Below, one piece after another: positions 1-64,000 of a stretch of DNA of 64,000 bases (the stretch's first letter is position 1; every line of letters begins with the position of its first letter). A model generated the notes under the pieces. That model did no database searches. It saw only the letters and a program-made list of their open reading frames with translations, and was not told where the DNA came from. The position numbers and the translations under genes are program-made. Source of the DNA: Antechinus flavipes (Eukaryota); the NCBI RefSeq assembly GCF_016432865.1, contig NC_067399.1, positions 59,334,001-59,398,000 of the forward strand, given 5' to 3'.

Positions 1-355
1 GCAGAAGAGAAACCGGCCTTGACCAGGAATGCTCTGGGCATGGGGATGAAGGGATTTGATACAGATGAAAGTATCCAAAAGGAAAAAAATGATGAGGTAA
101 CGTAAGCTGTAGTTATTACAGGGATGTTAGCGGGAAAGGAAACTGAAGCCTTTTGTGACTTTCTTATAGACTCACCTAAACAAAAACTGGGGTGAGATTT
201 CTGAGGACACAGTAAATATGGGCTCGAATCACAATGGATTGTAATAGACAGTCCTGAAGCTAATCAGTCTCTGAGCTCACCATGAGCTCACCAAAAAAAG
301 TATTTATTCATCATTAGCATTTCTGTTTGCACAGCTCTAATTATTAGGAGGGACA

Positions 356-606
356 CTAGCTGGTACCCTACTGCACACAGCACCTGACCAGGAATCTAAG
401 ACTCATCATCCCAAATTCAAATACGGTGTCAGACACTTACAAATGTGGGATCCTGGACAAGTCATTTCACCCTGTTTCCCTCAATTTCCTCATCTATAAA
501 ATGAACCAAAAAGGAAATGACAAACCACTCTAGTATCTTTGCCCAGAAAACCCCAGTTGGAATCACAAAGAATTGAATATAATTGAAAAATGACTGAATA
601 ACAACA
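356..606 (+). mobile_element. Mar1-type CORE-SINE (marsupial) with RTE-like tail
   Basis: MIR-like core (caaattcaaat...gacaagtcatttcaccctgtttccctcaatttcctcatctataaaatg) followed by the RTE/Bov-B-like tail ggaaatgacaaaccactctagtatctttgcccagaaaacccc...aatgactgaatacaacaa. Boundaries approximate. Confidence 0.7.
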
Positions 607-719
607 ATTATTTGTTAGAGAATCCTTATATTAAGACAAAATTTGTTTCACTGTAACTTGTGTGGTTGGTCTTTCTTCCATCCTCTTGGAGCCATGCATC
701 ACAATTCTAACACTTTTCC

Positions 720-1450
720 AAATGACAGCCCTTTAAATACTGGAAGACAGCTGTCATGGCCCTTTAAAGTCTTCTCTAGGCTAAACATCCCTTCTACTAA
801 TTCTCATATGACTATGGTCCAGATTTTCTCACCATCATGGCCATTCTCCTGTAGATGTCTTCCAGTTCTTCACGGTCCCTTTTAAAATTTTGTATCCTGA
901 GCTAAACCAAACTCTAGATATGTCCTTATGGTTCTGTAATAGACTGAAAGAATCCAAGAGTTGGCAAGAATCTTAAGATGTCACCTGATTCAATCTTCCC
1001 CTTTTACTAGGTAAATGGACAACCTATGCAGGTCAGTGAGCTGTTTCTTTTCTTACTTATCTCCATAAAGTTTCCCACACACACACTTTTTATTGGGAGA
1101 AAAGAGAATTTACAGAACAAAAAAAAAAAAAAACAAAAAAAAATTATACAACAAAGAACAAGCCCATAATACTTACATTCTTTCATTTTCATATAGCCTT
1201 GGTTGGAAGGGTCTTGGTTGGAAAAGGTCTATAATCCAACCTCCACCTAAATCATGATGCACCTGCCAGGTAGTCCATCTGACTTCTATCTGAAGATCTT
1301 CAGGGATAGGTACTTCACTCTCTCTTGAGGCAGTCCATTCTACTGTTGGAGAGCTCTAATTGTTGAAAGGCATTTTCCCATTTTGATCTAAAATTTGCCC
1401 TGAAAAATTCTACCCACATATCCTCATTCCACCTTTTGAAATCAAGGAAA
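720..1450 (-). mobile_element. Degenerate L3/CR1 LINE fragments
   Basis: Motifs typical of antisense L3 3' ends (ctttaaatactggaagacag...ttctctaggctaaacatccc; ggttggaagggtc...taatccaacc). Old; boundaries approximate. Confidence 0.45.
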
Positions 1451-4065
1451 ATCGCTTCAATTCTCACTCTATAGGATCAGTGTTTATTTAGGGCTATTTT
1501 TGTTCTTTATTAAAATGATTTGTAATCTCCATTAAGCTATAATCAACTCCCATTAGAAAATGCCAAAACTTCAAAAACATTAATTTTTAAAGAAGCATCC
1601 CATCTGGATATTAGCAAAAGAGCCTGTATCCAAGTATACACATCTTGTTCTCTGATAGCACCGTCAAGAACAGGATCCCTAGTGATACTTCCTTTAGTGG
1701 CCTGTGTGATCTAAAAAAATTTTCAAAGATTAAAGCCACTCAAATATTTACCAAACACCTACTATATACAAAACCCCAAGCTAGATGTTCTTATACAAAA
1801 AATAAATAATACAACCCATATTTCAAAGAGTCTGTCCTCTGAATAACAAGGTAAGGACTGATATGGTCATAAAGAAGAAAATTACCCAGCCTTGACTCAG
1901 GAAATCTTCCCCCTAAGTCTCAGCAAGAGATAGTTGTTGGAAGAAAGCCTAGCTGTGCCAGGTTTTCTAGATTAGTCAAGGACCACTGTTTCAAATGCCT
2001 TCAATATATTTAGAAGGATAAAAAAAAAATAATTAAATTACCTAGAATTCTTTCCCCAGCTGATATGATTGAGTTGTGATAGATTACTTCTGTGGGGCAG
2101 GGCAGAGGGAAATAAATGAGCATTCTTTTCCACAGCAAGCCATCCTCATTTGTAAAATGAAGGGTTAGACTAGTAAACAACAATACAAGCTAATAATGAT
2201 CTGAAATCTTCCTAACCCTAGCACCCAAATAACTGAACCATCAAGATGGCTCTGGAGATCTCTCTCAGCTCTCCATCCCTGGTACAGTTCTCACGATTAC
2301 TTTATAGTAACATATCTTCCCCTTAGGGATGGCCTTCCTTAAAAAGGTGTTGTATAGTCACCAGGTCAGTCTGATCTCACATGAATGGTGCTTGAGATAA
2401 AGGACTTTCTTCCTTCCTCTTATACCCGAAAGCTTTGAGATATTTTAAGCAATTTCTCACATTATTTAAGTCAATCCAGAATACATCCATACAGGTCCAA
2501 TTATGAAACCTAAAAATATGATTCTTTCCCTATACCTTGTGATCTTGACCCTAGAATAATTGGTTTTTTCATCTGAATGACTAACAAAACATTAGAAACA
2601 TAGAACATAAAAAGAATGGTAAATCTAATTCTTTTTACTTTTGTATGTAAATATTAGGGAGCTCACATGGGTTTTAAGGGATGAAATCAATATTAAGGTT
2701 ACAAAGTAAAGATATCTATGAGTTGAAAGAAATCTCAGAAGCCATTTAGTCTAATATCTCTAGTCTCTGATTAAGGGAGGAGAAGCCACTACTTCCTTAG
2801 GCCCATTGGACAGCTCTCATTGTCAGAGAGAGGCAGTATTGTTCAGCGATTAGTTGGAAGACTAAAGTCAAGAAGTGGATTCACAGCTACTGTTGCTCCA
2901 AGGGAAATTAGACCCCCAAAACCGTAGTGTGAGAGACTTTGCCAAATGCTAAAATCCAGGTATATTATGCCATGCTATAGCAGCCAGACATATATGTTGC
3001 TTTAAGCTTTGCAAAGAACTTTACATTTTTATCTTCTTTACGCCCCATGAGGGAAAGCTTACAAATACTGTTACATCTGTTTTGCAGATGAGAAAGGTAA
3101 AGCTGAGAAGGTTAAGTGACCTATCCACGGTCTCACAGTTTTTAAAGATGAAATTTGAATCCAGGTCTCTCCTAATTCCAAGCCCAATCTTCTACCACTC
3201 TTCATTCTCCAGATCTACCAGTCCAGTTATCCTGTCAAAGGAAAGGAGGCTGCTCTGTCATGGACTGTTCTGGATGAAGCCATGCTACTATTCAGTGATA
3301 ACTGATTCCTTTTCCAAGTATTTACCAACCAGACTTTGAATAGCGCGCACTTGATTACTGCCAGGAAAATTTGGTCTATAGATTGCATCAACTCTCCCTT
3401 TAAAAAAAATCAGACTCAAATTGGCCCTTCTCCAATTACGCAACCTCTCTCATTCTATAAAATCTTTCTAAGAATCACCGATGACTCAGAATCACAGATC
3501 CAGAGAGGGGGAGGCTTGGCTAGGCAGCAGTTTGTCTGAAAACCATCGTGGGGGTGTAGTGGACAGCAGGCTCCATATAGATCTGCAGTGTAATGTGGCA
3601 GCCACGAAAGCTAGCATGGTCTCGGTCTGCAGCGAGATGGGAATAGTAAGGAGGCAACGGTCTCTGGGGCAGATTCTATTTAGCTCTGGGCCCCCAGTCT
3701 AACATAGGGAGCGTACAGGGGAGAACAGCAAAAATGGCAAAGGGCTTTGAATCATGTCCTATGGATCCATTGGGAAAATGGGAAATGTTTATCCTAGGAG
3801 AGAGAGAGAGTTGGGGGAAAAGTTTGTCATGTGGAATAGCCCTCTTGGGCAAGCTTCATAGTTTCTTCATCATTAAAAAGTCCTCTGAAATTCACTTTAT
3901 TTTTAGATCTGAGATCCATAGTAGCAAAGGAGCAAATTTAGAATGGAGTCAAAAATAATTGAGAGGGAGATGTCCAAGAGTGGGATGAGCTGCTTATCCT
4001 CCTACTATACAACATTATTCTGTCTCGCCACACAGGCATCCGCAAACTTTTATTCTCTTCCTTTT

Positions 4066-4229
4066 TTTTTATTTTAACTTAATTTTTTTTTCTTTACTGA
4101 GGCAATCGGGGTTAAGTAATTAGCCCAGGGTCACACAGCCAGGAAGTGTTTGATGATTGAGGCCAGATTTGGACTCAGGTCCTCCTGACTTCAGGGCTGG
4201 TGCTGTATCCACTGGGCCACTTGGCTGCC
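4066..4229 (-). mobile_element. WSINE1-like tRNA-derived SINE with 16-bp TSD
   Basis: Reverse complement reads ggcagccaagtggcccagtggatacagcaccagccctgaagtcaggaggacctgagtccaaatctggcctc...ttaaccccgattgcctcag plus an A-tail. TSD ttattctcttcctttt at 4050-4065 and 4231-4246. Confidence 0.85.
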
Positions 4230-5766
4230 ATTATTCTCTTCCTTTTAAATAAAATAGACACTTCTAGAGTCATATTGCAAGCATGAGCCCCATCTACCAA
4301 ATTACAATGAAACCTAGAGTTCAAATTTGCCTCCTGACATTAGGCATAATTCTCTATCTAGTTTATAAAATCATAGACTCTTTGTGGTCCTATTTATGTG
4401 TCTGTAGATATGTTTAAGTTTAAGCCTGCACTCACACTTTTAGGACACCCAGAACAACCAGCTGGGTTGGTAGGGAATACAAAAGGCATCTATAATCTAT
4501 CTCCTAGAGTTAAAAATTGGAAGGGACTGTGGAGATCATCTAGTCCAAGCCCTCACTTTACAGAGGAATAAACTGAGGCCCAAAATGGAAGCATTACTGG
4601 CCCAAGGTCACATATTGTTGGAGGCAGAATTCAAAGCTAGGCTTTCTGAATCAATACTGTGCTGTTTGGGAGATGGGGGAGAAAAAAAGAAGGAAACTCA
4701 TCTAATTATGAAATTTCCTTTCAAACTGTCCAATACCTTCACTTGTCCTGGTTGTAGCTCCTTTAGAAAAAGTCATTGAGCCTATAGAGGCTGGGATGAG
4801 AATAAGTGCGAAGTTAGTAGATTTCCTCATTTCTGGCCCTGGATCCTTCTTTGAATTTCTTGGGATATCGTGGCTGATATCATGAATATCAATATTAATC
4901 TACTGAAATATAATCACTGATCCCAGGTAATTCAATGTTTGCTCTTATAGTATATTTTAACATCTCATAGTATAGTATAATAAATAGAATATAACATCTT
5001 ATCATATATTTTAACGTTGTTAAAATATATGATATATGTGTTAAAATATATATACATGTGTGGACTCATAACCAACTTGCTATTCCAAGAACCCTTTGTC
5101 ATTTTTAGATTGATTCAAAATTTAGGGAGGTGGTATGATACAGTGGAAAGAGTGGTAGATGTGAAATCAAAACCTGACTTCAAGTTCTGGTTTTGCTGCT
5201 TATTGCAAAATGTGACTTTCTACGAATTACTGACCCTTTCCAGACCTTAAATTCTTCCTCCATGAAGCAAGGGAATATACTAGATGAACCCCTAAGATTC
5301 CCTCTCAATCCAGTGATCCTTGTTTAAGGGATAAGATATGTATAAAGTTGCTTTAAAGCATATCAGAAGCCTAGCAGATGTCACATTGTGAAGCTGTTTA
5401 TTCTGAGAATGCAGAGAATGAAAAATAAATGATTTAACGGTGACATTTCAATCAGGTTTTTAGACCCACAAAACCCACGGAACTCACAATTGTCAGTCCC
5501 GAGAGCCTTCATCTCATCAGTTAGAATATTTTTAGCACATGGGACTTAATGGGTATTTTTTTTTTCCTCTTTTGAGTGGACCAATGAATGAACAGAAATT
5601 AAAGAGAAGCCTTGATAAGCCAAAGTCCATTAAGAAATGCTTGGGGAATTGATTAAATGCAGACTTTTAAAACTACATTTTTAAAAGCTCACTGCTTTTC
5701 TGTATGGCTTTTCAGACAGCTACTTAATAAACATTAAGGACAAAATTCATTTTTTTATCTCCACAG

Positions 5767-6030
5767 CTCTCCCCCAGGCACAGTATGGACCCTTGCAATG
5801 AACAATGACTGACCTTGGAGGATTGCAGAGGCCCAAAGAACAGAGCAATAGACCCCTTTTCTATGGTCTGGTTGCCCATCTTTTTTGGAGGTGACGACTT
5901 TCATCAGCAAACCCAGTACTGACAACCATTCCTTGCCCTTCCCCCTCACCCTCAACCCACTAGCTTGGACCACTCATCGTCCTGGACACCATGTAGTAGG
6001 GCTTCAACGGGGCGTGACAACTGAGTTGCA
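5767..6030 (+). other. SMPD3: Probable 5' UTR portion of the first coding exon of SMPD3
   Basis: Pyrimidine tract plus CAG (ttttttatctccacag, AG at 5765-5766) is the best acceptor upstream of the ATG. An alternative acceptor is cccccag at 5777. Exon start not proven. Confidence 0.45.
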
Positions 6031-7395
6031 ATGGTTTTACACACTTCCCCATTTCCCTGCTGCTGTCTGTCCCTTCTGCATAGAATTTCTTGGGCTCTGA
6101 TCTTCCCATTTTACTGGCTTATGGACAAATTCGTGGCCTCCTTGATACCGACTACCAATGAGAAGTGCCAAAGGGGCTCCCTGTGCTGGGTCCTCCGCTT
6201 CATCTTCACCGCCCCCATTTACTCGGCCCTCTGCCTTCTCTCAGTCCCCAGTGCCATCTGCGGGTTTCTCCTGTGGAACCCACTGCAGCTATGTAGGCGG
6301 CCGTACATCTACTCCAGGCTGGAGGACAAGGGTCAGGCCGGTGGAAGCATCCTGCTCAACGAATGGAAGGCCACGGGCCCCGGGAAGAGCTTCTGCTTCG
6401 GCACTGCCAACGTCTGTCTCCTCCCTGAATGCATGGCCAGGGTGAACAACCTCTCCAACACGCAAGCCCGCGCCAAAGAAATCGGGCAGAGAATCCGGAA
6501 CGGGGCCAGTCGGCCCCAGATCAAAATCTACATAGACTCCCCAACCAACACTTCTATCAGCGCGGCGAGCTTCAGCAGCCTGGCGTCCCCCCAGGGCGGC
6601 GATGGTCCTAACAAAGCCGTCCCCGCGGGCATCAAGAGAACAACCTCCATGGAGTACAAGGGGGACAACGGCAGCCCCAACAACAGCGAGGAGCACAGGA
6701 ACCCCAAAGCCGGCGGCGACTTCCATGAAGCCGAAGACAACGCCTGCATCATCCGGATCGGGGGAGAGGACGGCGGCCAGCTGTCTGACCCAGAAGCCGA
6801 TGGCACTGGGGACTGCCAGATGGAGACCCCTCCGGAGAACAAAGCCGAGGGCCAGAAGGGCCAGACCCCCAACCACAAGGCAAAGGATGGGGACGCTGGA
6901 AGCTTAGACAGCTACACGGCTTCCCGGGAGTCCCTGGTGAAGGTCCGCATCGGGGACAGCCCCACGGAGCAAGGGTCCGTCAACAACAAGCTGCTCCACA
7001 AGACCTCCATGCTCAAGAAGACCTCCCTGCGCAAAAAGAAGCATACGGACGAGATCTTTGACCATGAGATCTCTGCCTTTTTCCCTGCCAACTTGGACTT
7101 CCTGTGCTTGCAGGAAGTGTTTGACAAAAGGGCGGCTGGGAAGTTGAAAGACCAGCTCCACCAATATTTTGAGTACATTCTGTACGATGTCGGGATCTAC
7201 GGCTGCTGCTGCTCCTGTAAGATCCTGAACAGCTGCTGCCCTTGCAAGAGCCTCAGCAGCTCCTGCCCCTGTAAGATCCTGAACAGCGGCCTCCTTTTTG
7301 CCAGCCGCTACCCAGTCATGGATGCTGTCTATCACTGTTACCCCAACGGAGGAGGGACTGACGCCTTTTCTTCAAAGGGAGCCTTGTTTGTTAAG
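6031..7395 (+). CDS. SMPD3: Neutral sphingomyelinase 2, coding exon 1 (455 codons; N-terminal membrane domain, insertion region, start of catalytic domain)
   Basis: MVLHTSPFP...SWALIFP...RRPYIYSRL...TANVCLLP...RPQIKIYIDSP...DFLCLQEVFD...SGLLFASRYP...SKGALFVK matches nSMase2. Strong Kozak (gcaATGg). Donor AAG|gtaagg at 7396, phase 0. Confidence 0.98.
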
Positions 7396-7643
7396 GTAAG
7401 GATCTCTTCTCCTTGCAGCTTCCCCCTGGCTAGACTGCCCTCGGATAAGGAAGCCCTCCTTTTCCCCCCTTCCTGGGCATCAGCCTGGGGGAGCAGGTTC
7501 TGACCCACCAGCTGACCTAAATCAAGGTACTTCCCCTCCTCTAACAAGAACTCCCAAGGGTCTGTGGCTGTGCTGCAGGTGAGGCTTAGGAGGTTATAGA
7601 CGGTGATCAGGAAATCTCACCCACACGCCCATTGCAAATCTGC

Positions 7644-9935
7644 AAAATGGTGAGCAGGGAGCTGCTCCTGTGCATGAGAACGCTCTTCCTTAGCCAGAAA
7701 TGGTGAGCAGGGAGCTGCTCCTGTGCATGGAGAACGCTCTTCCTTAGCCAGAAATGGTGAGCAGGGAGCTGCTCCTGTGCATGAGAACGCTCTTCCTTAG
7801 CCAGAAATGGTGAGCAGCGAGATGGTCCTGTGCATGGAGAACGCTCTTCCTTAGCCAGAAATGGTGAGCCTGGAGCTGCTCCTGTGCATGAGAACGCTCT
7901 TCCTTAGCCAGAAATGGTGAGCAGCGAGCTGCTCCTGTGCACGGAGAACGCTCTTGGATAGCCAGAAATGGTGAGCAGCGAGCTGCTCCTGTGCAGGAGA
8001 ATGCTCTTCCTTAGCCAGAAATGGTGAGCAGCGAGCTGCTCCTGTGCATGAGAACGCTCTTCCTTAGCCAGAAATGGTGAGCAGCGAGCTGCTCCTGTGC
8101 ATGAGAACGCTCTTCCTTAGCCAGAAATGGTGAGCAGCGAGCTGCTCCTGTGCATGAGAACGCTCTTCCTTAGCCAGAAATGGTGAGCATGGAGCTGCTC
8201 CTGTGCATGAGAACGCTCTTCCTTAGCCAGAAATGGTGAGCAGGGAGCTGCTCCTGTGCATGGAGAACGCTCTTCCTTAGCCAGAAATGGTGAGCAGCGA
8301 GCTGCTCCTGTGCAGGAGAATGCTCTTCCTTAGCCAGAAATGGTGAGCCGCGAGCTGCTCCTGTGCAGGAGAATGCTCTTCCTTAGCCAGAAATGGTGAG
8401 CAGCGAGCTGCTCCTGTGCATGAGAACGCTCTTCCTTAGCCAGAAATGGTGAGCAGAGAGTTGCTCCTGTACATGGAGAACGCTCTTCCTTAGCCAGAAA
8501 TGGTGAGCAGCGAGCTGGCTCCTGTGTACGGAGAACGCTCTTCCTTAGCCAGAAATGGAGAGCAGAGAGTTGCTCCTGTGCATGAGAACGCTCTTGCATA
8601 GCCAGAAATGGTGAGCAGCGAGCTGGCTCCTATGCATGAGAACGCTCTTCCTTAGCCAGAAATGGTGAGCAGCGAGCTGGCTCCTGTGCATGAGAACGCT
8701 CTTCCTTAGCCAGAAATGGTGAGCAGGGAGCTGCTCCTGTGCATGAGAACGCTCTTCCTTAGCCAGAAATGGTGAGCAGCGAGCTGGCTCCTGTGTACGG
8801 AGAACGCTCTTCCTTAGCCAGAAATGGAGAGCAGAGAGTTGCTCCTGTGCATGAGAACGCTCTTGCATAGCCAGAAATGGTGAGCAGCGAGCTGGCTCCT
8901 ATGCATGAGAACGCTCTTCCTTAGCCAGAAATGGTGAGCAGCGAGCTGGCTCCTGTGCATGGAGAACGCTCTTGCATAGCCAGACATGGTGAGCAGGGAG
9001 CTGCTCCTGTGCACTGAGAACGCTCTTCTTAGCCAGAAATGGTGAGCAGCGAGCTGCTCTTGTGCATGAGAACGCTCTTCCTTAGCCAGAAATGGTGAGC
9101 AGCGAGCTGGCTCCTGTGCATGAGAACGCTCTTGCATAGCCAGAAATGGTGAGCAGCGAGCTGCTCCTGTGCATGAGAACGCTCTTCCTTAGCCAGAAAT
9201 GGTGAGCAGCGAGCTGCTCTTGTGCATGGAGAACGCTCTTCCTTAGCCAGAAATGGTGAGCAGCGAGCTGGCTCTGTGCATGAGAACGCTCTTGCATAGC
9301 CAGACATGGTGAGCAGGGAGCTGCTCCTGTGCACTGAGAACGCTCTTCTTAGCCAGAAATGGTGAGCAGCGAGCTGCTCTTGTGCATGAGAACGCTCTTC
9401 CTTAGCCAGAATGGTGAGCAGCGAGCTGGCTCCTGTGCATGAGAACGCTCTTGCATAGCCAGAAATGGTGAGCAGCGAGCTGCTCCTGTGCATGAGAACG
9501 CTCTTCCTTAGCCAGAAATGGTGAGCAGCGAGCTGCTCTTGTGCATGGAGAACGCTCTTCCTTAGCCAGAAATGGTGAGCAGCGAGCTGGCTCCTGTGCA
9601 TGAGAACGCTCTTGCATAGCCAGACATGGTGAGCAGGGAGCTGCTCCTGTGCACTGAGAACGCTCTTCTTAGCCAGAAATGGTGAGCAGCGAGCTGCTCT
9701 TGTGCATGAGAACGCTCTTCCTTAGCCAGAAATGGTGAGCAGGGAGCTGCTCCTGTGCATGAGAACGCTCTTCCTTAGCCAGAAATGGTGAGCAGGGAGC
9801 TGCTCCTGTGCACTGAGAACGCTCTTCCTTAGCCAGAAATGGTGAGCAGGGAGCTGCTCCTGTGCATGAGAACGTTCTTCCTTAGCCAGAAATGGTGAGC
9901 AGTGAGCTGCTCCTGTGCATGGAGAACGCTCTTCT
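7644..9935. repeat. Intronic minisatellite/VNTR, 53-bp unit, ~43 copies
   Basis: Consensus aaatggtgagcagcgagctgctcctgtgcatgagaacgctcttccttagccag. Period 53 verified at 8041/8094. Units vary by substitutions and 1-nt indels. Confidence 0.97.
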
Positions 9936-10624
9936 GGAGACTTTGTTTAAATGAGGATTGATATGGAGAGCTAGTGCAGATTAAAGGTGGTAAATTTGAT
10001 AGATTGGAATTTCAGGGGCCTTCAAGTCCATTAAAATTTCCCATTAATTTGGTCTTTAATTGATGTGTTTCATTAGGTTTGTACTTTCCCAACTGCTTTC
10101 TAAAAGAGGCACACACATCATTATATGGCTGCTTTGGGGGAGGTTCTGCCTACTACAATGTGGCTTCATTTAAACAGTAATTAATTGAAATTAATAATTG
10201 TTTCTTTTAATTTAAATGTAATTGGGGGAGTTTTTAGGTCATGATAATTTGGCCATTATGTATTGTCTTCTCACTGAGCATGAGAAATTTGTTTCCCTCC
10301 ACCCCCTCTATACTTTGTCAAGTTATATTTAAGGTTTTTTTTCCATTTTCTCAAAGAATTATTTCTTCTCTCTATTATGTGATCATAATTTTTGATATCA
10401 GAGGCTAGAAGGAATGGTTTTATTATTGCTAATATTTAAATTATTATTTAAATTTTCACCATTAATTAAAGGTCTCTTTATAGTTACAAAGCACTTTGTT
10501 TACAGTTTTTCATTCAGTCCTCAAAATAGCATTACAAATAGAGCAAGAAGAATTATTGTCATTTTTCAGGTGAGGAAACTGAGGATGACAGAAAAATGAC
10601 CTGTGCATTGTCACACTGATTAGT

Positions 10625-11269
10625 TTTTTTTTAAAAGCTTTTTTATTTTTCAAAACATTCTTTTTGCTCTATTTGTAATGCTATTGTGTTCCAATTTTCA
10701 CCCCTTCTCCCACATCCTCCCCTAGATGGCAAGTAGTCCATTATGTGTTAAACATGTAGAAATAGATATTAAATCCAATATATGCATACATATTTCTACA
10801 ATTATCATGCTGCTCAAGAAAAATCAAATCAAACCAGTAAAGAAAAAAATAAGAGGAGCAAAATAAAATGCAAGCAAATAACAATAGAGAAAATGAGAAT
10901 GCTATGTTGTGATCCATACTCAGTTCCTCTCTCTGGGTATAGATGGCTCTCTTCATCACTGAACTATTGGAACTGGTTGAATTATCTCATTGTTGAAGAG
11001 AACCATGTCCATCAGAATACATCCTCATACAGTATCATTGTTGAAGTATATAATGATCTCCTGGTTCTGCTCATTTCACTTAACATCAGTTCATGTAAGT
11101 CTCTCCAATCCTCTGTTTTCATCCTGCTGGTCATTTCTTACAGAACAATAATATTCCATAACATTCATATATCACAATTTATTCAGCCACTCCTCTAATG
11201 ATGGGCATCCACTCAGTTTCCAATTCCTTGCCACCACAAAGAGGGCTGCCACAAAGGTTTCTGCCCACG
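10625..11269 (-). mobile_element. 5'-truncated L1 (end of ORF2 plus 3' UTR) with 16-bp TSD, inserted in a MIR
   Basis: Poly-T at 10625. Reverse complement gives the ORF2 end (FVAALFVVARNWKLSGCPS-like) and a marsupial L1 3' UTR. TSD tgtcacactgattagt at 10609-10624 and 11270-11285. MIR sequence on both sides. Confidence 0.9.
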
Positions 11270-12360
11270 TGTCACACTGATTAGTAAAGGGCAGAGTCTG
11301 GGCCCAAGCCATCTGATTCTAAGGGAACAGGCTTCCCCTCTGTTACTGATCCCTTGCTATCATGACAAAAACAACAGTGACAGCTTCCTTTCATATGGTG
11401 CCTGTGTGCATCATCTCATCTGATCGTCACAATTTGGTCTTCCTGAAGATGAGAAACAGGGGACTTAGGCACTGATCTGGACCCCACAACTCCTCACTGT
11501 GGAAGGTGGGATTCTGGCCTGGGGGCCTGCTGACTGTGGGCCCCAGGCCTGTCTGCTTCTGCAAGCCTTCCCACAAAGACCCATCTACCCGTTTATGTCA
11601 AGCAGGAAAGGGAAGGATTCCAGTCTATCCCCAGAGAAGTGAGCAAACCCAGACCTAGAGAGAAGGGCCCTGGCCAGAGCACCGGACTCGGAGCCAGAGG
11701 ATTTGGGCTGCAGCTCTTCAGCAGCTAGAGGTGTGACCTTGGATGGTCGCTGGCTTTCTCCATCTCTGTTTCTCCAATGGGAAAATCAGCACAGATTAGC
11801 TTAGCTGGATGCAGGTTAAGGTGCCTGAAGGCAGACAGTCACTAGAGACTGATCCTGGAGTCTGGAAGGCTTGAGGTAAAATCTTGGCTGCATGATCATG
11901 AACTGATCATTGGCCTCTTAGTGTCTGGGGCAACTTTTTAAGATTGTAATTTATAACTGGATTGCCCTCAGCAGCAGTGGAAGACATCTCCAACTCTGCC
12001 GAAGTCATGGGTCCGGACCAAACAGTGCTCTGGAGACCAGCACAGGGCTGTACCTGTCACATGTCTGTCAGATAAATGAACACAATGTCACATCCTGCTC
12101 TGCGAAGCTGTGCTTGATATCTTGTGAGGTTCAAGACAGAGCTTATGCTAACAGGGCTTTCATTTTCTCAGTCCATTGCTGTGACCACCACAAATGCTTA
12201 AAAGTTTTGGATACAAATTGGCACTAAAAGGAAAGGAGAACATGGCACAGTATGTGTATTTCCTACCTTGATCAAAGAGTAATGGAGATCCCTCATGAAT
12301 ACACACTCTCTCTCTTTTTCTCTCTCTCTGTCTGTCTGTTTCTCTCTGTAGGTGTCTCTC

Positions 12361-12503
12361 NNNNNNNNNNNNNNNNNNNNNNNNNNNNNNNNNNNNNNNN
12401 NNNNNNNNNNNNNNNNNNNNNNNNNNNNNNNNNNNNNNNNNNNNNNNNNNNNNNNNNNNNNNNNNNNNNNNNNNNNNNNNNNNNNNNNNNNNNNNNNNNN
12501 NNN
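12361..12503. other. Assembly gap (143 N) inside a CT-rich microsatellite
   Basis: Run of N flanked by (CT)n-like sequence. Confidence 0.99.
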
Positions 12504-13354
12504 NTCCATTTCTCTCTGTTTCTCTCTCATGACAACATGGGACAGGTCAATAAGGCAAAAAAAAAAAATGGGGGCTCTTCTTTGGGAGAGCTGACATTCC
12601 CTTTGAATCTGTGTACTCTCTGCTATGAGGTCCTGAGCTTTTCACACAGAGTGTAATGTGGTGAAACCAAATTAATTCCTGTTATAACAAGATCTACTCC
12701 ATCTATTTTTGCCCACCATTTGTCAGCATTTAACAGATTATATTTTGGTCGTGGCTGCCAGAATTACTTTCCCATAAAAGCAGCGTTTCTTATATAAGAA
12801 TGGATAGTGTTCCATTAACTTGCATTTCATTAAAAAAGGAGCTTTCAGGGACTGAAGGCCCAGAGATCGAAGACTTTGTCACTTCACCTCAGCATCACCA
12901 GATCAGAGCACAGTCCATGTCAGTAATAATTTGAAAAGCATTCTGTCCTCTTCCCGCCTGGAACTAATTCTTCATCTCTTTGTACTTTATTTTGGTAACT
13001 TTTATCGAGCAATTGTCTGTGATTCCTATTACTTCACCTCACCTGTGACCTGCCATTTTTATTCAGAAAACATTAAGTAAATATGCCAAGCCTTTGTTAA
13101 ATGCCAGAGATACAAAGACAAAAACAAAACTCTCCCTGTCTTCAAAGAGTTTACAGTTTAAGAATATCTCCATGTCCCTAGAATTCCTTTTCACAGCCAA
13201 CTCCCCTAGAAAATTTAAAATATGATTATTCAGAAACATTTAATTTTCATCTGTTTTTAAGCACTTCATGTTGTATGTGTTTACATTGTGTTACATATGT
13301 ATAATATAAACACACCTAGTTTTAGATAGATATAGATATAGATATACATGTGTG

Positions 13355-13360
13355 TATGCG

Positions 13361-13395
<35 letters not shown>
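13355..13395. repeat. (TG)n microsatellite
   Basis: Direct reading. Confidence 0.95.
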
Positions 13396-13899
13396 AGTTT
13401 TACTTACATTAAGAACCAGCAATTCTTGGCTACTATTACCAAGATCAGGAAGCAGGATTTGTAACTTTAAAAGCAATACATTTAACTTCCCTTTTAAGGC
13501 AGATGCTGGAGGACTCAAATGACACTGAGTTCTAAATCAAACTTCATTATGCATTTGGAAACCATGTGCTCCTACTAACAAAACATTTTAAAATTACCTT
13601 TTTGGCATCTTATTTTAAAAGTGTTCATATCCAGAGAGGACAGGTATATCTTCCTGAAGTATTCCACATGAATTCTTCATCTATCCTGTTTGGGATAATC
13701 AGAAGGTTAGCCAAGAGAGAACATTATGAAATAAAGGGTTCTAACTGATCTGAATACTTAGAGCCCTAAATAGATTCTAGTTGGCTTCCCAATCTGGAAA
13801 CTGAGAAGGGAGACTTAATGCCTCCTAGGACCTTCTTCTCAATTATATGTCCAGGTCTAGATCCCTAGGAATCATTCCTTTTGGCACTAAACTGCTTCA

Positions 13900-14630
13900 T
13901 ATTTCCATCTTCACAGAATCCCAGAGTTGTTAAAGATTCCTGATGTCATCTTGTCCAAATTCTATCTGAATAGGAAACTTTTATAGATGAGTGCCCATTC
14001 ATCCTCTACTTGAAGACCTTCAATGATAGAAAATTCATGATCCTTTGTGATCTTGGACAGTTCCAACCACTAGTCTTCTTTATTTGAAGTAAAAATCTGC
14101 CTCCCACCAATCCCCTTTCCTCTTTAATTTATAATAATTCACTCATTTTTGGTTCTGCCCTCTGGGACCAAGCAGAAAATACCTAATTCTTCCCCATAAT
14201 AATCCTTCAAATACTTAAAGAGAACAGTCACATCTTTACTGCATAAAATTCTCAATTTCTTCAGCTGAGTCTGATGTCCCAGAAATGGTGTGACCAAGGC
14301 AGAATACACAACTCTTCCCTCCCTCATTTCTGGATAATTTCCCTCCATAAATGTTGCCTAAGTTCATAATTGCTCTTTTGGCTGCCATGATAAATGATCG
14401 ATTTATCTTGACCTTGCAGGACCTGTGAAATTTTAACCATTCTTCCACTGTCTTGTATTTGTGCAGTTGTGATGACATGACCCCAGAAGTAGGACTTTTC
14501 ATTCATCTCTATCACATTTCATCATTTTAGAGCAGCCCCATATTCTAGATTATTGAAATCATTTTGCATCCTGTTATCCAACATCTTAGGTATCAATCCC
14601 AGTTTTGTGTCACCTGCTACTTCAACAGAG
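13900..14630 (-). mobile_element. Degenerate L3/CR1 LINE fragment
   Basis: Antisense CR1-like motifs (gctgagtctgatgtcccagaaatggtgtgaccaaggcagaataca; ttttggctgccatg; tcccagttttgtgtcacctgc). Approximate. Confidence 0.5.
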
Positions 14631-14639
14631 TCTACACCA

Positions 14640-15530
14640 GAATAGAGGCAATGGGAGCAGAATGAAGGAAATGTAAGAAATATCTGAAGGGCAAAAACAA
14701 TAGGATTTGATAATTGTTTAGGATAATTATAGGATTTGATAATTGTTTAGATATGAGATAGTCATGAGAAGAACCAATCACCTTCAGGGGGAAAATGCTA
14801 AGTTCATTTATGGATAGGGTGCATTTAAGTGCCCTAAGTTTATCAGATGGAAATGTCCTCAAGGCAGTTGGGGATGTAAGTCTAGAAATCCAAAAAGAGA
14901 TCAGGTTAGAAAATATGATGTAGTCTTGAAAGTGAATGAAATTGCCAAGGAAAAGGAAAATCAATCCATCCATCAATAAGCACTTATTAGGTACTTATTA
15001 CATGCCAGGCACTATGCTAAGCCTTGAATATTCAAAGAAAAAGTACAAATGCTCTCTGCCCTCATGAAGCAAACATTCTAATGGAAAAGTCAATATGTTC
15101 ATAAATAATTACATACTAGATCTATGCAAGAGGGAAGGCACTAGCATCTGGGGGAGGGGGGGAGGCTGGAAAAAGGTCTCCTGCAGAAGGTGTCATTTAA
15201 GCTGAGTCTGGAAGGAATCCAGTTATTATAAGAAATGAATATGAGAAGAGAAAGCACACTAAGCATGACAGGTAGCCAATATAAAGGCACAGTGATGGGA
15301 GGTAGAACGTCACGGGTGAGGATCACCAACTAGACTAATATGGCTGGACCACCATGTAAAGGGAAGTAATATGTAACAGAACTGAAAAGACAGGAAGGGG
15401 CTAGGTTGTGGAGAACTTTAAATGTCAATCATTAGAAGGTAGATTTGATCTCAGAGGTAAAAGGCCACCAATGAAGTTGACTAAGAGGAAGAATAGGAGA
15501 AAGATGTAAACAGAAGCTGCCCTTGGTTGT
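14640..15530 (-). mobile_element. L2 LINE fragments
   Basis: L2 3'-end signature (catcaataagcacttattaggtacttattacatgccaggcactatgctaag) and purine-rich antisense L2 body. Approximate. Confidence 0.55.
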
Positions 15531-16269
15531 AAAATCTAGTATTTGTCTCTTTTTCTTTTCTCAACTCCTTTTTCTGATGAGCAGACTTCAGGCACCTTCT
15601 ACTTCTACACTGCTTCTTCTTGCCAGGGTCTTCTACAGCCACCATTGTCCTGTTAAGTCCCACCATGGTCCCCGGTCCACTATTTAAACCCCATAATTTC
15701 CAACCATGGACACCAGACTACTCTGCTTTGACCACAGATATTTACCTTTCCTTTATTGGAAGTCTCTATGGCTTTGAGAGCCTAGAAATCCTATCCTGTC
15801 CCTCTGTCCTATTTGTTTGAAGTATTTTTCCAGATCTACTGTTAAGACTGAGTGATTCTACCTTCTGGTCGAGCAGGGATCCTTCACCTATTGCATTCAG
15901 CTTAGTCTCTCTAGTATGGCCTCAATAATGGGTCCCTGACGTCTTTCCCTGGAATTTATCATCAAATGAAAACTCCTTCTCTAATCCTGCTTCAAAGCCC
16001 AAACTCCTTTTTGGAGCTCCCAGTTCTCAGCTCCTTTGCAGAGCAGAGATATTTGACAAACATACATATGTACCGATAAATGGTCAATACCTTCACACTT
16101 TGTGCTGCTAGTGTCATCAGTTTCCCTTGGTTTCTTTCTAGTGATTCATTAATCAGTTGAATACACCAAAAGAAGTCGTCTTCATCTTCTATAATCCTTC
16201 TATAATATATAATATAGATCTATAATCTATAATCCTTGGTGTTTCCAAGGAAAGGAAAGAAAAGAGAAA

Positions 16270-16530
16270 AGGAACAAACATTCATTAAGCACCTACTATG
16301 TGCTAGGTACTCTGCTAAATGCTCTACACATATGATCTCATTATCTTCAGAAGCGCCCTGTGAGATTGGTGCTATTATGATCCCCATTTTACATTTGAGA
16401 AAACTGAGGAAGATAGAGGTTAAATGACTTGCCAGCATCACACAGTTAGTAAGTGTCTGAAGCCTGATTTCAACCCAGGTCTTCCTAATTCCAGGTCTAC
16501 CACCTGTCACTCTGCCACCTAACTGCCTCA
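16270..16530 (-). mobile_element. L2 tail plus MIR-like CORE SINE
   Basis: cattcattaagcacctactatgtgctagg followed by ccccattttacatttgagaaaactgagg...aaatgacttgccagcatcacacagttagtaagtgtctgaagcctgatttcaacccagg. Confidence 0.65.
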
Positions 16531-18495
16531 AAAGAGTGACTTGTAGTCACCTACCTACAAGTGACTCAGATGATGTCTTACATAAATTTAGTAGCTCTTC
16601 CTGTTGCTAACAGAATATTCTGCACACTTAATAGAGGCACTTAATAAATTTCTGTTGATTTAAATCCAACCAAAATTCAAAATATTAAATATGCTTTAAA
16701 CATACAGTAGGAATGAGACAGTTCCCAAAAAAGGGATTTTAACACACCACCCCAGTCTTAACTTCCATTCAAAATGCCTTCAGTCTTGCTGTGAAATTGG
16801 ACTTACCACATGCTCACAATTGAATGTACAAGAAAAGTGACCACCACCTCTACTCATTACTGCCCTGTATGGTTTTTAGATCTATTTAACTTGGGTCCTT
16901 AGTACTGTGATCCGCTCTGCAGGTGAATGGTTTACCACTGATGCCTCATAAATGAGGTTCTGTTTTACTTGAGTTTTCACTAAAATTGGCTTTTCTGTGG
17001 AAAATTTAATAGAAGATGATCCTGTAAGGAGAAAGGGCAGGATTTATTGCATCTCTTTCAACCCATCTGGAAAATATAGAGTCATTTATAGGTACTGTGT
17101 GTGTGTATGTGTGTGTGTGTGTGTAATGACCTGGTAGGATGGATGCTAGAGTGCATATGTTGTGGGACTAGCCCTCTTATAACCTCATAGACCCCTGGTA
17201 GGCATGTGGTGCCATTATAAGCCTTTTCCTCCTCTGTGCTACCTCAGAGCACCTTTTCCAGGGATTCCTCTTGGCAGGAAATGTTAGTCACTTTCCATAA
17301 CTGATTTACCTGTGGGGACTTGTACACATCAGTGGGTCTGTGATCTCATCAATGTGGGCACTCTTCCCAGCTGGTACACATCCCACCTTACCCAGTTCTT
17401 CCAATGGGACTCCTGTCCTTCCACAAATATTCACAGGAGGTCTACCCACGTTCAGAATATGAGGCTGTCCAATGGGAATCTCATTTACTGCCGTCTTTGA
17501 TACTGAATCTTCATTGACATTTGCAGGTTAACTATTGAAAATTCAGCTACTGTAAAAGACTAAGAAACCAGATGTATTTTAAGATAGAGGTTGCTTGGAG
17601 TCAGCTCATCCTGCCATGAGTAGAACATTCAGAATTAGGGTCATTTTGAGATAGTGAAACTCTACCCTTTGGAGACAAAGCACCTGTTGAACTGTCAGTG
17701 GGAAGGCCATACATGTGGCACATGAAGAGCACCAGAAACTGTATTTCAGTTCAAATTAATTTGCCACAAAAGTCCAACTCATAACAAACATCACATAGAC
17801 AGATACTCTGTCAGTGTCACCAGCTTAAAAGCAGAAATTCAGGGGTTCAATTTAATGTAACAAACATTGGCTAGCACCAGTTATATGCAAGGCCCTGTGC
17901 TGCAAGCTGTGGAAGCAAAGGTGAAATGAGGCGAGTCTGCCTTAAAGGAACTTACAATCTAACAGGGGAAATTTGATATAGTGTGGGGTGGGAGAAATGC
18001 CAAGGAAATGAATACAAGAGCAAAATATCCATGCCAGACATGCTCGAGCCCCTAAATAAAGGCACCAAGATAAAAAAAAAAAAAAAGCAGGTTAGGAACA
18101 AGGAATATTAAGTTTGAGTTAATTCACTAAAATCCTGTGATTTTAGGACCATAAGGACAAGAACTAGGGATTTCCATAAGAATTCTTAGAATCAGAGGGT
18201 TTTAAGTTTAAGAATTTATATTGGATTACTAAAAGAAAGAAAAGTAAATGGGTGATAGGAAGGGACAGCCACTAAGATGGACAGTTCTTCGCAGAGTTTG
18301 TGAAGAAGAGGAAAGACACAGGATAGGTGCTTTAGGAGGCAGAGTAAGGTCTGCTGAAGAATTAGTAAGGATGGAAAAGATCTAAGAATGTTCGGAGACA
18401 GCTAGGAAGGCACCAGAGGAAAGAGAATTTAGAAATTAATGGGACAGAGGGATGATTAAGGACCCAAGACATAAAGAAGAACATAGGATTTTTGT

Positions 18496-18584
18496 TATGC
18501 TGCTGCTTCTTCCCAGTTCAAAACCTCAAATCTCTTTCTTCATCCCTCTTCTGAAGTATTGAACTGGGAAGAAGCAGCAGCATA
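18496..18584. repeat. Perfect 26-bp inverted repeat with 37-nt spacer
   Basis: tatgctgctgcttcttcccagttcaa (18496-18521) and ttgaactgggaagaagcagcagcata (18559-18584). Confidence 0.95.
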
Positions 18585-20951
18585 GCATTAGTCTTGTAAC
18601 ATTCCAAGCTTATTTTGTGATCTTATCTGTTACACTTATCTGCATTTATCACCTATCACTCTATATGACGCAAGAGGAAAAATGATGTTTCACTTAAGCT
18701 TTCAATCTCCCCACACACAAACACCCAGCACAGATCTCTGTATTTTGGGGGTTAATAAATGTGTGTTAAACTTTTAAAAATTACATTTTGTAGTTGTATT
18801 TTTTTTAAAGGTTTGCTCTAAACTGACTCAATCTGATAATTTCTAAAAGAACTTGTTATTGTGATCATTAGCTTTTATTTATGTTTTAGATCCATGACAA
18901 AAAATATAGTCTCCTTTGTCATATAAAGATATAGAAATTCATTTTAATAACCTAACACTTTTCCCATTATACTTGCTGCAAAGTCAAAGAACTATTTTTC
19001 CAGTGAGGAAGGTTCATTGAAACATGGAAGAAAATCCATAAATAGCCACATTAAATAAAAAATCATTCCATTTCATATTTTAGTGTTTTTGAGGTAGAAA
19101 CAGTTTGAGAGAAACAGAAATATAAAAACAATTAATTCGTTTATTTTTAATGAAAAACAATGAACCTTTCAATTAACAGAATAATCACCAATATATGATA
19201 TAATGATAAGTGGGAGATAGAAAAAGCCAGAAGGGAAGCAAAGACCTCTACAAAGAAAGGGAAAGCAATACCTAGAACTAAATATTAGAGAAACTTTGGT
19301 GAAGCAATATCTCCATCTTGTGGCCTTTCAGGTCTTCCTGCAAAGGATTTTTTTTTTTTTAACTAGCTGTTCCCACAACTATAAACAAAAGCACATGATA
19401 TTCCTATGGCCCATGAAAATAAACTAAAGGTCAGATCGGGCCTTCAAACCAGAGTTTCTACATTCCTGATATGGAGGGTAGACTGTACATGCTAATTCCT
19501 GCATGTTCCCCCATGTCAGTTCCTAATCCCTCTTATGTGCAAGATGAGAAACAAGAACTGACAAAGAACGGAGGGGTAAAAGAAAAGCAAAACCATGTTG
19601 GGAAAAAAAAGAGAAGATTCAGCAGAGTTTCAGCAGCTGGAAGAAAATCAGGAAGATTAGCAAAACAATCTTAAGCAAATTACTTACAATTTGGCTACTG
19701 TGCAAAATGGCCAATTATCAGTTATATTGTGGATGGAAAATTTCTTGGAATATTTGCAAACTGAATCCCAAGAAAACTGATCCAAATTCTGCCTTCATTA
19801 AAATTCAATCTCTCTAACCATGATGACATCTGGAAGTCAAGTCCACAAGCATTTATTAAGTGCCTACTACATGCTAAGCACAAGAAAGGCAAAAGTTGGC
19901 TCCTGTCCCTAAAGTAGCTCACTGTGTCATGGAGGAGATTGCCAATGACTCTGTGCCAACAAGATAGGATCGGGACAAACTGGGGGCAAACTGAGGAGAG
20001 CATTTTAGGGATGAGGGACAAGCAGTGAAAATGCCAGACACAAAATGTATTGTCTTGTGCAAGGAGCATCTCGGCGGCTGGCGCTGCTGCATCATGTCTA
20101 TGGAGGGGAATAAATGTGTAACACCATCAAAAAGGGAGGAAGGTGATGGCTTATGAAGGGCTCTCACAGCCATTCAAACTGCCTTCTCCTACTGTCATGA
20201 CTCTCTGCCTGGATCTTTTCTTATGCATGGGGAGCTATCATTTTCTCATTCAAAACCCTATAGGTCTCTGCATCAGGGAGCATTTTTTGAGAGGAAAATT
20301 CCACCAAAGAGAAATCAGTGAGAGTCTGAGGGAGAAGGTACCAAGAATTAGGAGAAGAGGGCAGGAAGCAGGACCTGAGATGACCAAATTCACCCCTAAT
20401 ATGTTCTTGAGTTGCATTGGGAGAGGGAGAGCATCCAGGACTGGGGAGTTGGTTGTATTGTCTTCTACCTCCAGTCCTTATCCTGTAGCCCGGTGTTTGA
20501 TTCTGGATCACACATTTTAGGAAAGATAAGCCAGGTTGGCAAGATCATGCCAAATTAAAGAAAGAGGGTAGCCCAGAGAAAAATGAACTTAAGAAGTACA
20601 TGATAGTGTTCTCCAAAGATGACCTTCTTCCAAAGGTATCCCCTTCCATTTTGTTAGGAAGTTTTCCCTGACATCCTCCTCCATTTCTCAGTTTTGCCAA
20701 GTGGAACAAGAATCCTCTCTCCTTCCACATGTCAGATTTTAGGTATTTAAAACTAGTTATCATCTACAGTGCTAGCACAGTGCCTGGCACAAAGGAGGCA
20801 TTTAATAAATGCTTGTTGATTGACTCCAACTCCGAGATTTCATGATTCTGAATTGTCTCCAAAAAGATGAGGTTTCTCCTGGCACACCACGACAAATAAG
20901 CAACCACTTAAATTACCTACGTGTGCGGCCCCATTTCTTTATATCATCATT

Positions 20952-21155
20952 TCTCAAGACTTCAAACAGCAATACAACAATACAATAAACAAGACAAACG
21001 GTAAGATAAAGAAGTCTCGAGACTTCAAACAACAATATAACAACACAATAATATAATACAATAAACAAGACAAACAGTAAGATAAAGAAGTCTCAAGATT
21101 TCAAACAACAATATAACAACACAACAATATAATACAATAAACAAGACACAGTAAG
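20952..21155. repeat. 76-bp tandem repeat (~2.7 copies, A/C-rich)
   Basis: tctc(a/g)aga(c/t)ttcaaaca at 20952, 21015 and 21091. acaataaacaagaca recurs with period 76. Confidence 0.9.
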
Positions 21156-21399
21156 GCAATAAAGTAAATAATGTGGGTTGCTTATTACAATAAAATTCCA
21201 TGAAACAGCATCTCACCATTCTACTGATTTCAGGTGACATCATTCTTGGCTTTATACATAAGAGGTGTGGTATATTCACATTATAACTGGAAAATTCATC
21301 ACACAAGCGGTATTCTGGATGTCTGGCACCAAGGCTGTAAGCGTTCTTCTTTACTTCAGAACACCATTGGTGAGGATATGCAGCAAAGATGACAATGTG

Positions 21400-21970
21400 A
21401 ATGGAAAAGACCCAAGAGTTTTGGAGTAGTACAAGGTCAATAGGAGTCAATGGCTGTAACATGGCAACTGAAATAACAAAGCTGTCCTTGGCTTCCTGAG
21501 AAAGAGCATAAAACCCAGATCAGAGAGTCTGCTTATTCTCTCCTTTGATCAGACCTTATCGGGAGTATCAGGTTCAGTTCTGGGTATTTCATTCTAGGAA
21601 GGAAATCCATAAATGGAGAGCATGGCAAAGCAACCAAGATGATGAGGAGCATAGAAGTTATGCCATGTTCACTGAAGAAATGGGGAAAAGGGAGGAAATG
21701 GTCTGAGAAAAAGAAAACTTGTTAGAGACCAAGATGCCTTCAAATATCTGAAGAACTGTTATGTGGGGGAAGGTTTGTTTTGTTTGGCTCCAGAAGAAAG
21801 AATTAGGATCAGTGGATAGAAAATACAAGAAGATTCGGTTTTAAGGGAAAAATTTCTAATTGATAGAGCAGACAATCTCAGGAAGTAGTGAGTCTCGCTT
21901 ATAGGTTAGATGACCACTTGTTAGAAATATTCATGTATTACGTAGATATTGTGCAAGACCCCTTCCATCT
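21400..21970 (+). mobile_element. Degenerate L3/CR1 LINE 3' fragment
   Basis: CR1-like motifs (caggttcagttctgggtatttcattctaggaagg...ccttcaaatatctgaagaactgttatgtgg...caagacccctttccatctcaaaga). Approximate. Confidence 0.5.
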
Positions 21971-22703
21971 CAAAGATATATTTCTTTTTTTTTTTTATCC
22001 TTCATTCTCGATGTATGACCAGTCCATATTCTTTATTTGTTCAATTTGATAGGGGCAGGGATCTATGTGAAGGAACACTTTGTTTTTTGTAGTTTCTTAT
22101 TTGTTTTTATTTATCCTTTTGTTTGTTTGCAGCCTTGTCACACTCATTACGTCTCATTCCTTTGCATTATAATGATACTCAATTTTAATTCTTCAAAATA
22201 CATAATGTTCCATGTCTCACAATCATAAAACATTGTATGAATAATTATATAGACAGACCCTGCATAATGTTGCTTCAACAAGTGTAATTTGTCAGTAATG
22301 TCATTTGTAACTTTACACAATATTTCTAGGTTTAATATGGCTATTTTTTTAAAAACATAAGCAGCTATTTCAAGTCACAGTCTCCAAATCTCTACTTAGT
22401 ACAAACTCAAAGATATATTTCCATATATTTTTAGGCTACCGTGGCTTTTGGAACTTATTAATGAGATATTTCTCATTGTGTGCAATTGGGGTGTCTGAAG
22501 CCAGAGAGAAATCATTGTTCCTATTGATTCTTTACTTCTCCCCCAACAGAGAAGCAAGTCTAATTGGAGGAACGTCTGATGGTTTCTGCTGATTTGTCAT
22601 TTTAACAATTTTGTGCTGAATATCTATGATCCTGGAAGTATCTGGCAATTTACTATTCCTACTTCTAATTAATTACGTCCTTTTCCCCTTCCTTTTTTCT
22701 CAG

Positions 22704-22779
22704 GTACAAGTGGGATGTACACCTCAGGACCAAAGAATCGTGGGATATATTTCCTGCACCCACTTGCAAGCTGAAGGAG
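22704..22779 (+). CDS. SMPD3: nSMase2 coding exon 2 (76 nt; VQVGCTPQDQRIVGYISCTHLQAEG)
   Basis: ttttttctcag acceptor, G|gtatgg donor. Size matches the recalled human exon. Contains the THL motif. Confidence 0.97.
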
Positions 22780-24235
22780 GTATGGAATTACTTATTCCTT
22801 AATTCTCAGGTTTCTGAGCTAGGCAACACTCTACTGAATAGAGGGAGAGAAGAGACTATCCCCACCTGCTTGCATCAGGGCACAGGAGACAAGAGCAAAA
22901 CAATGCATGTACTCACCAACCCAAAAATAGCTTTGAAAAAATGCCCTCCCACTTTGTTGGAAGCCAGACAATTGCCCGTTGTCATATAATCAAGCATTTG
23001 CATGCACCACTCTCCCTCCTCCGGGCCCAGCTAGTCAGAACACGGGCAAAGCAGAAGGCTGCACAGTCTCAAACTGCAAAGAACAGTGGAGTGCCTGCAT
23101 TCTCAGAGTCACTCCCTAATAGCTCCCCACCCCAAAGAACACGGCAGACAAGGAAGCTCTCACTTCCCACACACGTCTGCCCATTGTTCCAGGAGAGACA
23201 GCTGTCACGATTCCGAGGTTACCCGGCAAATGTTGCTCTTCCTTGAACGAGGCAGAATTTGCTGATATTCTATGATACAGCTATGGTGTAGAGTCTCGGT
23301 GATGGTGTCGAAAGTTAGTGGGGGAAAAAAAGTCTATGGGGCAGAGGGGCAGAACTGAAAGGGTCAGCCAGAGAATTCGTGGTTCCAGTCCTGGGCAGGG
23401 ACCACAAAACCCATCTTCTACACAAAGAATGGGCAGCTTCCTTTCCCCCTTGGTTTCCATTCCCCCTACAAGAAGCCATGAAGCGGTTCTTGCCTCAGGA
23501 ATATTCCTAAGTGGCACTGAACACAAGAGTAGCCTGGGAGGAGAGTGACTTTCCTTGGATGGCAAGAGAGCCACATGTCCTCTCTTCACCCCAGAACTGA
23601 CAGCGATGGAAGCTGGTGTCCAGGAAACTTCATTTTAGACGGTCCTGCTTGATTCACAGAGTTAGAGCTGGAAGGGATTTTAGAGGTCAGCTAGTCTAAA
23701 CCCTTCGTTTTGCAGGTGAAGTCTAAGAAGAATTAGATAATTCCCTTAAGGGAATTCCCAAAAGGCAGGGCCAGAATGTGACCCCAGACTCTCTGATTCC
23801 TACTTTTCCTAGGATTTCTTTCTTGTTTCTGCCAAGGGCTCACCATTCCCACTAATAAATCCCACCACAGAATCTTTAGGATAAAAAGAAGCTCAACAAT
23901 CATCCATTCTCCATATGTGATCTGAGAAAGGCTGAGGACAAGAATGTTCTAAGCTCCCTCATTCTCACTTTCTAGTAAAGGAACCTAAGATCACAGATGC
24001 TTTTCTGATGACCCTCCTACTGGCCTTTAAACTTTCAGTCTAATAAAGCCCCCAAGCCTTCTTCATATGAGCTGTTTTCTAGAATCCCTTTCATTCCTTT
24101 GGTTGTATAGTTGAGTAAAAGCCTACACATTTATAAATATTAAATTTCATCCCATTTGTTTTAGCCCAAAATTCTGGCCTGTAAAGATCTTCTGGAATAC
24201 AGATTGTCTTCCAGCATAGTCAAAATCCTTCCAAG

Positions 24236-24237
<2 letters not shown>

Positions 24238-24268
<31 letters not shown>
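24238..24268. repeat. (CA)n microsatellite
   Basis: Direct reading. Confidence 0.95.
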
Positions 24269-24271
<3 letters not shown>

Positions 24272-26859
24272 TATGATTTCATTACGCTGGTTAATTCCCA
24301 GTACAATAATTCCTTCCACCAACACAGATGACGAACCATCCAAGGCTTAACAGAGAAATCCTAGGAAGTGCCTGAAATGCAAAGGGGTAAGATGGTTTGC
24401 ACAGGGTCACACAGACCAAAGCACCAGATCCAGTATTTGAACTCAAGTCTTTCCCACTTCCCTGTGGCCCTTTGTCCACTATAGCACGGCGTCTCTAGTT
24501 TCGTGTCATCCACAGACTTTTATATATTTGTGCATGAAGCTGGGAGGAAAGGGACTATATTGGAAGACAGAATCAGCATCCCAAAAGAATCAGGATTTGT
24601 GATTCTAAATCCTAGGAAAATTCAGTCCACTGTACCATGCTGCCTCCCCTCGGCAGTCATAAAACTGTCGCTTGCATTCTCCCCTTAAACTTTGCCATTG
24701 AAAAGTTAAATCCTTAGAACAGTTTAGTTGTGCCCGGGAGAAAATCAAAAGATCAGGTATGCCTATGTATGACTATATAAAGTTATAAATATAAATTTCC
24801 CAGAACTTTACCCAAAAAAGAAAAATCCCCATTGTACAGGAAGACATCAGAGGACCTAAGACAGAAATCACCTCTGCTACTTACTACCTGAAAAGAAGGT
24901 ACTTTCCATCTCTGTTTCCTCCCCCTGTACAATGAAGGCTGTTGGACTAAATGATCTCCACAGGCTCTTCCTTCCTAAGTCCTGACCCCAAAGAGGATCG
25001 GGGGCCTGTAACAAAGGCCGCCCTGATGGGCACGGGGTTGGGGAGTGGTCTTCCTCTTTGAGCTGGTGAAAAAGTCCTTGCTTAGAAAGAGCCTGCTAGA
25101 AGAACCAGCAGCTGGAGTCGGTCCAAATTCTTGGCCTGGTTCCTGGCTGCCAATTGTAGCATAAATTGTTAGCAAGCTTATGCTCTGTTTAAAAATATTG
25201 TTTGCTCTGTTTAAAAATATTTCCACTACTTCAACGACTACTCTATCCAAAGCCAGATATATGCTCGGCTTTGTTTGGGCAAATTATACACTCTCAAAGA
25301 CAACTTTCAGTGTAATATGATTGAGAGTTAAATCAACTATGGTCAAGTCCCTACAGTAAAGCTCGAAGAGCAAGTGTTAGGTTGACATGAGGTTGGCTTG
25401 GGCTGCTGGGGAAGGCCCAAGATTCTCATGTCTTTTTCCAGTGGATTTAGTTCTCAAAATCATTACTCACCCTGAAGAACTGTGACTATTGAGGGGACTT
25501 GGGCAGCAAAGTCATTAATTTACTGTCAAGAACAAGTTTTGAGCAGCTTCTAAAACCTCACTAGTTTTACAAACACAAGTTTCTCCCATTACAGGCAAAA
25601 CAGAGACTCCCTTTCATGTCCTGGGATCTGGTGAGAGGGATGGCAGCACCTGAGCCCTCCCAGGCGGTGCAGGGAGATTGCCGCTGGTCTCGGCATAGAA
25701 CCGCCCTCTTAGAAGCAGGTTTTTTGCCGTCTTATAACTTCACAGAGCACACTTACATTCATTTTGCCCAAAGCAGTGAAGGTCTATTTTTGGACCTGCT
25801 TCTAACACTTAGAAAGATCATCTCAAATGTTGCTGTTGATGCATGAGGCCCAGGAAAGAAAGGGGGACATGCAGGACAAAATCAGAAATTATTCACAATA
25901 TTTCAATGGCATCATTTCCCTTCCATTTTAAACTATATTCAGTCTTAGAACTATAGTGATCCTCCTCCCCAACCTGATGCTACAGGGTTTTTTTTTTTTT
26001 TAAGAATAGGATTATTAATACAAAATTATCCAATTTTAGTTTCATGTTATAAACTAGGAAGTTTTTCTAGAGGCCAAAACTAGAGCCCTCACTTCATGCA
26101 GACTGGGCTCAATCTTGGTAGCTTCTCACCCATTATTCTTTCTAGCTCAGCCCCAATCCCAGTTTCCTAGAAATATCAAAATGTAACATGTCTAGGTCCC
26201 TACAGAAAAGTCAAAAGGGTCCTCAGTTCCCCTGCTTACACTCAGGCTAATGGTGAATCAACCTAACCTAAAAAAAAAATCACACAAACAAAGCTTAAAG
26301 ATCTCCCACCTCATCCTACAACTTGTCAAGTCAGCCCTCTCTCTCTGTCAGGTAGCCCACACAGCTATGCTGCCCTTTATATTCACAGCACCATGAGCAG
26401 GCTCCAAAAAGGGGGAGAGGCCCTAGGAATCACTCTCTGTTCTTCTGATGAACCTCATCTCCCCTAAAAGTCTCAGGCTCCAGACTCACAGAACTACATG
26501 GAGGATCCTTGCCATTCGGGAAATCCCTAGGCCATTCCTAGACCTTTCCAAAGACTTTCACAATCCACACAGTTCACAGAACTAAAAGAAGCTACAGTCC
26601 GGCTTTAGACCTCCATGTTGTGGTTCTGCCCCTTGTTACTTCTCAGCTTCTGTTCTCACTTGGCCTTGGAACTCAGATTCTCCAAGGATTCCTCTCTCCA
26701 AGATGTCAGGTCCAGGAACACCTCATCTGTGTCCTTATCTCCTCTCTTAAACAATGTGGCTCTTTCTCTCACCGGCCACTATTCCCTGGAAAATATGCAA
26801 ATATGCAGAGCTCTTTCCAGGGAATAAAATTTGAGTCCCTGTAGGTCCTCTTTTATTTG

Positions 26860-27070
26860 CATCTCCCTCTCTCCTCTCTCTCTTCTATTTTTGTCTTCTC
26901 TGTCTCTCTCTTCTCTATTTTCTCTGTCTCTTTCTTCTGTCTCTCTCTCCCTCCTTCCCCCACTTCCTTTCTCTCTCTCTCTTTCTCCCTCTCTCTCTCT
27001 CTCTCTCTCTTCCTTTCTCTCTCTCCCTCTTTCTCTCTCTGTCTCTCTCTTTCTCCCCCCCCCCTCTCCT
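26860..27070. repeat. CT-rich low-complexity / (CT)n tract
   Basis: Direct reading. Confidence 0.9.
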
Positions 27071-27994
27071 TAATATTTATTTTATCTATGACCTATACTT
27101 CTTTTTTTTCTAATTTTATTTTATTTTCCCAATTACATGTTAAGACAATTTTTTAACATTTGGGTTTGGGTTTTTGTTTGTTTTATCTGTATCTCTTAGG
27201 ATCTCTATTTCTCTAGTTTCCCTTTATTAAAGCCTCATAGGCTAGTCAACTAGTCAAGTATCAATCAATATGAGGTCAATGGGTCCCGATATCCAGGGTA
27301 AGGAGAATTCACAGCCCACCAAGAAGACATCATCAGGGCCAGAGCAGAGTTTAAAATGTGGCAGGATGGATATCTGTCCCTATATAGAGAGACATCTTCA
27401 AAGCCAGAACAAAGGTCTCACCATTTAATCTTTTAGCTTCACGTGGCTCTCCAAGAGCCACGTACTCAGGCCTGTCACTTCCAGCCCAGGTTCCAGGCTG
27501 CCGGCATTTCAGTTTCAGGGTTCCCTTGACGATCGTTGGTTCTGATTCTGAGCCCTTCCCCTCACCAGCGTTATGATGATGCTACAAGGATGGTAGGGGA
27601 TATTTGTCTGAGGCTCCTCTCCTCACTGGCCAATGGCCCAGGCAGCTCTGGCCTTTTAGAGAATAAGAAAGCCTCTGCTTCAGACTGCCTAGAAGCCCCT
27701 CTAAAAATTAACCAGAAACCTGGTTCTTCAGAGGATGCAACATCACCCGGACTTGGGGCATCACAGCTAGGTCCAAAGGATGCGAGCAAGTCGGTACAAT
27801 TAGGTAGACTTGAAACAGAAATGGTCATTAATAAGTCAAAGTCTACTTGGAAAGAGGCCCCCCAGGGATCTATCCTGTTTAACATGCTTACCAGTAACTT
27901 GGATAAAAGAACAGATTGCAAGCTTATCAACTACACAGCTGACACAATTCTGATAAATATAAAATCTTACAGTTGGGCTTTTTAAAAAATCTAA

Positions 27995-28144
27995 GGGGCA
28001 GCTAGTTAGTGTAGAGAATAGAGCACCCACCCTGAAGTCAGGAGGACCTTTGTTCAAATCTGCCCTCAGAACTTCACTTCCTGACTGTGTGCCCCTGGGA
28101 AAGTCACCTAATCCCGATTGCCTCAGCAAAAAAAAAAAAAAAAA
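27995..28144 (+). mobile_element. WSINE1-like SINE, apparently inserted in an L3/CR1 fragment
   Basis: ggggcagctagttagtgtagagaatagagcacccaccctgaagtcaggaggacctttgttcaaatc...cccgattgcctcagc plus poly-A. CR1 RT-like sequence at ~27780-27990. Confidence 0.8.
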
Positions 28145-28610
28145 TTCATAGTAGAACATATAGAAGACATATCTAGATAGTACTTTATCTGAAACTGAAA
28201 ACAATTGAGGGGAGGGGCGGTCTTGGTAGACTGCTATTTCAATTTGTGTCAACAGTATGTTAGGAAAGCCAAGAAAGCTCACATGTGTACAAAGAGACAT
28301 AGTTATGGGGCAGCCATCCTCCCGGACTTAATCCCACCGACTACATCCAAACCTCACATTTTAAGAAGGACTTTGATAAGCTGGACTATCCAGGAGAGGA
28401 AAGAGACAGATTAGTCAAAAACATTCTGTGAGCACGATTGCAAACTGAGCAGTTCCCGCTATTCCCTCCTTCTGGATTTCCCAAATCCTTATCATCGGTG
28501 ACAGTGAGGAGGACGGTTAGAAGGCTCCAAAATCCACAAGCTTGCCGCCGTCTCGGCTCCTTCTCCAGGGGCCAAGGACAGTCCTTAGGGGTTTTAGGAG
28601 GCTGTTGTCC

Positions 28611-28643
<33 letters not shown>
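28611..28643. repeat. (CA)n microsatellite
   Basis: Direct reading. Confidence 0.95.
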
Positions 28644-28644
<1 letters not shown>

Positions 28645-28811
28645 CCCACCACCACTAGTGCCAGGCGAATATCTTTGAAGGAAAAGTCTGCGATGCGTAA
28701 TGGGGGATATCAGTCTCCCCGTTCCCAGGGGGCTGCTCGCGGGCAGGTGCCGGCCACCTGACCAGGAGATGGGTGACCCAGGTTCTCTTTGTGGTCCTTT
28801 TTCCCCTCTAG

Positions 28812-28967
28812 AAGACAGCACCATTCGATGTGAACAACTGAATCAGCTTCAGGATTGGCTGGCTGATTTCCGAAAATCTACCTCCTCCTCCAGCACAGCC
28901 AATCCCGAGGAGCTCGTGGCATTTGATGTGCTTTGCGGAGACTTCAACTTTGACAACAGCTCTTCTG
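28812..28967 (+). CDS. SMPD3: nSMase2 coding exon 3 (156 nt; (E)DSTIRCEQLNQLQDWL...VLCGDFNFDNSSS)
   Basis: ttcccctctag acceptor, G|gtaaga donor, phase 1-1. Catalytic GDFN motif present. Confidence 0.97.
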
Positions 28968-30315
28968 GTAAGATGGCTTCCCTCTCTCCGCCTCCTCTCG
29001 TCCTGTGGATCCGAACCGGGTCCTGGAAGCCTCATTCTGCCTCAGGCACTTGGGGCACATCCTATCGTGGTGCCTGCCTCCAGTTCCCCATCGTTAAAGT
29101 GAGGAGGCTGGACGAGGTGGTCTCTGAGGTCTCGGAGGGGAGGTTGGGACTATCCTTCTTACTTACCCGAGCCCCTGGCGACACAGCATCAGGCATTCTC
29201 ACCCAACCATATATTTTGAAAATAAAAAGCTATTATTTAAAAAAAAAAAAAAGTTAAGAATCTGGCCATTAAGAAATGAGCAATAAACCTGATTTTCTTT
29301 TTAAAATTGGATGTGAGGAAAGGTGGCTCTCCTTATATCATAGAAATAGGCTAATTATTCCAATAAGGAACATAGGGCATTGCTTTCAGGAAGGCTATGA
29401 AAAATGTGGTCTTTCACTTTGGTTTTGGATGATAATAAAAATAATATCATTTATGTAGTAAGCTTTAAGGTTTGTGAAGCATTTTGTATGCGTCCTCTTA
29501 CTGGATCCTCCCTAAAACCCCATGAGGCAGCTACTCTCACCATAACCATTTTACAGATGGGGAAACTGAGGCTAAAAGAAATTAAGGCAATAAAGGTTAG
29601 AGGGAGGATTTGAACTCAGATTTCCTGCCTCGGGACCATGCATTGGGCCACATGACTGTCTCTGGGCAGACAAACAGATCCTTCCTCTTTTGGACAAATG
29701 CACCAAGCCTGGGGCTGAACCCCACAACGCTGGACACCAAGGAGAGGGGAAGGGGCCGTGAGGAAGGGGGAGCCTAACCCCAAATCTGTCCTGGGATCGC
29801 TTGCTCCTGAGGCAGCGAAATGATTTTAAGGACTGATCCTTCAGGAACTCAGGAGGGAAGCCAAGGCCACGGGGGGGAGAATGGGGTCCGCTTGGACAGG
29901 AGAGAATTAGGGGGCCTGGGGGAAGGAATGGAACATTTTAAAAAAGAACTTTTATCAAGATAGCCTTGTCCCTCTCACTCTTTCAGAGCAGCGCCCTTGT
30001 GTCCTTGGTGCTTCCTCAGTGTCAGCTCAGTAACATTTTTGGGAGATGATTCCCAGGTGCACATTCAGGGTCTAGAAGCATCTTGTGGCAGACACTGTTA
30101 AAGCTAAGTCTAGGCATCCTCCCGGGACCCCCGCGCGGCCTCCTTGAGTGACCAGTGACCGCCGACACAGCAGCATCTCCCCCCGGGCAGGACCCCCAGG
30201 GCCGGCCCTGGCAGAGGCTCTGCTTGGCTCAGGGTCCCTGCTGGGCAGCCCAAAGGGGGGGCAGAGGGGCCTTTGCTCGGGAAGAGGCCTGGCTAACTCC
30301 TTCTTCTCTGTTCAG

Positions 30316-30405
30316 ATGACAAGCTGGTACAACAGCACTCCCTGTTTACACACTACAAGGATCCATGCCGTATTGGTCCAGGGGAGGATAAGCCGTGGGC
30401 AATTG
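30316..30405 (+). CDS. SMPD3: nSMase2 coding exon 4 (90 nt; (D)DKLVQQHSLFTHYKDPCRIGPGEDKPWAI)
   Basis: ttctctgttcag acceptor, G|gtaagg donor, phase 1-1. Confidence 0.97.
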
Positions 30406-30916
30406 GTAAGGCTCCCCAGCGTGGTCGCTGCGCCAACCAGGGACCCCCGAGGGGCGTGTGGGGAGGGGGAAGTGTGGGCAGCTGGGCGCCTGCTGGTGTG
30501 GGTTCTGACCGTGGGAGCACAGACGTTCCTGCATGGAAACCAGGGCGTGCACAAGGGGCTGGGGCTTTTCCAGGGAAGACCACCGACGCACAGGAGGACA
30601 GACATGGACTACAGGGTGCCCACCTTCCCCTGTCCAAATGGCCCCTCCTTTGTCATCCCTTTCATCCACTTTCCTTGGGAAAAAATCAAATGGTCCAGTC
30701 CATTTCCCAAGACCAGCAGAGGGGAGAGCAGAAGTGCTGAGGGAGAAGGGAGAAGGAGAGGGTCCGCCCCCATCCAGACTGCCCTTCCTTCCTCTCCCCT
30801 CAGAAACCCCGTCTGGGTGGGCAGGGGTGCACACATGCCAGCTTAGCCCACGGAACATCAAGGCCGTCCGTCTTCTGGGGCCCGCAGTTCTCACTCTCGT
30901 ATCCTCTTGGTTCCAG

Positions 30917-30980
30917 GTACTTTTTTAAAACAAGATCGCCTCCACGACGAGGAGGTGGGCACTCCAGACAATCTGCAAAA
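30917..30980 (+). CDS. SMPD3: nSMase2 coding exon 5 (64 nt; (G)TFLKQDRLHDEEVGTPDNLQ(K))
   Basis: ttggttccag acceptor, AA|gtaagc donor, phase 1-2. TPDNLQK conserved. Confidence 0.95.
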
Positions 30981-31704
30981 GTAAGCTGCTGCACCCTGAC
31001 GCTTTCCCTTAGCAGGCAGAAATCCCGGGCTGGGCCCTGACCCCCAGGACAAGTTCATAGAGGCCCCACGGCAAAGTGGAAAGGGAGCTGGCTTTGGGAT
31101 CAGAGGACCCCAGAGTCCAGTCCTGGGTGTCCCTTATTCCTCCGGGACTCCTGAGTTCTGGGCCTCAGCTTCCTCATCTGAAAAGTAGGGGTTGCACAAG
31201 GCGGCCTCTGGAGGCCTCTGTAACCCCCCATGCACATCTCACTTTAAGGGGATCAGTGATAACTCTATGGACAGCCAAAGCCTACCTGCAGAAAAAGGAA
31301 GCAAAGTCTCACTAGATTATTACATCAAAAGCAACAAAGAACCCACACAGGCTGGCACGGTGAAAGGGGAGCTGGCTTTGGAGTCAAAGAACCGGGTCCT
31401 CCCTACTCACTCCCTCTGGGACCCTCACTTTCCTCATTTGGGAGTGGGGGAGTCAATGGGGAGAGATGCTCTGAGGCTCCTTCCAGCTCCGCGAGCCGAG
31501 GCTGAGGCACAAGGGAATCTCCCTCCCGGGTTCCAGCTTTTCCAGACGCACAAGCAACATGGCAGCTCTTGTAAGGCTGCTCCCCAGTCCCAGGGAGGAA
31601 ATGGCCAGAGACCCGGCCGGGAGCGGTCCCCAACTAGCAATTGCACCAGGACCCCTCAGGAGACAGCAGCCCTTTGCATTTAAAAATGGGCAGGAGGCCG
31701 AGGA

Positions 31705-31707
<3 letters not shown>

Positions 31708-31772
<65 letters not shown>
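31708..31772. repeat. Compound (TC)n(AC)n microsatellite
   Basis: Direct reading. Confidence 0.95.
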
Positions 31773-31777
<5 letters not shown>

Positions 31778-31900
31778 TAGGAGCCTGAGATTGTTGAAGA
31801 CGTTCACATCTGTTCATTTCCAACAAACCGAAGGTGCCAGGCTGGTGGTCAGATCTTAGCACACACATTGCTGAGTGTTTCCTCCACACAACACCTCCAT

Positions 31901-32158
31901 TGTCCCCCCACCCTTCTCCCTCCGCTGCCCCCCTTCTCTCTCCACTGCCCCCCATCCTTCTCCCTCCACTGCCCCCCACTCTTCTTCCCTCACTGCCTCC
32001 CACCCTTCTCTCTCCATTGCCCCCCACCCTTCTCCCTCCACTGCCCCCCATCCTTCTCCCTCCACTGCCCCCCACCCTTCTCCCTCCACTGCCCCCCACC
32101 CTTCTCCCTCCACTGCCCCCCACCCTTCTCCCTCCACTGCCCTTCACCCTTCTCCCTC
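31901..32158. repeat. 24-bp C-rich minisatellite (~10.5 copies)
   Basis: Unit ctgccccccacccttctccctcca. Period 24 verified at 32041/32065. Confidence 0.95.
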
Positions 32159-32439
32159 ATGTGAATGAACTGTGGGTATCACCTGGGAAGGGCCCCAGGT
32201 TGGAAGCTGAGCTGCTTCTTGGCTGAGGAGCAGCTCCTAGTTCTTCACCTTCATGATCCGTGACTATTATTCTCATTATCCTCTTCCATGCTCACGGTAA
32301 TCAAACCTCTTTCACAAAGGGCTTCCTTCATTAAAAAGAACATACAAATGGATTTTCCAGCTAGAATTTGACTTTTTCATTCAACATGTCCCACTTACAC
32401 TTGGTTTCCTCACAAAGGGAGTTGAATTGGGCCATTCAT

Positions 32440-33370
32440 TAAGTCAGTCAATCAACAAGCATTTATTAGGTGTTCAGGAAAAACTCTGTACTAACCACAA
32501 TCCTGAAAATGGGAGGCTGGGAGGAAGGGTCCTCCTGCGTGGATCCTCAGCAGGCCAGTATTAACAGGAGAGGAAAGTGTAGAGGGAAACAAGATACAAG
32601 AAAACCAGAGAAGGAGGAAGGGGCCAGACAAAGGAAGGATTGTATTTGATCCTCAAAGTAACAGGGAGCCACTGGAGTTTATCAAATAAGGGGATTATAT
32701 GGTCAGATTAAAAATATCTCCTTGGCAAGGACTGGGGAAGATGAACTGCAATTGTATGAGACTAAAGGTAGAGAGCCCAAACAGAAAGCTCTTACAATAA
32801 ATCCAGGATGAGTTCAGAAAAGGGGACATATGCATGAGATATTGCAGAGAAAGAAATGATAAGATCTGGCAACAGACTGGGCACGTGGAGTGAGCAGGAA
32901 GGCGTCAAGGGAACCTGAGTGGCCAGAAAGGCTTCACAGCAATAAGGGGAAAAGGAGGAGTTGAGTTGGGGAGAGAGCTAAGTTCTGATTCAGACATGTT
33001 GAGTTTGAGATGTCTATTGGACATGTAGTTCAAAATGTCCAATAGAGAAGTAGTGATGCAGAACTGAAGACCAAGGGGGAAACTAGGACTGGATCTGAAT
33101 AGAGATGATCTCTGAATAGGAAGGGGAGAGGGAGAGGAATGGGAAGAGACAGAGACAGAGAGCCACACAGAGAGACAGAGATAGAGAGACAAAAAGACAG
33201 AGAGAGGGAGAGAGAATAGGAAGAGGAAAGGAAAGGAGAAGGCTCAGGATGGAATCTTGGGGGACGTGCGGAGTTTGTGAATGAAGATTCAGCAAAAGAG
33301 ACCGGACAGGAACAGCTGGGCAGGCAGGAGGACCAGGAAAGGACAGTCACAAAAATTCAGGAAGAGATAG
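32440..33370 (-). mobile_element. L2 LINE fragment with embedded GA-rich tract
   Basis: L2 tail (agtcaatcaacaagcatttattaggtg) and diagnostic agttctgattcagacatgttgagtttgagatgtctattggacat. Approximate. Confidence 0.55.
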
Positions 33371-36236
33371 GGTCAACAAACACTTATTAACTACCTGCTG
33401 TTTTTAGAGCCCTGGGCCCCATGCTAAGAAAAACACCAAGCTGAGAAAAAACATAGTTTCTACTCCTAGGGAGTTCACAGTCGAACAACTCTAAGACACA
33501 AAGACAGATATGTTCCCACCATCCCCTTGTCAGGCTCATTAGATCAGCAGCTGAGGTAATGGCTCCCGCAGCATGGGAGGCCTTGTGCTTGCAGCTGGAG
33601 TTCACAATGTGGGCAAATGCAGGGGCCCTTGGGGAAACTGAGGGCTCTAAGGTGCTTCCTTCCCTGTCCAGCCATGGGTTGTGCATGGAACAAAGCTCAA
33701 AGAGCTCACCGTTACCTAAAGTTACTTCCCCTGAAGACAACAGGTTTCAAGCTCAACTGCCTCCTAATGGGAGGAAAATCTTCAACCATGAAACTAGGCA
33801 GAGAAGCCAAGTGTTGGTATTGGCAAGGGCTGCAGGCCAGGTATCAATTTCCCTTGGCCTATTAATAAAATTGGACCACTGGGTTACATGATTCACATTG
33901 GTCAATGGGGCCGGCCACAAAGTTTGGTCTTTCATTCAAAAAGCCATTAGAGTAATACTTTGTTAGCTCCTCATGAGTTCCACTGAGCTCAGGGCTGCCA
34001 ATGCTCTCTGTACATCACTTAACTCCTTGGTCCCTATTTGGAAATGGAGTAACAACAAATCAAGTTTATCGACAATGCTTTAAGATTGTTTTTCTCACGG
34101 CAACACTGAGTTAAGTAGCGCCAGAATTTTTATTCCATTTTGACAATGAGTTATTAAAAAAACAGCTTAAAGAGATAATAGTTTGACCACTTGGATAAAA
34201 AGGCTCCATCAGACTAAGTGTGAAACCTCCTCCATGACATAGCTACTTTGCATTAAACTGACTTCCAATAAAGCAAAGTCAATGGCCAGCAGCCACCAAT
34301 TAAATAATAGAAGCAAGTAAATCTAATACAAGTTGGTAACTTTCCAAGCAAAGAGAATTCCATCACAGGCAGATCGCGTTCTAGAATCTAAATGAGATTT
34401 TCACAAAGGACATACGTTTTGCAAGACCAACATTTGAAGCAATTTCTAATTCAAAGGCTAAAATTATATGACTTCAGAGCTGTCTCTTCTTACAGCTAAT
34501 TTGAGGCAATTAATTAGATTATATTCTAAATCCAAAGCACTATCCTATACCAAGAAAATTATCTTTTATGAGGAGATGATTAAAAAATGACTCCTATCCT
34601 TTGCTTATCAGTAACTCTCAGATCACTGATGCTGGAATTAATTAGGGAAGGCAAATGGATGATAATGGATTCCATTTCTGAGATTTAATGATGTTCTGGA
34701 TGTTATTAGAATATTTATCTTTAATGCTGATAAATTGCTTCTTGTAGAAACCCATGTTCACGCGTTGAACCATTTTCATGCTCTTATTTGCAATTTGGCT
34801 ACGATTTAACTGACCCCATCCAGAACACCATTTTAAAACTACGCAGTATTTCTTATCTTCTACTTCATCGTTGATGCTTCTGAAGAGTTTACTGGAGGAA
34901 AGACATTTTCTAGCTTGTTCATCCTCTTGAACTAATTCCTAGCTTCAAGTTTATAGATTTTTCTTAGAAGTGGCAGGTGATTTGGGGGTAGCAGGGACAG
35001 GGGATGGTCTGTTTCTCACCCAAATGGAATAAAGTCTATATTCATTCCTACTGTCCAATGAGCAAGCCTAAAAGAGTAAGTCTAATCACAGAACCAGCAT
35101 GCTAGAAAGGAGCTCAAGCATAGTACTATGGAAAGAGAACAGAGCTAGAATCCTTGGTCTTGGGTTCAAACACCAACTCTGCCTCTTACCACTTACATGA
35201 CCCAAGTCCAGGCTCATCTATGAGACGAAAGGGTTGGATTCAATTACCTCTAAGGTCCTGCCAACTCTGAATTTACAATCCACTTCCACACCTTCACCTT
35301 ATGGACAAGAAAGCTAACTGCCCTAAGAAATGACTCCAAAATCACCCTGATAACAGGACTGAAACTAGAATCCAATACATCAGGCTGCTCTTATCTGAGA
35401 TAATAGCAAAACTCATTTCATCTGAATCAGTTTCATGGAAATAGTGTGAGGCATCCAGAAGTCATGAGAAGTGGGTTTCCCTAGTGTTAATTCAGTCCCT
35501 GTTCAATCCTACATGGCTCTGAAAGATCGCCTCACTACACCTGAATTTGTCCACCTGCTTATATGAAATGAATAACGGTTACCTAGTCAGAGGATTATAA
35601 GTTTGGAGCCACAAGCGACCGTAGAAATGCTCTAACCCAACTCCCTCATGTTACAGTTGAGGAAATTGAGGTCCAGAAAAGGTTATGAAAGGGATGATCA
35701 TCCAAGGCCCCACAAGAAGTGAAAACCAATGGGATTGGAATTCAAGTCCTCTGCCTCTAAAACCCAGCACTCTTTCCTGGACCCCATTGCCCCTCTGTTG
35801 TGAGATTCAATGAGATAGTGCACGTGAAAAAAATGTGTTCTTTTTAAGAAAATAAGGTGCCAACAGTTAGTTATGAAACATGAAACCAGGTCCTAGAAAA
35901 GGAGGCCTGAGTGGGCACACTCATCATGGAGCACAGATTACACATTTTGAGCATTTGTTTTTCTCCAGCAAAAAGAAGACAAAATGGACTGCTACTTCCA
36001 GCTTTCATGTTGGACTCTGGGAAGTCATTTTTGAGCCATTAAAAAAATTAAAAATTAAAGGCCACATTTCTAAAGCAGTGTCATCACAAAAGCAGTGGGA
36101 AAGCCCCAATTTGGACATCTCTGAAAGTTGTATTAGGGTTTGGGAAGCAGTTGGTCATCTTTCAAAAGCATCCCCCATCTGAAATGGGTGACCCTTGAGA
36201 CTATCTGCTCACAACTTATCTGTTTGTATGGTCTAG

Positions 36237-36390
36237 GGCTCTGGAAAGTGAAGAAGGGAGGAAAGAGTATATTGACTATCCCACCAGCAAGAACCATCCT
36301 ACCAACCAGAAGGTATTGGTGAAGGGCAACGGCAGGAGGATTGACTACATGCTCTATTCTGAGGAGGGGCTCTACCTGGAGTGGAAAGTG
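36237..36390 (+). CDS. SMPD3: nSMase2 coding exon 6 (154 nt; (K)ALESEEGRKEYIDYPTSK...KGNGRRIDYMLYSEEGLYLEWKV)
   Basis: gtctag acceptor, GTG|gtgagt donor, phase 2-0. RRIDY catalytic motif. One codon shorter than the recalled human exon. Confidence 0.96.
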
Positions 36391-36872
36391 GTGAGTTTTC
36401 CAGGAAAGCAGGTGTGCAGGGCAGCTGGGCAGTGGGCTGGTCCAAGCTACTTTGGCTGGCAGCCTGGGTGCCCACTCCCCAGGCTCAGGTGTGGCTTCTA
36501 TCTGAGCTGAGCACAACAAGTATCAGCTTGCTAGAATGGCTGTAGGTAAAAAGTTTTGAATTGGGGTGAAATATCTCAGGAGAGACAGCAGAGCATAAGC
36601 CAAAGAGTTCTGTATGTGGAGTCAGAAGGATTGCCCAGTGCCCACTCTGCTTCTAAGAAAAGACATATATGAACCTGGCCATCTCACATCTCTGCACCTG
36701 ATTTCTCGTGGGTATGAGGATAGATCGGGGGTTCTCATCTTGTTTGTGTCATGGGCCCTTTTGGTCATTTGATAAAGGCCATGGATTCAGAATCCTACTG
36801 GTTGACACATAGGATTACAGAGGAAAGTAACAAAATGCAAAGTTCAAAGTTTTGAGAGAGAGAATGTGAGAA

Positions 36873-37052
36873 NNNNNNNNNNNNNNNNNNNNNNNNNNNN
36901 NNNNNNNNNNNNNNNNNNNNNNNNNNNNNNNNNNNNNNNNNNNNNNNNNNNNNNNNNNNNNNNNNNNNNNNNNNNNNNNNNNNNNNNNNNNNNNNNNNNN
37001 NNNNNNNNNNNNNNNNNNNNNNNNNNNNNNNNNNNNNNNNNNNNNNNNNNNN
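36873..37052. other. Assembly gap (180 N)
   Basis: Run of N after a GA-rich tract. Confidence 0.99.
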
Positions 37053-37551
37053 GAAACAAGTTTCCAGAGCCTGGAATAAGGACTTTTAAATGTCTTCTAG
37101 CTCTGAATCCTATGGCCTTATTTGGATTACTGGGTGTAATGGGAGCACCAGCCCACAGGGTAGTGAGCTACTTGATGCAAATCGATGGATACTCATTCAT
37201 GTCAACAATCATCCTGTAACCTGCAGGGAACAGCCATGGGGATGGGGAAGGATGAGCTCATGCTATTCATTGTTAAGACTGTGTTTTTCTAATCAAGGGC
37301 CTAGCAGCTTGTTTTTTCCCCATAAATGATTGAGTACAATTGGTTTCCTTTGTGTTAAAAATAAAAGGAGCCAGCAAGGGGAGACCTCGACCTTTCCAAA
37401 GAACATGGTGGCAGCCACCCAGTCCCTCTGTCATTATCCCAGTTTGTCTGACCACTTCTTTCCTTTCACACTCACTTTAGTGCCTTTTCTGCACTTAACT
37501 GCAATCCTCCTCACTCCCTCTCTTGTTCTTTACCCCCTTATTTTCCTGTAG

Positions 37552-37653
37552 GAGGTGGAGGAATTCAGTTTTATTACCCAGTTAGCAGGTCTGACTGACC
37601 ACCTACCTGTGGCCATGCGCCTGATGGTCAACACTGGCGAGGAAGAGGTATAG
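37552..37653 (+). CDS. SMPD3: nSMase2 terminal coding exon (EVEEFSFITQLAGLTDHLPVAMRLMVNTGEEEV-stop)
   Basis: ttttcctgtag acceptor. Catalytic TDH motif. TAG at 37651-37653. Total CDS 2007 nt = 668 aa plus stop. Confidence 0.98.
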   Translation, partial: EVEEFSFITQLAGLTDHLPVAMRLMVNTGEEEV

Positions 37654-40600
37654 ATGCGCCAGCCCCACGGCCAGTCAGGACCCAGGCCAACCTAAGAAGA
37701 CCTTGTCTATGTTCTTCGGATTCAAAGGACTTTTTTCCAGTGCCACGTGAGCCAGATGAAAACACCTGGCCTCCAGTTGCCTCTCCCAACACCTCCAAAG
37801 GTGGACCGGGTCCCTTCCCCGTTGCTCCCTGGAGCTGGGGAGAGGGGACAAGGATGATAGGAGGTGAGGGACCCAAAGGGATCCACGAGGCCCGAGACCA
37901 CTGTCTGGAGCTCCTCGGGCAGCGGGCTCAGCCTGTATTTCTACGTGTTCACTGTGGACCAAGGAATGCCAGTGGCCAGGCGGGTGGGGAGGGGAGGGAG
38001 AGCCGAGCCCTAATTCCTTTTAATCAGTGCCATTCTTACAAAACATGGTTTTCTATGAATTATACAGCACAACTTAGTTTGTAATCTGTGGGGTAGTGCT
38101 ATTCATGGGTTTTGCATCATTTCTTTGTATAGCTCTTATAAAGCTGAAGGCTTGGTTTTGGATTTCCTTTTTTTAGCCTGCCAATGTTGTCCTAGCATGC
38201 CTGTGCCCCAGCATGCGCTCTAACTGCATGCTACACACTTGAGATGAACAGCCATTATGATAGCCATAGGGTAAAAATAGAAAACAAAAACAAAAAAAGA
38301 ACAAAAAAAGAATTCGAGATGCAATCGGGAAATAATCCAAGAAGCCCGTGTGGAGTGCTGGGCAGTCATTTTTCTTTTCCCACCAGCACAGTGGGCTTTT
38401 CCAAACCAACAACAATGTTCTGTCTCCAGTGACAGGGAAAATGCTGTGTTCCTTTCCAAAGGTCTACATTTGAGGGGAATTGTGTTTTAGGAAGAAAAAA
38501 AGTCCAGATTGAGGTTCCCAGGAAGGGGGGGGGCCCTGGCAGTGAGTCAGTGTGGGTCCCCACCTGGCTCTGAGCTAGACTCCCAGTGCTCCTGAGAGAG
38601 GCTCAGCGTGGCTGAAATCAGGAAAAGGATGTTTCTGGGAGAGGGACACGAGGAAAAGGGAAAACTCCAAAGACAGAACACGGGATTAAATGGAGTGGAG
38701 GAAACATCACCCCAAGTGGGAAGGAGCCACCAGCATTTTTAAACTACTGGTTGGGAGCGTTCTTTCCTGTCTCTGCACCCCCAGTTCTGTTTCTATTGCA
38801 TGACCTTTCTTAGCTTCAGACCTGAGTGACTTTGACCAGATGACAAAGTTAGAACTTCAGGGTTCTTCTCTATTGTGTGGTATCACTGGGGAAGAATTGG
38901 GGAAGAAAAAAAAAAAATCCCTTTGTGCCTCAGTTTACCCACTGGTCCAGTGGACGACTGGTCCCTACCTCACTGGCCCAGCTGAGCCCCAAGGGAGTTG
39001 GCTGTATCGTCGCTGACAGATGTCTGCCTTTATGGTCAGCTTCTGTGACGGTGTCTCGAGGATGAAGTCTGTCTTGGCCCTTTTCTATCTCCTCATCCCG
39101 TAGCCACCCCAGATCTCCTGGGATCTCATTCCCAGTTGCTCAGCACATCTACCTTTTCTTTTTGGCCCACTGCCGAGGGCCCCTGGACACCAAGCCATAG
39201 CAGGGAGAGGGGAGGGGGGCACAACTAAGGAGCCTTTGAGGGCTGGGCCTTCACATTCCCACTGGGCTCTCCCAAGCAGAGAGTTCCTAGTCAACCAAAC
39301 ATGAAAGCTGAGAAGGGGATGTCAAGAAACAAAAGAAAATGGCCAAACCCAGCTCCCCCATTTGGTGAGATCTAGCCTAATGCCTCCCGCCACTAGATCT
39401 CTGCACAGTCCACACAAATGGAGAGAAATGGCATCTTGAGTTCTCAGACCAACGGCCCCCGTGGCCCCCTCCTGTACCACCTGCTTGTTCTCAACTGTGC
39501 TTTCTTTGGGTTCCCTTTAGCTTGTCCTGGGCAGTTCCAGTCCCAGGTGTCACTGCTGCAGGGGACAAGTTAAAGTCACTTCACTCTCACCACCCCGGGA
39601 TCGTTTGATCCTGGATTAAAAACCGCCTCTTCAGGAGCCTGATGCCCAGCCGGACCTGCTCCGACACGGTCTGCCGATTCCCCGTAGGAACATCCTGTCT
39701 TAAGCATCTTCAGCTTTAATTCTCTTTGTAGCCTCTTTAAATAGAAGCAATCAGGCATCTTCCTCCTCCTCTAACCCTTGGAATTTTTTTAACTTTAAAC
39801 TATTTCTTCGATTTTGACCTTGGTTTTTTGGTGAGCTCTAGTTTTAAACAGAATGTTATTGATTGCTCACATAACCATAGACACCCTGAGCTCTTACTCA
39901 CATCTGTCTTATAGCCCAGCATAGCCCACAGTAAGAACAGGGTGACGTCAGCCCCAGAACCCCACGGTACAAATTCTCCTTGACTTAGTGCATTGACCCT
40001 GTGCCTTCTGATGCCTTCATCTACAGGACAGGCTGAGTGAAGTTGATGGGCAGGGGTGAGGGTGCGGACAAATGACTCCCTCCTCCCAATCCGGCCAGTC
40101 ATCAGCCCTCAGCCAAATGCAGCCAGGAGGCAAGACTGGCTATGGACAGGTGACCAGGGTGTGACCCATCCAGAGGCCTTAAGCCCTTCACAGCCATGAG
40201 ACACTGCTACTGTTTGGGGGAGCAAATCTCCCTCCCAAGTCAGGTAAGCCCAGGGCAGCTCTAGGAATGATTCTGCTATAGGACTAGCCCCAAGGTTTGG
40301 CCCAAGTCTGACATCTAATTGTCCCAGGCAGGTCAACAGCAGCTGTGGAACAGAAGAGCAAAGAATAGGACTCAGGTTAGCCAAGCCGTCTGATGGGCAG
40401 CAGCGCTGCCTGACACTACTCCGTCAAGAAAGGCTATTTTTCTGAAAGTAACAAGTTTTAAGTTGTGAAACAAAGGATGAGCTGGGTATCTAATCAAATC
40501 ATTCCACTTGCTTAGTGAATCCTCCCTATTCCTGATCCCACCTCCACGGGTCACCAAGGGAGTGATCACAACCACAGAAAGCAAAGGTTCCTAGCTAGGC

Positions 40601-42000
40601 TAGGAAGAGAGCTGGATCTGCTCCGAGGGAGCATTGCCAGTATTCTGCCATCTTTACAGGGTGTTCATCCAGAAATCGTGATTGCAGCATCTCTACTTTC
40701 CCAAGGCTACAGTGCTCAGAGGCCCTCCTACTTAACCGTTCACTCACTGTCCAAACAAGACTGACATCCTTTTGGAATCATCTTCTCTTTAGAAAGAGCT
40801 AGAGAATCCCAATCTCTTGAGAGAAGCCTTTAGACTCTGGGATTTTTTAATATTCACTTATTCTGGTTTGTCAGTGCGCATGAATCGTGATCGTATGATT
40901 GAACACACGCATCAGGTTATGATTGTTCTAGCTGTGAAGAGTCACAGCCATGCCGAGCAGGCGTCCCACACACAGGGAGCCTTGCAGAGCACCCCGAGTC
41001 TAGGACCAGTGAGGAGAGTGGCACTTTTCCCTGGCTGGATCCAGCAGGGGAGCCAGGGAAGACTGAGGGTCAGTCTTTGTAAGTCAGGAAGGGTGCCTCT
41101 CTCCATGAGGGAGGCAGAACATGGCTCTGCCAAGCAGAGCCATCTGCTAGGAACTGTCCTCACGGCTCTGGAAGTGATGGCTGGGTCACACACTCCCCTC
41201 CTCCCCAACTATGTGGCCTTAGGCAAGCCTCTCAATGTCCCTGGACCTCCATTTTTGTCTTCTGTGAAATGGGGACAAAATCTGGCAAATCTGTGGCTGG
41301 ATGGAGCAGTTTGTTCCCTCTTTCCCCTGGGCACCTGGCCCTGCTTTTGTCCTTTTTGATAGAGATGCTCACTAGGTAGTGCTCAGAGATCACAACTTTC
41401 CACTCCTAAATACTGGGCAATCAGCCCTGAGCATTTGCTTGGTCATCCTGATTTTATGAAGCCTGTGTTCAAAGGGGATTGTCTATAAACTAAATTTTTA
41501 CAATTTTTAAAAAATTTCCCTGTGATTCTAATTCAATCAAATCAAATAATGTTCAAGCTGGGAGTAGTTCGTGGTCTCATTCTCAGCTCAGAAATGATCA
41601 TCTGCTTCTGCTTCTGCTTCTGCTTTTGCTCCTCGGTTGGGGAAAGGGAAGATGTCTCCGACCAGCCCCAAGACAAGCCATGCATTGGGACCCAGTTCAG
41701 TCAGATGGCTTATGAAGGAAGCGTTTTCATGTGTCCAAAACCATCTTGAGTTTTAAGTATGAATATTAATCTTGATGCTTTTTAAATATTGTATTACTGC
41801 TAAGGTTTAGAAAATACTGTTTTAAAAAAACTTTTTTAATTTCAATAATTTTTCTGTATTGTATCCTTCTGGGACCTGATGGGGTTTTATACGGTAAGCA
41901 CACCTAACGTTTTGGTAAAACTGTATCTGATATATATCCAACTGTTTCTTCCCTGTAAGAAAACAAGTCTTACACCTAATAAAATATTTTGAAGGGTTTT
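37654..42000 (+). other. SMPD3: Probable long SMPD3 3' UTR (~4.3 kb)
   Basis: Repeat-poor stretch after the stop. The first AATAAA I found is at 41978, followed by a U-rich element. End point inferred. Confidence 0.5.
41978..41983 (+). terminator. Candidate SMPD3 polyadenylation signal (AATAAA); second candidate at 42052-42057
   Basis: AATAAA followed ~15-30 nt later by gggttttttttttcc. Confidence 0.5.
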
Positions 42001-44866
42001 TTTTTTCCTTTATTGGTGCTGAAAGGAATGAATAGTTGATGTGAAGGAGAAAATAAAACATTAAAACTCAAAGCTTCTGTTTCCCATTTATTTGAGTGAT
42101 TTATTGGGGGGATTTATTTTGCTCTGACCCCAGAGTACAAGCCACTTTTTAAGCACTTTAAAAACCAAAGAAGATCCATCCTTCTGAGAGAATCCACAGT
42201 GATAATTAACAAATTTCTATTATATCCCTCATGTACCTCCCAAAGATGCAATTTGTGATTATGAAAAGAAGGCCCACTGTAAGACCCCTATCCTAACTTC
42301 CTTCTAAAATGGCATTATGCTGCTTGTAGTACCTACTTCATGGAGCTGTTATTGGCAAAATGTTTCAATTTTGCAAAACATTTGTCATTTCTTCTTTATG
42401 GGTACTTCCTCCCAAAAACCCTTCCTCTATGCCTTGGTTACTGTTTCATTGTTAGCTGTGGTTGAAAAAAATTCTTAAGCTGGTGGCAAACCCCACAGTA
42501 ATGAACCTTTCTGTAGTTACCTGGGCCAAATGACTTCAAGCAACAGTCACAGAATCCAGTGAAGGCCCAAACTCGAGTCCTTTCCAGTTCCATTAGGATC
42601 TCCCCATGCTGGGTGACTGGCAGAGTCAATCCCCCAAGAACCACTCTACTCTTTTGACTTGTCAGAGAAGGACTTGAATGGAGAATTATCCTAAATATAA
42701 ACTATTGTTAATCAGGTGAATCTTATTTTCCCTTAAAAAGCGCTGATTGAGGAAAGGATAGAATGCTCCCCAGATAACCTCTAATACTATCCTCCTCTCC
42801 TGTCACCATCTCCACTGCCTGAATTACTGGCTCCCCACATCTCCAGGCCATCAGTTTTTGGAGCACAGGTGATTGATTTTCTTGTTTTTGTGGCTTTCAC
42901 TATGATGTAGAAGAGTTTCAGTGAGAATTAAAAAGGTAAAAGATGCTGACATAGTGAGAAACCATTTTCCAACACTGGAATGCGGAACAGGGTGTTGGAT
43001 CTTGATGTCAATGCCCCATCTCTTCACCTCCAACCTCAAATGACATTCCTACAACCCCCAAGAGCAGTTCATTCTCTATTCAATGCAACATTCCTCTCCA
43101 GACATCAACTTTCAACAGTTTTAATCTCCCTTGACCAAACAGCCCTTACAGAGTGCAAAGCAAAACTAAGCCTCTAAATTGCTGAACCACCCCAACTTTT
43201 CAGAGAAAAATGATCAATTCTAATCATTGGATCAAAGTCCAATTCAAAAGGGATGAGATGACTATCCTCTATGTCCTATTCTGTAGGACCTCATCCCAAT
43301 CCCTTGTACTGAGTCAGGCACCTCCCTGCAAGTCCCTCCTGGGCCCCACTTTTTTGCCCTTAATGTGGATAAGTCTCTCTTCTTTTGTGATACAACTTCC
43401 CTAAATGCAAAGCTTGGAAGTTCTCTCAAGTAATTTATGATCCAGACATGCAGCCCACAATGCTCCCAAATGTGGCCTAAACCAAATTAAAATGTAATCA
43501 GGAAATACTTAACAAAATAAATAAAAATACAAAATAGTATCAAATAAATTAGCAGGAGGATCTTAGGGATCCTTACATATTTAGTTTACTGCCCTTTCCC
43601 CCCATTTCTATTTGAGCTTGACATCTCCAATATAAACTAAAAACACCTGGCACTAGATTGCCTGTTTTCAGTGTTACTAGAAACCTGTTCCAGGTCATGA
43701 TTACCTCCCAAAGGCATTTCCTTCATCATCTTAAATAAGAAGTTCCCAGATCATCTTCATCTATTACCAAAACTTCCTCCTCCCCAAAATGGCCATGGAC
43801 AACAAGAAGCAATAGCCCCACCATCTGAAAGAGTCATAAAATTCATCATCTCAAACAAGAAGAGCTTCTGAGTATACCTTCATGGAATCCCCAGGAAGGT
43901 CTGAATTGGAGAAAGCCCATGCTACTATTACCCCGGCAAAAGAAAGTACCTTCTTGTCAGGTCAGGCTTTCCTTCCAAAGCTCCTTCCCGAGCCAGCTGT
44001 GACAATCTCAGGCCACATGATCATTTGATGGAGCCTCCCACTTTGGCTGTTGGGAGAGGGATTACGAAGTCTTTGCAAGAGACAAAGCAGGAAAGAGAGG
44101 CCCAGCCTCAGGCTCCGAAGGCAGAGACATGTACAAGCCATGGGATCCTTCTAACTTTCCTGGACCTCAGTTTCTCTGTACAGCAACTGAGGCCAGATTT
44201 CAGGAGCTCCAGGGTCTCTTCTAGCTCTATGACTCGGATATCTTTTCACCACTGTCAATCATGGCTACAGGATGAGGAAAGAGCACACCAAAAGCCTGGG
44301 GAAAAGTGGACTCTCCAAGGAGGCCGCTGAGGAATGGCCAATGGGGGCAGTCTGGGGAACAGAGAGCGGCTGCAGAAGAAGGAGTTCTCACTTCCCGGGC
44401 ATGTCTGCCAACACAAGTGAAAGGTCTGAAGCAAGTCATTCTCTGGGATCCTGTTTCCTCACCTGAAAAGTGGGAGGAGGAGAATGGGGAGTAGGGAGGA
44501 ACTCTTGAAGTCCCTCCCAGGGGCAGGGTCTATGCTGATTTGTTAGAAGAATTGTGTTAACTGACAGCCAGGGAGGAGAGCAAAGCTCAGCCTGGGCTTT
44601 ACAAGGAAGCCCCCCAGCCTATCAGTTGAAAGGCAGCCATCATTTGTGTGTCATCAGACACATGTGCCCTTTGCTTTTGGCACACTACATACCTTCTGTG
44701 GCAGGCAAAGTTTCATCTCAAATTGAAATTGAACCTTCTCAAATCAGCACGGATTGGCTGAATTTTTATAAGATTTCAAAAGAACAAGAAAGGTTCCAGT
44801 TGTGTTCTCTTCCCACAAGGAAATACTAAAAGCAACTTTCATATTCCTTTTAAAATTTCACCTGTG

Positions 44867-45035
44867 GGTCAGCTAGGTAGCACAGTGGATAGAGCACCAG
44901 CCCTGAAGTCAGAAGGACCTGAGTTCAAATCTGGCCTCAAACACTTAATACTTCCTAGCTGTATGACCCAGGGCAAATCACTTAACCACAATTGCCTCAG
45001 CAAAAAAAAAAAAAAAAAAAAAGGAAAAAAACAAC
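44867..45035 (+). mobile_element. WSINE1-like SINE with TSD (intergenic)
   Basis: ggtcagctaggtagcacagtggatagagcaccagccctgaagtcagaaggacctgagttcaaatc...ttgcctcagc plus long poly-A. TSD ttcacctgtg at 44857-44866 and 45036-45045, preceded by a TTTT/AAAA L1 endonuclease site. Confidence 0.9.
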
Positions 45036-45409
45036 TTCACCTGTGAAAGGATGTTTCTCCCTCCTTTAATTCTGGTAGAGATTCGGCTCCTTCTCCTGAG
45101 CCACGTTGCACTCTTACTGAGCAACATAGTTTCATTTTCCACCTGCTATAGACTCCAGAAAAGCTCAAAAGTGAGGGTTCCAAACCTTTATCAATCTGAT
45201 GAAGACTGTGTGCCTCTTCACAGAAAAAATGTTTTACATGGAAGAAAATGCTAAATAAATTAGTAAAAATAAAGATAAAATTTTTCCATTCAAGTTCATA
45301 GATCCTTTAAAAATGCCCATGGATCTGTTGGAAACTACTCATTAAGAAATGCTAGTGGCATGGTCAAGCATTACATCAATTTGCTAAGTAATGTACACAT
45401 CTAGAACAG

Positions 45410-46005
45410 GGATTCTTAAGCTAGGATCTATAAACTTGCTTCTAAATACTTTTTTAGAATTGTATTTGACTAATTTTGGCTTTCTTTGTAATCTATTTTA
45501 TTTTATGTATTTAAAGACATTATTCTAAAAATGTGTCTTTCCACAGACTCCATGACACAAAAGAGGGGGAGAGGAAGGGGAAGAGCCCTTGGCCCAGTGC
45601 CCATCTCACCCTCCCACCTCCCCCTGCCTCCCACATACATCCTCTGAGATCCAAAGACAACAGCCTCCTGGATGCTCCTCACATTGGACATGCTGTCTCT
45701 TGGCTCTGGACATTTTTCCTGGCCGTTCCTCAGGCCATCCTCAAATCTATTTTCTGGCTTCCTTTAAGGACAAATTAAAATCCCACCTTCTACAGGAAAC
45801 CTTTACTAACTCTCCTTATTTCTAGTGCTCTCTTCTCTATTGATTATTCTGCACTTATCCTATCTGAATCTATTTGTACAGAGTTATTGATGTGCTGTCT
45901 CTTCCCCCAGACTGTGAGCTTCATGAGAGCAGGGACTATCTTTGATCCTTTTTTGTAGTCCCATTCATGGTCCCCAAGAGACAATAAATGTTTACTGAAT
46001 GACTG
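45410..46005 (+). mobile_element. hAT/Charlie-like MITE remnant followed by an L2-type 3' end
   Basis: gggattcttaagctaggatctataaac...ctccatgacacaaaa, then ccagactgtgagcttcatgagagcagggactatc...aataaatgtttactgaatgactga. Family assignment tentative. Confidence 0.4.
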
Positions 46006-46471
46006 ATCTAGAACACCAGAGCTAGAAAAGATCACAGAACCAAAAATGTTTCAAAAGACGACACAGAACATCAGAGAAATATTATCTAAGTCTAAGCCCC
46101 ACCCAATCCAGGAGGAAAGTGACAGGTCAAAGGTCAAAGAGCCAGCTTGTACTGGGAAAGTGTCCCTGCTGTATTGTGCCTCCCTCAGTCTTAAATAGAG
46201 TTTTCTTTGGCAGGTTTCTACTGAATTTCATTTTCCTTTACCACAGAGAAGGGAGGCAGAGCTTCATGTGCTTTTTCCCAGAGTCACAAGGTTTTGAAGA
46301 TTCAGCCCTGAACCTTCATTCAGACACACTCTTGTTTCCTGGTGCTAGCCCCTCCATCCTGTGGCAGCTTCTCCTTATTAATCAGGATACCCCAAGAAAA
46401 AGAAGCTTTGGTTTTTAACTCTTCCTTCCCAAAAAAGCCCACTGACCACATCACAACAGCTCTTATGCTAC

Positions 46472-46477
46472 TTTATT
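46472..46477 (-). terminator. Candidate PRMT7 proximal polyadenylation signal
   Basis: AATAAA on the - strand 20 nt after the stop, followed by GU-rich gctgttgtgatgtggtcagt. Confidence 0.5.
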
Positions 46478-46497
46478 TCTTTAAAACTGCAGCAATT

Positions 46498-46656
46498 TTA
46501 GCTTACAAGCCTGAAATCCATGGAAATATCACCCACCTTTGGGTTAAACTCAAGGGAATAGGTGACAGATTGGGGGCTGTCTTGAGTTTTTGCTTCCAAA
46601 GTAGAATTAAGGAAATAAACAGCCTGTTTACAATGAGGATTCCAGGAACACTCGCC
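46498..46656 (-). CDS. PRMT7: Protein arginine methyltransferase 7, terminal coding exon (GECSWNPHCKQAVYFLNS...VGDISMDFRLVS-stop)
   Basis: tctttctttcacag acceptor. WNPHCKQAVYF matches PRMT7. TAA at 46500-46498. Absent from the ORF track (no early Met). Confidence 0.95.
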   Translation of the reverse strand, partial: GECSWNPHCKQAVYFLNSTLEAKTQDSPQSVTYSLEFNPKVGDISMDFRLVS

Positions 46657-49138
46657 CTGTGAAAGAAAGAAGACAGACTTTAGAAGTCCTGAAACTTTTC
46701 ATTGATCAAGGCCCTTCTCCCAAATCCAACAAGCAAAGTCAGGAGGAAAGGGAGTTGATCCTGAGAGCTGACTTTGTTTTCAATTTAAGATGAGAATTTT
46801 ACATTAATCCCTACTACATTTAATATAGAATAATTATTATCTCTCCAGACTGACCCCTTGTAAATTCTATCATTAGATTTAGCCAATGGCAGTGTCCTAT
46901 TCATATGCCCTCTGCTCTCTCTCCCCTCGCAAATGGCTCCTGCCTATTGCTGCCAAACCCAATCAGATGGGGTCATCCCTGCTCTAGACTTTGTGGGTTA
47001 AAACAAGGTTATTCTGCCCAGTATTTTAAAGGTCTCCAATTTGGCTCCCCACTATGCTCCAATGTATCCTCTCAATCTTCCCCTACAATCTTCAGTGGCC
47101 TGCTGCTGGCTGTTTCCTGGGTAAGGCATTTTCTCTCCTTCCTCAGGGCCTTTGCCAATGTTGCCCAGGAGGTCTGGAAGCGTTGTCCCTTCCATGCCTA
47201 ACTGCTAGCACTTCTCCCTCTTTAGTTGCTATTACTTAACACATATTTGTGTACGTGTGTGTGTCACAGTGTAAGCTCTCTAAGGAAAAGGCTATTGCTT
47301 TTTGTGCCTGACATCCCCAGCCTCTCAACAAGAACCTGTGAGACAGAAGGGTCAGTGCCCAAGAGTTCAGCCAGTGTGAGGAATGAGGAAGCTTCCTCAC
47401 TGGTTTTCCAAAGGGCTCTCTCAGTCACTGTAGATAAACCAAAGGCCTGAGAAAAGAAGTGAATGCCAGATAGTGCCAGCTGTATCGCCTCAGAGGAGCT
47501 GGCACCTTCAGGGAACTCAGACTGCTGCCTGATTCCAAGCCCAGAATTCCAATGGCAGAGAGCTGCAGGTGAGCAGCAGTTACTCTGACCAACTCTGACC
47601 AGGCCCTTCTGAGCTGGAAGAGGCATCTGCTGCCCAAGGTCACAGAAGCTCTATCATCCCTATCAGGGCAGCTTGCCCACAAAGGCATGGTCCCCCCTAA
47701 AGTATGAAAGTACCAGTATTCCCCTGGCAAGGCTGGATGTCTACAAACATGAAAGACCAGAACTTCAGAAGAACTGGAAGCAGGAGGCACTGGAGAGAGC
47801 ACTGGACTCAGCATCAGGCAGGCCTGAGCTCAAATTCGACCGCAGGCACTTACTAGCTGGGCAACTCTGAGCAACTCAAACTCTGTCTACCTCTATTTCT
47901 TTGACTGTATAATGGAAATGATAATAGCATGTACTCTACTTCCCAGGGTGGTTTTAAAAATCAGATGAGACAATAGTTTGCAAACTTTAAAGTGGTACGT
48001 AATTGCTAGCTATTATCATTCTTATTAATAATCATCATCATCAAACTGCAGGTGGTCCAAAGAACCACAGAAAGCCTTCTGATAGGGCTGTGTAGGCTCT
48101 GTAGGCATAATTAGCCAAGAAGGACTTGGGCAGAGACAAGCATGCATGAGCCTGGACCAAGGGATGTGGAGGGCAGGAAGCAGGCAGCCCTGCAGCTGTG
48201 TGCCCCAAGGCATCAGAAAAAGGCATCACAGGACCAGGGGAGGTCTTAAGTGCACTGGGCAGATGTTCCATCAAGGAGCCACCCAGGATGAAAGCTATTC
48301 CCAGCCTGGGACCTGTACCTACATCTAATAGCCATGGAGCCCTCAGCTTGAGAACTGGAAAGACCTGAGTGCAAATCCTGCCTTAGACACTCACTAGTGG
48401 TATGAGCCTGGACAAATATTTCACCAGCACCTCCATCCCAAGGTTGTTGTGATGATCAAATGAGTTCATATTTATAAAGTTTCTTGAAAATTTAAGCTGC
48501 TAGATTAATTCTATTGTTATTATCATTATTAAACTCACAGGCTCATCCAAATCACATGAATTAGCCCTCTAGGGTATGTCCTGTGCCAGCTTGACTGGCC
48601 AGTTATCCAGGTTCCATGCTCCTAAGCTGGTAATGTGGCCTTTTACTCCAGGTGTGTCACAGACTGGGGGTGACAGGAGACACACAAGCAGAAACAGTCA
48701 AAGTGGCTGACGAAGTTACAGGCATGGCCACCAGGAAAAACAACCATCAGCTACTCAAGTGTTTAGCTCAGTCTGTAAACCAATTACTATTAACTAAGTA
48801 TCCGTCCCGTGCCAGGCACTAGAGGTGAAAAGAGAAGAAAACAACAAGGACCTTAGTTTACCAACTAAGACAAAGTAGACTTGGGGGTGGGAAAACCAGG
48901 ATGATCAGATCAGGAAAGGTTTCATGTAGAAAGCGGCACTGAAGAGAGTTTTGGAAGAAATAAGGCAGTCCAAAGCCAGGTCTCAATTAAGCAAAAGCAG
49001 CAAATGTGTCCCAGGAACGGGACTCAGATGGGCATGTATACAGCATCTGCTGCATCCTCTGCCATGGATGCAACGGCTTTACAGAAGTGAATCTAGGCAG
49101 GCACTGCCCCAGCCACACTCTACAACCTGCAGAGATAC

Positions 49139-49235
49139 CTGGGCCTCCGGCATCTGGATGAGTCCGGTACTGAGCGAGCTCTCGGCAGTCAAGTGGTACT
49201 CCATCCATAGGACCACTCCATGGCTCCTTCCAGGC
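49139..49235 (-). CDS. PRMT7: PRMT7 exon (97 nt; (R)PGRSHGVVLWMEYHLTAESSLSTGLIQMPEAQ)
   Basis: ttcttccag acceptor, CAG|gtatct donor, phase 2-0. Confidence 0.96.
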
Positions 49236-50469
49236 CTGGAAGAAAAGGCTATGATGAGCGGCATAAGAAGATTCTCCACAAACCAAAATAACAGCTCCCC
49301 ACCACTTCTTGGTTAGTCCTGGACCTGCCTGAAAAAAGAGTCTTCTTCAGAGAGCTCCAGCTCTGACGGCACAGCAGCTCAGACCAGGAAGGGGAGAGCA
49401 GGCTCAGCCACAGTGGGCCTTGGATGCCATGCCCACTCAGGGGTTAATAATCCCATAACCTGAAAAGCAGAGCTGGGAGGGTTCTAGTAAAATCATCTTC
49501 CAAAAGAAGTATTAGGAGGGCACCTAATAAGCCTTAAAGCCCTTTCCTTTTCCCTCTTGCAATTTCCAATTCTGCTGAGAAAATGGGACATCCTGAAGCA
49601 GGAACTATGACAGAGACAAATGGAGCAAAAGGTCATTTCATGCACTGAGACAATGGCAGTAATGCTCTGACTGCAGTCTTCCTAGAAGCCATTTTGCTTA
49701 GCCTCTGTTTCACCTTGCTCTGAAAAGAATTGCTGTTCTTCTACTGGCCTCTCAGCCCTTTGAAAGCAATATTTGTGCAGAACACACAGCAGGAGCTCCA
49801 TCAGTGTGTGCAGACCTGAATGGGGACTGCTTGGGGGGCGTATGCTGGGCAAGGAGTACTTAATATCTGTTCCCACAAAAGTACATCCTTCACAACAGAA
49901 AAAAAGAGCAGGGTGAACTTCATTATCCTTAGGAAATAACTATTTTTCTAAACTCTCAATGACTTATCCAGGGAAAAGGCAGAGGTGTGTTTGGACACCA
50001 CTGTAGGTACATCCTAGGGGGCTTCTGCTTTGCAAGCTTTAAAAAGTTGTTCAAATTCTAGTTATTGTTATTATTGGAGAGGATTCTTGTTCAGGTACAA
50101 TGTTGTATGAGGGGTGACTTGCAAAGTCCCTTCTAACTCTGAGATGCTGTGATTTTGTTTAAAGATTTCTGATCTGGTCCCACATCAACAGATATCTTAT
50201 GGCTATCTCCTGAGTATTTCGTTATCATTTCAAACTCAACCAAGTCAAAAAACCAAACTTCCTTATTTCTACTGAAGGTAACACAATCATTCTAATACCC
50301 AAGTCATACGCTAAAAATTATCCATGACTTTTTTTCAGGTTCCTTCAATTTCCATGGCCAGTTGGTAGCCAAGTCTGGTCAATTCTACCTCCCCACAAGA
50401 GATGTCTCTCCTCAGCCTTCACCTCTCTCCCACCATGTCACTAACATTCTTTACTAATAATTCTTTACA

Positions 50470-50888
50470 CCAGGAGATCATTATATACCTTAACAACGAT
50501 ACTGTATGAGGATGTATTCTGATGGAAGTGGATTTCTTCCATAAAGAGATCTAACTCAGTTTCAATTGATCAAGGATGGACAGAAGCAGCTACACTCAAA
50601 GAAAGAACACTGGGAAATGAATATAAACTGCTTGCATTTCTGTTTTTCTTCTCGGGTTATTTATACCTTCTGAACCCAATTCTCCCTGTGCAACAAGAAA
50701 ACTGTTCAGCTCTGCACACATATATTGTATCTAGGATATACTGTAACCTATTCAACATGTAAAGGATTGCTTGCCATCTTGGGGAGGAAGTGGAGGGGAA
50801 AAATCGGAACAGAAGTGAGTGCAAGGGATAATGCTGTAAAAAATTACCCTGGCATGGGTTCTATCAATAAAAAGTTATTTTAAAAAAA
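50470..50888 (+). mobile_element. 5'-truncated L1 3' UTR fragment with perfect 17-bp TSD
   Basis: Marsupial L1 3' UTR ending tcaataaaaagttattttaaaaaaa. TSD actaataattctttaca at 50453-50469 and 50889-50905. Confidence 0.88.
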
Positions 50889-52588
50889 ACTAATAATTCT
50901 TTACAAACAGACAAAACATATTCATATTAAAGACAGGATGAGTAAAGACAACATACTATCAATCTCCCAGAAGAACATAATGGGGGAAAAAAAAAAAAAC
51001 TTGGAACAGCAAGAAGTAATGCAAGAAACTGCCCAGAACTTCTAAACACAGGAAACAAAATACTAATTTTAAAAAAAAAAAACCCATAGATCACCTCCAG
51101 GGGGGAAAAAAAAGGCTGTAAACTTCAAGGCACAATGTGGTTAAATGTAACAGTTTCATTAAGAAACAACAAATTCTGCAAACAACCAGGAGAAAGATCT
51201 TCAAATACAATGTATTTATATCTGTATTCAGGAAATCTGAATAGCACAGACAATTCAGAATTCCAAAGAGCAATGGAGCAAGATCAAAGGTGACCAACCC
51301 TGCAAGTTGGAAGCTAATCATAAATGAAAAGAGAGGGGTACAGAAAGCCATTTAGCTGGCAGAGTTGTGACATGGTACAGCCATCTGGGAAGGCAATTTC
51401 CCCCTACATTCATGTTTCCTAAAAATTGAGACTAAACAAAAGCTGTACCAAAAATATTCTGCCTTTGGTCCCCTTGTGGAAGAAGTCCTTCTGTGGCAGT
51501 CCTGCCTCCTCCACCACAACCACGTCCCCATCTCTACTCCTACTTTGGCTTCTTCCTGCTACTGCTTCACATTTCTCCCTTGGTTCACTACCCATAAGTA
51601 AAGTATCTAGGGGTAGCTCTCTGCGAAGATGAAGTATCAAACACTATTTCCTCAAATACTCAGTGTTTTCAATTGTACAGGCTCTCCGTTCTTCAGAGGC
51701 ATTTTCACAACTTTAAGAAGTGCATTCATACTAATAATGCAAATGAAGTTACTAAAATGCCCATACCCTCTGAACAAAGATCCTCTTACTGGACTTCTAC
51801 TACAAGGAAGCCACTGTTTGGCCAAGAAGAAAGTCCCCAAATATCTAAAACATTTATAGCAGCACTTATATGGAAGTAAGAGTGAGAGCTGTTTAACTGC
51901 GAGCTGCTCCTCCAGGGGCCTCCTAACACCTCAGAACCTGGCCAGCAGGGCCCTCTGCCAACAGCTCAACAAACCATCCCTAGCAAGGAAAAGCCAGCCT
52001 TATAATTCTTCTTTGTGAAGTCCACAATGATGGCCTGTGAACCACAACAGCAGCACTGTACTGTATCTGCAGAGTGAAAGAAATGGTTAAACTGAAAAGC
52101 ATAACCATATAAACAAAAATAAAATGTCTCGGCAGCTATAAGAAAATGGGCCAAGTTACTGGAGAGTTCCTAAATCCCTAATAAAATTTGTGGATCAAAC
52201 AAAAACTAGGCTCTTCCTACACTAAATTCCCACAAACTAGTAGCTTCATATCAGAGACAGAGTAGTCTAAGTGGAGAGAAAGTGAAAAGAAATACCTTCT
52301 AAGAAATTGATTCTTTTATAACTGAGGAACTAGAATCTCTAATAATATGCAAGAAGGACCCTAAGAAGGGTCAGTGTCAGGGTCTGTCCAAAAGCTAGGT
52401 TTTGTAAAAGCTTTCTGCACTGAAAGCCATATCCTCTGTGATCACTAAGGGAGGAAAAGCTGAAAAGAAGTCCTTTTAGTGGGAGACAACAAGAATCCAC
52501 TCCATCTTTTGGGATGCCCTGTCAAAGAGTCTTCCTCACTTATCTATTCTGGGGAACTGAGCAACTTTCCATCCGAGAACCCGCTCAC

Positions 52589-52749
52589 CTCTGCAGGGAG
52601 ATGGAACCTTCAGCAATAAGTGGCTGCTCAGGGACAGGCTTTTGGAAATCAAACATCAGGACCTGCTGGGGCTCCGACAAGCATCTGCTTGAGTACTCCC
52701 AGAGAGGGTGAGGCTCTGCTTCCCGGGCTTCCCTGAAGTCTAGAGAGTG
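52589..52749 (-). CDS. PRMT7: PRMT7 exon (161 nt; [19 protein letters not shown]...AEGSISLQ(R))
   Basis: tctctcttcag acceptor, AG|gtgagc donor, phase 0-2. Confidence 0.97.
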
Positions 52750-53662
52750 CTGAAGAGAGAAGAACAAGCAGTAAAAATAACCACCTGAATTTCTACAGCA
52801 TCTGAAGGTTCACAAACATCCTCACCCCAACCACTAGGATGAGATAAGGGAGTGCTAGTATCCTTCCTCTTTTTTACAGGTGAAGTGCCTTCCTGCCCCT
52901 GGTCTCCCACATGGAGAGGGTCAGAGTTGACATATGACCCCGATCCTCCTCATTCCCATGTTAATATTCTCTGCATTACAATGGCCCACAAATAACAGGG
53001 TGTAGAGAAAAGGGATGAGGCAGCACAGAGCCAGGCAGAGATACAGATGAGAGCTGGCCTTGGCAAATAACCCGGCCTTTGATGTAGATGTGCCTCATTT
53101 TCACATATTGCTTTAAAATCAATGGATCACCTTGATTTCTGTTCTCCTTTGATCCAAGACTTGATTAGTACCCCTTGCTAGTCTGTCAGTCTCTTTCAAT
53201 GGGCTTCCTAAAATCAGCTTCCTTACAGCCACCTAAAGACTCTGCTTATTTGGGAAGGGATGAAGGGAAAGCAGGAAGGCTGATGCCTGAAATCTTCATC
53301 TTCTGTCTTCATTTTTAATGGAGTGAAAATTCTGCCCCAATTTCCACCACTGCAATATTGTCACAGGGTGTGCTGGGATGAGCACCTTTTCAAAGTACCT
53401 TAAAGAAGAGCCATTGCTTCCTGCCATCAGTCACAGCAGAGGCTGCACCTCCCATATCCACTTCCACCATTTGTGAGAGTTGGGGCTGAGCCGGGGCTGC
53501 CCCAACCAAGGAAGATTAAGGAAGCCTCCATGCCCCACACCCCAGCCCACTCTCCAGGGATGGGAGAGTGAAATGCTGTGTCACTAGAGACATAACGTCA
53601 TCTCAACACCCGCCTCTGCAGGATATCCCTGCTGACACTATCAGAGTGGAACTACTCCACTA

Positions 53663-55000
<1,338 letters not shown>

Positions 55001-55096
55001 CAAGATTCTATTAGACTGAACCCTACAATATTCGTAATTTCAAATGCCTCATCTTAACCCAAATTATTTGAAATAAAATTATTCCATATAGCTTAC

Positions 55097-55258
55097 CTTG
55101 AACTCTACAACCACCATGTGCAAGGAGGCAGCTTGTGGCAACACCGTGATATTGTTAGCAAGATGTTCAATCACAGCTGTCCTTGCATACCAAAAGTATA
55201 GATTGTGCCATGGTAATAGACTTGTTGTGAAAAAAGGTTCTCCAAGAAGAACAGAGAT
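55097..55258 (-). CDS. PRMT7: PRMT7 exon (162 nt; [24 protein letters not shown]...LHMVVVEFK)
   Basis: ttgttcag acceptor, AAG|gtaagc donor. [15 protein letters not shown] motif. Confidence 0.98.
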
Positions 55259-55593
55259 CTGAACAATCAGAAAAAGAAATAAAACCATTAGCCTGACTTG
55301 ATTTGAGTCAAGTGTAAGCCACAAATTCTAAACATGCAAGAGGGAAAGACATCTTTCCAATTTTAATAAAATATACATGACTTGTAGACATGATAAAAAA
55401 AATTTACTTAAAAGTTTGCAATGAGACTGATTAATACTAGAATTTTTTAGAAGTCTTGCATAAGCATGCCATTCATATTTCAGTATTTATTCTCTTGTAA
55501 AGAAAAATAATCAATTGGATTAGGTAACAAACTAATGTTAATATTAATTAATAATAATAATTAATTAATAATAACAAAAAAAAGGCAGAGAAG

Positions 55594-55594
<1 letters not shown>

Positions 55595-55636
<42 letters not shown>
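55595..55636. repeat. (GA)n microsatellite
   Basis: Direct reading. Confidence 0.95.
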
Positions 55637-55641
<5 letters not shown>

Positions 55642-55707
55642 TGGCTTGGAGTACTGCTTTTAGCAAATATATGTTACTAATGCAAAGAGATGACACCTAT
55701 TACTCAC

Positions 55708-55797
55708 CTTTCTATCACCCAAATCTGCAGAGGTGAGTAATTCAGGACGCTTCTCTATTATAGTAATTGTATCCTCCAGACCATTAGCCTTAAAAAT
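55708..55797 (-). CDS. PRMT7: PRMT7 exon (90 nt; [30 protein letters not shown])
   Basis: ttttcaaag acceptor, AAG|gtgagt donor. Confidence 0.97.
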
Positions 55798-56455
55798 CTT
55801 TGAAAAAATAATAAATTGGGTTATTTTTTCAACAACTTCAATCAATAAGTCTCAATGTAGTCTTTGTTTTCCAAACACTAATTTCTCTTTTATGTGTATT
55901 TGGTATAAAAGCATCACAATGTGTCAAGAATAAGACTACCAAAGAACTAGCATGATTTAAAAACAAATGCCTCTTGTAAGGAAAATCTGGTTTTTTTTGT
56001 GGCAACACAATGCTCTGAGAAGAGTTTCAGGTTTGCCCATTTCATCTCCTGACACTTTACTACCTTCCACCACACCTACATGGTAAGGACAAGAACACAA
56101 ATGTGATCAACTTTATCCCCCAGGTGGGACTGTTGCTCAGACAAACAAGACAGAATTATTACTAACAAAGTTCAAAATTCTTCTTGTCTTTTTACTTTTC
56201 TGTGAAATGAGGGAAAAAGGCTTGGTAAGAACAGGTAACCTCAGATTTTTCACCAAAAACAAATTAAAACATAGTGCCATATGTTAGTTTATACTCAAGC
56301 AGAAAATAGGATATTCTACAGGTCACCTGTTTCTCCACTTTGTTCTAAATCTCAAAGTACGAAATCCAAAACAATAATTCAATGCCAGATGCTCAATCTC
56401 ACATATCCCCAGTCTAGCCAAATCCATCATGTCCCCTGAATATTTATCCACTCAC

Positions 56456-56503
56456 TTTTTTCATCAGTCGATGTGACACTGCTGAGTTCTCTAATGTGAA
56501 TAC
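56456..56503 (-). CDS. PRMT7: PRMT7 exon (48 nt; VFTLENSAVSHRLMKK)
   Basis: ccctttag acceptor, AAA|gtgagt donor. Matches recalled human VFTVESSAASHKLLRK. Confidence 0.93.
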
Positions 56504-56849
56504 CTAAAGGGAATTATGTACCATTAGTCACAACTAGCTTGAATTCTTAATATCATTAGAAAATTGTAAATACTGAAACTTTGTAAGAGCATAATAAATG
56601 ACAGATTAGGAAGTACCACCCATCCATTCCAATAACTGCCCACATTGTCTAGGAACACAAATCACATTACTGATTTGAGCAATATGCCTTGAGAGTCTCA
56701 AGCCTCAAGCTGAGTTCTAATGACTCTGCCAGGCTATGCCCATGAACTAACTAGAGCCTCCTCATTCTAACGCATATATCTAAAGGGCATGAATAGAGTA
56801 TGGCCAAACCAATACTAATACCTTAAAAGATCTTTTAAAAGCCAGTTTC

Positions 56850-57920
56850 TAATGCAGACAAAATTAGAAGGGAAGAAAAAAACTGGGAAAACATCTTTAC
56901 AATTAAAGGTTCTGATAAAGGCCTCATTTCCAAAATATATAGAGAACTGACTCAAATTTATAAGAAATCAAGCCATTTTCCAACTGATAAATGGTCAAAG
57001 GATATGAACAATTTTCAGATGATGAAATAGAAATTATTTCTACCTATATGAAAAGGTGTTCCAAATCATTATTGATCAGAGAAATGCAAATTAAGACAAC
57101 TCTGAGATACCACTACACACCTGTCAGATTGGCTAAGATGACAGGAAAAGACAGTGATGAATGTTGGAGGGGATATGGGAAAACAGGGACACTGATGCAT
57201 TGTTGGTGGAGTTGTGAACGGATCCAGCCTTTCAGGAGAGCAATTTGGAACTATGCTCAAAAAGTTATCAAACTGTGCATACCCTTTGACCCAGCAGTGT
57301 TACTTCTGGGCTTATATCCCAGAGATACTAAAGAAGGGAAAGGGACCTGTATGTGCCAAAATGTTTGTGGCAGCCCTCTTTGTAGTAGCTAGAAACTGAA
57401 AAATGAATGGATGCCCATCAATTGGAGAATGGCTGAATAAACTGTGATATATGAATTTTATGGAATATTACTGTTCTGTAAGAAATGACCAGCAGAATGA
57501 ATACAGAGAGGCCTGGAGAAACTTCCATGAACTTCCATGAGCAGAACCAGGTGAGCATTATACACTTACACAACAAAATTATTCAACGATCAGTTCTGAT
57601 GGAAGTGGATATCTTCAACAATGAGAGGATCCAAATCAGTTCCAATTGATCAATGATGGACAAAACCAGCTACACCCAGAGAAGAAACACTGGGAAATGA
57701 GTGTGGACCACAACATAGCATTTACACTCTTTCTGTTATTGTTTGCTTGCATTTTTGTTTTTCTTCCCAGGTTATTTTTACCTTCTTTCTAGATCTGATT
57801 TTTCTTGTACAGCAAGATAACTGTATAAATATGTATACATATTTGGTATGGGCAAGGGTCAGTATTGAAAAATTACCATGCACATGTTTTCTCAATAAAA
57901 AGCTATAATAAAAAAAAATT
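56850..57920 (+). mobile_element. 5'-truncated L1 (ORF2 C-terminus plus 3' UTR plus A-tail)
   Basis: MKRCSKSLLIREMQIKTTLRYHYTPVRLA...CWRGYGKTGTLMHCWW is the L1 ORF2 Cys-rich end. Degenerate TSD aaa(a)g(c/a)cagtttc at ~56837-56849 and ~57927-57938. Confidence 0.92.
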
Positions 57921-58375
57921 TTTTTTAAAGACAGTTTCATTGGTATGAGCACTTCCTGTGCCACACAAATTGCAACCTTTCCATGCTGTAGCAGATTTAT
58001 CTCTGAGTTGCTTTGGCCCAAACCCAGTTATCATCTGGCCACCAGGCCTCTCTGCTTTTCTGCTCTGAATCTAGGATGTTCTCAGGCTTCTGTTGTTTAA
58101 AGTTCTCCTAGCCAGGGAAGACTGCACTCCATCAGCACAGCTTCCCAGAACACCTGCTCACCTTCAGAAAGTACTTCCCTCACATCACACTGGAATGCAG
58201 GGAAGTCCTGCCATCTTTGAAGACATCAACAGCCATTACATGAACAATATACCAAAACCGTTCAGCATGTGAGTAAAGTAAAAGTTATAAACGAGAAACA
58301 AAAAATTGAGGTAAGAGTGTTAGAAGTAGATAACCTTAAAACGGGTCTAAGAAGAAAGCAAAAATGTGCAATTAC

Positions 58376-58459
58376 CTGTTCTGCCCCTACACAATGAGCC
58401 AATATTGGAAGCAAGCTGCCATCACTGATGCAGAGACAAACGCTATCTGCTTTCAATAC
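58376..58459 (-). CDS. PRMT7: PRMT7 exon (84 nt; [28 protein letters not shown])
   Basis: cttcttttag acceptor, CAG|gtaatt donor. Confidence 0.97.
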
Positions 58460-59368
58460 CTAAAAGAAGCAAAAAACTGTCAGCATCTACTTTTATTACA
58501 GATTAAAAGGTTTTCAGATATCATTTGTCAAGAAATCCTTGCCAGTTTAAATAAAGAAAAAAGTCACTGATCTGCCTTTATTATTTCAGAATCAACAAGA
58601 ATTAAATGTGATCTAAACCTTAACATCTATAGAAATTATCTCAAAAACAGACTGTTAAGCAAACAATGTCTCGGAACAGGATTGAAGAGGTCAGCTTAGC
58701 CTATTCAGGAGAGGAGTTTTTAAGGAATTCAGATTTTTTTTTATGCACAATACTACTAATTACAAATCATTTTATCTGCAAAACCATCTCTGCGGAACCG
58801 CATAGTTCACCATTCAATATACCTTATATCTCATGATTCCCCAACACAAACTGTCCCTTACACACATCACTCATTCCAATCAACTTTGGCGCTTACCTCA
58901 TATCCACATTTCTCTCTGTCATTTCCCTCCGCATTTCTCTCTGTCAATTCAATCCTTTCACTTCTCTCAAGCACTATTTTCTCTATGAAGTCTTCCTTGA
59001 TTTTCTAGTCAACAATGATTTTTTTCCCTTTCATGAATTCTTATAGCACAGAGTTTCTATACCAGACAATCTTGGTTAACTATATTGTATCTTGTGTTTT
59101 CTCTAGTTGTTTTCATATGTTTATATCTTGTTTCTCCAGCTAAACTCTGAGCTCTCTAACCTCAGGAACACACTATCCCCACAATCTCTAGACCACTGGA
59201 CATATAAAACACGTAAATACTTGTTGACTTCTGAGTATATGAAATATACTGCAAGTCTTCCCTTTAAATATCACAGAAAATGTTTAAGGTCTCATAATCT
59301 AATGTCTCAAACCTTATCATCAGAACATCTAACCTAAATCATTCTTGCTATACTTAAAAACAATTCCT

Positions 59369-60200
59369 TCTGATATGAACAATTTTCTGATGAAGAAATT
59401 AAAACTATCTATAATCAAATGGAAAAAATTCTCTAAATCATTATTGAGTAGAGAAATGCAAATTAAAACAACTCTGAGATACCACCTCACACCCCTCAGA
59501 TTGATTAAAATAACAGGAAAAGATTATGATAAATGTTGGAGGGGATGGGGGAAAACTGGGACACTAATGCATTGTTGGTAGAGTTGTGAACTGATCTAAT
59601 CATTCTGGACAGCAATTTGGAACTCTGCCCAAAAAGCTATCAAACAGTAGTGTCTCTACTAGATTTATATCCCAAAGTGACCATAAAAGAGAGAAAAGGA
59701 CCCATATGTGCAAAAATGTTTGTGGCAGCCCTTTTTGTAGTTGCAATGAACCGGAAATTGAATGGATACCCATCAACTGGGCAATGAATGAATAAGTAAG
59801 TTATGGTACATAAATGTAATGGAATATTATTGTTCTATAAAAATGATGAACAGACTGATTTTAGAAAGTCCTGGAAAGATTTACATGAATTGATACTAAT
59901 CAAAACAAGCAGAACCAGGAAAACATTGTACATAGTAACAGCAAGATTGTACAATGATTAACTATGATAGACTTGGTTCTTCTGAAACTTTGGATGGAAA
60001 ATACCAATGCATCCAGAGAAAGAACTATAGAGACTGAATATAGATCAATCTATACTATTTTTATCTTTTTTCTCTCATGATTTTTCCCTTCTGTTTTGAA
60101 TTTTCTCTCTCAACATGAGATATATATTATGAATGTACATGTATAAGAAAAAAAGTTTTTACATGTGACTGGGGAAAATAATTTTTTAAAATAAAAAAAA
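59369..60200 (+). mobile_element. 5'-truncated L1 (ORF2 C-terminus plus 3' UTR), older subfamily
   Basis: KSLLSREMQIKTTLRYHLTPLRLIKITGKDYDKCWRGWGKTGTLMHCW. AATAAA plus A-tail near 60190. Confidence 0.9.
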
Positions 60201-60454
60201 GATTGTGATTATGTGATTGTGAGATATTGATTAGAGAACTTTTAGATTACAAAGAGAGTTTTCAAAAGGAAACTAGCTTCTAATTTAAGCATAGGATTAA
60301 TTCTATTGTTATATAATATAAACCTCAGTCAAGCCCAGCCAATTAGAATGGATATAGCACAAATTAATATCATAATCCAATTCTGGAAGCATAAGCAAAT
60401 TCACAGATGAAATTAAGAAAAGCAGAGGATGCTCTGAAGACAGATCTGAGCTTC

Positions 60455-60585
60455 TTTTATTTATTTATTTGTTTGTTTGTTTGTTCGTTGGGCAGGCAAT
60501 GTTAAGTGTCTGAACCCGGATCTGAACTTAGGTTCCCCTGACTCCAGGGTTGATGCTTTATCCACTATGCCACCCAGCTGCCCCC
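60455..60585 (-). mobile_element. Internally deleted WSINE1/Mar-like SINE
   Basis: Reverse complement ggggcagctgggtggcatagtggataaagcatcaaccctggagtcaggggaacctaagttcagatccgg...; tail (AAAC/AAAT)n. Confidence 0.7.
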
Positions 60586-60800
60586 ACACCCAAGCTTCTG
60601 AGGTTGACTGACATCATCCCTGATCACAAACTGTCTTTTGGTGGCCCTGACAATAAGGACTCCTGAACAGGACATCAGCCGTGGGTGACCTTCAGCACAG
60701 CAATTTCACTCTTAAGATAAATCCAGTCTTCTTTAGTTAACACCAAGCAAAAATACACTAGAATATAAACTATATAGAACTAAAGTTATAAATAAACTAA

Positions 60801-60867
60801 GAAACTACAAATATTTGGGAATATAAATATAAGCTATATGTTTATATTCCCAAATATTTGTAGTTTC
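60801..60867. repeat. Perfect 27-bp inverted repeat with 13-nt loop
   Basis: gaaactacaaatatttgggaatataaa (60801-60827) and tttatattcccaaatatttgtagtttc (60841-60867). Confidence 0.95.
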
Positions 60868-61149
60868 GTAGTGAGAACAATAATTCAGAAGAACATGCAT
60901 TTCATTCTTACGCTTTCTTGAGTGGAAAAGCCCCTCAGAGAGCCAAGATCCACTAATTGTCTAGAAAGCAGATTTGTATATTCCCAAATTCCAAATGAGA
61001 CCTGGAGCAGGCCCTTGAGACAATCTGATCCAATTCCCAAGCATAAGGCAGCTAGAGCAAGGAGAACCAAGGTAGTGAATTCCAGACAGAAAACACTTCA
61101 GGAAAGGAAAAGAACTCTTCTCCTGAATTCAAAAAACCCCAACCCTTAC

Positions 61150-61288
61150 CTTCTTCAGTGCTTGGATGTATTGTTCTGTTCTCTTATGGTCATTCAGTTC
61201 TCCAAACCGAGGCCGGTTCCAGAGCAAATGAGCCTGACATTCACAGACGGGACGCTCTTCATGAAAATTATTCTTACTTTTTTCATTC
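61150..61288 (-). CDS. PRMT7: PRMT7 exon (139 nt; [46 protein letters not shown]); most 5' PRMT7 exon found in the window
   Basis: gccctag acceptor, AAG|gtaagg donor, phase 2-0. [12 protein letters not shown] motif. Not in the ORF track. Further upstream exons presumably lie beyond 64000. Confidence 0.95.
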
Positions 61289-63324
61289 CTAGGGCATACC
61301 ATGAACTAAAGGTTAAGGTGACTAACAAGATATCCAGAGACACTAAAGAGGATAGCAAGAGCTAATGGGATAATAAAGACTGAAAAGACTCTTCTGGGAT
61401 TGAAATCATTCACAAAATACAGTCTGGTGGTGGACAGGGAAAGGCCTCTCTCTCCAAGTAAATATGGAAAACATGAAAAGGTGTGCCATTTACTGCACTT
61501 TGTGCCTAGCTTTATGTCTCTCCGGGACTTAAGTACAAGCTCTTCTTCTTCCTATAAGAAAGGGGAAAGAAAGCCTGAAAAACAGCTCTCCAATTTTCAG
61601 ATTATTAATGACAATGCAAGATTTTTTAAAAAGCTAAAAGAGCTTCACTGTGAAAAAATCCAAAGGAAAAAGGATATGAGGCATGAAAAAAGAATCCTGG
61701 CCAGGGTCAAGAGTTAGATGGTGGAAAGATTCACATGGAAGCAAAGATAAAGAAACAAATTGAAAGCAGGGGTCTGCCTAGAGAGCCACTACTCTCCCTT
61801 CAAGGCTGGTAACATCAGCCCACAGGCACTGTCACATGGGAGATTATCCCCAACCAATATCAATAGGAGATGCAGTTGGAATTCCCAGCTGAGTAAAACT
61901 AATGGCATGAATTTGTCAACCTAATAACAATAACCAAGATGGCGTTGTTGTCATCATTATTTGGTGTATTCTCAGAGTCTGGATCCAAGACATGATAGAG
62001 AATATACTAAGCTTCATCAAAATGTCTATTATAGACTTCTATTGATTTATATGGGTACAGATGATACTGCTTGAAGGAAACTAGAATTCATTACTACAGA
62101 ACATGGAATCTTAGACAAGGTTTTATGAAGAATTTGGAGGCACAAATGATATTTATCAAAGAAAAGAATTCAAAAAGAAAATCAGAAATGAGAAATGAAC
62201 AACTGATTAAGAAGACAGTGTCTCAGTATGGTAATTAGATTGTAGTTCACTGCTTAAAATACAGGAATGATAGGCTTCTGAGTGTTTAACAAGACCCAGT
62301 AAGGATATTTTCCTAAGAACCTGGCAAACCCTAGCAAAGTGCTTTCAAACTGAAAAGGAAGAGGAAGAGAGAAAATTATATACAGCTACACACAAGCTGA
62401 AACCATAGAACAATGGTTCAAAAACTTTTTTTGTCTTTTAAAATTACTGAGGATCCCCAAAGAACTTTTGTTTATGTGGGTTATGTCTATCAATATTCAC
62501 TGAATTTAGGAATTAATATTATCATGAAAATAATTCTGGCCTTGAGAACTCTTTGAAAGATCAAGAAAACCTAGGTTCAAATTCTGCCTCAGATATTTGT
62601 TAACTGTGTGACTCTCAAAGGTCTCCAGATCACATACAGACTAAGAGAATGGCTAGAGTACAAGGTAGAGAAAAGAACAGCAGAAAAACAATCCAAAAGT
62701 TCACAAGAGAAGCCAGAAATAAAGCCTGTGGCTTCAAATTCTCTACAGACAAATGTACTTAGTGGGGCTAAGAAGGAAAATGAAGAAGAATCTCATAAGA
62801 GGAAACAAATGTGACATTATTGAGATAACAACTGTGACTAGAATATCTCTGGAAAGAAATACTTTATTCTAATGTAAGATGTTACAGAAGAGGAGAAAGA
62901 TAAACATTGCATATTAAGAAGATAGACTTGTGAGGAAATTCAGGTAGCAGAACATAAAATCAGAGAGAGCATCTGTACAAAGAGCAGTTAAAGCAAAGAC
63001 AGAAATAATATGGTCATTGTCGTATACTAAAGACCATCAGGTTAAAAAGAGAAAAGAGATGAGAGAGTTCACACATCTAGAACAAAGTCACAATACTGGA
63101 AATTATCCGGACATCTGCCAGTAAGGTCCCACAACAACCGCAAAGCCAATGATCTTCCAATTTCTTTAATGACCATTTCATTCCTCAAAGGGAAAAGCTC
63201 TATTTTGGACCCAACTCTCACCCACATGAAAGAATCAGCTGTCAGGGAGAGGAAATATGACATCAAGATTTAAGTGAAATGAGCAGAACCAGGATTTCAT
63301 TGTACAAGGCAGCAGCAAAATTAT

Positions 63325-63720
63325 ACAATCATCAATTCTAATGGATGTGGCTCTTCTCAATAATGAGACCATTCGGGCCAGTTCCAATGATCTTGTGATG
63401 AAGAGAGCCATCTACACCCAGAGAGAGAAATCTGGGAACTGAATGTGGATCACAACAAAGCATTTTCACTTCTTTTGTTATTGTTTGCTTGAATTTTGTT
63501 TTCTTTCTCATTTTTTCCTTTTTGATGTGATTCTTCTTGTGCAGCAAATGTATAAATATATATGCCTATATTGGATTTACATATATTTTTATGCGTTACA
63601 CATATTGGATTACTTGCCATCTAGGAAAGGGGGTACAAAAGGATTGGAAAATGGAACACAAGGTTTTGCAAGGGTTAATTGTAAAAAATTATTCTTGCAT
63701 ATGTTTTGAAAATAAAAAGC
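63325..63720 (+). mobile_element. L1 3' UTR fragment
   Basis: Same 3' UTR family as 10625-11269 (gccatctacacccagagagagaa...gaatgtggatcacaac...gaaaataaaaag). Confidence 0.8.
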
Positions 63721-63775
63721 TTCTGCTCTTAATCTTTGGCAGAAGCTTATTTTACCTTCTAAAAACATTATTACA

Positions 63776-63946
63776 GGGCAGGTAGGTGGCACAGAGAGTA
63801 GGGCACCATCCCTGAAGTCAGGACAACCTGAGTTCAAATCTGGTCTCAAACATTAAATACTTCCTAACTGTGTGACCCTGGACAAGTCACTTAACCCCAA
63901 TTGCCTCAGTAAAAACAAACAAACAAACAAACAAAAAAAAAAAAAA
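63776..63946 (+). mobile_element. WSINE1-like SINE
   Basis: gggcaggtaggtggcacagagagtagggcaccatccctgaagtcaggacaacctgagttcaaatc...ccccaattgcctcag plus (AAAC)nA-tail. Partial TSD aaaaac..tattaca on both sides. Confidence 0.85.
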
Positions 63947-64000
63947 ACCAGTATTACAATTTCTTAGATAAGCCAAACGTGAGTAAATTTTTATTGCTTT

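What the first reader, a model, noticed from the sequence alone, without database searches (positions are those of the whole stretch)
7204..7287. In-frame triplication of the catalytic-domain Cys (palmitoylation) motif of nSMase2
Seen: three 27-nt units. 7207-7233 encodes CCSCKILNS, 7234-7260 CCPCKSLSS and 7261-7287 SCPCKILNS. Units 1 and 3 are 25/27 identical and units 1 and 2 are 21/27, so this is a real, partly diverged tandem duplication rather than an exact assembly echo. It gives 9 Cys in 28 residues (C392-S419). Known (from memory): human has one copy (YGCQGCCSFKCLNSG, 4 Cys), and its CC pair (mouse C395/C396) is a palmitoylation site needed for plasma-membrane targeting and stability. 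Catalytic residues (N127, E362, GDFN, RIDY, TDH) are intact. Inference: an 18-aa Cys-rich loop that multiplies S-acylation sites or forms a metallothionein-like CC/CxC metal- or redox-sensing module on an otherwise conserved enzyme. It may vary in copy number between species or individuals.
Basis: partly seen in the sequence, partly recalled or inferred. Interest (0 to 1): 0.75.

Follow-up and report, generated by a model that had tools for sequence, protein, structure and literature searches.

The report
Triplicated palmitoylation loop in marsupial nSMase2
The yellow-footed antechinus gene for neutral sphingomyelinase 2 carries a real, ancient, expressed three-fold repeat of the short cysteine-rich loop that is fat-modified (palmitoylated) in mouse; it is shared by Australian marsupials, already sits unremarked in database proteins, and its function is untested.

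Summary
Positions 7207-7287 hold three in-frame 27-nt units (25/27 and 21/27 identical). No codon shuffle reaches this score.

They lie in coding exon 1 (6031-7395) of SMPD3/nSMase2. The window is Antechinus flavipes. Its seven exons reproduce XP_051830902.1 exactly.

The repeat replaces the 12-residue "palmitoylation loop", which holds mouse C395/C396 and is disordered in human structure 5UVG. The antechinus loop has 28 residues and 9 Cys.

It is not an assembly error or a private allele:
- Seven Australasian marsupials have three orthologous units. Wombat has two, Dromiciops four, opossums one.
- Contigs from three DNA runs and one spliced RNA run show no indel.
- A brushtail possum transcript contig also carries three units.

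All 9 Cys are invariant. Loop pN/pS is about 0.08-0.17 at normal synonymous divergence, so selection keeps the loop.

The same loop has expanded independently into Cys-rich strings in bats, several afrotherians and a slow loris.

Extra S-acylation sites are the best-supported mechanism but remain inferred. A metallothionein-like role has no support. I found no paper describing the expansion.

Verdict: a lineage-specific variant of a known motif, of moderate interest.

The parts
6031..7395 (+). Coding exon 1 of SMPD3 (nSMase2), residues 1-455: N-terminal hydrophobic domain, juxtamembrane linker, first part of the catalytic domain with its long disordered insertion, and the Cys loop
   Evidence: ORF from the ATG at 6031. 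The spliced model reproduces P0122 exactly. The donor AAG|gtaagg at 7395/7396 is confirmed by a spliced RNA contig of run X17.
7204..7287 (+). Expanded 'palmitoylation loop', C392-S419: 28 residues, 9 Cys. It replaces the 12-residue loop of other tetrapods.
7207..7233 (+). Repeat unit 1 (CCSCKILNS)
7234..7260 (+). Repeat unit 2 (CCPCKSLSS), the diverged 'SLSS' type. It is orthologous to unit 2 of the other Australasian species and resembles units 2 and 3 of Dromiciops.
7261..7287 (+). Repeat unit 3 (SCPCKILNS). Its first codon is TCC in all four Australasian species whose DNA was obtained. It corresponds to the single unit kept in opossums.
6058..6066 (+). Marsupial-specific CCC at residues 10-12, where other tetrapods have N-S-C/F
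   Evidence: Alignment A2
6184..6186 (+). C52, the only Cys left of the first palmitoylation cluster (human C53/C54/C59), beside a 3-residue deletion shared by all marsupials
   Evidence: cluster definition from PMC10550728
22704..22779 (+). SMPD3 coding exon 2
28812..28967 (+). SMPD3 coding exon 3
30316..30405 (+). SMPD3 coding exon 4
30917..30980 (+). SMPD3 coding exon 5
36237..36390 (+). SMPD3 coding exon 6
37552..37653 (+). SMPD3 last coding exon, including the stop codon

Best explanation
Shown: this is a fixed, ancient, in-frame tandem duplication (9-residue, 27-nt unit) of the palmitoylation loop of neutral sphingomyelinase 2. It arose in the australidelphian stem after the split from opossums. 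It then drifted in copy number (wombat 2, most species 3, Dromiciops 4), is present in mature mRNA, and is kept by purifying selection that spares every cysteine. Inferred: the duplication arose by slippage or unequal exchange in a TGC/CTG-rich stretch whose unit junctions read CAGC|TGCTGC. The loop is a disordered surface loop next to the DK-switch loop and carries the acylated CC pair in mouse. The extra CC/CxC motifs therefore most likely act as additional S-acylation acceptor sites, which would strengthen or prolong anchoring of the catalytic domain to the inner membrane leaflet. In this it would resemble the heavily palmitoylated cysteine strings of other peripheral membrane proteins (a comparison from memory). 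It may compensate for the marsupial loss of two of the three cysteines of the first palmitoylation cluster.
For: Reality and age:
- The same three orthologous units occur in seven Australasian species from three orders, two in wombat, four in Dromiciops and one in two opossums.
- Contigs of four runs from four organisms span the repeat with no indel.

Expression:
- The RNA-seq contig of X17 runs from the repeat across the exon 1/2 junction; its loose end CAAGTGGG equals 22707-22714.
- An intronless 2956-nt Logan contig of Trichosurus encodes the full 668-residue protein with three units.

Selection:
- 0 of 9 Cys positions vary against 7 of 19 other positions in the seven three-unit species (Fisher p=0.043).
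- Loop pN/pS is 0.08-0.17 in dasyurid-diprotodont pairs, with pS 0.26-0.52 like the flanks.

Position:
- The loop aligns to the human Cys loop of 5UVG.
- Mouse C395/C396 are reported as palmitoylated, and mutants of both clusters mislocalise (PMC10550728 and PMC11237349).
- Residues 393-402 are missing from 5UVG and are called the palmitoylation loop, adjacent to the DK-switch loop (PMC9697135).

Compensation lead:
- Cluster 1 is reduced and shortened in all marsupials, and a new CCC appears at residues 10-12.
Against: - No acylation, localisation or activity data exist for any marsupial enzyme, so the mechanism is inferred from position alone.
- The wombat has lost a unit, so the exact copy number is not essential.
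- Loop pN/pS is no lower than in the disordered insertion (0.12-0.17) or the N-terminal domain.
- The Cys-invariance test is marginal and not corrected for phylogeny.
- Recurrent expansions in other mammals fit a mutational hot spot as well as they fit selection.
- The structure prediction gave no usable model of the loop (mean pLDDT 36).
Confidence: 0.6

Rival explanations
1. Nearly neutral length drift. The loop is a disordered, tolerant surface loop encoded by slippage-prone TGC/CTG-rich DNA. Duplications are Cys-rich simply because the template is, and they persist because they do little harm. On this view there is no new function.
For: Independent Cys-rich expansions of 15-26 residues occur at the same loop in pteropodid, vespertilionid, miniopterid and mormoopid bats, aardvark, two sengis, golden mole, manatee and slow loris. 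Copy number ranges from 2 to 4 within Australidelphia. The loop is unresolved in the human crystal structure. Constraint is similar to that of other disordered parts.
Against: All nine Cys are kept in seven species of three orders while 7 of 19 other positions changed. Synonymous divergence is normal but non-synonymous divergence is low. The frame is never broken. A neutral repeat of this age would be expected to lose cysteines.
Confidence: 0.25
2. Metal-binding or redox-sensing module. The CC/CxC array would chelate Zn/Cd or form reversible disulfides, as in metallothionein, and so regulate the enzyme.
For: Cys density is 32% with CC and CxC spacing. Some independent expansions also add His, for example Elephantulus P0028, Chrysochloris P0048 and Dromiciops unit 2. 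nSMase2 is described as redox-sensitive in a title cited by PMC10550728.
Against: The loop gives no Pfam match of any kind, metallothionein included, even at E up to 10. Cys of the homologous positions are reported as acylated, not metal-bound. The site faces the membrane-proximal, reducing cytosol. There is no direct evidence.
Confidence: 0.08
3. Assembly artefact or a private allele of the sequenced individual.
For: None found. The only caveat is that all reads evidence was Logan contigs, and run X2 may be the source individual.
Against: The protein is identical to the RefSeq model. The same architecture is found in eight other species' independent assemblies. Contigs from four runs of four organisms show no indel. 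Spliced transcripts from two species carry it.
Confidence: 0.01

Closest known systems
Human/mouse nSMase2 (SMPD3) palmitoylation loop: mouse C392, C395, C396, C400; human residues 393-402, unresolved in PDB 5UVG
   Same: Orthologous gene and orthologous loop, between the conserved YDVG-Y-G and GLLFASRYP flanks. It is Cys-rich and ends in K-x-L-N-S. The catalytic residues are unchanged.
   Different: 28 residues and 9 Cys instead of 12 residues and 3-4 Cys. It is built of three 9-residue tandem units. The Q/H-G dipeptide after the first Cys is absent in marsupials.
Opossum SMPD3 (Monodelphis P0003, Gracilinanus P0002)
   Same: It shares the marsupial-type loop sequence (three Cys, then S-C-P-C-K-I-L-N-S), the CCC at residues 10-12 and the reduced first cluster.
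   Different: It has a single unit (12 residues, 5 Cys). This dates the duplication to after the didelphid split.
Independent loop expansions in bat and afrotherian SMPD3 (for example Pteropus P0008 with 25 residues, Pipistrellus P0064 with 22, Elephantulus P0028 with 26, Orycteropus P0004 with 21)
   Same: They sit at the same site, keep the frame and raise the count to 8-12 Cys.
   Different: They are not built of the 27-nt unit. They insert irregular runs of C, CxC and H/Q/R before the conserved C-S-F-K motif, so they are separate events.
Cysteine-string / multi-Cys S-acylation motifs of peripheral membrane proteins (CSP-alpha/DNAJC5, SNAP-25 linker). This comparison is recalled from memory and was not tested.
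   Same: They are dense clusters of CC and CxC in a short unstructured segment of a cytosolic protein that needs membrane attachment.
   Different: There is no sequence homology. Here the string is an internal loop of an enzyme that also has two hydrophobic membrane segments. Acylation of the added Cys is unproven.

Membership tests
SMPD3 / neutral sphingomyelinase 2 ortholog | Exo_endo_phos (DNase I-like) catalytic domain | tested here: met
   PF03372, E 3.3e-07, 30.7 bits against a cut-off of 24.5. 5UVG chain A, E 5e-72.
SMPD3 / neutral sphingomyelinase 2 ortholog | Catalytic and metal-binding residues conserved (N127, E362, GDFN, RIDY, TDH in antechinus numbering) | tested here: met
   N127, E362, G523, D524, N526, R618, D620, Y621, T650, D651 and H652 are invariant or nearly invariant columns of the 40-species alignment A2, whose first row is the antechinus protein.
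SMPD3 / neutral sphingomyelinase 2 ortholog | N-terminal domain with two hydrophobic segments and a long insertion splitting the catalytic domain | tested here: met
   The match to 5UVG (an insertion-deleted construct) falls into two stretches, query 93-150 and 317-435. Helices 11-38 and 51-88 are the only confident parts of the model.
SMPD3 / neutral sphingomyelinase 2 ortholog | Orthology to annotated SMPD3 | tested here: met
   The seven exons in the window reproduce XP_051830902.1 (P0122) residue for residue. The window is collinear with GCA_016432865.2 CM028218.1.
S-acylated (palmitoylated) cysteine cluster | Positional homology to the experimentally acylated Cys (mouse C395/C396) | tested here: met
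   The loop aligns between the same flanks as the human/mouse cluster. The site definition comes from PMC10550728 and PMC11237349.
S-acylated (palmitoylated) cysteine cluster | Thioester-linked fatty acid on the added cysteines | not testable with these tools
   This needs acyl-biotin exchange, acyl-PEG or metabolic labelling.
S-acylated (palmitoylated) cysteine cluster | Flexible, membrane-proximal location | tested here: inconclusive
   The literature says the human loop is unresolved and lies next to the DK-switch loop. My own model was too poor to judge (pLDDT 28-45 in this region).
Metallothionein-like metal-binding module | Match to a metallothionein or other Cys-rich metal-binding family | tested here: not met
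   Zero Pfam families at E up to 10 for P0122:385-425 and P0128:385-436.
Metallothionein-like metal-binding module | Metal binding | not testable with these tools
   This needs metal analysis of recombinant protein.
Coding minisatellite (variable tandem repeat within an exon) | Head-to-tail units with a length divisible by three | tested here: met
   Period 27, 3.1 copies, no indels.
Coding minisatellite (variable tandem repeat within an exon) | Copy-number variation between species | tested here: met
   1, 2, 3 and 4 units in opossums, wombat, seven species and Dromiciops respectively.
Coding minisatellite (variable tandem repeat within an exon) | Copy-number polymorphism within a species | tested here: inconclusive
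   No indel appears in contigs of X2, X4, X6 and X17. Contigs drop rare variants, and each organism was sampled only once.

The most novel reading that the evidence does not exclude
The palmitoylation loop of nSMase2 is a recurrent target of adaptive 'valency tuning'. Australidelphian marsupials, bats and several afrotherians independently turned it into a cysteine string. In the two largest cases (marsupials and bats) this goes with deletion or erosion of the first, N-terminal palmitoylation cluster. The membrane anchor of the enzyme would then have been moved from the N-terminal linker onto the catalytic domain itself, next to the DK switch, changing how the enzyme is docked and activated.
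Probability: 0.2. Interest if true: 0.55.

Novelty: new variant of a known kind. Interest (0 to 1): 0.38.

Why it matters
nSMase2 makes ceramide at the inner membrane leaflet, drives exosome budding, and is a drug target. Its localisation depends on S-acylation of two small Cys clusters.

Nature has produced an allelic series at one of these clusters. There are 1, 2, 3 or 4 units in marsupials, and unrelated Cys strings in bats and afrotherians, all on an otherwise conserved enzyme.

This gives ready-made constructs for asking how the number of acyl anchors sets membrane residence, stability and activity. It also allows a test of whether the two clusters can substitute for each other.

The finding opens no new category of biology. 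The sequences are already in public protein databases.

Tried and rejected
- **Structure prediction.** AlphaFold2 on the full-length antechinus protein with a 40-ortholog alignment gave mean pLDDT 36 and pTM 0.31. This is unusable for the loop or for mapping onto 5UVG.
- **Ortholog DNA.** Monodelphis P0003 and Dromiciops isoform X2 were not on record. No opossum DNA could be compared, so the two-codon difference between a 'prefix plus unit' and the observed array is unexplained at the DNA level.
- **Papers.** Airola 2017 and Shanbhogue 2019 are not held. Information on the loop in 5UVG comes second-hand from PMC9697135.
- **Single-strand DNA fold.** The repeat is not unusually stable (z -1.49), so there is no evidence for a special hairpin.
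- **Antisense ORFs.** Those over the exon are ordinary for GC-rich coding sequence and were not pursued.
- **Intronic minisatellite.** The 53-nt repeat shares an 11-mer with unit 1, but it is restricted to dasyurids and absent from the koala and Dromiciops loci. It is therefore unrelated to the old exon duplication.
- **Earlier scan notes.** They held nothing on this locus.
- **Large representative protein search.** I did not run it, because orthology was already settled.

Full report
**Observation**

Tandem Repeats Finder reports a 27-nt period at 7205-7287 with 3.1 copies, 78% matches, no indels and score 117.

In frame the stretch reads one Cys followed by CCSCKILNS, CCPCKSLSS and SCPCKILNS. 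That is 9 Cys in 28 residues.

Chance is excluded:
- None of 2000 codon shuffles of the exon reaches the observed lag-27 score (42 of 54 against a shuffle maximum of 33).
- No other place in the window reaches that score.
- The unit consensus with up to 3 mismatches occurs only here.

**Gene and species**

The exon matches the catalytic domain of human nSMase2 (PDB 5UVG, E 5e-72). The match falls into two stretches separated by the long insertion that the crystallised construct lacks. The full protein passes the Pfam Exo_endo_phos threshold.

The 435-residue exon translation is 100% identical to Antechinus flavipes SMPD3 (XP_051830902.1, P0122). The window is collinear with that species' chromosome record CM028218.1.

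Seven exons reproduce the 668-residue RefSeq protein residue for residue:
- 6031-7395
- 22704-22779
- 28812-28967
- 30316-30405
- 30917-30980
- 36237-36390
- 37552-37653

**What the loop is**

From lungfish to human, the segment between the conserved YDVG-Y-G/S and GLLFASRYP flanks is 12 residues long. It follows the pattern C-x-x-C-C-x-F-K-x-x-N-S. Of 130 orthologs examined, 95 have this length.

The literature places the second palmitoylation cluster of mouse nSMase2 here. C395 and C396 are the reported acylated pair, within a Cys stretch at 392, 395, 396 and 400. Mutating both clusters abolishes palmitate-driven plasma-membrane translocation and sends the enzyme to lysosome-like vesicles (PMC10550728 and PMC11237349, both citing Tani & Hannun 2007).

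In 5UVG, residues 393-402 are unresolved. They are called the palmitoylation loop and lie next to the loop that carries the DK switch (PMC9697135).

The net gain over the single-copy state is 16 residues, not 18.

**Distribution and age**

The 90%-identity cluster around the best hit holds nine australidelphian species. The loop lengths are as follows:

| Species | Loop length | Units |
|---|---|---|
| Antechinus, Sarcophilus, Macrotis, Phascolarctos, Trichosurus, Petaurus, Notamacropus | 28 residues | 3 |
| Vombatus | 19 residues | 2 |
| Dromiciops | 37 residues | 4 |
| Monodelphis, Gracilinanus (opossums) | 12 residues | 1 |

At the DNA level the units are orthologous between species rather than homogenised within them:
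- The middle 'SLSS' units group together, including Dromiciops units 2 and 3.
- Unit 3 begins with TCC in all four Australasian species for which DNA was obtained.

The triplication therefore predates the crown of Australidelphia and postdates the split from Didelphimorphia. From memory, that is roughly 60-80 million years ago. Later changes were one gain in Dromiciops and one loss in the wombat.

The koala middle unit looks like a chimera of unit 1 and unit 2. This hints at occasional unequal exchange in vombatiforms. That is an inference only.

**Reality in reads and RNA**

All runs available were Logan contigs, so rare variants cannot be excluded. Four runs from four organisms cover the region:

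| Run | Type | Coverage | Differences | Indels |
|---|---|---|---|---|
| X2 | DNA-like | 6600-7640 in one piece | 2 | none |
| X4 | DNA-like | 6600-7640 in one piece | 9 | none |
| X6 | DNA-like | 6600-7640 in one piece | 14 | none |
| X17 | RNA-seq | 6600-7398 | 18 | none |

X2 is near-identical and may be the source animal.

After 7398 the X17 contig continues with CAAGTGGG. The next exon begins GTACAAGTGGG at 22704. The contig is therefore spliced at 7395/22704 and is mature mRNA.

The three differences of X17 inside unit 2 (7240, 7242, 7252) are exactly the Tasmanian devil's codons. Organism E is therefore almost certainly Sarcophilus. That identification is an inference.

An intronless 2956-nt contig from a Trichosurus run encodes the complete 668-residue protein with three units.

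Misassembly and non-expression are both excluded.

**Selection**

Across the seven three-unit species, none of the 9 Cys positions varies, whereas 7 of the 19 other positions do (Fisher one-sided p=0.043, not corrected for phylogeny).

Nei-Gojobori counts for dasyurid-diprotodont pairs are as follows:

| Region | pS | pN/pS |
|---|---|---|
| Loop | 0.26-0.52 | 0.08-0.17 |
| Disordered insertion | about 0.40-0.45 | 0.12-0.14 |
| N-terminal domain | about 0.41-0.45 | 0.16-0.18 |
| Catalytic core | 0.37-0.39 | 0.03-0.04 |

The loop is therefore constrained as a protein, to about the same degree as the other flexible parts. Its cysteines are the most constrained positions in it.

**Recurrence elsewhere**

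The same loop has been lengthened independently, and always with added Cys:

| Lineage | Loop length | Cys |
|---|---|---|
| Pteropodid bats | 25 | 10 |
| Pipistrellus | 22 | 10 |
| Miniopterus | 19 | 8 |
| Pteronotus | 18 | 8 |
| Elephantulus | 26 | 12 |
| Aardvark | 21 | 8 |
| Rhynchocyon | 18 | 6 |
| Chrysochloris | 18 | 5 |
| Manatee | 15 | 3 |
| Slow loris | 15 | 5 |

These insertions are irregular and are not the marsupial 27-nt unit.

The list is biased. Only the best 120 of 405 hits to a Cys-rich query were shown.

**Mechanism**

Three steps are shown:
- The loop is the ortholog of a known S-acylation site.
- It is expressed.
- It is conserved with all cysteines intact.

Three steps are inferred:
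- The added CC/CxC motifs are acylated.
- This increases the number of lipid anchors on the catalytic domain.
- That alters membrane residence or docking near the DK switch.

A further lead concerns the first palmitoylation cluster. All marsupials have reduced it to one Cys, with a 3-residue deletion, and have a new CCC at residues 10-12. The bats with expanded loops share a 9-residue deletion at the same linker.

This would fit a relocation of acyl anchors. It rests on only two independent lineages, and afrotherians and the loris expand the loop without losing cluster 1. It is therefore a hypothesis only.

The rivals are a neutral slippage hot spot and a metal or redox module. No Pfam family of any kind matches the loop, and the metal reading has no positive evidence.

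**Novelty**

The expanded loop is already present in RefSeq models of nine species, including this one. The sequence itself is therefore not new.

Searches of the held literature found no paper on marsupial SMPD3 loop expansion or on ortholog insertions at the palmitoylation site. That library is incomplete.

I class the finding as a lineage-specific variant of a known motif. It is of moderate interest, mainly as a natural series for studying acyl-anchor number.

**Limits**

- The structure prediction failed.
- No opossum DNA was obtained.
- No raw reads were available.
- Divergence dates and the comparison with cysteine-string proteins are from memory.

Noticed in passing
window 7645-9934: An intronic minisatellite begins 250 nt downstream of the exon: period 53-54 nt, about 43 copies, 92% matches. 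It is also present, in shorter form (about 0.7 kb), in the Tasmanian devil intron and absent from the koala and Dromiciops loci, so it is dasyurid-specific. It shares an 11-mer (GCTGCTCCTGT) with repeat unit 1, probably by chance.
   Followed up: partly
window 6058-6066 and 6166-6200 (residues 10-12 and 46-57): All marsupial SMPD3 proteins, opossums included, have CCC at residues 10-12 where other tetrapods have N-S-C/F. They also keep only one Cys of the first palmitoylation cluster, with a 3-residue deletion. Total Cys rises from 16-19 in sauropsids and monotremes to 24 in opossums and 26-33 in Australidelphia.
   Followed up: partly
proteins P0005-P0014, P0052, P0054, P0058, P0064, P0075, P0079, P0090, P0116 (bat SMPD3): Bat SMPD3 proteins share a 9-residue deletion in the linker that carries the first palmitoylation cluster. 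Most also have an expanded Cys string in the second loop. Three sequences with the deletion keep a 12-residue loop, two of them with 5 Cys.
   Followed up: partly
window 6992-7039: A second small coding tandem repeat: period 18, 2.7 copies, 83% matches. It encodes the Lys/Thr/Ser-rich stretch just before the catalytic domain resumes.
   Followed up: no
window 6711: The window has C here, where contigs of all four runs laid (four organisms, including the near-identical X2) have G. This is a private allele or a base error of the assembly. It lies in the disordered insertion.
   Followed up: no
window 12361-12504 and 36873-37052: Two runs of N (assembly gaps or masked stretches) lie inside SMPD3 introns.
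   Followed up: no
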